The position numbers were made by a program, and so were the translations under genes. From NCBI GenBank assembly GCA_964438105.1, contig CAYTJT010000002.1, forward strand, positions 1 through 42,176: a DNA stretch of 42,176 bases, in the 5' to 3' direction. Positions 1 through 42,176 of the stretch are shown one piece after another (within the stretch, counting starts at the first letter, position 1; each line of letters starts with the position of its first letter). This DNA comes from an uncultured Rhodothermales bacterium (lineage in GTDB: Bacteria; Bacteroidota; Rhodothermia; Rhodothermales; JANQRZ01). The notes beneath the pieces are model-generated. The model saw nothing but the letters and a program-made list of their open reading frames with translations, ran no database searches and was not told the origin of the DNA.

Positions 1-645
1 GCGCCGCTCATCGGGTTCAGCGGGGCGCCGTGGACGCTGATGGCGTACATGATCGAGGGCGGCGGGAGCAAGAATTTCTCGAACAGCAAAGCCTGGCTCT
101 ACGCCCACCCCGAGGCCAGCCACGAGCTCCTGCAAGCCACGACCGACGTGATCGTCGAGCACCTCTCGGCGCAGGCCGACGCTGGCGCGCAGGCGCTGCA
201 GGTCTTCGATTCGTGGGCGGGCACGTTGGCGCCGTACCACTTCTCCAGCTTCGCGCTCCCGTACCTCCAGCAGGTCGCCGAGCGCGTCAAGGCGCGCCAC
301 CCCGACGTGCCGCTCATCGTCTTCGCGCGCGGCGCGCACTACGCCCTCGCCGCCCTCGCCGAGACCGACTACGACGTGATCGGGCTCGACTGGACGATCA
401 TCCCGCAGGCCGCCCGCGCGATCGTCGGCGATGCCGCAGCCCTCCAGGGCAACCTCGACCCGAGCGCGCTCTACGGCTCGCCCGCCACGATCCGCGCCGC
501 CGTCAAGCTGATGCTCGACGGCTTCGGGACGCAGGGCTACATCGCCAACCTCGGCCACGGGATGCACCCCGACCACGACCCCGACCACGCCGGCGCCTTC
601 GTCGAGGCCGTGCAGGAACTCTCCGCCGAACTCGTCGAGGGATGA
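1..645 (+). CDS. hemE: Uroporphyrinogen decarboxylase, 5' end outside window
   Basis: Frame open from base 1: PLIGFSGAPWTLMAYMIEGGGSK, QVFDSWAG, LQGNLDP, IANLGHG are URO-D motifs. Confidence 0.96.
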   Translation, partial: APLIGFSGAPWTLMAYMIEGGGSKNFSNSKAWLYAHPEASHELLQATTDVIVEHLSAQADAGAQALQVFDSWAGTLAPYHFSSFALPYLQQVAERVKARHPDVPLIVFARGAHYALAALAETDYDVIGLDWTIIPQAARAIVGDAAALQGNLDPSALYGSPATIRAAVKLMLDGFGTQGYIANLGHGMHPDHDPDHAGAFVEAVQELSAELVEG

Positions 646-655
646 CCCAAACACG

Positions 656-1624
656 ATGTTAGACGACCACCACCGCGCCGATCGACTCCGCCAGCACCCC
701 CGCACCGACCGCTCGATGGGGGAGCGGATGCAGCGGTTCGTCGAGGCCCTGCAGACGCGGATCATCAAAGCGTTCGAGCGCATCGACGGGGCGGCGACGT
801 TCGGCGCGGACCGCTGGGAGCGGCCGGGCGGCGGCGGCGGTCTAACCCGGATAATCAGCGACGGCGACGTGTGGGAAAAAGGGGGAGTTAGCACCTCCGC
901 CGTCCACGGCCAACTCCCCGACCGGATGGCGCACTCGTTCGGCGTCGAGTCGAGCCCGTTCTTTGCGACGGGCATCTCGCTCGTGATGCACCCGCGCAAC
1001 CCGTACGTGCCGTCGGTCCACGCCAACTTCCGCTACTTCGCCCTCGGCCCCGACCTCCTCGACCCCATCGACCAGTGGTTCGGCGGCGGGGCGGACCTCA
1101 CGCCGTACTACCCCGAGCGCGACGACGCCGAGCACTTCCACCGCACGTGGAAACGCGTCTGCGACGAGCACGACGCGGCCGACTACCTCGTCTTCAAGCG
1201 GCACTGCGACGAGTATTTCTACCTCCCGCACCGCGAGGAGTCGCGCGGCATCGGCGGCATCTTCTTCGACTACCTCCGCGACGATCCCGAGGGCTCGTTC
1301 CTGTTCGTCCGGCAGGCCGGGCGGGCGTTCCTCTCGTCGTACCTCCCCCTCGTGGAGCGGCACCGCAGCCGGCCGTTCGGCGAGCGGGAGCGGGACTATC
1401 AGGCGCACCGCCGGGGGCGCTACGCCGAGTTCAACCTCGCCTTCGACCGCGGGACGAAGTTCGGGCTGGAGACGGGCGGGCGGACGGAGAGCATCCTGAT
1501 GAGCCTGCCGCCCCGCGTGCGCTGGAGCTACGATTGGACGCCGGAACCGGGCACGCCCGAGGCCGAGGCCGCCGCGTTCTTCCGCCCGCACGATTGGCTG
1601 GGGGTGGATGGGGAAGGCGGTTAG
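656..1624 (+). CDS. hemF: Oxygen-dependent coproporphyrinogen III oxidase
   Basis: EKGGV, GISLVMHPRNPYVPSVHANFRYF, WFGGGADLTP, RGIGGIFFD, RGRYAEFNL, ESILMSLP. Confidence 0.96.
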   Translation: MLDDHHRADRLRQHPRTDRSMGERMQRFVEALQTRIIKAFERIDGAATFGADRWERPGGGGGLTRIISDGDVWEKGGVSTSAVHGQLPDRMAHSFGVESSPFFATGISLVMHPRNPYVPSVHANFRYFALGPDLLDPIDQWFGGGADLTPYYPERDDAEHFHRTWKRVCDEHDAADYLVFKRHCDEYFYLPHREESRGIGGIFFDYLRDDPEGSFLFVRQAGRAFLSSYLPLVERHRSRPFGERERDYQAHRRGRYAEFNLAFDRGTKFGLETGGRTESILMSLPPRVRWSYDWTPEPGTPEAEAAAFFRPHDWLGVDGEGG

Positions 1625-1833
1625 GGAAGCCGACCCGCCACTCGTTCCGACCCTCCGCGGCAAAGCGCTGAAGTGGCAGGGTTAAAGCTGAGGGGACAAC
1701 TCACCGAAACTTCGAGTCGGGAGAGGAACGGCGAGCGGCAACTTGCACTTAATTGTGCACCGAGCGCCGCGAATCTCACGGTCGAGACGCATCGACACGC
1801 GGCGTATGACGGGGGACTAAGCTCTAGCAGACG

Positions 1834-3120
1834 ATGAACGCACGGGAATTCTTGAAGGTCTATCGGTACGACGAACGCCTCATCACGGGGGGGTACTTCC
1901 CCCAAGACCCCGTGGAGGTCGAGGCGGGCGATCGCGTCGGCGTGGTGATGATGAACCTCGGCGGGCCGATGGCGGAGGAGGACGTGGAGCCGTTCCTCTA
2001 CAACCTCTTCATGGACCCCGCCATCATCGACATCCCGCTCCCGAAGCGCCCCCGCCACTGGCTCAGCCGCTTTATCGCGAGCAAGCGCTCGAAGTCGGTC
2101 GGCGAGGACTACAAGGTCATCGGCGGCAACTCCCCGATCAACCGCCTCACGAAAGAGCAGGCCGAGGCGCTCGAAGAGCGGCTCAACGTCCGCTTCGGCC
2201 CCGTTACCGGCGCCACGTTCCGCACGTATGTCGCCATGCGGTTCTGGAAGCCGTTCAGCGAGGACTGCGCGCGGCAGATGAAGGAGGACGGGATCGACAA
2301 GGTCGTGCTGCTACCGCTCTACCCGCAGTATTCGAAGACGACGACGGGCTCGTCGCTCGTCTACTGGAACGCGCTCGGAGAGGCCGGCGAGATCCCGGCG
2401 TGGCCCACGTCGCTCGTCTACGAATACGCTTCGCACCCGCTCTACGTGCAGTCGATCTCGGAGCGCATCGACGAGGGGCTCCAGCGCTTCCCCCGCACCG
2501 TCCGCGACAAGGTGCACCTGCTGTTCTCCGCGCACGGCACGCCGGTCAAGGAGATGAAGTCCCGCCGCGACCCGTACTGCTGCCTCGTGCACTCGACCGT
2601 GCAGGGCGTGATCAACGCGCGGAAAGACGACGACCGGCCGTTCCACGTCGCCTTCCAGAGCAAGGTCGGCCCGGCCGAGTGGCTGACGCCGAGCACCCCG
2701 GACAAGCTCGAAGAACTCGCGCAGGACGGGGTGAACTCCGTGCTCGTCATCCCCGTCGCCTTCGTCACCGACCACATCGAGACGGCCTACGAGCTCGACA
2801 TCGAGGTGCGCGAGGAGGCCGAGGAGTTCGGGATCGAGCACTACGAAGTGACGTCGGGGCTGAACTGCCACCCGCTCTTCATCGAGGCCCTCGCCGAGTC
2901 CGTAGCGGCCCAAGTCACGACGACGCGCACGGTCGAGGGCGACGGCGTCGCCGAGGCCCTCCCGCAGCCCATCCCGACGCTGCCGCGCCACAAAGCGAAG
3001 GACCGCACCGTCCGCTGCCACCAGTGCGAGTGCATCACCGAGGCGCGGTGCTGGACCGAGCAGCCGACGGCGCCGCCCGAGGCGGTGCGCGTCAGCCCGC
3101 GCGATCAGGGCACGGCATGA
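1834..3120 (+). CDS. hemH: Ferrochelatase with Cys-rich C-terminal extension
   Basis: MNLGGP, LPLYPQYSKTTTGS, LFSAHG, FQSKVGPAEWLTP, FVTDHIET; tail CHQCECITEARC. Confidence 0.95.
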   Translation: MNAREFLKVYRYDERLITGGYFPQDPVEVEAGDRVGVVMMNLGGPMAEEDVEPFLYNLFMDPAIIDIPLPKRPRHWLSRFIASKRSKSVGEDYKVIGGNSPINRLTKEQAEALEERLNVRFGPVTGATFRTYVAMRFWKPFSEDCARQMKEDGIDKVVLLPLYPQYSKTTTGSSLVYWNALGEAGEIPAWPTSLVYEYASHPLYVQSISERIDEGLQRFPRTVRDKVHLLFSAHGTPVKEMKSRRDPYCCLVHSTVQGVINARKDDDRPFHVAFQSKVGPAEWLTPSTPDKLEELAQDGVNSVLVIPVAFVTDHIETAYELDIEVREEAEEFGIEHYEVTSGLNCHPLFIEALAESVAAQVTTTRTVEGDGVAEALPQPIPTLPRHKAKDRTVRCHQCECITEARCWTEQPTAPPEAVRVSPRDQGTA

Positions 3121-3695
3121 GCGAGCCCGCGCGCTCCCCGACGCCCGACGCCCCGCTCGTAGCTCCGCTCTCGACCCACCTCCTGCGGACGCTCGCGGCG
3201 GTGCAGGTCCAGAGCCGCGTGCTGGACCTCGGCTGCGGCCGGGGGCACCACGCCGAGGCCCTCGCCCGGCTCGGGTTCGACCTCTACGCCTGCGAGGACG
3301 AGGCGGACGCCGTCGAGTCCGCGCGCGACCGCGTCGCTGCCGTTCTCGGGCAGGGCGAGGCCGAGCGCCGCGTCACCGTCGCCCGCCCCGGTGCGCTCGG
3401 CTACGCCGACGACTTTTTCGACTGGGTCGTGGCGTACTGCACGTACGACGCGGCCGCGTCGGCGGCCGATCTGAAGGACATGCTGGCCGAGACCCGCCGC
3501 GTACTCAAAAACGGCGGGTGGGTGTTCGTCGCCTTCCGCCGCGCGCTCGCCGGCCCCGACCTCTCGCCCGAAACCCTCGTCAAACTCTTCGCCGAAGCGG
3601 GCCTAGCGCTCGCCGAGGACCCCGCCGAGGACGACGACGGCGCGCCCATCCTCCGCGCCATCTTTCGCAAGGTCGACGCCACCACGCCGTTGTAA
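3117..3695 (+). CDS. Class I SAM-dependent methyltransferase
   Basis: ATG at 3117 overlaps the hemH stop (ATGA); motif I VLDLGCGRG, FFDWVVA, RRVLKNGG. Confidence 0.85.
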   Translation: MSEPARSPTPDAPLVAPLSTHLLRTLAAVQVQSRVLDLGCGRGHHAEALARLGFDLYACEDEADAVESARDRVAAVLGQGEAERRVTVARPGALGYADDFFDWVVAYCTYDAAASAADLKDMLAETRRVLKNGGWVFVAFRRALAGPDLSPETLVKLFAEAGLALAEDPAEDDDGAPILRAIFRKVDATTPL

Positions 3696-3696
3696 G

Positions 3697-4512
3697 ATGG
3701 TAAAGCCGCGAACTCCAGATGCGTTTGCAGCAATAATTAAGACGGCTGCGAACATTTCGAGAGCTACAACTGGTGGAGAGGTAGCTCATCAAGCTCAAGC
3801 CGAAGCCTCGCTCTTTTTACTCAAGAACCTGCTGTCCTGCCTGAGCATCCGGAGAATCAGTGCCCCAGTCAGGGACGCACGAGATCCTGTCCAGGCGCCG
3901 TATTACGATTACAGCTCTATGCAGGTGCTAGTGCGTAGCCTCGCGGAGGGCTACGTGAATATGTACAACCTATTGATAGCTCCTGATTCTCCCGAGGAAC
4001 TTGATTTCGGAATGTTGAGGTGGGAGTTGCATGGACTTGTAGAGCGTCAAAGAGTTGCGGGGCAAATCAACTCCAAGCATCCCAAGCTAGTCTCGGAAGC
4101 AAAGCGCATTGACAAGCTTAGGAGCAGAATTGAAGCTCATCAGATGTATAAGGCATTTGGGCCGAAGCATCAGAAAGCCATTCTGGAGTCGAAAAGCTGG
4201 ACAGACCTTTCTTTTGATAAGCTTGCTGCACGCACTGATATCCACCCATCGTGGACGAATGCTACCTACAAGTATCTATCAGGATATGCACATGCACAGC
4301 GGCTCTCACTCCTTCAGGTTGGATCAATAAGAGGCTCTGAGGAGGCGAGGCAGATGATGAGAGTCCCTTTGAGTTACGCCGAATTGTACCTGAGCCTCAC
4401 AGTGCTCCAATTTATCAAGTGCTGTCCACAGTGCTCAAGTTTAGTCGATAACGAAGGCGCTTATCTGTGCGGCTATTGGGATTTGTTGAGCCGAGAGAGC
4501 ATTAATCCCTGA
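3697..4512 (+). CDS. Low-GC foreign hypothetical protein, DUF5677-like
   Basis: 271-aa ORF with many A/T-ending codons unlike its neighbours; VRSLAEGYVN and YKYLSGYAH motifs. Confidence 0.7.
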   Translation: MVKPRTPDAFAAIIKTAANISRATTGGEVAHQAQAEASLFLLKNLLSCLSIRRISAPVRDARDPVQAPYYDYSSMQVLVRSLAEGYVNMYNLLIAPDSPEELDFGMLRWELHGLVERQRVAGQINSKHPKLVSEAKRIDKLRSRIEAHQMYKAFGPKHQKAILESKSWTDLSFDKLAARTDIHPSWTNATYKYLSGYAHAQRLSLLQVGSIRGSEEARQMMRVPLSYAELYLSLTVLQFIKCCPQCSSLVDNEGAYLCGYWDLLSRESINP

Positions 4513-4556
4513 GGATCTGAACGCGAGCTTGTTCTAACCATACTTCCTTGCCACAT

Positions 4557-5921
4557 ATGACTCTTCATAACAGCCGCCGTCTCTTCGCCGAAGCCCAGCA
4601 CGTCATCCCCGGCGGGGTGAACTCGCCCGTGCGCGCGTTCAAAAGCGTCGGGGGAACGCCCGTGTTCATCGAACGCGCCCAGGGGGCGCACCTCCGCGAC
4701 GCCGACGGCAACGACTACATCGATTACGTTGGGAGCTGGGGGCCGATGCTCTTCGGCCACACGCACCCCGACGTGGTCCGCGCCGTGCAGGAGGCCGCCA
4801 CGCGCTCGACCTCGTTCGGCGCGCCGACCGACGTCGAGATCCGCCTCGCCGAGCTCGTCGTCGAGCTCGTGCCGAGCGTGGAGAAGGTGCGGTTCGTGAA
4901 CTCCGGCACCGAGGCGACGATGAGCGCCGTCCGCCTCGCGCGGGGCTACACCGGCCGCGACAAGTTCATCAAGTTCGAGGGGCACTACCACGGCCACGGC
5001 GACTTCTTCCTCATCGCCGCCGGGTCGGGCGCGATGACGCACGGCGAGCCGAACTCGCCCGGCGTCACGCCCGGCAACGCCCGCGACACCCTCCTCGCCA
5101 AATACAACGACCTCGACTCCGTCCGCACGCTCGTCGAGGCGCACCGGGGCGAGGTGGCCGCGATCATCGTCGAGCCGATCGCGGGGAACATGGGCTGCGT
5201 CCCGCCCGAGCCGGGGTTCCTCCAGGGCCTCCGCGACGTGTGCGACGCCCACGGGATCGTGCTCATCTTCGACGAGGTGATGACCGGCTTCCGCGTGGCG
5301 CCCGGCGGCGCGCAGTGGCTCTACGACGTCGTGCCCGACCTCACCACGCTCGGCAAGATCATCGGCGGCGGGCTGCCGGTCGGGGCCTACGGCGGCAAGC
5401 GCGAGATCATGGACTACGTCTCGCCGAGCGGCCCCGTCTACCAGGCCGGCACGCTCTCCGGCAATCCGCTTGCGATGCACGCAGGCTACGTGGTCCTCCG
5501 CAAGATTCTCGACGATCTCGACGTGTACCACCGACTGGGCGAGTACGGACGCGTGATGGAAGAGGGCACGCGGCGCACGCTCGACGCGCTCGGGCTCGAC
5601 CTCTACACGACGCGCGTCGGCTCGATGGGGTGCCTGTTCTTCACCCCAGCGCGCGTCGTCGACTTCGCCGGCGCGCAGCGGTGCGATACGAAGCGCTACG
5701 GCCGGTACTTCCATGCGATGCTGGAGGAGGGCGTCTACCTCGCCCCGAGCCAGTTCGAGGCGTATTTCATCTCCGACGCGCACGGCGCGAAAGAGCTCGC
5801 CGACACGCTCAACGCGCAGCGCCGCGCGCTCGAAAAAGCCTACGACCCCGACTGGACCCCCGCCGCCACCGTCCCCGCCGACGCGCCCGTCGACGAGCAG
5901 GAAGACCCGGCGCTCGGCTAG
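4557..5921 (+). CDS. hemL: Glutamate-1-semialdehyde 2,1-aminomutase
   Basis: IPGGVNSPVRAF, NSGTEATM, KFEGHYHG, FDEVMTGFR, LGKIIGGGLP, YQAGTLSGNP; ATG at 4557 preferred. Confidence 0.97.
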   Translation: MTLHNSRRLFAEAQHVIPGGVNSPVRAFKSVGGTPVFIERAQGAHLRDADGNDYIDYVGSWGPMLFGHTHPDVVRAVQEAATRSTSFGAPTDVEIRLAELVVELVPSVEKVRFVNSGTEATMSAVRLARGYTGRDKFIKFEGHYHGHGDFFLIAAGSGAMTHGEPNSPGVTPGNARDTLLAKYNDLDSVRTLVEAHRGEVAAIIVEPIAGNMGCVPPEPGFLQGLRDVCDAHGIVLIFDEVMTGFRVAPGGAQWLYDVVPDLTTLGKIIGGGLPVGAYGGKREIMDYVSPSGPVYQAGTLSGNPLAMHAGYVVLRKILDDLDVYHRLGEYGRVMEEGTRRTLDALGLDLYTTRVGSMGCLFFTPARVVDFAGAQRCDTKRYGRYFHAMLEEGVYLAPSQFEAYFISDAHGAKELADTLNAQRRALEKAYDPDWTPAATVPADAPVDEQEDPALG

Positions 5922-7645
5922 TCCAGCGGGAACCGCTTGCTCTGGCGGTAGGGGAAGATGTCGACGAGCACCTGATCCCGCTGCTTGGCCTGCATCCGCC
6001 GCCAGAACGCCGGGTCGAGCAGGTCGCCGTGGTGCTCGTGGAAGACCTCGTTCATGTCCTTCGTGAGGCCGAGGAACGTGCCGATCTCTTCGGGAAAGAC
6101 GTCGCCCGGCGCGACGTAGAACCACGCCTCGGCGCTCATCATCTCGAACTCGTCGCGCGGCTTGGGGAGCGTGCGGAAGTTGAACTCGCCGAGCGTGCCG
6201 AGCTCGTCGTAGTCGTAGAAGATCACGCGGCCGTGCCGCGTCACGCCGAAGTTCTTGACGAGCATGTCGCCGGGGAAGATGTCGGCGGCGGCGAGGTCCT
6301 TGATCGCCTCGCCGCAGTCGATCACGGCCTCGACGGCGGCCTCGCGGTCGACGTCTTGCAGGTAGAGGTTGAGCGGGGTCACGCGGCGCTCGGTGTAGAG
6401 GTGGTCGATGACGACGCTGTCGCCGCGGACGTGCACGGTGCGGGCGGCGACGCGGAGGAGCGCCTCGAGCACCTCGGGCACGAACTGGTCGCGCGCGAAC
6501 TCGAGGTGCTCGTAGGCCTGCACGTCGGCGAGGCGGCCGACGCGGTCGTGCAGCATCACGAAGCGGTACTTCTTCATCACCTCGTCGCGGGTCGTCTGCT
6601 TCGGCGGGTCGAACCGGTCCTTGATGATCTTGAAGACGAAGTCGTAGCCCGGCAGCGTGAACACGGCCATCACCATGCCCCTCGTGCCGCGCGCGAACTC
6701 GAAGCGCTCGTCGGCGCGGGCGAGGTAGGCGCAGAGGTCGCGGTAGAGCTCGGTCTTGCCGTGCTTCGTGAAGCCGAGCGAGATGTAGAGCTCGGCGACG
6801 CGCTTGAGCGGCATCAGCGTCTTGAGGAAGCGGACGAGCGCCCACGGCTGCTCCGTGAGGACGTGGAAGTAGGAGCGGGTGAACGAGAACACCATCGACG
6901 TGGCGTTCTGCGTGAGCAGGACGGTATCGACGCGGAGCCCGCCCTCGGGGGCGTGGAGGAGGGGGAGGACGAGGGGGACGAGGGCCTCGCCCGCGCGGAT
7001 GCGCCCGATGAGGTACGCCCCTTTGTTGCGGTAGAACACCGGCGCGAGCATCTCCACGCGGTCGATGGGGGCGTCGCCGACTTCGGCCAGACACGCGTCT
7101 ACGTGCTCGGCCACGCGCGCGGCGTCGCGGTCGAGGTTCTGGAAGGGCACGCCGAGGCCGAAGCGGTTCAGCACGGTCGTTACGAGCGCCGCCGTGTCCT
7201 CGCCCGCTGCGGCCTCCTCCGTCCAATAGCTGATCGGCGCCTCTTGGGACTCCGGCACCGTGAGCCCGTCGGCGACGAACTCGATGTAGGGGTCCACGCC
7301 GACGGTCGAGAAGACGCGGCGGGTGATGGAGTTGTAGAAGGTCTCGGCGAGCTCGGCGTTGGGGCGGTCGCGCCGGGCCCGGGCGTAGGCCTCGCGCGTG
7401 GCGGCCCAGCGGTCGCGGTCCTCGACGTCCTCGCTGAAGAGGTTCCGGATGCGGCGGAGGGTCTGCTGGACGTGCTTCTCGTAGAGCGCGAGGCGCTCGC
7501 GGTCGTCCTCGGCGGCGGCGTGCCAGGCCCGTTCGGCGAAGCGCTCGGCGGCGCGGGTCGTGAGGATCTGGAACGCGTCGTGGTAGGCCTCGAACCCGCG
7601 GTCGATGAGGCGGGCGGCTTCGAGGGGAGCGGCGTCAGGAGGCAT
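5918..7645 (-). CDS. aceK: Isocitrate dehydrogenase kinase/phosphatase
   Basis: AETFYNS, FYRNKGAY, FSFTRSYF, KHGKTELYR, VFKIIKDRF, HDRVGR, IFPGDMLVKNFGVTRHGRVIFYDYDE. Confidence 0.95.
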   Translation of the reverse strand: MPPDAAPLEAARLIDRGFEAYHDAFQILTTRAAERFAERAWHAAAEDDRERLALYEKHVQQTLRRIRNLFSEDVEDRDRWAATREAYARARRDRPNAELAETFYNSITRRVFSTVGVDPYIEFVADGLTVPESQEAPISYWTEEAAAGEDTAALVTTVLNRFGLGVPFQNLDRDAARVAEHVDACLAEVGDAPIDRVEMLAPVFYRNKGAYLIGRIRAGEALVPLVLPLLHAPEGGLRVDTVLLTQNATSMVFSFTRSYFHVLTEQPWALVRFLKTLMPLKRVAELYISLGFTKHGKTELYRDLCAYLARADERFEFARGTRGMVMAVFTLPGYDFVFKIIKDRFDPPKQTTRDEVMKKYRFVMLHDRVGRLADVQAYEHLEFARDQFVPEVLEALLRVAARTVHVRGDSVVIDHLYTERRVTPLNLYLQDVDREAAVEAVIDCGEAIKDLAAADIFPGDMLVKNFGVTRHGRVIFYDYDELGTLGEFNFRTLPKPRDEFEMMSAEAWFYVAPGDVFPEEIGTFLGLTKDMNEVFHEHHGDLLDPAFWRRMQAKQRDQVLVDIFPYRQSKRFPLD

Positions 7646-8525
7646 GGGCAGGGGGGGGAGGGGTGGCGGTGAGGCGCTCGCCGCAGCGCCGGCAGAAGAC
7701 GGCGTCGGGCTCGTGCCGGTCCAGCGTGCACGCGGAGCAGGTGCGCACGGCGCCGCCGTACTGCGCCCGCGTCAGCTCCGACGTCACGATCCCCGTCGGC
7801 ACGGCGATGATCGCGTACCCCATGATCATGATGAGCGCCGCGATGAGCTGCCCGAGGGTCGTGCCCGGCGAGATGTCGCCGTAGCCCACGGTCGTGAGCG
7901 TCACGATCGCCCAGTAGATCGAGCGGGGGATGTTGTCGAACCCGTTCTGCCCGCCCTCGACGACGTACATCAGCGAGCCGAAGATGACGTCGAGCGTGAG
8001 CACGGCGAGGAGGAAGACGAGGATCTTGCGCCGGCTGGCCCACAGCGCCCGCCCGAGGAGGTTCGCCTCGGAGAGGTACTGGACGAGCTTGAGGATGCGG
8101 AAGACGCGGAGGAAGCGCAGGAGGCGGATCACCAGGAGCACCTGCGCGCCGGGGAAGAGCAGGCTGAGGTAGGACGGGAGGATCGCCAGCAGGTCGATGA
8201 TCCCGAAGAAGCTCCGCGCGTAGCGGCTCGGCCGGTCGACGCAGAGGAGCCGGAGCGCGTACTCGACGGTGAAGAGGACCGTGAAGACCCACTCGGCGAC
8301 GCGCAACTCGAGCCCGAACTCGGCCCGGATCGAGCTGACGGTCTCGAGCACGACGGCGAGCACCGACAGCCCGATCACGCCGATGAGCGCCATGTCGAAG
8401 CCGCGCCCGGCCGGGGTGTGGTGCCCGAAGATGACCTCGTAGAGCTTCGCCTGCCAGTGCGTCCGCGTGTTCGGCTCAAGCCTGCGGGGGAAGACGTTGC
8501 TGTCGGTGGGCTTGATGGGAGGCAT
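7635..8525 (-). CDS. Voltage-gated-type potassium channel (ion transporter) with C-terminal CxxC..CxxC
   Basis: S4 segment RLLRFLRVFRILK, filter TTVGYGD, tail CSAC..CRRC; ATG 8525 chosen. Confidence 0.9.
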   Translation of the reverse strand: MPPIKPTDSNVFPRRLEPNTRTHWQAKLYEVIFGHHTPAGRGFDMALIGVIGLSVLAVVLETVSSIRAEFGLELRVAEWVFTVLFTVEYALRLLCVDRPSRYARSFFGIIDLLAILPSYLSLLFPGAQVLLVIRLLRFLRVFRILKLVQYLSEANLLGRALWASRRKILVFLLAVLTLDVIFGSLMYVVEGGQNGFDNIPRSIYWAIVTLTTVGYGDISPGTTLGQLIAALIMIMGYAIIAVPTGIVTSELTRAQYGGAVRTCSACTLDRHEPDAVFCRRCGERLTATPPPPAHAS

Positions 8526-8679
8526 AGGGGGCTTCGGGAACAGAGGACCCCACAAAGATAGCGGGCGGGCGCTTGCGTGAGAGCCGGTATTCCGACCCTC
8601 GAACTCGGCCTCACGGTCCCGTGTGCCCGGGGAGGAGGCCTGCCTGTTCCAGCAAAACTACTCGCAGGGACGCGGGACC

Positions 8680-8967
8680 CTAGCCTCGAACCTCGACGGG
8701 CTGGCGATGCCGCACGGCGTCGGCCAACGACTTGTAGGCGGGGGCGTGGGTCGAGGTGCCGGAGCGGAAGGCCGATCCCACGTGCTCTTTCATGACGCCG
8801 GACTGCTCGGCGAAGGTGGGTCGGACCTCGGAGCGCCAGTGGCGGCGAAACGTACGGCCCGTGTTGCCGGACCGGCTGGCGGCCCAGTAGCCCATCCACC
8901 TCAGCGTATCCCAGACGCCAGATGTGTAGTGGACGTGGTCGGCGGATTTGAAGCGAGAGCGTGACAT
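8680..8967 (-). CDS. Small basic hypothetical protein (95 aa)
   Basis: MSRSRFKSADHVHYTSGVW...; third codon positions mostly G/C; no recognisable family. Confidence 0.4.
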   Translation of the reverse strand: MSRSRFKSADHVHYTSGVWDTLRWMGYWAASRSGNTGRTFRRHWRSEVRPTFAEQSGVMKEHVGSAFRSGTSTHAPAYKSLADAVRHRQPVEVRG

Positions 8968-9123
8968 GGCAGGCACCGTTGCACTTGCCATACCTACGCC
9001 GGATGCGCGCCAACGTTGCAGGGGATTGGAAACGTAAGGTTCCCCTAACAGGTCGGGCACCGGGGGCGAGAACAGAGCGCGCCGCTTTCGGCCGGGCGCC
9101 GTATCACGTCGTCCAGAAACTAG

Positions 9124-9153
9124 AAAGCCTCCCTGCGCAGTGCAGGGAGGCTT
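9124..9153 (-). terminator. Intrinsic terminator downstream of tRNA-Met
   Basis: Perfect 12-bp stem aagcctccctgc/gcagggaggctt with a 5-nt loop and a short T run on the minus strand. Confidence 0.75.
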
Positions 9154-9173
9154 CGGGAAAAGCAGAGGGGGTG

Positions 9174-9247
9174 TGGCGCGGGAGAGACTTGAACTCTCGA
9201 CCTCCGGGTTATGAATCCGACGCTCTAACCAGCTGAGCTACCGCACC
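9174..9247 (-). tRNA. tRNA-Met (CAT), probably elongator; CCA not encoded
   Basis: GGTGCGGTAGCTCAGCTGGTTAGAGC..TTCATAA..GTTCAAGTC..CCGCGCCA cloverleaf with a paired 1-72 position. Confidence 0.93.
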
Positions 9248-9287
9248 GGCTCGGGGAGACGACGGGCGCCTCCCGAAAGCAGAGCAA

Positions 9288-9316
9288 AAGATAGCGCCGT
9301 ACGCAGCGCGGTTCAA
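9288..9316 (-). promoter_or_regulatory. Sigma70-type promoter of tRNA-Met
   Basis: Minus strand TTGAAC-N17-TATCTT(TTG). Confidence 0.6.
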
Positions 9317-9471
9317 GCGCCGCCGAGGCCGGGACATGAAGCCGCGCCGAAAACGAACGCGGCGCTCGCCGTCGGCCCGGTGCGAGGCCTCGGGGCACCG
9401 CCGCCGACGAGGTCCGCGGGCTATATTCGAGCCGTCGCCAACAACGAGACCGCCGGGACGGGCAAGCCGAT

Positions 9472-10647
9472 ATGGGATGGAGTGAGGTCATCGGACAGCA
9501 GCGGGCCGTGGAGACCCTGCAGCGCGCGCTCACGAGCGGGCGCGTCGCCCACGCCTACCTCTTCCACGGGCCGGACGGCGTCGGCAAGCGGGCGACCGCG
9601 CTCGCCTTCGCGCAGGCGCTGCAGTGCCAGCGGCGGGCCGTGGGCGAGGCCGCCCCCTGCGGGGCCTGCTTGGCGTGCCAGAAAGTCGACCGCATGGTGC
9701 ACCCCGACGTGCACCTCTACCTCCCGCAGCCCAACGACGCTTCGGCGGGCGACGTCGCCGCGCGGCTCCAGCGGCTCGCCGGGGACGCCTACGCCGAGGT
9801 CGACTTCCGCCGCCGCCCCTCGCTCGACGACCCGAGCAAAAGCTCGAACAAGCACACGATCTACAACGTCGACCGCGTGCGCGAGATCACGCGCGACCTC
9901 CGCTACAGCCCGGCCGAGGGGCGCTTCAAAGTCGCCGTGCTCACCGACGCCGACGCGATGAACGAGCCGTCGGCGAACGCCTTCCTCAAGGGCTTGGAGG
10001 AGCCGACCGAGCAGACGGTGATCGTCCTCACCGCCAGCCGCCCGGACCGCCTCCTCCCGACGATCCTCTCGCGCTGCCAACGGCTCCGCTTCGACGCGCT
10101 CGCGCCCGACGCGATCGAGCGGGCGCTCGTCGCGCGGGACGGGCTGGAGCCCGAGCGGGCCGCGTTCCTCGCGCGGATGGCCGACGGCTCGTACACCCGT
10201 GCCCTCACGCTCGCCGGGAGCGAGGACCTCGCCCGCCAGCGCGCCCACGTCGTCGCGTTCTTCCGCGCGGCCTTCACCGGCTCCGGCGCCCAACTCGACG
10301 ACCTCATCGCCGACCTCGCCGGGCTCGGGCGCGAGGGGCTCAAGGGCGTGCTCGGGCTGATGCTCGGGTGGGTGCGCGACCTCGTGCTCGCCCGCCACGC
10401 CGGGGCCGACGCCGCCCTCGTCAACGTGGACCAGCAAGCCAGCGTGCTCCGCTTCGTCGACAACCTCCCGGACGCGCGGCTCGACGCGCTCGCCGACCTC
10501 GTCGAGCACGCCACCGAGCTCGTCGAGCGCAACGTGAACGCGACGCTCGTGCTGACCGTGCTCGCCGACGCGCTGCGGGCGGCGATGCAGGGGCGCGAGC
10601 GGCACCGGCTGTTCGCCCCGCTCGCAGACCCGGCGCCGGCCGGTTGA
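9472..10647 (+). CDS. holB: DNA polymerase III subunit delta'
   Basis: HAYLFHGPDGVGK, CGACLAC, HPDV, ANAFLKGLEEP, LLPTILSRC. Confidence 0.93.
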   Translation: MGWSEVIGQQRAVETLQRALTSGRVAHAYLFHGPDGVGKRATALAFAQALQCQRRAVGEAAPCGACLACQKVDRMVHPDVHLYLPQPNDASAGDVAARLQRLAGDAYAEVDFRRRPSLDDPSKSSNKHTIYNVDRVREITRDLRYSPAEGRFKVAVLTDADAMNEPSANAFLKGLEEPTEQTVIVLTASRPDRLLPTILSRCQRLRFDALAPDAIERALVARDGLEPERAAFLARMADGSYTRALTLAGSEDLARQRAHVVAFFRAAFTGSGAQLDDLIADLAGLGREGLKGVLGLMLGWVRDLVLARHAGADAALVNVDQQASVLRFVDNLPDARLDALADLVEHATELVERNVNATLVLTVLADALRAAMQGRERHRLFAPLADPAPAG

Positions 10648-10758
10648 GGGCGCGGGCGTTCGAAGGAGCCGGGAAGAGCCGTCGATTGGGCGGAGGGCGA
10701 GAAACGTCCGCCCAGATCGAACGTACCGCACCCCTCCACGTCTCACCGCCCGTCGCTC

Positions 10759-11667
10759 ATGCCGTACTCCGCCGAGATCAGCCGCACGTCGCCCGCGGCC
10801 ATCGTCTTCCTGCTCGACCAGTCCGCGTCCATGAAGGACCCCTTCGGCGGGGCCGAGGAGCGGGGCGACGCCGCGCCGAGCAAAGCGCGCGTGCTCGCCG
10901 ACACCGTCAACCGGCTGATCCAGAACCTCGTCCTCCGCTGCGCGAAAGAGGACGGCGTGCGCGACTACTTCTCCGTCGGGGTGATCGGCTACGGCGACCG
11001 CGTGCAGCCGCTGCTGCGACTCGATGACGACGCGTTGGACGACGGGGGCGAAACGGCCGTCGCGCACGTCGCCGAACTCATCCCCGTCTCCGCGCTCGCC
11101 GAGCGCCCGCTCCGCATCGAGGAGCGGCTCAAGCGCGTGCCCAAGCCTGCCCCCGCGGAGGCAGGGGGCGACGACGGGTTCGCCGAGCAGCGGACGAAGG
11201 TGCCCGTCTGGTTCGATCCCGAAGCCCGCAACGGCACGCCGATGTGCCAGGCGCTCGACTACGCCACCCAGGTCGTCCGGCAGTGGGTGGACCTCCACCC
11301 GCGCTCGTACCCGCCCATCGTGATCAACGTGACCGACGGCGAGGCCACCGACGGCGACCCGCTCCGTTTCGCTCAGACGCTCCGGGAGTACGGCACGGCC
11401 GACGGCGAGACGCTGCTGCTGAACGTCCACCTGTCGTCGTCCACGGAGGCTGCGATCGAGCTGCCGGACACGATCGAGGGGCTGCCGGACGAGCACGCGC
11501 GTAGGCTCTTCCAGATGTCGAGCACGCTCCCGTTCTCGATGCGCGCCGCCGCCGAGGCCGAGGGCTACGCGGTCGGCCTCGACACGCGCGGGTTCATCTT
11601 CAACGCCGACCCCGCGGCCCTCGTCCGCTTTCTCGAAATCGGCACGCGGCCGAGCACGCTGCGCTGA
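10759..11667 (+). CDS. vWA (TerY/YegL-like) domain protein
   Basis: MIDAS motif LLDQSASM, NGTPM, PPIVINVTDGE; first gene of a vWA-PP2C-kinase triad. Confidence 0.88.
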   Translation: MPYSAEISRTSPAAIVFLLDQSASMKDPFGGAEERGDAAPSKARVLADTVNRLIQNLVLRCAKEDGVRDYFSVGVIGYGDRVQPLLRLDDDALDDGGETAVAHVAELIPVSALAERPLRIEERLKRVPKPAPAEAGGDDGFAEQRTKVPVWFDPEARNGTPMCQALDYATQVVRQWVDLHPRSYPPIVINVTDGEATDGDPLRFAQTLREYGTADGETLLLNVHLSSSTEAAIELPDTIEGLPDEHARRLFQMSSTLPFSMRAAAEAEGYAVGLDTRGFIFNADPAALVRFLEIGTRPSTLR

Positions 11668-11702
11668 TCCTCCCCCGATCGTTTCACCATCGCCCCCCGT
11701 CC

Positions 11703-12416
11703 ATGCCCCCTTTCGTGTCCGACGTTCGCACCCACTGGCTGCCCAAGCAGGGCCACACGGCCGACGAGTACGAAGACGCCACCGCGCAGCCGGTCGAAGC
11801 GCCGGACGGGACGATCCGCGCGGCCCTCGCCGACGGCGCTACCGAAGCGGCGTTCGCCGGGGCGTGGGCGCGCACGCTCGTCGAGGAGTTCGTCGCGGCC
11901 GACGTGACGGTGCCCGAGACGTTCCACGAGGCGATCCACCGGACGCGGCGCGTGTTCGGGAGCCGCATCGCGGAGCACGCGACCGCGCTGCCGTGGTACG
12001 CGGCGGCGAAGGCGGAAGAGGGCGCGTTCGCCGCCTTTATCGGCCTCGTGCTCTACCCGAGCGGGGCGTGGCGGGCCGTCGCCGTCGGCGACTGCTGCCT
12101 GTTCCACCTCCGCGACGGCGACCTCCTCGAAGCCTGGCCCATCGACGACCCCGACGACTTCGGCAACCGCCCCGACCTCCTCGGCAGCCGCCTCGACATG
12201 AGCCAGCCCGAGGCGCAGACGACCTCGGCGCAGTGGGGGCCGGGCGACCGCTTCCTGCTCGCCTCCGACGCCCTCGCGGCCTACCTCCTCGCTAACGAGC
12301 CCGCCGCCGCCGCCGGGCTCGACGCCCCCGCCTTCGCGTCGTTCGTCGAGACGGCGCGCTCACGCGGGCTTCGGAACGACGACGTGACGCTCGTCGAACT
12401 CGCGATGCGGGCCTAG
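11703..12416 (+). CDS. PP2C-like protein phosphatase (YegK-like)
   Basis: EYEDA, ALADGATE, VGDCCLF, LLASDAL, RNDDVT. Confidence 0.88.
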   Translation: MPPFVSDVRTHWLPKQGHTADEYEDATAQPVEAPDGTIRAALADGATEAAFAGAWARTLVEEFVAADVTVPETFHEAIHRTRRVFGSRIAEHATALPWYAAAKAEEGAFAAFIGLVLYPSGAWRAVAVGDCCLFHLRDGDLLEAWPIDDPDDFGNRPDLLGSRLDMSQPEAQTTSAQWGPGDRFLLASDALAAYLLANEPAAAAGLDAPAFASFVETARSRGLRNDDVTLVELAMRA

Positions 12417-12430
12417 GTGCGTGGGGGACG

Positions 12431-14266
12431 ATGACCGACTACCCGACCCCCAGCGACTACCAGGAGGCGCTGCAGTTTCCTGCGACGGCGTTCCTCGACC
12501 CGGTGCTCGCGGCGGGCACGCCGGCCCAGGGCCCGCTCGGCCTGCCGCAGCCCATCACCGGAGCGTTCGCCGCCGTCTTCCCCGTCGACACGCCGGGCGG
12601 CCGGTTCGCGGTGCGGTGCTTTCTGACTCGGGTGGACGACCAGGCCGCGCGGTACCGCGCCGTCGCCCGCCACCTCGCCGAGGCAGCACTGCCGCACACG
12701 GTCGCGTTCGACTACCAGCCCGAGGGTGTCCGGGTCGGCGGGAAGACGTACCCCGTGCTGAAGATGGCGTGGGCCGAGGGCGAGGGGCTGGCCGCGTTCG
12801 TCGAGCGGCATCGCCTCGACGCGGCCACGCTGCGCGCCCTCGCCGAGGCGTGGCGCACCCTCCTCGCCGATCTCGGAGCGGCGGGCATCGCGCACGGCGA
12901 TTTGCAGCACGGCAACGTGCTCGTGCAGGATAACGACGGCGCGCTCCGGCTCGTGCTCGTCGACTACGACACCCTCTTCGTGCCCGCGCTCGCGGGGCGG
13001 ACGAGCGCCGAGGTCGGCCACCGCAACTACCAGCACCCCGACCGCACGGAGACGGACTTCGACGCGTCGCTCGATCACTTCCCCGGGCTCGTCGTCTACA
13101 CCGCCCTCCGAGCGCTCGAGGCGCAGCCGGACCTCTGGGCCGAGTTCAGCACGGGCGAGAACCTGCTGTTCCAGGCGGGCGACTTCTACGATCCGCAGGC
13201 GTCGCCGCTCTTCGCCGCGCTCCGGCAGATCGACGGGGTGCGACCGCTCGCGGAGGCCCTCGCGACGGCGTGCTATCTCGAACCCCGTGCGGTGCCGTCG
13301 TTGGAGGACGTGCTGCGCGGTGAGGTGCCAGGCACGTCGCGCCGAGCGGCCCGAGCGGCGAAACGAGCCGCCGGTGACGGCCGGGCGGCGGCGCGCAGCG
13401 GCTTCGAGGCGTGGGCGCTGCCGGCGTTCGTTGCAGCGGTGGCCGTGCTCGTCGCGGTCGGGGCGGCGGCCGGGTGGAAGTGGGCCGTTATTGCAACGAT
13501 TATCGTCACCGCTGCTGGGGGATGGGCGGTGCAGCGCGGCTACGGTTCGCAGTCCACCGTACGGCGGCAGCGGCGGACGGCGCGCGAGGCCGCCGTGCTG
13601 ACACAGTGGATCGCCGACCTCGACGACTCGCGCCGCGGCCTCGCGCGGGAGCGCCGCGACTTCCTCGACCGGCTCGATACGTTCCGCGCGGAGCGGCTCG
13701 CAGAGGTGCAGGCGCGCGCGCTCGAAGGACACCTCCGGCACCACTTCATCGGCGAGCTCGACACGGTCGAGGGGGTGGGGCACCGGGCCGTCGTGCGGCT
13801 CAAAGCCGTGGGTATCCGCAACGCGTTCCACGCCTCCCCGGACCGAGTGGCCGAGGCGCGCGGCATCACGTCCGAGTCGCGCCGGCTCATCGGCGCGTGG
13901 CGCGACGGCCTCGCCGCCGAGGCCGCCGCCGACGTGCCCGGCGACCTCTCGCCCGCCGAAGAGCAGCGGCTCAACCGGCAGATCGAGCGCTGCCTCCAAT
14001 CGCTCGACGCCGAGGCGGCCCGCGTCGCCGCCAAAGCCGAGGTGCAGCGGGGCGAGCTCGCCCGCATCCGCGCGCAGCACGGCGCCCTCCCGACGCTCAC
14101 GCTGAGCAGGTACGTTCTCTACCTACTCCGCGTCCGGCCGCTGCCGCAGACGTCCTCCGAGCGCGCGGCGCCCATCCTCCAGCGGCCGGGCGCCGACCGG
14201 CAGCCGCCCGCTCGGCCGTCCGGCCCCGAACCGCTCCCCGACGCGGCGTGGTGGGAGCAGGCGTGA
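12431..14266 (+). CDS. Ser/Thr kinase-like protein with two TM helices, coiled coil and HhH-like C-terminus (YegI-like)
   Basis: GAFAAVF, AVRCF, HGDLQHGN, VDYD, GHRNYQHP; hydrophobic hairpin WALPAFVAAV..IIVTAAGGW; VEGVGHRAVVRLKAVGI. Confidence 0.85.
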   Translation: MTDYPTPSDYQEALQFPATAFLDPVLAAGTPAQGPLGLPQPITGAFAAVFPVDTPGGRFAVRCFLTRVDDQAARYRAVARHLAEAALPHTVAFDYQPEGVRVGGKTYPVLKMAWAEGEGLAAFVERHRLDAATLRALAEAWRTLLADLGAAGIAHGDLQHGNVLVQDNDGALRLVLVDYDTLFVPALAGRTSAEVGHRNYQHPDRTETDFDASLDHFPGLVVYTALRALEAQPDLWAEFSTGENLLFQAGDFYDPQASPLFAALRQIDGVRPLAEALATACYLEPRAVPSLEDVLRGEVPGTSRRAARAAKRAAGDGRAAARSGFEAWALPAFVAAVAVLVAVGAAAGWKWAVIATIIVTAAGGWAVQRGYGSQSTVRRQRRTAREAAVLTQWIADLDDSRRGLARERRDFLDRLDTFRAERLAEVQARALEGHLRHHFIGELDTVEGVGHRAVVRLKAVGIRNAFHASPDRVAEARGITSESRRLIGAWRDGLAAEAAADVPGDLSPAEEQRLNRQIERCLQSLDAEAARVAAKAEVQRGELARIRAQHGALPTLTLSRYVLYLLRVRPLPQTSSERAAPILQRPGADRQPPARPSGPEPLPDAAWWEQA

Positions 14267-14270
14267 CGGG

Positions 14271-15038
14271 TCAATCGCCGCCCCGCACGCAGCGGAAGCC
14301 GATCGTTTCGGAGCGAACGTCCTGCAGCGTGCTGGCGCGGGTGTAGACGGGCAGCTGCGCTTCGGGCGAGCGGAAGCTGCCGCCGCGGACCATCCTCAAG
14401 TCGTCCCGGGGGCCGCCGCCGAGGTCGTACCACTCCGGCTCGGCGCCGGGCTCGGGGTAGGACTGGTAGAACGCGCCGATCCATTCGTAGGCGTTGCCGG
14501 TCATGTCTTAGAGCCCGAGCGGGTTCGGCGCGCGGCGGGCGGCCGTCGTCGTGCGGAGGGGCTCGCTCTCGTGGAACCACGCGTAGCGGGCGAGGTCGCC
14601 GAGGCTGTCGGTGCCGGCGTAGCGCTGGGCAGCGGGGCCGCCGCGCGCGGCCCACTCCCACTCGCGCTCGTTCGGGAGGCGGGCGTCGATCCAGTCGCAG
14701 AAGGCAGCGGCCTCGTCCCACGTCACGAGCACGACGGCGCGCGCACCACGGCCGAAGTCGCCGCTGTCGGGCCGGGCGACGCCGTCGGTTGCGTCGGCGA
14801 AGGGGTCGAACTCGGCGAAGGTGACCTCGCGCGCCATCATCTCGAACGGCTCGACGGTGACGGGGTGGACGGGGAGGGCGTACGGGTCCTCATCGTCGGG
14901 GGCGCCCATCGTGAAGGTGCCACCCAGAATCGATACGAAGACGGGCTCGGGTTTGGGCGGCCCGGAGCGCAGAAGGGCACAGCCGGAGGCGACGAGGAGC
15001 AGGGCGAGGGAGAGAGGGCGAACGGGCCGATAGCGCAT
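14271..15038 (-). pseudogene. Formylglycine-generating-enzyme (FGE-sulfatase/SUMF1) family lipoprotein with in-frame TAA at 14508-14510
   Basis: Lipobox VASGC, GGTFTMG, RLPNEREWEWAARGG, NPLGL*DMTGNAYEW, RGGSF, IGFRC; both ORF halves are in the same frame. Confidence 0.85.
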
Positions 15039-15121
15039 GAAAGGCGAGAGGGGGGCAGAGTCGAAGGGGATGGTCGCAGACGAGACACGTGGCAGCCGGC
15101 AACGTTGCTGCCTTTCGAGGC

Positions 15122-15246
15122 AAGGCGACGAACGGCCAGACCGTCGCGAGTTCGGAGGGATACGGGTCGAGCGTGGTGCCGCGAACAGGATCGCCTCGGT
15201 GCAGAAGGACACGCCCTCCGCCGATATCGTCGATGAGTCGGAGTAG
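15122..15246 (+). pseudogene. YegP/DUF1508 family remnant, frameshifted
   Basis: KATNGQTVASSEGYGS in one frame continues as ERGAANRIASVQKDTPSADIVDESE* in another; shift near 15168. Confidence 0.65.
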
Positions 15247-15386
15247 GGCGCGTCCGTATCACGTCGTCCGCGGTGCGGCGTCACTCGTACGTGCTGTGGA
15301 CGACGTGCGCTCCCGCCCGGATGTGCCAGCGGCCCCCGGCCAGGACGCGATGCACGTCGGCATTGAGGAGGGGTAACAAGCGCGGG

Positions 15387-16568
15387 TCAGGTAGGAGAAG
15401 AAGGAGAAAGCACCGCCTCGAAGCGGTCTGCGATGGCTTCGATGTCGAAGTGACGCTCGGCATAGTCGCGTGCGTTCGCGCCGAAGCGCTCGCGGAGCTG
15501 GGCGCCCCCGGCGAGCGCTTCGGCGCTGCGGACGAAGCCTCCGACGTCGCTCGGTGGCACCACGAGGCCCGCCTGGTTCTTCGCGACGATGCGCGAGGCC
15601 AGGTTCTCGGGAGGGACCGCGAGGAGGAGCGACCGCCCGGCGCAGAGGTACGTCAGCACCTTTGAGGGAACGGAGAATACCCCGGCGTCGGGCTCCAGCA
15701 CGGCCACGAGCACGTCCGCCGCGCCGAGCACGTCGGGCAGCTCTTCGAAGGGCTGGAAGGGGAGCAGGCGCAGGTTCGGCCGTGACCCCTGGCGCTCGCG
15801 GAGCCACTCGCTCCCCGCCCCCTGCGAGACGACCACGACCTCGGCGTCGGGAAACCGCTCGGCGAGGGCGAGGAGCAGGGCCGGGTTGTGCTTCATCCCG
15901 AGGGTGCCCGAGTAGACGAAGCGAAGGCCGTCCGAGAGCCCCTGGCGCTGGGCCCAAGCGTTATCGCGCGGGCGGGGCGGCATCTCCTCGAGCGGGGCCC
16001 AGTTGGGGATGGTCTGCACCCGTGGGTGCGCGCCGATGGACGGGACGGCCTCGCGGAAGTCGTCCGTGATGAGCACGAGGGCGTCGCTCCGTTCCAGCAG
16101 CGACCGCTCCATGCGGGCGTAGTGCGCCCCCACGACGGCGCCGAGCACGGGGACCCTCTCACGCAGCAGGCGCTCTGCAGCCAAGCCGATTAAGTCTTGT
16201 ACCCAGAACACGAAACGGGCGCTTACCTCGCGTGCCACGTTAAGTAAGCGTCGCTGCGCGTCAAGCGGGGTGTTCGCCGAAAGGACCGCGTCGGGGCGGA
16301 AATCCCGCGGGGCCGACGCGGCGAGGCGGCCGTAGGCGCGCTCCTGCTGCCAGCGCTTTACGAACGCCTGCTTGTCGATGGGCTCGGGGAGCGAGATGCC
16401 CCGGATTTCGAGCGTGTCGGGATCGTCCGGCTGCAGCGCCATCGCCTGAGGCGTCGTCGGGAGCGAGGCGCAGTAGGCGTGGAGGACGGTGTGCCCGCGC
16501 CGGGCGAGCGCTCGGCTGAGTTGGATCTGAAACGGGTGTCCGGCGAAGTCGTGGACGAGGATGCGCAT
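15387..16568 (-). CDS. GT4 family glycosyltransferase (WcaI-like)
   Basis: FWVQDL, IPNWA, VYSGTLGMKH, LPFQP, SVPSKVLTYL. Confidence 0.88.
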   Translation of the reverse strand: MRILVHDFAGHPFQIQLSRALARRGHTVLHAYCASLPTTPQAMALQPDDPDTLEIRGISLPEPIDKQAFVKRWQQERAYGRLAASAPRDFRPDAVLSANTPLDAQRRLLNVAREVSARFVFWVQDLIGLAAERLLRERVPVLGAVVGAHYARMERSLLERSDALVLITDDFREAVPSIGAHPRVQTIPNWAPLEEMPPRPRDNAWAQRQGLSDGLRFVYSGTLGMKHNPALLLALAERFPDAEVVVVSQGAGSEWLRERQGSRPNLRLLPFQPFEELPDVLGAADVLVAVLEPDAGVFSVPSKVLTYLCAGRSLLLAVPPENLASRIVAKNQAGLVVPPSDVGGFVRSAEALAGGAQLRERFGANARDYAERHFDIEAIADRFEAVLSPSSPT

Positions 16569-16636
16569 GGGGTCGTCGTGGAAGAGGGCCCGAAGATACG
16601 GTGCGGCCGACGCGCCGCCGGGTCAGCGCTGCCCAC

Positions 16637-18448
16637 TCACTGGATCCTCACATCCTTCCGTCGGTCGAGGTCGCGGAGGAGCCAGCCGAGGGCGATCGCC
16701 GCGGCGAGCAGCAAGCCGAGCCCGGTGCCGGTGCGCCCGAGGATCACGTGCCCCGTGCCGAAGAGCGCGAGGTAGACCACGGCGCTGCCGACGAGCCAGT
16801 ACGCCCCCAGCCGGGCGAGCCCTTCGTCGGGTGATACGGCCGGGTTGCGCGCGGCCACGGGCCGCCAGCCCGGCCCGCCGGGGCGGATCCGCCGGAAGAA
16901 CGCGTCGAGCACAGCGGCATCGGTGGGGCGTGTCACGAACGTCGCCGCCAGCCACACGGCCGTCGTGATCGCGGAGATGCCGAAGAGGTTCGTGGGGAAG
17001 TCGGCGGTGAGGAAGGGGACGGACACCCCACCGAGCTGGAGGCCGACGAGCACGAGCGGGGTGACCGTCGCGGCGAGCTCGCTCCACGCGTTCACGCGCC
17101 ACCAGTACCACCGCAAGATGAGCACGAGCCCGAGCCCGGCCGAGGCGCTCAGCACGAGCCCCCACGCCCCGCTGATCGAGTCGAGGCGGGAGGCGACGAG
17201 GAAGCCGGAGACGGCGAGCCCGAAGGTGACGAGGCGCGACGCCGCGACGTAGTGCCGCTCCGTCCGGTCGCGCACCGCGAAGCGGCGGTAGAGGTCGTTG
17301 ACGAGGTACGACGTGCCCCAGTTGAGCTGGGTCGAGATCGTGCTCATGAACGCGGCGAGGAACGCGGCGAAGAGGAGCCCGAGCAGGCCGGGCGGGAGCG
17401 TCTCGCGCATCACGAGGACGTAGCCCTCGCGCGGGTTCGCTATGCCGGGGTAGAGCACGAGCGCCACGAGCGCGACGATGATCCACGGCCACGGCCTGAG
17501 GCAGTAGTGCGCCACCACGAACCACAGCGTCGCCAGGAGCGAATCACGCTCGGTCCGGGCGCTCAGCATCCGCTGGGCGATGTAGCCGCCGCCGCCCGGC
17601 TCCTGCCCCGGGTACCAGCTCGCCCACCACTGCACGCCGACGTAGGCCGCGAACGCCGCCGCCGACAACGTCAGCACGCCCGCGCTCTCCACCATACTGC
17701 CGGTCCCGATCTCGGGCAGGAACCGGAAGGTCGAAGCCGGCAACTGCTCGACGAGCCCCGCGATCCCGCCCACTTGGGGGAGGTCGAGCGCGAAGACGGC
17801 GAGTGCGACCGAGCCCACCATCGCCATCACGAATTGGAACACGTCGGTGACGGCGATGCCCCACAGCCCGGACAGCAGGGAGTACGCCGCAACCAAGAGG
17901 ATCAGCAGCCCTACGACGGCGAAGGGCGCGCCGAACTCGACCCCGAGGACCGCGAACGACGCGCGGCCGAAAAGCGTGAGGCCGGGGAAGAGCACGCGGA
18001 CGACCGTCTCCATCGCGAGCGTCACCCACCCGATGATGATGCCGTTCATGAAGAGCCCGAAGTAAACCGCTTTGATGCCGCGGAGCGCGGCGGCGGCGGG
18101 GCCGTCGTAGCGGAGCTCTACGAACTCGACGTCGGTCAGCACCCCGCTCCGGCGCCACAGCCGGGCGAAGAAGAACACCGTGCCCATCGCCCCGAGCGCG
18201 GCGTACCACCACAGCCAGTTGCCCGCGATCCCCTCGTTCGCGACGAGCTCGGCGACGGCGAGCGGCGTGTCGGCCGCGAACGTCGTCGCGACCATGCTCG
18301 TCCCGGCGAGCCACCACGGGAGGTTGCGGCCGGTGAGGAAGAACTCGCCCGTGTCGCGCCCGGCGCGGCGGTAGAAGTAGAGCGCGAGGCCGAACGAGAA
18401 CGCGAGGTAGCCGCCGACGATGAGCCAGTCGAGGGGGGCGAGGGCCAT
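16637..18448 (-). CDS. Sodium:solute symporter family protein
   Basis: FFLTGRNLPWWLAGTSMVATTFAADTP, YIAQRMLSA, AAFMSTISTQLNWG; many TM helices. Confidence 0.92.
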   Translation of the reverse strand: MALAPLDWLIVGGYLAFSFGLALYFYRRAGRDTGEFFLTGRNLPWWLAGTSMVATTFAADTPLAVAELVANEGIAGNWLWWYAALGAMGTVFFFARLWRRSGVLTDVEFVELRYDGPAAAALRGIKAVYFGLFMNGIIIGWVTLAMETVVRVLFPGLTLFGRASFAVLGVEFGAPFAVVGLLILLVAAYSLLSGLWGIAVTDVFQFVMAMVGSVALAVFALDLPQVGGIAGLVEQLPASTFRFLPEIGTGSMVESAGVLTLSAAAFAAYVGVQWWASWYPGQEPGGGGYIAQRMLSARTERDSLLATLWFVVAHYCLRPWPWIIVALVALVLYPGIANPREGYVLVMRETLPPGLLGLLFAAFLAAFMSTISTQLNWGTSYLVNDLYRRFAVRDRTERHYVAASRLVTFGLAVSGFLVASRLDSISGAWGLVLSASAGLGLVLILRWYWWRVNAWSELAATVTPLVLVGLQLGGVSVPFLTADFPTNLFGISAITTAVWLAATFVTRPTDAAVLDAFFRRIRPGGPGWRPVAARNPAVSPDEGLARLGAYWLVGSAVVYLALFGTGHVILGRTGTGLGLLLAAAIALGWLLRDLDRRKDVRIQ

Positions 18449-18529
18449 ACGAGACGCGGTTCAGGGGAGGGGCGCTCAAGGTACCCCTCCCGCCGAACCG
18501 CAGTCAGCAACAATCCGAGCGGGAGCCGG

Positions 18530-18622
18530 TCAGGGGGCCGTCTGGAACACCCAGAGGACGGCGAGGCCGACGAGGCCCGCGCTCGTGTAGATCGTGGCGA
18601 GGAAGCGACCGTAGGCGTTCAT
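18530..18622 (-). CDS. 30-aa single-TM small protein MNAYGRFLATIYTSAGLVGLAVLWVFQTAP
   Basis: ATG..TGA with nearly every codon ending in G/C; C-rich leader; hydrophobic helix; below the ORF-track cutoff. Confidence 0.6.
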   Translation of the reverse strand: MNAYGRFLATIYTSAGLVGLAVLWVFQTAP

Positions 18623-18882
18623 GGCGTGAGGGCGTTGGTGGTGGGGGGAGCCGCCGGGGGACGAGCGGCCGATCTGCCCTCCGTCTCAGCAAAGATGCTG
18701 CCGTGAGATTCATTCTGAGACACCGATCGGGCGCCTCCCCGTTCACCCGCCCCAAAATGGTAGGCGCACGTGACGGGGAGGCCTCAGCGATCAGACGCGG
18801 CTCCGTTGCCGCTGCGCCCTCGCGCGAGTAGCTTCCATCTCCATTCGTACCGAAATCCCCCTATCGACACGCCACCTCACCC

Positions 18883-20694
18883 GTGACCGCCCGTTCGTTT
18901 CGCTTTCTCGTTCTGATACTTCCGGTCCTGCTCGCCGGCTGCCTGCTGCTCGCCTCGCAAGTCGGCCAGCCGCCGGACGAACGGGGCGCACCCGCCGCGC
19001 GCACCGCGACGGTCGCGGACAGCACCCACCCCGACGCGGTGACCGCCGCATACGGCATGGTCGTGACGGGGCACCCCGAGGCGTCGCGCGTGGGGATGGA
19101 GGTGCTGCGGCGCGGGGGCAACGCCGTCGACGCGGCCGTGGCCGCGGGGTTCGCCCTCGCCGTCACGCTCCCGAAGGCGGGCAACGTCGGGGGCGGCGGG
19201 TTCATGGTGATCCGCCTCGCCGACGGCACGGCGACGACGATCGACTTCCGCGAGACGGCGCCCGCCGCCGCCACGCGCGACATGTACCTCGACGCCGACG
19301 GCGAGCCGGTCCGCGAGCGGAGCCGGCGCGGCCACCTCGCCGTCGGCGTCCCCGGCACCGTCGCCGGGCTGCTCTACGCGCTCGACGCCTACGGCACGCT
19401 CCCCCGCGCCGACCTCGTCGAGCCGGCGATCCGCCTCGCCGCCGACGGCTTCCGGCTGACCGACAAGCAGACGGGCCACCTCAACCGCTACCGCGACAGC
19501 TTTCTCGACTATCCGAGCACCGCGCAGTATTTCATCAAAGCCGACAGCGGCTACTTCGTCCCCGACGAGACGTTCGTGCAGCGCGACCTCGCCGACGTGC
19601 TCCGCCGCGTCCGCGACGACGGCCACGACGGGTTTTATCGCGGGCGTACCGCCGACCTCATCGTGGCCGAGATGGAGCGCGGCGGCGGCCTCATCACGCA
19701 CGCCGACCTCGCGGGGTACCAGCCTGTCGAGCGCGAGCCCGTCTTCGGCACGTACCGCGGCTACCGCGTGATCTCGATGCCGCCGCCGTCGTCCGGCGGG
19801 ATCGCGCTGATTCAGTTGCTCAACGCCGTCGAGCCCGTCGACCTCGGCGCGCTCGGGTTCCACACGGCCGCGTCGATGCACCGGATGGCCGAGGCCGAGC
19901 GGCGCGTCTTCGCCGACCGGGCCGTGTGGGTGGGCGATCCGGATTTCGAAGACGTGCCCGTCGAGGGGCTGCTCTCGAAGGCGTACATGCGGAGCCGGAT
20001 GGCGAGCTTCGACCCGCGCCGCACCACGCCGAGCGCGACGATCGCGGCGGGCACACCGGCGGGCGCTCCGGCCTACGAATCGACCGAGACGACGCACCTC
20101 TCGGTGGTCGACGCCGAGGGCAACGCCGTCAGCCTCACCACGACCATCAACGACTGGTACGGCTCCAAAGTGGCCGTCGACGGCGCGGGCTTCCTCCTCA
20201 ACGACGAGATGGACGACTTCACCGCGAAGCCCGGCGTGCCGAACCTCTGGGGCAGCGTGACGCGCGAGACGAACGCGATCGAGCCCGGCAAGCGGATGCT
20301 CTCGTCGATGACGCCGACGGTCGTCGAAGACCCCGAGGGCGCGCTCTTCCTCGTCCTCGGCTCGCCCGGCGGGCCCCGCATCATCACGACGGTGTTTCAA
20401 ACGATCACGGGGATGATCGACTTCGACCTGTCGCTGCCGGAGGCCGTCGCGGCGTCGCGCTTCCACCACCAGTGGGACCCCGACGAGCTGAGCTACGAGA
20501 CCGACGTGACGGCGGCCGAGGTCGCGCCCGGTGCGGGGTTCCGGTCCGCCACGCTCGACAGCCTCCGCGCGCTCGGGTGGGCGCTCGACCCGTTCGGGAA
20601 TACGGGCGCCGTATCGGCCGTCCACGTCCAGCCCGACGGCAGCCTGCTCGGCGCGTTCGACCGCCGCCGCGACGTGACGCCGGTGGGGTACTGA
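18883..20694 (+). CDS. ggt: Gamma-glutamyltransferase, probably exported
   Basis: GGNAVDAA, IDFRETAP, VGVPG, ETTHLSVVD (catalytic Thr), LNDEMDDF, RMLSSMTP, GSPGG. Confidence 0.95.
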   Translation: MTARSFRFLVLILPVLLAGCLLLASQVGQPPDERGAPAARTATVADSTHPDAVTAAYGMVVTGHPEASRVGMEVLRRGGNAVDAAVAAGFALAVTLPKAGNVGGGGFMVIRLADGTATTIDFRETAPAAATRDMYLDADGEPVRERSRRGHLAVGVPGTVAGLLYALDAYGTLPRADLVEPAIRLAADGFRLTDKQTGHLNRYRDSFLDYPSTAQYFIKADSGYFVPDETFVQRDLADVLRRVRDDGHDGFYRGRTADLIVAEMERGGGLITHADLAGYQPVEREPVFGTYRGYRVISMPPPSSGGIALIQLLNAVEPVDLGALGFHTAASMHRMAEAERRVFADRAVWVGDPDFEDVPVEGLLSKAYMRSRMASFDPRRTTPSATIAAGTPAGAPAYESTETTHLSVVDAEGNAVSLTTTINDWYGSKVAVDGAGFLLNDEMDDFTAKPGVPNLWGSVTRETNAIEPGKRMLSSMTPTVVEDPEGALFLVLGSPGGPRIITTVFQTITGMIDFDLSLPEAVAASRFHHQWDPDELSYETDVTAAEVAPGAGFRSATLDSLRALGWALDPFGNTGAVSAVHVQPDGSLLGAFDRRRDVTPVGY

Positions 20695-20770
20695 CGCCGC
20701 GAACGATCAGAGCCGGCATCCGTGTAAACCCTCGCCCCCTTCGTATCGCCCAAGCCCTCCCTCTTCGTTT

Positions 20771-21529
20771 ATGCCCTTCGACCCCGCCCGAGTCCGCGCC
20801 CTCTGCTTCGACGTGGACGGCACGCTCTCCGATACCGACGACCAACTCGTGGGGCGGATCGCCGCCTTTCTCGACCGGCTGCCGATGCTCAGTGGCAAGT
20901 CGGCGAAGCAGTTCGCGCGGCGGATCGTGATGGACGCCGAGACGCCGGTGAACACGGTCTACGGCCTCTCCGACCGCCTCGGCATCGACGACGAGCTCGC
21001 CCAGGTGCGGAGCTACCTCGACCGGCTGAAGGCGACGGAGCCCGAGCCCATCGAGCACCTCGTCGTGCCCGGCATCGACGAGATGATCCGCGCGCTCGCC
21101 GCGCACTTCCCGATGTGCGCGATCTCCACCGGGGGCGAGGAGCGCGTGGCCGATTTCTTCGACCACTTCGGCATCCGCGCGCCGTTCACCGCGCTCGTCA
21201 CGGCGCAGACGACCGAGCGGATGAAGCCGTACCCCGACCCCGTGCTCTACGCCGCCGAGCGGATGGGCGTCGCGCCCGAGGACTGCGTGATGATCGGCGA
21301 CACGGTCGTGGACATCCTCGCGGGCAAGGCCGCCGGGGCGCAGACGATCGGCGTGCTCTGCGGCTTCGGCACCGAGGACGAGCTCCGCCGCGACGGCGCC
21401 GACCTGATCGTGGACGTGACGCCGGACGTGGTGGACATCCTGCTCACGGCGGAGGGCGAGCCGCGCCGTGAACCCCACCCGCGAACGGCTGCGAGCGCAG
21501 GGGCGCGCGGCGACGGAACGGACGTGTAG
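20771..21529 (+). CDS. HAD family hydrolase (phosphoglycolate-phosphatase-like)
   Basis: FDVDGTL, KPYPDP, MIGDTVVDI. Confidence 0.9.
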   Translation: MPFDPARVRALCFDVDGTLSDTDDQLVGRIAAFLDRLPMLSGKSAKQFARRIVMDAETPVNTVYGLSDRLGIDDELAQVRSYLDRLKATEPEPIEHLVVPGIDEMIRALAAHFPMCAISTGGEERVADFFDHFGIRAPFTALVTAQTTERMKPYPDPVLYAAERMGVAPEDCVMIGDTVVDILAGKAAGAQTIGVLCGFGTEDELRRDGADLIVDVTPDVVDILLTAEGEPRREPHPRTAASAGARGDGTDV

Positions 21530-21579
21530 CGCGAGGATCGTGCCCGCGCCTTACCGCTCGTCCGGTGGCCCGAGCGACG

Positions 21580-21933
21580 CTAGTTGACCCCGACTTCGCC
21601 GAAGCCGCAGTCCTCCATCACCTCCAGCATCGTCATGCTGAACGCTTCGACGTCGACGGAGAAGCCATCGCGGGCCATCACCTCGTCGGCGCGGGCGTCG
21701 CGGTCGGGGAGGAAGCTGATGAGGAACATGGCGTAGGCGTCGTCCTCCATCCGTTCCTCGGCCGTCGTCTCGGCGCATACGCAGGCGGCCGTCGCAGCCG
21801 CGTCGTCGCCGAGCTCGCCGGCGAGGGCCTCGCGGCACGAGGCGACGAACTCGCTGGCCTCGGGCGGGGCGGGTTCGGGGTCCGCGCACGCAGCGAGGGC
21901 GAGCACGAGGAGCACGGCGGCGAGCGGCTTCAT
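21580..21933 (-). CDS. Hypothetical acidic lipoprotein
   Basis: MKPLAAVLLVLALAAC lipobox; four further Cys residues. Confidence 0.75.
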   Translation of the reverse strand: MKPLAAVLLVLALAACADPEPAPPEASEFVASCREALAGELGDDAAATAACVCAETTAEERMEDDAYAMFLISFLPDRDARADEVMARDGFSVDVEAFSMTMLEVMEDCGFGEVGVN

Positions 21934-22217
21934 GAGGCGGCGCGGGTTCGGAGGCGAAGAGGGGGAAGGTACCACCCGGCTCGCAAGCCGTCACAGCGAC
22001 CACTCCGGGAAAGCGGCGGCGAGCGCGCGGGGCGGAGGTGCGTGACGAGGTGCCGGTCCCGCGTGAGGAGGACGCGCCCCTCGGCGTCGGCGCGCGCGAC
22101 GAGATCGGGGTCATCGACGTCCGTTTCATACGCGGTGTCGTGGCCGAGCACGCGGAGCCAGCGCGCGAGCCGGCCGAGCATGACGTCGGCGGAGAAGCGG
22201 GAGCCGTCGGGAGGCAT
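21930..22217 (-). pseudogene. Mut7-C RNase (PIN) domain, C-terminally truncated
   Basis: ADVMLGRLARWLRVLGHDT, EGRVLLTRD; the Zn-ribbon Cys and YWxGSH C-terminus are absent. Confidence 0.75.
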
Positions 22218-22684
22218 CACGATCGCCGGTAGTCGGCCGGTCGGAGCCGCCCCGACGCGTCGGCGACGTTCGTCTCGACGCCCGGCACCACGTCGGTGTT
22301 GTGCGCCGCCGCGCAACTCCACACCGCCCCCCGCCGATGGACGACGAACGTGAAGACGTTGGTGCGCGGTTGCGGGGCCTCGACGCTCCCGACGGGCGCT
22401 TGGCCGGTGAGCCGCATCCGAGCGTGGACGATGGCGACGTCGTCACGGAGTCGCTTCACGGTCGTCCGCACGAGCTTCAGCATGGAGCGGGGGAAGATGC
22501 GCGCGAGCCCGTAGGCGTGGGCGCGCTCGATGGCGGCCCGGTCGTGCCACCAGAGCCCGACGACGTTGACGAACTCGGCGTCCTCGTCGAAGAGAGCCGC
22601 GAGGGCGGGGGCGTCCCGGCGGTTCCACGCCGCGACGAACGCTTCGGGGATGCGCTCCGGGGTCTCGAGCAGACGGTCCGTCAA
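22217..22684 (-). CDS. SgcJ/EcaC family (SnoaL-like/NTF2 fold) protein
   Basis: AWNRRDA, LFDEDAEFVNVVG, DVAIVH, AAHNT; TTG start. Confidence 0.85.
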   Translation of the reverse strand: MTDRLLETPERIPEAFVAAWNRRDAPALAALFDEDAEFVNVVGLWWHDRAAIERAHAYGLARIFPRSMLKLVRTTVKRLRDDVAIVHARMRLTGQAPVGSVEAPQPRTNVFTFVVHRRGAVWSCAAAHNTDVVPGVETNVADASGRLRPADYRRS

Positions 22685-22930
22685 AGCGGGTTCGAGGCCG
22701 GTGGTGTAGAGGTGCGGGGGTCGATCTCCCTAGGCGGGTGGTACGTCGCGTCGGGCGCGTCGGGATCCGCAGGGGCTCCGGCGATCGGGCCCGTACGCTC
22801 GAAACCCCCGGTGCACGCATTCGTAGCGCCGACCGAAATACTCCCGGTGAAGAGTCGACGCACTCTCGAGACGGCAACTCGGATGGTCGGCGGTAGTCCT
22901 ACCTTCGCCGCTGCACCTAACCCCGCTCTG

Positions 22931-25345
22931 ATGCGCCTCGCTACCCTCACGGTCCTCGCCGCTCTCTTCGCCTCCTCCGTTTCCGCGCAGGGCCGCCCGC
23001 AGAGCGGCGTCACCGGCCGCGTCCTCGACGACGCCAGCGGCGAGCCGCTGCCCCTCGCCACCGTCGCGCTCTACCGGTTGCCCGACACGACGTTCGTCAC
23101 CGGCGCGGCGGCCGACACGGCGGGGGCGTTCAGCGTCGTCCCGCTCCGCCCCGGCGACTACCAGGTCCGCGTAAGCGTCGTCGGGTACGCCACCGAGCGG
23201 CTCGATGTGTCGGTGCCTCCCGGCTCGCCCACAGACCTCGGCGAGATCCGGCTCGCCGAGTCGGCCGAGTTGCTCGACGGCGTGGCGGTCGAGGCCGAGC
23301 GGGAGCTGATCGAGCAGCGCGCCGACCGCACGGTGTACAACGTCGCCGAGCAGCCGATCACCTCGGGCGGCAACGTGCTCGAAACGCTCAAAACGCTGCC
23401 CTCCGTCGAGGTCGATCAGGACGACGCCATCTCCCTCCGCGGCGGCCGCAACGTCGCGATCCACGTCAACGGGCGGCCCGTGCCCGTCGGCGGGCCCTTC
23501 CTCGCGGCCTACCTCAAGCAGATCGGCGCCGACGCCGTCGAGCGCGTCGAGGTTATCCCGAACCCGTCGGCGCGCTACGAGCCGGACGGGCTGAGCGGCA
23601 TCATCAACATCGTGCTGAAGGAGGACGCCCCCGACCGCGGGCTCTCGGGCGGGCTCACGCTCGGCGGCGGCACGCGGCCCGAGGCCAACGTCGGGCTCAA
23701 CCTCGCCTACCAGCGCGGCCGGTTCGACGTCTACGGCTCCTACGGCTACTTCTACAACCGCTTCGACTTCGACGGCTCGACCGAGCGCGACTACCTCGGC
23801 CAGACCTCCGAGTTCCTCACGCTCGACAACGTGCAGGACGGCGACCGCCTCTTCGCCAGCCACTTCGGGAATGCGACGGTCGAAACCACCCTCGCCGAGC
23901 GGACGACGCTCTCGCTCAGCGGGAACGTCTCGGTGCGCGACGGCGGCGGCGAGAACCTCCAGTCGATCCTCTCGGTCTACCGCGACGGCGGCCGGCAGAC
24001 CCTCGCCGAGCGACTCTCCGACACCGACACCGGCGGGACGAACACCACCGGCACGCTCGCCTTCCAGCGCCGCTTCGACGAGGACGGCACGCACGACCTC
24101 AGCGCCGAGGCGCGCGTGTCGCTCAACACGAACACCGACGACCAGCTGTTCGCGGGCTCGTTCGACGGGTCGCCGCTGCGGTCGAGCTTCCTCGACGAGT
24201 CGGACCGCGGCGAGTCGTGGCTGCAGGTCGATTACACGCGCCCGCTGCCGGGCGACGTCCGCCTCGAAACGGGGGCGAAGGCGACGTGGGAGACGATCGC
24301 GAACGACGTCCGTTTCGGTGAGGGCGGCGACGCGGGCTTGGGTGAGGTCACGCGCGACGGGTTCGACTACGACCGCTCGATCGTCGCGGGCTACCTCCAG
24401 GCCGCCGTGCCCTTCGGCTCGGCGTTCGAGGTGCAGGCCGGGCTCCGCGCCGAGCACGCCGCGCGCCAGTTCGCGATCGACGGCGAGGGCGAGTCGAACG
24501 ACTTCGACTACACGAGCCTCTTCCCGAGCGCGTTCGTGATCTACAACGTCGGGCCCGGCACCTCGGTGAAGGGCAGCTACAGCCGCCGCATCAACCGGCC
24601 CGGCACGTGGTTCCTCTCGCCCTTCGCCAGCCCCGAGGACGCCACCGTCGCGCGGCGCGGCAACCCCGGCCTCCGCCCCGAATACACCGACTCGTTCGAG
24701 CTCGCGCTGCAGTACAGGTTCGTCGCGACGGTGACGCCGTTCTACCGCCGGACGACCGACGTCATCGCGCGCCGCTTCCTCGTCGAGGACGGGCGGACGT
24801 TCTTCACGAGCGACAACTTCGCCACCGAGCAGTCCTACGGCGCCGACCTCACCCTCGCCGCCGCGATCCCCGGGACCCCGGTGCGCGGGTTCGTCTCGGG
24901 CAGCGTGTTCCGCTCCGAGACCGACGGCGGCGCGACCGACCCCACGATCGACTTCGGCGTCACGTCGTGGTCGGCGCGGGCGAGCGTGCAGGCGCAGCTC
25001 CGCGCGGGCACGTCGCTCCAGTTCTTCGGCTTCTTCCGCGGGCCGCGCGCGATCGCGAACGGCCGCTCCTCCGGCTTCGGGTTCACGTCGGTCGGGCTCC
25101 AGCAGAAGCTCATGGACGACGCGCTCTCGCTCAACCTCCGCGTCACCGACCCCTTCGCGACGACGCGCTTCGAGTTCGAGTCGGAGAACGACGTCTACAC
25201 CGAGCTCGGCGTCCGCGACCCGGCGCAGCGCTCCGTCGCGGCGACGCTGACGTGGACGTTCGGCAAGCCCGCCGAGCGCCGCCGCCAGCCCCAGCCGCAG
25301 CAGGGCGGCGGCGGCGGGATGGACGACGGCGGCATCGGCCTCTGA
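22931..25345 (+). CDS. TonB-dependent receptor / outer-membrane beta-barrel protein with N-terminal carboxypeptidase-regulatory-like domain
   Basis: Signal peptide, GRVLDDASGEPL, VEVIPNPSARY, GIINIVLK, YSRRINRP, GNPGLRPE. Confidence 0.9.
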   Translation: MRLATLTVLAALFASSVSAQGRPQSGVTGRVLDDASGEPLPLATVALYRLPDTTFVTGAAADTAGAFSVVPLRPGDYQVRVSVVGYATERLDVSVPPGSPTDLGEIRLAESAELLDGVAVEAERELIEQRADRTVYNVAEQPITSGGNVLETLKTLPSVEVDQDDAISLRGGRNVAIHVNGRPVPVGGPFLAAYLKQIGADAVERVEVIPNPSARYEPDGLSGIINIVLKEDAPDRGLSGGLTLGGGTRPEANVGLNLAYQRGRFDVYGSYGYFYNRFDFDGSTERDYLGQTSEFLTLDNVQDGDRLFASHFGNATVETTLAERTTLSLSGNVSVRDGGGENLQSILSVYRDGGRQTLAERLSDTDTGGTNTTGTLAFQRRFDEDGTHDLSAEARVSLNTNTDDQLFAGSFDGSPLRSSFLDESDRGESWLQVDYTRPLPGDVRLETGAKATWETIANDVRFGEGGDAGLGEVTRDGFDYDRSIVAGYLQAAVPFGSAFEVQAGLRAEHAARQFAIDGEGESNDFDYTSLFPSAFVIYNVGPGTSVKGSYSRRINRPGTWFLSPFASPEDATVARRGNPGLRPEYTDSFELALQYRFVATVTPFYRRTTDVIARRFLVEDGRTFFTSDNFATEQSYGADLTLAAAIPGTPVRGFVSGSVFRSETDGGATDPTIDFGVTSWSARASVQAQLRAGTSLQFFGFFRGPRAIANGRSSGFGFTSVGLQQKLMDDALSLNLRVTDPFATTRFEFESENDVYTELGVRDPAQRSVAATLTWTFGKPAERRRQPQPQQGGGGGMDDGGIGL

Positions 25346-25419
25346 ACGACCGACAGGCGGATGACGGCTCCCCGCCCGCGACCTCGCACCGCCCGCCCTC
25401 AACGATCTCGGCCGCTCGT

Positions 25420-26073
25420 CTAGAGCGAGTGGCGGAGCTGGTCGAAGGGGAGGACGAACCCCGAGGCCACGTTCGAGAGGTGCGAGCCGTAGCGCCCGAT
25501 GAACCGCGCCGTCAGGGCGAGCACGATGCCCTCGTTGCCGCCGATGTCGTCGCGCGCCGCGAGGCCCGTGACGTAGTCGGCGGTCAGCGCTTTGATCGCG
25601 TCGTTGGCGGTCATCACCTTCCGCGCGCGGTCGGCGTCCTGTCCGTTGAGCGCGGCGCGGGTGTCCTCGGCCATGGTGAGCACCCGGTCGCGGATCTGCT
25701 CTAATGGTGCGATCCGGTCGATGAGCGGGCGGCCCTGGCTCAGCTGCGCCACCTTCGCGATGCTCTTGGCGAGGTCGCCCATCCGCTCCACCTCCTGCAC
25801 GATGGCGTTGAGCGTGAGCCCGAACGCGACGTCCTGGCTCGGGGCCACGGAAAAATGCGTGAGCAGGGCCCGGCGGATCTCGGCCTCCTTCTCGTTCACC
25901 GAGTCGTCCTCGCGCTTGAGGTCGAGCTCGAGCGCCTCGCCGTCGAGCAGGCAACGCGTCGCCGCGTCGAACATCCGGTGGGTCGTCTCCAGCATCGCGT
26001 CCAGGTCCCGAATCGATCGCTGGATGAGGGGGGGCGGGGTCTCGGAGAAGAAGCCGAAGAAGTTGAAGCGCAT
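25420..26073 (-). CDS. PhoU-domain phosphate uptake regulator
   Basis: EDDSVNEKEAEIRR, EVERMGDLAKSI, RYGSHLSNV; two helical repeats. Confidence 0.8.
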   Translation of the reverse strand: MRFNFFGFFSETPPPLIQRSIRDLDAMLETTHRMFDAATRCLLDGEALELDLKREDDSVNEKEAEIRRALLTHFSVAPSQDVAFGLTLNAIVQEVERMGDLAKSIAKVAQLSQGRPLIDRIAPLEQIRDRVLTMAEDTRAALNGQDADRARKVMTANDAIKALTADYVTGLAARDDIGGNEGIVLALTARFIGRYGSHLSNVASGFVLPFDQLRHSL

Positions 26074-26110
26074 GGGGAAAGGCGGTCGGAGGTGCGAAGG
26101 GTTGAAGACG

Positions 26111-27100
26111 TCAGAAGGAAGCCGACAGCGTGAAGCGGGCGACGAGCGCGTCGTCGCCTCTGACGTCGTCCGGGTCTTCCCAGTAGACGTTGGGCATGAG
26201 GAAGAGGCCAGGAGCGGGCTGATATGAGGCGGCGAACAACACGTACGTGGGCCCCTCCGGCTCGTCCTGCTCCTCGATGGGGATCTCGGTCGTGGTGGAG
26301 AGTCGCTGCCAGTGGGAGCGCGCCACGAGGTCGAACCGTGGGGTTAACGATACCACGGCGAACACCCCGACGCCATAGAGGTCCTCGTCGTCGGTGGCGT
26401 GTCCGGTGTGCTGCCACACCCCCTCGACGCCGAGGCGGTAGCGCTCGGTCTCGACCCCGGCGAAGGCTGAGGCCGTCAGCGCGTCGTCGCGCTCGTCGTC
26501 GTAGCTCGCGTAGTCGGCGTGGAGGGAGAGGGCGAACGGCTCCGGCAGCCACTGGAGCCGGCCGTAGACCCGCTTGTGCTGGTCGTCTTCGACGCGCACC
26601 CCCTCGTTGTTGCCGACCATCAGCCCGTAGCCGAGGTCGCCCGCGACGGGCCCGCGCACGGACGCGCCGAAGTCGCGCGACGAAACCGCGCCGGAGGCGT
26701 TCGCGAGGGTGCGGGCGAGGCTGCGGTACCCCCATACGGACTCGGCGACCCGGTACGCCGGGGGCGGGTGCAACCCGAAGGTCAGCCTATGCCCGCCCCC
26801 GGGCTCCCACCAGACGTAGAGGTCTTTGACGAAGGGGGCGGGGAGGCCTCGCTCCGTGTTCGTGCGCGCGTTGACCTCGAGGCGGGCGCGGCTGCTGAAC
26901 GCGGTGCCCGTAGCCGCGTCGGCGGTGAGGTAGAGGCGGCGTAGGGAGAACTCGCCGTGGGGGTTCTCGTCGTGGGAGTGGAGCGGCTGGGCGTAGTCGA
27001 GGTACGCCAGCGTGCTCCACGAGATCGTGGGCTGGGCGGTGGCGGCCCCTGCGCCGCCGAGCGCGAAGAGAAGCGCCAACAAGCCGAGAAGTCGAGGCAT
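26111..27100 (-). CDS. Outer-membrane porin-like beta-barrel, possibly phosphate-selective
   Basis: Signal peptide, FSLRRLYLT, FVKDLY, SSRDFG, C-terminal Phe; lies upstream of the PhoU gene. Confidence 0.7.
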   Translation of the reverse strand: MPRLLGLLALLFALGGAGAATAQPTISWSTLAYLDYAQPLHSHDENPHGEFSLRRLYLTADAATGTAFSSRARLEVNARTNTERGLPAPFVKDLYVWWEPGGGHRLTFGLHPPPAYRVAESVWGYRSLARTLANASGAVSSRDFGASVRGPVAGDLGYGLMVGNNEGVRVEDDQHKRVYGRLQWLPEPFALSLHADYASYDDERDDALTASAFAGVETERYRLGVEGVWQHTGHATDDEDLYGVGVFAVVSLTPRFDLVARSHWQRLSTTTEIPIEEQDEPEGPTYVLFAASYQPAPGLFLMPNVYWEDPDDVRGDDALVARFTLSASF

Positions 27101-27128
27101 GGCAGGCCGGACGTGGGAGATGAATCCA

Positions 27129-27156
27129 TGTTACCAAAGTGTTACCGAATTGTTAT
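27129..27156 (-). promoter_or_regulatory. Pho-box-like triple direct repeat with 11-bp period
   Basis: TGTTA at 27129, 27140 and 27151 (minus strand ATAACA-N5-GTAACA-N5-GTAACA), about 30 bp upstream of the porin start. Confidence 0.65.
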
Positions 27157-27373
27157 GAGCGTGGGTGAAAATGCGCGAAGAACCCATACACGCGGGACGG
27201 GGGAAGCCCCGGCGGGACCGCACCGCGGGGCGAGCCGGGAGCGGGCCGACGAGCCCCTAGGGGACTTTCGGGTGTTCCCCCATGCACAGTCGATGTCTGC
27301 AACTTGCACTCGGGACGCGTTCCGAGTGCATATTCAACCAGACACCTCCCCCTCTCTCCGCACGTCCACCTCC

Positions 27374-27691
27374 ATGCGAAGCGTCGCCTCTCAAGGCCTT
27401 TCCTGGCACGTGGTTCGAGTCCCGCAGCAGGAACCGCCGCGTGACCGCCTCTACCGGTTCACCTACGCCATCATCAACGCCTACGACTCGGCGGGGCGTC
27501 CGCCCGATTTCCACGTGTACCGCTCGCTAGGCCCGAACTCGCTCTACGCGTACATGTCGCCGCGGGCGACCGAACTGGTGGCGGGGATGCTGGCGGAGGA
27601 GGGGTTCACGCTCACCCCCCTCGGGCCGGGGTTCGACGTGGAGTTTCTGACGGAGCGGGGGCTCGACGAGATGCTACCGATGGGACGGTAG
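27374..27691 (+). CDS. Hypothetical protein (105 aa)
   Basis: MRSVASQGLSWHVVRV...; host-like third-position GC; pyrimidine-rich leader. Confidence 0.55.
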   Translation: MRSVASQGLSWHVVRVPQQEPPRDRLYRFTYAIINAYDSAGRPPDFHVYRSLGPNSLYAYMSPRATELVAGMLAEEGFTLTPLGPGFDVEFLTERGLDEMLPMGR

Positions 27692-27847
27692 GTCTGCGCC
27701 GACAACGGCGCGTGCGGCACGGAGCGGGGGAGGGGCTGAGGAAACGGCATGGGCTGAGCGGGCGTCGCCCCGTTCCCGGCGGCGACGCCGGATCAGAGCG
27801 GCTACCCCGACGGGCCGCGCGCGACCTCGCTCCGCGTCGGTGCCCAG

Positions 27848-28265
27848 GTGGGGGTCCACCCCGCCTCCGAGTTCGGTCTCGACGTGGGGCTCTCGTTCAA
27901 GAGCCCGCAGTTCTTCCAGGACTTCGAGTACGACGTGGAGGACCGGGCCTTTGCCCACACCCTCGGTTACCCGATGATCCTGTCGGCGGCGCTCGCCTAC
28001 GACGGCATCGACCGGACGTCACCGGCTTCGGGTGGGAGAGCATTGGGGGCGCCGCCGTCGGGCTCGAATACGCCGTCACCGACCGGCTGCCCGTGCGCCT
28101 CGGCTACGCCTTCAACGAGAACCCCATCGGCGGCGACATGGCGTTCCACAGCGTCGCCTCGCGGCGATCGTGCAGCACCACCTGAGTGCGGGCCTCTCGT
28201 ACCTGTTCGACGGGCACGTCACGGCCTCGGCTGCCGCGCAGTACGCTCCGCGCAACGTGCAGAAC
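27848..28265 (+). pseudogene. OmpP1/FadL/TodX outer-membrane transporter remnant in three frames
   Basis: VGLSFKSPQFF..YPMILSAALAY / GFGWESI..VGLEYAVTDRLPVRLGYAFNENPI / AIVQHHLSAGLSY; no 5' half. Confidence 0.7.
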
Positions 28266-28289
28266 GCGCCGCACAACGAGGGAGAAACG

Positions 28290-28322
28290 AAAAACGCCCC
28301 TCGCGATAGCACGAGGGGCGTT
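28290..28322 (-). terminator. Intrinsic terminator downstream of tRNA-Asn
   Basis: aacgcccctcg/cgaggggcgtt stem followed by a T run on the minus strand. Confidence 0.75.
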
Positions 28323-28336
28323 CTCTTGCCTTCAGG

Positions 28337-28408
28337 CTCCCCGGGTAGGATTCGAACCTACGACCCTGCGGTTAACAGCCGCATGCTCTACCGCTGAGCT
28401 ACCGAGGA
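28337..28408 (-). tRNA. tRNA-Asn (GTT)
   Basis: TCCTCGGTAGCTCAGCGGTAGAGCATGCGGCTGTTAACCGCAGGGTCGTAGGTTCGAATCCTACCCGGGGAG. Confidence 0.96.
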
Positions 28409-28443
28409 ATGATCCGGCCGATGCCTATCGGACCGTGCTCGCA

Positions 28444-28473
28444 AAAGTAAGGGGGGCACGGAGACGGACGCAA
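28444..28473 (-). promoter_or_regulatory. Putative promoter of tRNA-Asn
   Basis: TTGCGT-N18-TACTTT(TG) on the minus strand. Confidence 0.5.
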
Positions 28474-28605
28474 GTACCTTGCGACCCTTATTAAATCATT
28501 CACCGAACCCGGGTCCCACGGGGACGGAATAGAGAGTGAGCCGGGCAGGCGGTGCGAAGAATCGAAGGACACGTTGCCTGCGGCCGCACGGAGCCCAGCG
28601 GCATG

Positions 28606-28635
28606 TTGCGATATGCGGTGTGCAGACGGTAGCTT
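28606..28635 (+). promoter_or_regulatory. Putative promoter of tRNA-Leu
   Basis: TTGCGA-N18-TAGCTT, 12 bp before the tRNA. Confidence 0.45.
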
Positions 28636-28647
28636 GGAACCTTGCCT

Positions 28648-28731
28648 GCCCACGTGGCGGAACCGGTAGACGCGCTACATTCAGGATGTAGTGAGCTAAC
28701 GCTCGTGGAGGTTCGAGTCCTCTCGTGGGCA
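28648..28731 (+). tRNA. tRNA-Leu (CAG)
   Basis: GCCCACGTGGCGGAACCGGTAGACGCG, anticodon arm CTACA-TTCAGGA-TGTAG, long variable arm, GTTCGAGTC, CGTGGGCA. Confidence 0.96.
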
Positions 28732-28750
28732 CAGGAGCTTCGCTCCTGAG

Positions 28751-28786
28751 AAGCGGCCCTCTCGATCTATGGGGGGGCCGCTTTTC
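28751..28786 (+). terminator. Intrinsic terminator after tRNA-Leu
   Basis: aagcggccctctc/gggggggccgctt stem plus TTTT; a second small hairpin lies at 28732-28748. Confidence 0.7.
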
Positions 28787-28846
28787 CATGGCCATATCGT
28801 AAAACCGTATTCTAGTTTGCCTCGGAACTAAAGCGCGCGGCGAGCC

Positions 28847-31246
28847 ATGCCCACGCGTGCCCGGCGCCCCCATCTAGAGGTACCCGTATTGAGTGAACAA
28901 AACGGTCTGCTTCGCCAACTCGGCTTCTGGGACGCGCTGACGATCGGCGTCGGCACGATGATCGGGGCGGGGATCTTCCTGCTCTCGGGCGTGGCCGTGG
29001 CGCTGACCGGGCCGGCCGCGATCTTCTCGTACCTCGCCGCCGGCCTCGTCTGCGTGATCACGGCCGCCAGCACGGCCGAGCTGGCGACGGGGATGCCGAC
29101 GTCGGGCGGCGACTACTACTTCGTCTCGCGCGCGCTCGGGCCGGCGTTCGGGGCGGTCTCGGGGATCGGGATCTGGCTGAGCCTCACGTTCGCGATCGCG
29201 TTCTACCTGTTCGGACTCGGCGAGTACCTCGCGCTCTTCTCCCCGCTGACGCCGTTCTGGGGCGCGTTCGCGGGGGGGCTGCTGCTCGTCGCGCTCAACA
29301 TCATCGGCGCGAAGGAGTCCGGCCGCCTGCAGGTGGTCATCGTGCTCATCCTCTTCGTCATCCTCGGCGGGTTCAGCGCCCTCGCCGCGTTCAACATCGA
29401 GGCGGGGAACTACACCCCGTTCTTCCCTTTCGGCACGACGCCGATCGCGTCGACGACGGCGCTCGTGTTCGTCTCGTTCCTCGGCTTCGTCAAGATTGCC
29501 GCCGTGGCCGAGGAGATCAAGGACCCGGCGAAGAACCTGCCGCGGACGCTGATCGGCTCGGTCCTCCTCGTGACGCTGCTCTACGTCATCATCGTGCTCG
29601 TCATCGCCGGGCTCTTCGAGCAGTCGACGATCGGGGCGGTGCGGGACCCGCTGACGGCGGCGGCGCGCTCGCTCCTCGGCCCGTTCGGCGCAGGCGTGAT
29701 CATCTTCGCCGGCCTCCTCGCCACGCTCTCCTCGGCGAACGCGAGCATCTTCGCGGCCTCGCGCATCAACCTCGCGATGGCGCGCGACCGGATGGTGCCG
29801 AACTGGCTCGCGGCGATCCACCCGAAGCGGCTGACGCCCTACCGCGCCATCCTCGTCACGGGCGGGCTCACGCTGGGGCTCCTGCTGATCGAGAACCTGG
29901 AGACGCTCGCGAAGACGGCGAGTGTGCTCCAACTCTACAGCTACGCCGCTCTCAACGTCGGCTGCGCGTTCCTCCGCGCGGCGCAGCCCGAGTGGTACCG
30001 CCCGACGTATCGGACGCCGGGGGCGCCGTTCGTCCAGGTCTTCGCCGCGGTCGCGTGCCTCGGCATCGTCGCGTACTCGGGGCTGTTCGCGCAGGCGGCG
30101 CTCGTCGGGCTGATCCTCTTCAGCCTCGGGTGGTACGCCGTGTGGGGGCGGGACCGCGTCGAGATCGAGCACGCCGTCTCGGCCTTCCGTGCGCGCTTCA
30201 CCGACGCGGGGTGGGGCGCGTTCGTCAAGCCGGCGCCGGTCTACACGGCCGAGGAGGAGGGCGCCATGCCCATCCGCGTAGTGGTCGACACGAAAGACCC
30301 GCGCCGCGTGCTCGTCGCGCTCGCCAACCCGGCCCACGGCGCCGACCTCCTCCGGATCGGCCGTTACGTCGCCACGGGCGCCGACGCGGGTGGCGACGTG
30401 CTCGGCCTGCACCTCGTCCGCGTGCCGCTGCAGACGCCGCTCACCGTCGCCCGCGACCGCTTCGCGGAGGAGCGCCCCGCGGTAGAGGAGACGCTCCGCC
30501 ACCTCGTCGGGAAGGCCCGGCGCGACCCGCGCGTGGACGGGGGGCTGCCCGTGCCGCTCGGCGAGACCACGATGGGGAGCGTCACGGACGTGGCCCACGA
30601 CGTGTTCGAGGGGCTCGTCGCCGGCACGCCGGGGCGGCGGGCCGACCTCCTGCTGATGGGCTGGCGCGGCGGCTTCTCCGGGCGGCGGCGCAGCGAGACG
30701 CCGGTGAAGCGCGTGATCATGGACACGCCCGCCGACCTCGCCGTGCTCCGCGACCGGGGCGTGGCGCAGATCAAGTCGATCCTCGTGCCGTGGGGCGGCG
30801 GCGTGCACGCGCACCTCGGGCTCGAACTCGCCGTCCGGATCGCCCGCGCGACGGGCGCCGCCGTCCACCTCCAGCGGATCGTGCGGACGGACGTGGACAC
30901 GGCGCAGGAACGGCTCGGGCTGGTCAAGGACGTCGCGCACATCGTCGAGGACTACAACCCCGTGCTCTACCACGTGGACCGCGCCGACGGCGTCGTCGAG
31001 GGGATCGACAAGCGGCTGGCGGCGGAGACCTACGACCTCGTCATCATCGGGGCCTCGCACGAGTGGTCGTTCCGGACGGCCGTGTTCGGGACGATCCCGG
31101 ACATCGTAGCGGACCGGGCGTACTGCTCCGTGCTGATGGTGCGTCGCTACCTCCCCGAGCGCCTGACGACGCGCGTCGCCGAGCGCGTCAAGCGGCTCAA
31201 GGAGGCGGTCGGGATGACGACCTCGCCGGAGGAAGGCGCGGCCTGA
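28847..31246 (+). CDS. APC-family amino acid permease fused to two universal-stress-protein-like domains
   Basis: GTMIGAGIF, AEEIKDPAKNLPR, ASRINLAMARD; cytoplasmic RVLVALANP, ILVPWGGGVHA, VIIGAS; alternative TTG start at 28889. Confidence 0.9.
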   Translation: MPTRARRPHLEVPVLSEQNGLLRQLGFWDALTIGVGTMIGAGIFLLSGVAVALTGPAAIFSYLAAGLVCVITAASTAELATGMPTSGGDYYFVSRALGPAFGAVSGIGIWLSLTFAIAFYLFGLGEYLALFSPLTPFWGAFAGGLLLVALNIIGAKESGRLQVVIVLILFVILGGFSALAAFNIEAGNYTPFFPFGTTPIASTTALVFVSFLGFVKIAAVAEEIKDPAKNLPRTLIGSVLLVTLLYVIIVLVIAGLFEQSTIGAVRDPLTAAARSLLGPFGAGVIIFAGLLATLSSANASIFAASRINLAMARDRMVPNWLAAIHPKRLTPYRAILVTGGLTLGLLLIENLETLAKTASVLQLYSYAALNVGCAFLRAAQPEWYRPTYRTPGAPFVQVFAAVACLGIVAYSGLFAQAALVGLILFSLGWYAVWGRDRVEIEHAVSAFRARFTDAGWGAFVKPAPVYTAEEEGAMPIRVVVDTKDPRRVLVALANPAHGADLLRIGRYVATGADAGGDVLGLHLVRVPLQTPLTVARDRFAEERPAVEETLRHLVGKARRDPRVDGGLPVPLGETTMGSVTDVAHDVFEGLVAGTPGRRADLLLMGWRGGFSGRRRSETPVKRVIMDTPADLAVLRDRGVAQIKSILVPWGGGVHAHLGLELAVRIARATGAAVHLQRIVRTDVDTAQERLGLVKDVAHIVEDYNPVLYHVDRADGVVEGIDKRLAAETYDLVIIGASHEWSFRTAVFGTIPDIVADRAYCSVLMVRRYLPERLTTRVAERVKRLKEAVGMTTSPEEGAA

Positions 31247-31248
31247 CC

Positions 31249-31286
31249 GCCCGGCGGCCCAGCCCGGCGGCCCAGCCCGGCGGCCC
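31249..31286. repeat. 13-bp tandem repeat x3 (gcccggcggccca)
   Basis: Copies at 31249, 31262 and 31275. Confidence 0.8.
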
Positions 31287-31325
31287 GCTCGGGGAGTTGG
31301 CGAATGTCGAGGCGATTGCCGTTCT

Positions 31326-33002
31326 TTGGGCGACGCGTTTCTCCTACCAACCCCGCTCGATGTGGAACTTGGTCTCGGCGTACTCGACTGGGCCGTCATC
31401 GGTCTCTACTTCCTCCTCGTCTTCGGGGTCGCCATCGGGTCCACGCTCCGCGAGCGGCGCGGCGAGGAGACCTCGGCCGACTACTTCCTCGCCGGGCGGA
31501 ACGTCGGGTGGTTCGTCGTCGGCGCGTCGCTGTTCGCCTCGAACATCGGGAGCGAGCACCTCGTCGGGCTGGCCGGATCCGGTGCCGTTTCGGGCATGGC
31601 GCCGGGGCAGTTTGAGGTCCTCGCCTCGCTGATCCTCCTCCTCCTCGGGTGGGTGTTCGTGCCGTTCTACATCAAGAGCGGCGTGTTCACCATGCCGGAG
31701 TTCCTGGAGAAGCGCTACTCGGCGGGCGCGCGGTGGTACCTCGCCACGATCTCGATCATCGCGTACGTCCTCACCAAGATCTCGGTCACGATCTTCGCCG
31801 GCGCCGTCGTCTTCAGCGCGATCGGCGTGCCGTTCTGGACGGGCGCGCTCATCGTCGTCGTCGCGACGGGGGCGTACACCGTCTTCGGCGGGCTCCGCGC
31901 CGTGCTCTACACCGACCTCATCCAGACGTTCGTGCTGATCGGCGGGGCGCTCGCCGTGACGCTCCTTGGGTTGGGCGCCGTCGGCGGGTGGAGCGGTCTC
32001 GTGGCGGGCGTGCCGGACGGGTTCCTCGACATGTGGAAGCCCGCCTCCGACCCCGACTTCCCGTGGACGGGCATCCTCTTCGGCGCGCCGATTCTCGGGG
32101 TGTGGTACTGGTGCACGGACCAGTTCATCGTGCAACGCACGCTCTCGGCCCGCAACATCGACGACGCGCGGCGGGGGACGATCTTCGCGGGGCTGCTGAA
32201 GCTGCTCCCCCTCTTCATCTTCGTGCTGCCCGGCCTCATCGCGTACGTGCTCGTGCAGGACGGCACGATCGCGCTCGCCGACGAGAACGAGGCGCTCCCG
32301 ACGCTCGTGGCGACGCTGCTGCCGGTGGGGCTGCGCGGGCTCGTGATCGCCGGCCTCCTCGCGGCGCTGATGTCGAGCCTGTCGAGCGTGTTCAACAGCT
32401 GCTCGACGCTGATCACGTGGGACGTCTACCGCAAGCTGAACCCGGCGGCGAGCGAGCGGCGGCTGGTGTGGGTCGGGCGGCTCTCGACCGTCGTCCTCAC
32501 GGTCCTCGGGCTGCTGTGGATCCCGCTCGTGGAGGCGGCCGAGGGCGGGCTCTACGTCTACATCCAGTCGGTGCAGGGCTACATCGCGCCGCCGATCGCG
32601 GCGGTGTTCCTCTTCGGGCTGCTCTGGAGCCGGCTCAACGCGCCGGGCGCGCTCGCGTCGCTGCTGACGGGGTTCGTGCTCGGCCTCGCGCGGCTCACGC
32701 TCGAGTCGGCGCAGGTGGACGCGGGCCTCTTCACGGACGTTAACTTCCTGCACTTCGCGATCCTCCTCTTCGTGATCTGCACGGCCGTGCTCGTCGGGGT
32801 GAGCCTGGCGACGGCCCCGCCGCCGCGCGAGCAGATCGCCGGGCTGACGTTCGCGACGGCCTTCCAGAAAACGCTCGCCGAAACCCAGGACGATCGGATC
32901 TCCGCTACCGCCGTCTCGACGCCGTCGCGCCGCCGCATCGATGTGGCGTTCTCCGCGGTCGTCGTGCTCCTCGTCGGCCTGGTGTGGCTGTTCTTCTCCT
33001 GA
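31326..33002 (+). CDS. Sodium:solute (sugar, SGLT-like) symporter
   Basis: YFLAGR, SLFASNIGSEH, TMPEFLEKRY, WYWCTDQFIVQR, AALMSSL; start uncertain. Confidence 0.92.
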   Translation: MGDAFLLPTPLDVELGLGVLDWAVIGLYFLLVFGVAIGSTLRERRGEETSADYFLAGRNVGWFVVGASLFASNIGSEHLVGLAGSGAVSGMAPGQFEVLASLILLLLGWVFVPFYIKSGVFTMPEFLEKRYSAGARWYLATISIIAYVLTKISVTIFAGAVVFSAIGVPFWTGALIVVVATGAYTVFGGLRAVLYTDLIQTFVLIGGALAVTLLGLGAVGGWSGLVAGVPDGFLDMWKPASDPDFPWTGILFGAPILGVWYWCTDQFIVQRTLSARNIDDARRGTIFAGLLKLLPLFIFVLPGLIAYVLVQDGTIALADENEALPTLVATLLPVGLRGLVIAGLLAALMSSLSSVFNSCSTLITWDVYRKLNPAASERRLVWVGRLSTVVLTVLGLLWIPLVEAAEGGLYVYIQSVQGYIAPPIAAVFLFGLLWSRLNAPGALASLLTGFVLGLARLTLESAQVDAGLFTDVNFLHFAILLFVICTAVLVGVSLATAPPPREQIAGLTFATAFQKTLAETQDDRISATAVSTPSRRRIDVAFSAVVVLLVGLVWLFFS

Positions 33003-33029
33003 GCCGACCCCGCTGACCCAGGTGCCGCC

Positions 33030-33299
33030 GTGGATGATCCTTCGCTGCTCGTCACCGCTCTCGGTTTCGCCGCCGCCGTGCTCACGACGCTCTCGTTTCT
33101 GCCCCAAGTGCTGAAGGTGTGGCGCTCGCGCCGGGCCGACGGCATCTCGCTCGGGATGTACGGCTTGTTCTGCGCGGGAATCGCGCTCTGGCTGGTCTAC
33201 GGGCTGCTCACCGCCGACCTCCCGATCATCGCGGCGAACGCCGTCACGCTCGCGCTCGCCGGGAGCGTGCTCGTGCTGGCGATCCGGTATCGCCGGTAA
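33030..33299 (+). CDS. SemiSWEET (PQ-loop) sugar transporter
   Basis: LTTLSFLPQVLK, ISLGMY, LWLVYG, PIIAANAVT; three TM helices. Confidence 0.9.
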   Translation: MDDPSLLVTALGFAAAVLTTLSFLPQVLKVWRSRRADGISLGMYGLFCAGIALWLVYGLLTADLPIIAANAVTLALAGSVLVLAIRYRR

Positions 33300-33367
33300 C
33301 GCGCGGGTTGCCGATGGATACGGCGGGCTCGCTATTTTCCCCTCTCCACCTTGCCTTCCTCTCCTCG

Positions 33368-34546
33368 ATGCCCCGCTCGCGTCCCCTGCGCTACGGGATG
33401 GCCGGCGGCGGACCCGGCGCCTTCATCGGCGAGGTCCACCGCAGCGCCGCCCGCCTCGACGGCCTCGCCACGCTCGTCGCCGGGGCGTTCTCCTCCGAGC
33501 CCGAGCGCTCGCGCGAGTTCGGCCGCACGCTCGGGCTCGACGCGGACCGCGCGTACGGCTCGTTCGAGGAGATGGCCGAGCGCGAGGCGGCCCGCCCCGA
33601 CGGCGACCGCGTCGACTTCGTCTCGGTCGTGACGCCGAACCACCTCCACTTCCCGGCGTGCCGGGCGTTCGTCGAGCGCGGTTTCCACGTCGTCTGCGAC
33701 AAGCCGATGACGACGACGCTGGAGGACGCCGAGGCGCTGTGCCGGCTCGTCGCCGAGCGCGACGTGGTCTTCGCGCTCACGCACAACTACACCGGCTACC
33801 CGCTCGTCAAGCAGGCCCGCGCGCTCGTCGCCGACGGGGCGCTCGGGCCGATCCGGAAGGTGATCGTCGAGTACTCGCAGGGCTGGCTCGCGACCCCGCT
33901 CGAGCGGACCGGGCACAAGCAGGCCGGCTGGCGCACGACGCCCGACCTCGCGGGCTCGGGCGCGCTCGGCGACGTCGGCTCGCACGCCGAGAACCTCGCG
34001 CGCTACGTCACCGGGCTCGGCGTCGAGCGGCTCTGCGCCGACGTGAGCACGTTCGTCCCCGGCCGCCGCGTGGACGACGACGCGAACGTGCTCCTCCAGT
34101 TCGAGGGCGGCGCGAAGGGGATCCTGCACTGCTCCCAGGTCGCGGTGGGGGAGGCGAACCGCCTCACGCTTCGGGTCTACGGCTCCGAGGGGTCGCTCGC
34201 GTGGGAGCAGGAGGCGCCCAACGCGCTCCACTTCCGCGCGCTCGACGGCGCCGAGCGGACCTTCCGGCGGGGCGCCGCCGACCTCGCGCCCGCCGCCCGC
34301 CACGCCACGCGCCTGCCGCCGGGCCACCCCGAGGCCTTCCTCGAAGCGTTCGCGAACGTCTATACTTGCGCGCTGCGGACGATCGAAGCGCGCCGCGCGG
34401 GCGACGCCCCCGACCCGCTCGACCTCGACTTCCCGACGGTGCAGGACGGGGCCGTCGGCGTCCACTTCATACAGACCGCTCTCGACAGCAGCCGGCGGGG
34501 CGAGTGGGTCGACGCATCGTACACGCCGCCGATCTCCGAACCCTGA
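33368..34546 (+). CDS. Gfo/Idh/MocA family oxidoreductase
   Basis: [44 protein letters not shown]. Confidence 0.92.
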
Positions 34547-34551
34547 CTCTC

Positions 34552-36603
34552 ATGCTTCGTTTCCTGTTTCCCCTCGTCCTCGCAACTGGCCTCGTCGTGC
34601 CTACCTCGGCCCAAATCGCTATGAACTCGATCCAGTCCGTTTCGTCGCCCGATGGACTTCTGCAGGCCACCGTGACGGTGGATGCCGACGGCGTGCCCCG
34701 CTACGAGGTGGCGTACGACGACGAACCGCTCGTCCTCCCATCGCGCCTCGGCGTCGTGCTCGGCGGGGGCGACACGCTCGGCGTCGGGATGCGGATCGCG
34801 GACGCCGCGACGGCGACGCGCGACGAGACGTGGACGCAGCCGTGGGGCGAGGTCGAGACGATCCGCGACCACCACAACGAGCTGCGGGTGACGTTCGAGG
34901 AGGTCGACGGGGCGCGGCGGATGGACGTCGTCTTCCGCGTGTTCGACGACGGCGTCGGCTTCCGCTACGAGTGGCCCGACGCGCTCGGCGCGTTCGAGAT
35001 CATGGACGAGCTGACGACGTTCCGCTTCCCCGGCAACCCGACGGCGTGGTGGATCCGGGCGTACGAGCACAACCGCTACGAGTACCCCTACGAGCAGAGC
35101 CCGCTCACGCGCGCCGCCTACGTCCTCCACACGCCCGTGACGATGGCCTACGCGGGCGGCCCGTACGTCGCCCTCCACGAAGCCGCGCTCGTCGACTACG
35201 CCGCCATGCAGCTCCGCCGCGTCGGGCCGACGGCGTTCCAGGCCGACCTCACGCCGTGGTCGACGGGGGTGAAGGTGTACGCCGAGGCGCCGCACCGCTC
35301 GCCGTGGCGGACGATCCTCGTCGGCGACACCGCGGGCGACCTCGTCACGAACTACGTCGTGCTCAACCTCAACGAGCCCAACGCGCTCGGCGACGTATCG
35401 TGGGTCGAGCCCGGGAAGTACGTCGGGATCTGGTGGGCGATGCACCTCGACAAGTGGACGTGGGGGAGCGGCCCGCGCCACGGCGCGACGACGGAGCACG
35501 CGCGCGCATACATCGACTTCGCCGCCGAGCACGGGTTCGACGGCGTGCTCGTCGAGGGGTGGAACCTCGGGTGGGACGGCGACTGGACGCAGAACGGCGA
35601 CATCTTCTCGTTCACCGAGCCCTACCCGGACTTCGACCTCGAAGGGGTGGCGAGCTACGCGCGCGAGCGCGGCACGCGCCTCGTCGGGCACCACGAGACG
35701 AGCGGGCACGCGCCGAACTACGAGTCGCAGATGGACGAGGCCTACGCCCTCATGAACCGGCTCGGCGTCCGCGTCATCAAGACGGGGTACGTGGATTGGG
35801 GGATGGGCTTCCCCCGCGTCGACGGGCCGGGCGTCGCGCCGGGCGATACGGTGATGGAGTGGAACACGGGGCAGTACATGGTGAACCACTACGCGCGCTC
35901 CGTCGAGGCGGCGGCGCGGCACCGCATCGCCCTCAACGTCCACGAGCCGGTCAAAGACACCGGCCTCCGCCGGACCTACCCGAACTTGCTCAGCCGGGAG
36001 GGCGCGCGCGGGCAGGAGTACAACGCGAACTGGGGGGGCGGCAACGGCCCCGAGCACATCCCGACGATCGTGTTCACGCGGATGCTCTCCGGCCCGATGG
36101 ACTTCACCCCCGGCATCTTCGACCTCGACGGCGAGGGCCCCTACACCAACCACGTCCCGACGACGCTCGCCGGGCAGCTCGCGCTCTACGTCGTGCTCTA
36201 CAGCCCCGTACAGATGGCGGCCGACCTGCCGGAGAACTACGAGCCGCACCTCGACGCGCTTCAGTTCATCAAAGACGTGCCCGTCGACTGGGCCGACACG
36301 CGCGTGCTCGAAGCCGAGATCGGCGACCACGTCACGATCGCGCGGAAGGACCGTGCGTCCGAGGACTGGTTTCTCGGCGCGAAGAACGCCGCCGACGCGC
36401 GGACCGTCGACGTCGCGCTCGACTTCCTCGACCCCGGCCGGGCCTACACCGCCGAGATCTACCGCGACGGCGCGGGGGCCGACTGGGCATCGAACCCGCT
36501 CGATTACGTCATCGAGACGCGGGACGTGGAGGCGGGGCAGCCGTTCCGCGTGGACCTCGCGCCCGGCGGCGGGCTCGCCGTCCGCTTCCGCGCGGCGGAA
36601 TAG
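34552..36603 (+). CDS. Glycoside hydrolase family 97 (SusB-like alpha-glucosidase) with signal peptide
   Basis: GKYVGIWW, LVEGWN, GHHETS, KTGYV, VHEP, RTYPN, REGARGQEY, GPMDFTPGIF. Confidence 0.93.
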   Translation: MLRFLFPLVLATGLVVPTSAQIAMNSIQSVSSPDGLLQATVTVDADGVPRYEVAYDDEPLVLPSRLGVVLGGGDTLGVGMRIADAATATRDETWTQPWGEVETIRDHHNELRVTFEEVDGARRMDVVFRVFDDGVGFRYEWPDALGAFEIMDELTTFRFPGNPTAWWIRAYEHNRYEYPYEQSPLTRAAYVLHTPVTMAYAGGPYVALHEAALVDYAAMQLRRVGPTAFQADLTPWSTGVKVYAEAPHRSPWRTILVGDTAGDLVTNYVVLNLNEPNALGDVSWVEPGKYVGIWWAMHLDKWTWGSGPRHGATTEHARAYIDFAAEHGFDGVLVEGWNLGWDGDWTQNGDIFSFTEPYPDFDLEGVASYARERGTRLVGHHETSGHAPNYESQMDEAYALMNRLGVRVIKTGYVDWGMGFPRVDGPGVAPGDTVMEWNTGQYMVNHYARSVEAAARHRIALNVHEPVKDTGLRRTYPNLLSREGARGQEYNANWGGGNGPEHIPTIVFTRMLSGPMDFTPGIFDLDGEGPYTNHVPTTLAGQLALYVVLYSPVQMAADLPENYEPHLDALQFIKDVPVDWADTRVLEAEIGDHVTIARKDRASEDWFLGAKNAADARTVDVALDFLDPGRAYTAEIYRDGAGADWASNPLDYVIETRDVEAGQPFRVDLAPGGGLAVRFRAAE

Positions 36604-36613
36604 GCCCACAGCG

Positions 36614-36651
36614 GGGCTCCCGACACGTAGGCGGGCTCCCGACACGTAGGC
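36614..36651. repeat. 19-bp perfect tandem duplication (gggctcccgacacgtaggc)
   Basis: Copies at 36614 and 36633, just after the GH97 stop. Confidence 0.85.
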
Positions 36652-36759
36652 GGCGGAATCGCCCACGACGCGCTCGGGTCCGCCCCCGCCGCGTCGCCGC
36701 GACCGGAGGCGCATGTTGCCCCTGCATCCGTGCGCCCTCCGAACCCGCTCGCCGCCGCC

Positions 36760-37671
36760 ATGCTCCGCATCCAACAGGTCCTCCTCCCGACCGACCGCAC
36801 CGCGTGGTCGGAAGCCGTCTTCGCCCACGCCGCCCGCTACGCCCGAGACCACGGGGCGAGGCTGCACGTCCTCACCGTCTCGGCGGGCAGGGACGAGGAG
36901 GAGTGGGAGCCGGTCACGGCGCCCCCCGCCGACGCCGACGCCTTCACCGAGCGGCTGCACGAAGCCGCCGCCGACGCCGTGGGCTTCGAGGTCGTGCACG
37001 CAGACCACGCGGCGCCCTCCGTCTCGCGCGGCATCCTCGACTACGCCGAGCGCATCGACGCCGACCTCATCGTGATGGCGACGCACGGGCGGCGCGGCGT
37101 GGACCACGCCCTCATCGGGAGCATCGCCGAGGCGGTCGTCCGCCGCTCCCCGTGCCCCGTGCTGACCGCCCGCCCGACCGCCGAGCACACCGAGACCAGC
37201 CCTCGCCGCGTGCTCGTGCCCGTCGATCTGTCCGTCCACGCTCGGCGCGCGCTCGCCTACGCGCGCGAGATCGTCGAGGGCACGGGGGCGGAGGTCCACC
37301 TCGTCCACGTCGTGCAGCCGTACCCGAACTACGGGGTCGTCGATACGCCGCCCGCCGAACAGTCGCTCACCGACGCGGAGCGGCAGGCCGCCGAGACGGA
37401 GTTGCGGGGGCTCGTGGGCGAAGTGATGGGCGACGATACGCCCGTCCGGCTGCACGTCGAGTCCGTGCTCGGCAACCCCGCGCTCGTCGTGCTCGACCTG
37501 GCCGAACGGCTCGACATCGACCTGCTGGTGCTGGGGTCGCACGGGCGAAGCGGGATCCGCCGCTTCTGGCTCGGGAGCGTGACGGAGAAGGTCGTGCAGC
37601 TCGCGCCGTGCCCGGTCTTCACGGTCAAGGTCTTCGGGAAGTCGCTGCTCCCGACCGTCCCTGTGGAGTGA
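36760..37671 (+). CDS. Tandem universal stress protein
   Basis: VLLPTD, IVMATHGRRG..GSIAEAVVRRSPCPV; second domain VLGSHGRSG..GSVTEKVV. Confidence 0.93.
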   Translation: MLRIQQVLLPTDRTAWSEAVFAHAARYARDHGARLHVLTVSAGRDEEEWEPVTAPPADADAFTERLHEAAADAVGFEVVHADHAAPSVSRGILDYAERIDADLIVMATHGRRGVDHALIGSIAEAVVRRSPCPVLTARPTAEHTETSPRRVLVPVDLSVHARRALAYAREIVEGTGAEVHLVHVVQPYPNYGVVDTPPAEQSLTDAERQAAETELRGLVGEVMGDDTPVRLHVESVLGNPALVVLDLAERLDIDLLVLGSHGRSGIRRFWLGSVTEKVVQLAPCPVFTVKVFGKSLLPTVPVE

Positions 37672-37705
37672 TCCGAGAGCGGGCGCGCCACCGGGCACGA
37701 CGAGC

Positions 37706-38119
37706 TCAGAGCTCGCGCTCGTAGCCGGCCGTATAGCGGAGCAGGTCCGCCGTCGTCACGATCCCCACGAGGCGGCCCTCGTCGAGCACGGGGAGCGCGG
37801 AGACGTCGTGGTGCAGCATGGTGTCGGCGGCCTCTTCGACGGACATGAGCGGGTCGGCGGTGATGACCTGCCGCGTCATGATCTCGCGGAGGGGCCGGTC
37901 GACGTCGGTGCCCACGTCGGGCTCGTACTCGTGGAGGCCGAGGGAGGGGCCGGCGGCGCGGAGCACGTCGCGGTCGGAGACGACCCCGAGCAGCCGCTCG
38001 TTCTCGACGACGGGGAGGTGGCGGAACCCGCCTTCGCGAAAGCGGTCGCGGGCCTGGAGCACGGTTTCGTCGGGCGAAGCCGTCTCGGTGTAGGGGGTCA
38101 TGATATCGCGGACAGTCAT
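37706..38119 (-). CDS. CBS domain pair protein (AcuB-like)
   Basis: VRDIMT, RHLPVV..GVVSDRD, ALPVL..GIVTTADL. Confidence 0.9.
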   Translation of the reverse strand: MTVRDIMTPYTETASPDETVLQARDRFREGGFRHLPVVENERLLGVVSDRDVLRAAGPSLGLHEYEPDVGTDVDRPLREIMTRQVITADPLMSVEEAADTMLHHDVSALPVLDEGRLVGIVTTADLLRYTAGYEREL

Positions 38120-38394
38120 CGCCGTAGGGGAGGTGAGGTGAGCGGGAGTGCACTACGACACTACGGACCGAACCGCACGCGCCCCGTGCGGAGGCGCCGC
38201 GCCGTTTTGCCGTCCGAAGCAGGGTCTCCGTGTCGGGGATGCCCCGACGCGCGGCGGCGACGGGGGATGGGGAGCGCCCCGAGCACGGGTGCGGGCGCCC
38301 GCCCGCAGAGAGATGCGGGATGTGCGTGCAGCGGGAAGACAGGAAGCGGGGGAGGTTGAGGGCTCGTGTCCCTCAAGCCTATCCGCTCGCCGTC

Positions 38395-39174
38395 ATGGAC
38401 CTCCACCTCGAAGGAAAAGCCGCCCTCGTCACCGGTGCCGCCTCCGGCATCGGCCGTGCCATCGCCGAAACCCTCGCCGCCGAAGGCGCGCGCGTCGTCG
38501 TCTCCGACCTCGACCGCGAAGCCGACGCCGGCCGCGCCGTGTGCGACGGGATCGCGGCGGCGGGCGGCGAGGCTCGTTTCATCGCCTGCGACGTGACCGA
38601 CGGCGCGGAGGTGCGCGCGCTCGTCGAGCAGACCGTCGAGGCGTACGGCCGGCTCGACGCCGCCGTCAACAACGCCGGCGTCGGGGGGGCGATGACCCCG
38701 ACGGGCGAGCTCGACGAGGCCGACTGGGACCGCGTGATGGCGGTCAACCTCCGCGGCGTCTGGCTCTGCATGAAGCACGAGCTCCAACACCTCCCGACGA
38801 GCGACACCGGGGGCGAGGGCGGTGCCATCGTCAACGTCGCTTCGATCCTCGGGCTCGTCGGGTTCGCGACGGCACCGGCCTACACGGCCGCCAAGCACGG
38901 CGTCGTCGGGCTGACGAAAGCGGCGGCGCTGGAGTACGGCTCCACCGGCATCCGCGTCAACACCGTCTGCCCCGGATTCGTCGAAACGCCGATGCTGAGC
39001 GACGCCGACCTCCTCGGCGACGAGGCGCGGCAGCAGCTCGAAGGGCTCCACGCGATGGAACGGCTCGGCAAACCCGGTGAGGTCGCCCGCCTCGCTGCGT
39101 GGCTTTGCTCGGACGCCGCCTCGTTCGTCACCGGCGCTTCGTACCTCGTCGACGGCGGCTACACCGCCCGTTAG
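38395..39174 (+). CDS. Short-chain dehydrogenase/reductase
   Basis: TGAASGIG, NNAG, YTAAKHG, VCPG, VDGG. Confidence 0.93.
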   Translation: MDLHLEGKAALVTGAASGIGRAIAETLAAEGARVVVSDLDREADAGRAVCDGIAAAGGEARFIACDVTDGAEVRALVEQTVEAYGRLDAAVNNAGVGGAMTPTGELDEADWDRVMAVNLRGVWLCMKHELQHLPTSDTGGEGGAIVNVASILGLVGFATAPAYTAAKHGVVGLTKAAALEYGSTGIRVNTVCPGFVETPMLSDADLLGDEARQQLEGLHAMERLGKPGEVARLAAWLCSDAASFVTGASYLVDGGYTAR

Positions 39175-39241
39175 AGCGGAGATACAGATTCTGTTCTCCG
39201 ACGCCGGGGTACCTGCGTCCATTGTAGTCGTCCTCATCGCC

Positions 39242-39269
39242 GTAGAGGCGCAACATGTTGCGTCTCTAC
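39242..39269. repeat. GTAG-family REP-like palindrome 1
   Basis: GTAGAGGCGCAAC-AT-GTTGCGTCTCTAC, one G:T mismatch. Confidence 0.7.
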
Positions 39270-39285
39270 CGACGGTCGAGGTGGG

Positions 39286-39334
39286 GCACCCTTATCGCTG
39301 CAAAGGCGCACCCTTATCGCTGCAAAGGCGCACC
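39286..39334. repeat. 22-bp tandem repeat x2.2 (gcacccttatcgctgcaaaggc)
   Basis: Copies at 39286 and 39308, partial copy at 39330. Confidence 0.85.
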
Positions 39335-39337
39335 GTG

Positions 39338-39364
39338 GTAGGGACATGGCGCGCCATGTCCTAC
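39338..39364. repeat. GTAG-family REP-like palindrome 2
   Basis: GTAGGGACATGGCGCGCCATGTCCTAC, one-base bulge. Confidence 0.7.
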
Positions 39365-39402
39365 GCCGAGGTTGCACCGAGCGGAGACTGGCCCCGGTCG
39401 TG

Positions 39403-39858
39403 CTAACTGCCCGGACTCGCCACGAGCAGGCCGGTCATCCACAGCGTGAGCCCGGCGCGGAGCGTCCACGCGAGCGTCCGCACCCAGTTCGTCGCGACGA
39501 GGCGTGCGTGCGCGTCGCCGTCGAACCCGGCCGAGAGGGTCGTGTGGAGGGGGACCTGCACGAGCGCCGTCGAGAGCCACACGACGCCGACGAGGGCGAG
39601 GCCGAGCCACACCATCCACGGCGGCACGGCGTCCGGCCGGAGCCACACGAGCGCGACGGCCGTGCCGAGTTCGAGCAGCATCGCCGGGAAGACGACGTAG
39701 GTGATCCGCACTTTGTGCGCCGCCTCGTACGCCCCGAACCCGTCGGCTCCGACGTTCGCGAAGAGGGGGTAGTGGACGAGCTGCACGACCCAGATCACCC
39801 CGAACATCGTGAGCGTCGCGAAGAGGTTCGCGAGGACGAGGCCCGGTCCGGCGCCCAT
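39403..39858 (-). CDS. Four-TM hypothetical membrane protein
   Basis: IWVVQLVHYPLF, QVPLH, LVATNWVRT; start overlaps the upstream stop. Confidence 0.75.
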   Translation of the reverse strand: MGAGPGLVLANLFATLTMFGVIWVVQLVHYPLFANVGADGFGAYEAAHKVRITYVVFPAMLLELGTAVALVWLRPDAVPPWMVWLGLALVGVVWLSTALVQVPLHTTLSAGFDGDAHARLVATNWVRTLAWTLRAGLTLWMTGLLVASPGS

Positions 39859-41114
39859 CACGCCGCGCCGAGGTCCTGCAGCACGGCCTCGGCGGCGCGG
39901 CGGCCCGACACCATCGCGCCGTTGATCGACGCGTTCGTGCGGTGGTCGCCGGCGACGTAGAGCCCGTCGGCGAGGCGGGCGGGGCGCTCGGGCGGGACGA
40001 GCGCGGGCGGCCCCTGCGCGGGCTGCGCGTGGAGGATGCGGTACGTCTTGAGCGGGCGCCACGCGTCCACTGCCGGACCGTACCACCGGCGGAGGTGGGC
40101 GCGCACGCGGGCCTCGATCTCGGCGTCCGCCTGCGACGGGTTGCCGATCACCGACACCGACACGAGCGACTGGCCGGCCGGGGCGTAGTGCGGCGAGACG
40201 TTGCTCATCACCGCGAGGTTGTTCACCGGCCCGTCGCCCTCGCCGTCGAGCACGAGCACGGGGTCGTCGGTGGGCGGCTCGGGCGCGGCGTAGTAGAGGC
40301 AGAGCACGCTGCGCGAGGCCGGCGGCTCGAACCGGTCGAGGAGGTAGGCCACCTCGGGTCCGTCCGTAGCGACGACGACGGCTTTCGCCTCGACCGTGCC
40401 GCCATGTTCGAGCGTGACCGAGCGCGGCGCGGCGTGCTGCACGCGCGTGTTGAGCTGCACGGTGTGGTCGGGCAGCCCGGCGGCGATCTGCTCGGGGATC
40501 CGCTGCATGCCGCGCGCGGGCACGGCCGTCTCGCCCTCGGTGAACATCCGGAAGTAGAACTCGAACGCCCGGCTGGAGGCGGCGAGCTCGCGGTCGAGGA
40601 GGATGCCGCCGAGGAACGGCTCGAAGAACCGCCGGATCATCACCTCGGAAAAACCGTAGCGCTCGCGCAAGGCTTGTCCGGTGGGGATCTCCGGCCGGGC
40701 CCAGAGCGCGTCGAGGCCGGGCGAGCGGACGGACTGCCGGAGCCGCAGCACGCGCAGCTTGTCGGCGAGCGTGCCGATGGGAGAGAACGCCGTCTGCGGC
40801 GCGGCGAGCGGCTCGCGCAGCGGGTCGGCCACGCGGTGGAAGGCCCCGTCGAAGCGGACGAGCGCGCCGTCGTAGAACGAGCGGAGGTCGAGCGCGTCGT
40901 AGTCGAGCACGCGCTGCGCCTCGGGGTACGCCGTCAGCAGGACCTGGAACCCGCGGTCGAGCAGGAAGCCCTCCACCTCGTCCGTCCGGACGCGCCCGCC
41001 GGTGCCGTCGGAGGCCTCGATCACCTTGAACGACACGCCGCGTCCGTTCAACTCGCGCGCGCAGCAGAGCCCGGCGAGGCCGGCGCCGACAATAAGCACG
41101 TCGTGGGTGGGCAT
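39858..41114 (-). CDS. FAD-dependent oxidoreductase (amine oxidase / protoporphyrinogen oxidase-like superfamily)
   Basis: IVGAGLAGL, EASDGTGGRV, DRGFQV, AGDH..SINGAMVSGRRAA. Confidence 0.9.
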   Translation of the reverse strand: MPTHDVLIVGAGLAGLCCARELNGRGVSFKVIEASDGTGGRVRTDEVEGFLLDRGFQVLLTAYPEAQRVLDYDALDLRSFYDGALVRFDGAFHRVADPLREPLAAPQTAFSPIGTLADKLRVLRLRQSVRSPGLDALWARPEIPTGQALRERYGFSEVMIRRFFEPFLGGILLDRELAASSRAFEFYFRMFTEGETAVPARGMQRIPEQIAAGLPDHTVQLNTRVQHAAPRSVTLEHGGTVEAKAVVVATDGPEVAYLLDRFEPPASRSVLCLYYAAPEPPTDDPVLVLDGEGDGPVNNLAVMSNVSPHYAPAGQSLVSVSVIGNPSQADAEIEARVRAHLRRWYGPAVDAWRPLKTYRILHAQPAQGPPALVPPERPARLADGLYVAGDHRTNASINGAMVSGRRAAEAVLQDLGAA

Positions 41115-41166
41115 GAATCGGCCGTCTTACTGCGTGGGGGGAGGGGCGCCGTCCGCCGGGCGTCGC

Positions 41167-41811
41167 TCAGCGGGGCAGGGTGACAGTATAGCCCTCGCGG
41201 AGTTCCGCCGCCGCGCCCGTGGGCGAGGTGAAGGTGATCGTGTACGAACGCCCGGCTTCGAGCGGCGGCGCCCCGACGGCCTCGCCCGATCGCAGGCGCT
41301 CGCGCACCGTGGCGACTTCGGCGCAGAGCGTGCCCCGCGCACGAACGACGGCGTACTGCCCTTCGCGGGCGAGTGGAAGCGAACGCGACGCGAGGTCCGG
41401 GTCGGCGATCCGTTCCAGCAAGAGGCCGACGTCGTACGTCCCGTCCGCGTCCGTCTCGCTGATGGTGATCGTCCCGAAGCGCTCCGACGGGTCGGCGGGC
41501 GAGGGGAGAAGGGTGTAGGTCAACGTCAGCCCGTCGCTCGCGGTCGAGAGGTCGAGCGCGCTCAGCCCGAGGTCCTGCAGCCCCGTCTCGCGCGCAGCCG
41601 TCGAGCCGAGAAGCTCGAAGGGGGTCGCTGGGTAGCGCCCGTTCGTCTCGTGGTAGAGCAGCGTCGTCGCGGCGAGCAGGCCGGGCGCGTCGAGCTGGGC
41701 GCCGAGGTCCACGGCCGCGCGGTCGAGGTCATCGGTCGAGGCCGCGTCGAGGCCGGCGCACCCGGAGATGAGCAGGGCCGCGGAGAGTACGAAGAGCGGG
41801 AGGCGGGGCAT
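41167..41811 (-). CDS. Hypothetical lipoprotein
   Basis: MPRLPLFVLSAALLISGC lipobox; host-like codon usage. Confidence 0.7.
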   Translation of the reverse strand: MPRLPLFVLSAALLISGCAGLDAASTDDLDRAAVDLGAQLDAPGLLAATTLLYHETNGRYPATPFELLGSTAARETGLQDLGLSALDLSTASDGLTLTYTLLPSPADPSERFGTITISETDADGTYDVGLLLERIADPDLASRSLPLAREGQYAVVRARGTLCAEVATVRERLRSGEAVGAPPLEAGRSYTITFTSPTGAAAELREGYTVTLPR

Positions 41812-41858
41812 ACGGTAGGGCGAAAGCGATGGGCGACGGATCAGGCGGGCGGGTCGTG

Positions 41859-42176
41859 TCACGTCTTGCCTAGCAGGTGGCGGAGGGCCGGTTCGAGGTG
41901 GGGATACGCGAAGGTAAAGCCGGAGTTCAGCAGGGCCTCAGGGACCATCCGGTTGCTTTTGAGCACGAGTTCGTCGGCCTCCTCGCCGGCGGCGAGGCGG
42001 ACGGCGGCGGCGGGCGCCTTCAGCCATACGGGGCGGCGCAGCACGCGGCCGAGCGTTGTGGCGAACGCGCGCTGCGTCGCGGGCTCGGGAGCGCCGAAGT
42101 TGACGGGCCCGCGCAGCGACGGGGTGGCGAGGAGGTGGAGGACCGCGTAGAGCACGTCGTCGAGGGCGATCCACGG
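41859..42176 (-). CDS. TIGR01777/YfcH family epimerase, 3' part (5' end outside window)
   Basis: WIALDD, GPVNFGAPEP, LGRVLRRP, GFTFAYPHLEPAL. Confidence 0.88.
   Translation of the reverse strand, partial: PWIALDDVLYAVLHLLATPSLRGPVNFGAPEPATQRAFATTLGRVLRRPVWLKAPAAAVRLAAGEEADELVLKSNRMVPEALLNSGFTFAYPHLEPALRHLLGKT

Follow-up and report, generated by a model that had tools for sequence, protein, structure and literature searches.

We analysed a window of 42,176 nucleotides from an uncultured Rhodothermales bacterium, in which three co-oriented open reading frames (ORFs) on the + strand lie 3' of holB and encode, in this order, a vWA protein, a PP2C-type phosphatase and a Ser/Thr kinase. The vWA ORF starts 111 bp after the end of holB, and the intergenic gaps are 35 bp (vWA/PP2C) and 14 bp (PP2C/kinase); the layout and coordinates given in the first-pass annotation of this DNA were confirmed. 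Pfam assigned the neighbours within the window to haem synthesis genes, aceK, an ion channel, holB, a glycosyltransferase, a symporter and GGT. The features are listed below.

9472..10647, + strand: holB (DNA polymerase III delta'); Pfam DNA_pol3_delta2, 1.1e-47
10759..11667, + strand: TerY-type vWA protein, 302 aa, MIDAS intact; PADLOC TerY, Pfam VWA
11703..12416, + strand: PP2C-type Ser/Thr phosphatase, 237 aa; PADLOC PP2C, Pfam PP2C_2
12431..14266, + strand: Ser/Thr kinase, whole ORF, 611 aa; PADLOC STK_OB (kinase half)
12431..13345, + strand: kinase domain, residues 1-305; PADLOC STK_OB, catalytic motifs
13409..13537, + strand: predicted two-helix membrane hairpin with GWKW turn, residues 327-369; hydropathy, basic flanks
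13556..13738, + strand: modelled outgoing stalk helix, residues 376-436; tail model helix 5-65
13748..13927, + strand: modelled double HhH domain at the stalk tip, residues 440-499; domain model, Foldseek, hhalign
13952..14086, + strand: modelled returning stalk helix, residues 508-552; tail model helix 137-181
14102..14263, + strand: modelled short hydrophobic helix YVLYLLRV, proline-rich linker and terminal WWE motif; tail model

The holB gene is a conserved upstream neighbour and is listed as context only, outside the TerY-P system.

The three proteins were compared with profile collections. The vWA protein matched the PADLOC TerY model PDLC02224 over its full length (4.7e-88; residues 1-302 on profile positions 1-277 of 277) as well as Pfam VWA (7.8e-8), the phosphatase matched PADLOC PP2C PDLC02222 (9.8e-22) and Pfam PP2C_2 (2.8e-6), and the kinase matched PADLOC STK_OB PDLC02223 (4.1e-83; residues 3-304 on profile positions 2-304 of 562). 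NCBIfam gave no match above its cut-offs for the proteins of the locus, and the Pfam kinase families scored under theirs (Kdo, 18.9 bits vs 21.3). The PADLOC TerY model had no match in the 14 named control genomes. The matches identify all three proteins as TerY-P family members, as the first-pass annotation had proposed from the gene organisation, with a PADLOC run as its suggested check. The catalytic motifs of the MIDAS, PP2C and kinase domains are intact. The MIDAS residues D20, S22, S24, T160 and D193 were invariant in 52/52 aligned homologues, and the vWA gene is single copy in its own genome. D25, D44, G45, D130, D226 and D227 of the phosphatase, the acidic ones being metal ligands, were invariant in 41/41, and the kinase catalytic loop HGDLQHGN together with LVDYD was invariant in all 93 sequences. 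The beta3 position of the kinase is Arg62 in the window; among the 93 sequences, 56 have R there and 37 have K. The triad is said to have been originally described by Anantharaman, Iyer and Aravind in 2012. Its likeness to the TerY-P anti-phage system (Gao et al. 2020) extends to three genes in identical order, each with its matching PADLOC model.

The resemblance ends at the kinase tail. Tested TerY-P kinases carry an OB-fold tail (PMC10542128), whereas the Rhodothermales kinase has, in place of the OB half, a membrane hairpin followed by a coiled-coil stalk with its HhH domain: profile positions 305-562 of STK_OB were unmatched in the window kinase, whose modelled tail is helical instead, and likewise in 26/26 homologues from other phyla. 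The tail opens with a hydrophobic stretch of 42 residues (327-368; peak Kyte-Doolittle value 2.4) containing a GWKW turn. No charged residue lies within the hairpin at 327-349, the flanks are basic (7 and 5 K+R), and the position of the hairpin is conserved across a 13-sequence kinase alignment. The tail is homologous to residues 480-603 of E. coli YegI (hhalign 98%, E 3e-13, 124 columns; local HMM E 6e-7), a protein for which bioRxiv 10.1101/819920 reports an experimentally shown two-pass topology with both termini inside. Because of the basic flanks, this homology and the YegI topology, the hairpin is predicted to be two-pass and to leave both kinase and tail in the cytoplasm, which backs the earlier suggestion to the same effect.

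The tail model (pLDDT 90.4) placed helices at tail residues 5-65 and 137-181 with a small domain (69-128) between them. The outgoing helix, with block pLDDT of 97-99, is preceded by a basic juxtamembrane motif (VRRQRR), and the returning helix begins after a conserved LSPAEE motif, with its columns conserved in the alignment. In a VIA-align search of the tail against 48,161 chains, every row was a coiled coil, at Z of about 10, which is under the tool's caution level for helical folds; these were antiparallel coiled coils (SMC arms, dynein stalk). In the model, the stalk is an antiparallel coiled coil of roughly 9 nm (61-residue helix) bearing a double HhH at its tip. Modelled alone, the tip reached a pLDDT of 95.2, and its top Foldseek rows belonged to HhH domains without exception: the N-terminal lobe of RAD51, the Pol iota thumb, BAF and the RNAP alpha-CTD, with TM of 0.65-0.72 and rmsd of 1.7-2.1 Å over 60 columns for the RAD51 lobe. 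Foldseek gave no row at E<=0.001 for the whole tail or the tip, and the tip E-values (0.65 or worse) are not significant for a domain of this small size. The best PDB sequence-profile match of the tip was also RAD51, at E 0.15, which is no significant sequence relation, and the likeness to the RAD51 (HhH)2 lobe, the RNAP alpha-CTD and the Pol iota thumb is one of tip fold only. Pfam HHH_5 matched 9/38 aligned homologous tails (best 2.1e-7), and the window's own tail matched no Pfam family at E<=1. The HhH hairpins read GVG and GIT in the window kinase and PGIG and GIG in other phyla; both are degenerate in most Rhodothermales, with the hairpin glycines partly lost, which weakens the case for DNA binding. 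Some of these domains have DNA as ligand and others protein, so what the tip binds does not follow from its fold.

The first-pass annotation had called the triad a divergent variant, a description that the distribution of the tail contradicts. A tail profile search returned 2844 cluster representatives, and 32 of 36 sampled tail-bearing representatives had a TerY-P-type kinase domain. Together with the YegI homology, these results identify the hairpin-stalk-HhH tail as the usual architecture of the TerY-P-type kinase family, not a rare one. The E. coli set YegL - PphC (YegK) - YegI likewise combines vWA, PP2C and kinase at a stable chromosomal locus. However, hhalign could hardly align the two kinase domains (14% over 67 columns; BLASTP E 0.03), YegI gave no match to PADLOC STK_OB at 1e-5, and the vWA protein is distantly related to YegL (80%, E 1.4e-5; 219 aa in YegL vs 302 aa). 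The window's kinase domain is not an orthologue of that of YegI by these comparisons, and what the two proteins share is the predicted two-pass hairpin and the homologous tail. The McrBC-associated triad also pairs vWA and PP2C with a kinase that carries a presumed nucleic-acid-binding module at its C-terminus; there the module is a fused zinc ribbon accompanied by McrBC-type nucleases, whereas the window kinase bears an HhH domain at the end of a stalk anchored in the membrane, and Pfam detected no nuclease partner in the window.

We then compared the locus across the order. Full-length orthologues were present in 15/41 relatives, with identity falling from 73% in the same genus to about 45% in the same order, and all three genes stood in the same order in 13/14 relatives' loci. 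In a kinase tree of 93 sequences, 39 Rhodothermales kinases and L097, which is also a Rhodothermales MAG, formed a single clade with support 1.0. Pairwise identities across 18 genomes correlated with those of holB (kinase, r=0.95; PP2C, 0.83; vWA, 0.79), and mean identity over these genomes was 0.74 for vWA vs 0.59 for holB. The triad was found in 47/175 genomes of the order (17/18, 7/7, 0/34 and 0/24 by family); its presence is clade-wise, covering nearly all members of two families and absent from others. In a sister genus the space between holB and the gene for the glycosyltransferase is taken up by a cyanophycin cluster; this, together with presence in 47/175 genomes, indicates that the triad is dispensable. 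The triad is thus inherited vertically in a stable housekeeping neighbourhood, and this evolutionary point is what is new. At first pass, a triad that was syntenic and universal core in relatives had been named as part of the outcome that would speak against defence; synteny and vertical inheritance were borne out, and universality was not.

The neighbourhood raises the question of a role linked to replication or the chromosome, with the HhH tip as a putative tether or sensor of replicating DNA at the membrane. The HhH fold agrees with such a role, as does the occurrence of holB upstream on the same strand in 10/14 relatives' loci and in 16/26 Rhodothermales-labelled public loci, but holB was near the triad in 0/54 loci from other phyla. 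Moreover, one or two unrelated genes usually stand between holB and the triad (in other families holB is followed by a PSP1/RicT-like gene, then by a gene for a TPR lipoprotein and then by the triad), and in some genomes an inserted aceA or a TPR gene interrupts the triad itself. The linkage reflects general regional synteny, the nearby symporter gene included, and we regard a replication role as very improbable.

The surroundings were searched for defence, mobile and ter genes. PADLOC at 1e-12 matched 0/15 ORFs of the window, Pfam and PADLOC showed no integrase, transposase or defence family in the flanks, and across nine Rhodothermales loci PADLOC at 1e-12 found 3 generic families among 108 ORFs. 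The TerD family (PF02342) had no match in the genome that contains the window (80% complete); a control search with PF02342 matched 2/14 genomes. The earlier observation that the triad stands alone, away from ter genes and mobile elements, holds, and in lacking ter genes it is again like the TerY-P anti-phage system. Metal or tellurite stress sensing was reportedly the first proposal for TerY-P triads; the TerY MIDAS would then sense a divalent metal and gate the kinase/phosphatase pair. An intact, invariant MIDAS is consistent with this, and the high vWA conservation would fit a fixed chemical ligand. Against it, that genome yielded no TerD-family gene, Pfam identified no metal-resistance genes in the window, and the stalk-HhH tail would be left without a role; a metal sensor is in our view unlikely.

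Our main reading, to which we assign a probability of about 0.5, is that the locus is a TerY-P triad of a widespread membrane-anchored subtype that was fixed early in Rhodothermales and would act as a cell-intrinsic phospho-switch, not as a mobile defence cassette. The locus lacks the marks of a mobile defence island: its flanks are clean, its presence is clade-wise and its divergence tracks holB. It differs from the TerY-P system in being chromosomal, vertical and outside defence islands. Family membership argues for defence and against a cell-intrinsic switch, because the tested TerY-P systems protect against phage. TerY-P is reported to protect against T7-like phages (Gao 2020, as cited in PMC7699616), and a P. 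aeruginosa variant to give anti-phage protection (10.1101/2022.08.12.503731); the activity reported in these two sources covers T7-like phages and Autographiviridae, and most cells survive. The literature searched contained no mechanistic TerY-P study. A dedicated anti-phage system that has been vertically retained, whose HhH-tipped stalk would sense, at the membrane, phage DNA entering the cell or a phage protein, whose kinase would block infection by phosphorylating targets of the host or the phage, and whose PP2C would restrain the kinase before infection, is a possibility that we entertain tentatively. The strong matches to all three PADLOC models, the reported activity and the loss of the triad in many lineages of the order favour it, as do the PADLOC-family neighbours found within 8 kb of the triad at 6/12 sampled loci in other phyla, among them DpdF-like helicases, a type II REase and MzaA. 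However, the order-wide co-divergence with holB, the single clade and the fixed locus argue against it, as do a vWA conservation exceeding that of holB, the nine Rhodothermales loci without defence or mobile neighbours, and an OB-fold tail in the tested systems that has no counterpart here.

Under the cell-intrinsic switch, the phospho-switch mechanism that we infer would begin close to the inner membrane, where the HhH tip would bind DNA or a partner protein. The signal may run along the stalk and hairpin to drive the kinase to dimerise and autophosphorylate, a step suggested by analogy with YegI and its second-order kinetics. The kinase would then phosphorylate some target, possibly TerY; the MIDAS site of TerY would recognise a ligand that is acidic or phosphorylated, and PP2C would reset the switch. 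Within the order, the triad more likely monitors a conserved cellular state (DNA or envelope stress) than serves in an arms race; it may still have an immune output. It is rather doubtful that the TerY-P switch was domesticated as a Rhodothermales lineage-core regulator, its HhH-tipped, membrane-anchored stalk monitoring DNA or a conserved partner at the inner membrane for a housekeeping purpose; if this were true, TerY-P triads would be general signalling modules and phage defence just one of their uses.

Annotation pipelines would label the Rhodothermales locus an anti-phage system, and that label thereby also covers a triad that is vertical across a bacterial order and has a vWA protein more conserved than a replication gene. 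This calls for caution in metagenome defence-system counts, including those from the microbial-mat and hypersaline habitats of relatives such as Salinibacter. Rhodothermus and Salinibacter are tractable hosts in which to look for the signal sensed by TerY-P triads and by the YegI-type stalk-HhH tail, a question that applies to E. coli YegI as well.

In two species the kinase and tail appear split over two contigs; this is an assembly break, and both pieces end at contig ends in the one species checked (G135). At the C-terminal end of the window kinase, the model has a helix at tail residues 187-194, after which pLDDT falls to 54-68. Most complete Rhodothermales kinases compared have a terminal WW motif after a proline-rich stretch, and the kinases of other phyla end in an F..YLRR.FF-type helix.

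The first-pass annotation had placed three co-oriented reading frames of a TerY-P-type triad closely spaced after holB, and this layout was borne out in coordinates, strand and gaps:

9472-10647, + strand: holB (Pfam DNA_pol3_delta2, 1.1e-47)
10759-11667, + strand: vWA gene (302 aa)
11703-12416, + strand: PP2C gene (237 aa)
12431-14266, + strand: kinase gene (611 aa)
14271-15284, - strand: FGE-sulfatase-like gene, convergent to the kinase gene

The vWA gene starts 111 bp downstream of holB, 35 bp separate it from the PP2C gene and 14 bp separate the PP2C and kinase genes, while the kinase stop lies 4 bp from the end of the FGE-sulfatase-like gene. No terminator-like site was found on the + strand at 9000-15400, and a sigma-70 consensus scan returned no promoters, which means little in the host's phylum.

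The assignment itself also held when we ran PADLOC, as all three TerY-P models matched: TerY the vWA protein over its full length (4.7e-88), PP2C the phosphatase (9.8e-22) and STK_OB the kinase (4.1e-83). Pfam matched vWA (7.8e-8) and PP2C_2 (2.8e-6), with kinase families sub-threshold only, and NCBIfam gave nothing above cut-offs for the triad proteins. The STK_OB match was confined to positions 2-304 of 562, and the OB part is therefore absent from the window kinase; the triad belongs to the TerY-P family but lacks the OB fold of experimentally tested members. Functional residues were conserved, including the MIDAS residues D20, S22, S24, T160 and D193 of the vWA protein (52/52 sequences), D25, D44, D130, D226 and D227 of PP2C (41/41) and the kinase motifs HGDLQHGN and LVDYD (93/93). 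The beta3 'VAIK' position of the kinase family reads A-V-[R/K]-C-F (Arg in 56/93, Lys in 37/93) and is Arg62 in the window (12614-12616). Arginine at this 'catalytic lysine' position, beside an invariant catalytic loop, is seldom seen in active protein kinases.

Beyond the kinase domain, 42 residues (327-368) make up an uncharged hydrophobic segment that contains a GWKW turn and is bordered on both sides by Arg-rich stretches; it is predicted to be a membrane hairpin with both ends cytoplasmic. In the AlphaFold model of residues 372-611, with 38 homologues as input (pLDDT 90.4), a 61-residue helix leads into a small domain, from which a helix of 45 residues returns; a short hydrophobic helix comes next, and the proline-rich linker after it is modelled with low confidence. 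Structure searches with the whole tail retrieved coiled coils of the antiparallel kind, such as SMC arms and the dynein stalk, with Z ~10, a score that falls short of the caution level set by the tool for helical folds. The tip domain modelled alone (pLDDT 95.2) matched HhH domains only (RAD51 N-terminal lobe, Pol iota thumb, BAF, alpha-CTD), and its superposition on the RAD51 lobe gave TM 0.65-0.72 and rmsd 1.7-2.1 Å over 60 columns, none of the structural matches having a significant E-value. RAD51 was again the top match of the tail profile against PDB sequences (E 0.15), and Pfam HHH_5 was matched by 9/38 homologous tails (best 2.1e-7), the window's own tail having no Pfam match. The HhH fold of the tip is thus well supported, and the tip may bind DNA. 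Its hairpins read PGIG and GIG in other phyla and are degenerate in most Rhodothermales (GVG and GIT in the window). Rhodothermales kinases have a C-terminal proline-rich linker and finish with a WW motif, which is WWE in the window (14126-14263) and was seen in most of the complete Rhodothermales sequences listed; this end was absent from the sampled kinases of other phyla.

The tail had been taken for part of a divergent variant, a view that did not survive the profile search, which returned 2844 cluster representatives at E<=0.001, of which 1360 reached E<=1e-10. An STK_OB-type kinase domain was present in 32 of 36 sampled matches; of the other four, three had no PADLOC family and one carried a nuclease-like domain in the kinase's place. 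The latter protein (P0146, 639 aa) fuses a tail-like module (126-327) to a PADLOC 'SNc+LTD' domain (5.9e-28). All 26 kinases examined from other phyla matched STK_OB in the kinase half only, and most carry hydrophobic segments C-terminal to it. The tail of E. coli YegI is homologous (hhalign 98%, E 3e-13, 124 columns; local HMM E 6e-7), so that by tail architecture the window kinase is a YegI-type membrane kinase. However, the YegI kinase domain scarcely aligns to that of the window (hhalign 14%) and is unmatched by STK_OB, and the vWA protein YegL is distant (hhalign 80%). These comparisons indicate one stalk-HhH module shared by two very divergent triad families. The PADLOC TerY model matched none of 14 named control genomes.

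The closest public loci belong to Rhodothermales MAGs and isolates (Salinibacter, Salinivenus, Longibacter, Rhodothermus). A full-length orthologue was found in 15/41 relatives, with identities of 73% within the genus, 63% within the family and ~45% within the order. All three genes keep their order in 13 of 14 fetched loci, the exception (L024) showing PP2C and kinase only, and in 10 of the 14 the genes are preceded by holB on the same strand. Among public loci, holB was present in 16/26 labelled Rhodothermales versus 0/54 from other phyla, of which 40 kept the vWA-PP2C-kinase order. A Bacillota MAG (L086, 3624-8858) carries two complete triads in tandem. Other families have a PSP1/RicT-like gene, a TPR lipoprotein gene or both between holB and the triad, as seen in L018, L020, L022, L017, L026, L044 and L045; neither occurs in the window's holB-vWA interval. 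The PSP1 position presumably resembles the holB-yaaT neighbourhood of Bacillus. Two lineages have the triad split between PP2C and a full-length kinase (L022 11335-14306; L019 3620-5233), the intervening genes being an isocitrate lyase gene (aceA) with an XRE-type regulator of 520 aa in one case and a TPR-repeat gene in the other.

In a tree of 93 kinases, the 39 Rhodothermales sequences and that of a further Rhodothermales MAG (L097) formed one clade (support 1.0). Across 18 genomes, pairwise identities correlated with those of holB (r = 0.95 kinase, 0.83 PP2C, 0.79 vWA), descriptively, as related genomes are not independent; mean identities were 0.74 (vWA), 0.59 (holB), 0.50 (kinase) and 0.475 (PP2C). 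A role linked to replication itself is very improbable. Matches at E<=1e-40 occurred in 47/175 genomes of the order (members of >=90% completeness, together with the genome of the window), with 17/18 and 7/7 in two families and 3/7, 5/25, 3/15, 0/34 and 0/24 in others. In a sister genus with syntenic flanks, a cyanophycin cluster (L114 6600-14900; two CphA-like ligases, S51 peptidase, amidohydrolase, DUF1508) fills the holB/glycosyltransferase slot, replacing the triad and FGE gene.

Protection by TerY-P systems has been reported against T7-like phages and Autographiviridae (PMC7699616; 10.1101/2022.08.12.503731), and the summary in PMC10542128 describes an original proposal of a metal-sensing phospho-switch; no mechanistic study was found in the literature searched. 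The window encodes haem synthesis, aceK, an ion channel, tRNA-Met, holB, the triad, a glycosyltransferase, symporters, GGT, a TonB-dependent receptor and PhoU. As first annotated, it contains no ter gene, and neither integrase nor transposase was found in it; a metal stress role is unlikely. At E<=1e-12, PADLOC matched 0/15 window ORFs and only three generic families in 108 ORFs of nine Rhodothermales loci. In other phyla, 6/12 loci had matches (9/102 ORFs), part of them also generic, including DpdF-like helicases, type II REase, MzaA, PDC-S15 and mad3/AriA- and LmuB-like ATPases. These neighbours, together with repeated losses in the order, keep a dedicated defence system a serious though less probable reading. 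Fixed cellular signalling fits better than an arms race because of the single origin of the Rhodothermales kinases, the fixed locus, co-divergence with the replication gene holB, strong constraint on vWA and non-defence surroundings. We therefore favour a domesticated switch in Rhodothermales, at a probability of about one half, in which the HhH tip would sense a signal, the stalk would pass it on, the kinase would act on a substrate and PP2C would reset the switch. The initial interpretation thus stands in part, for the triad and its stand-alone setting but not for a divergent variant; what gives the locus its modest interest is the evolutionary pattern, along with a caution for automated defence annotation.

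The FGE-sulfatase-like gene has an in-frame TAA at 14505-14507 (...PLGL*DMTGNAYEW), and its frame is uninterrupted in relatives (L013). One contig of run X1 has identical letters there (depth 10.5); contigs of two more runs of the same sample end at 14509-14514, possibly a sign of a variant at this place. A DUF5677 gene (3697-4512; Pfam 1.9e-12) lies beside the window's only low-GC kilobase (4001-5000; 0.575 versus ~0.70 elsewhere), and this region may be a small acquired insert.
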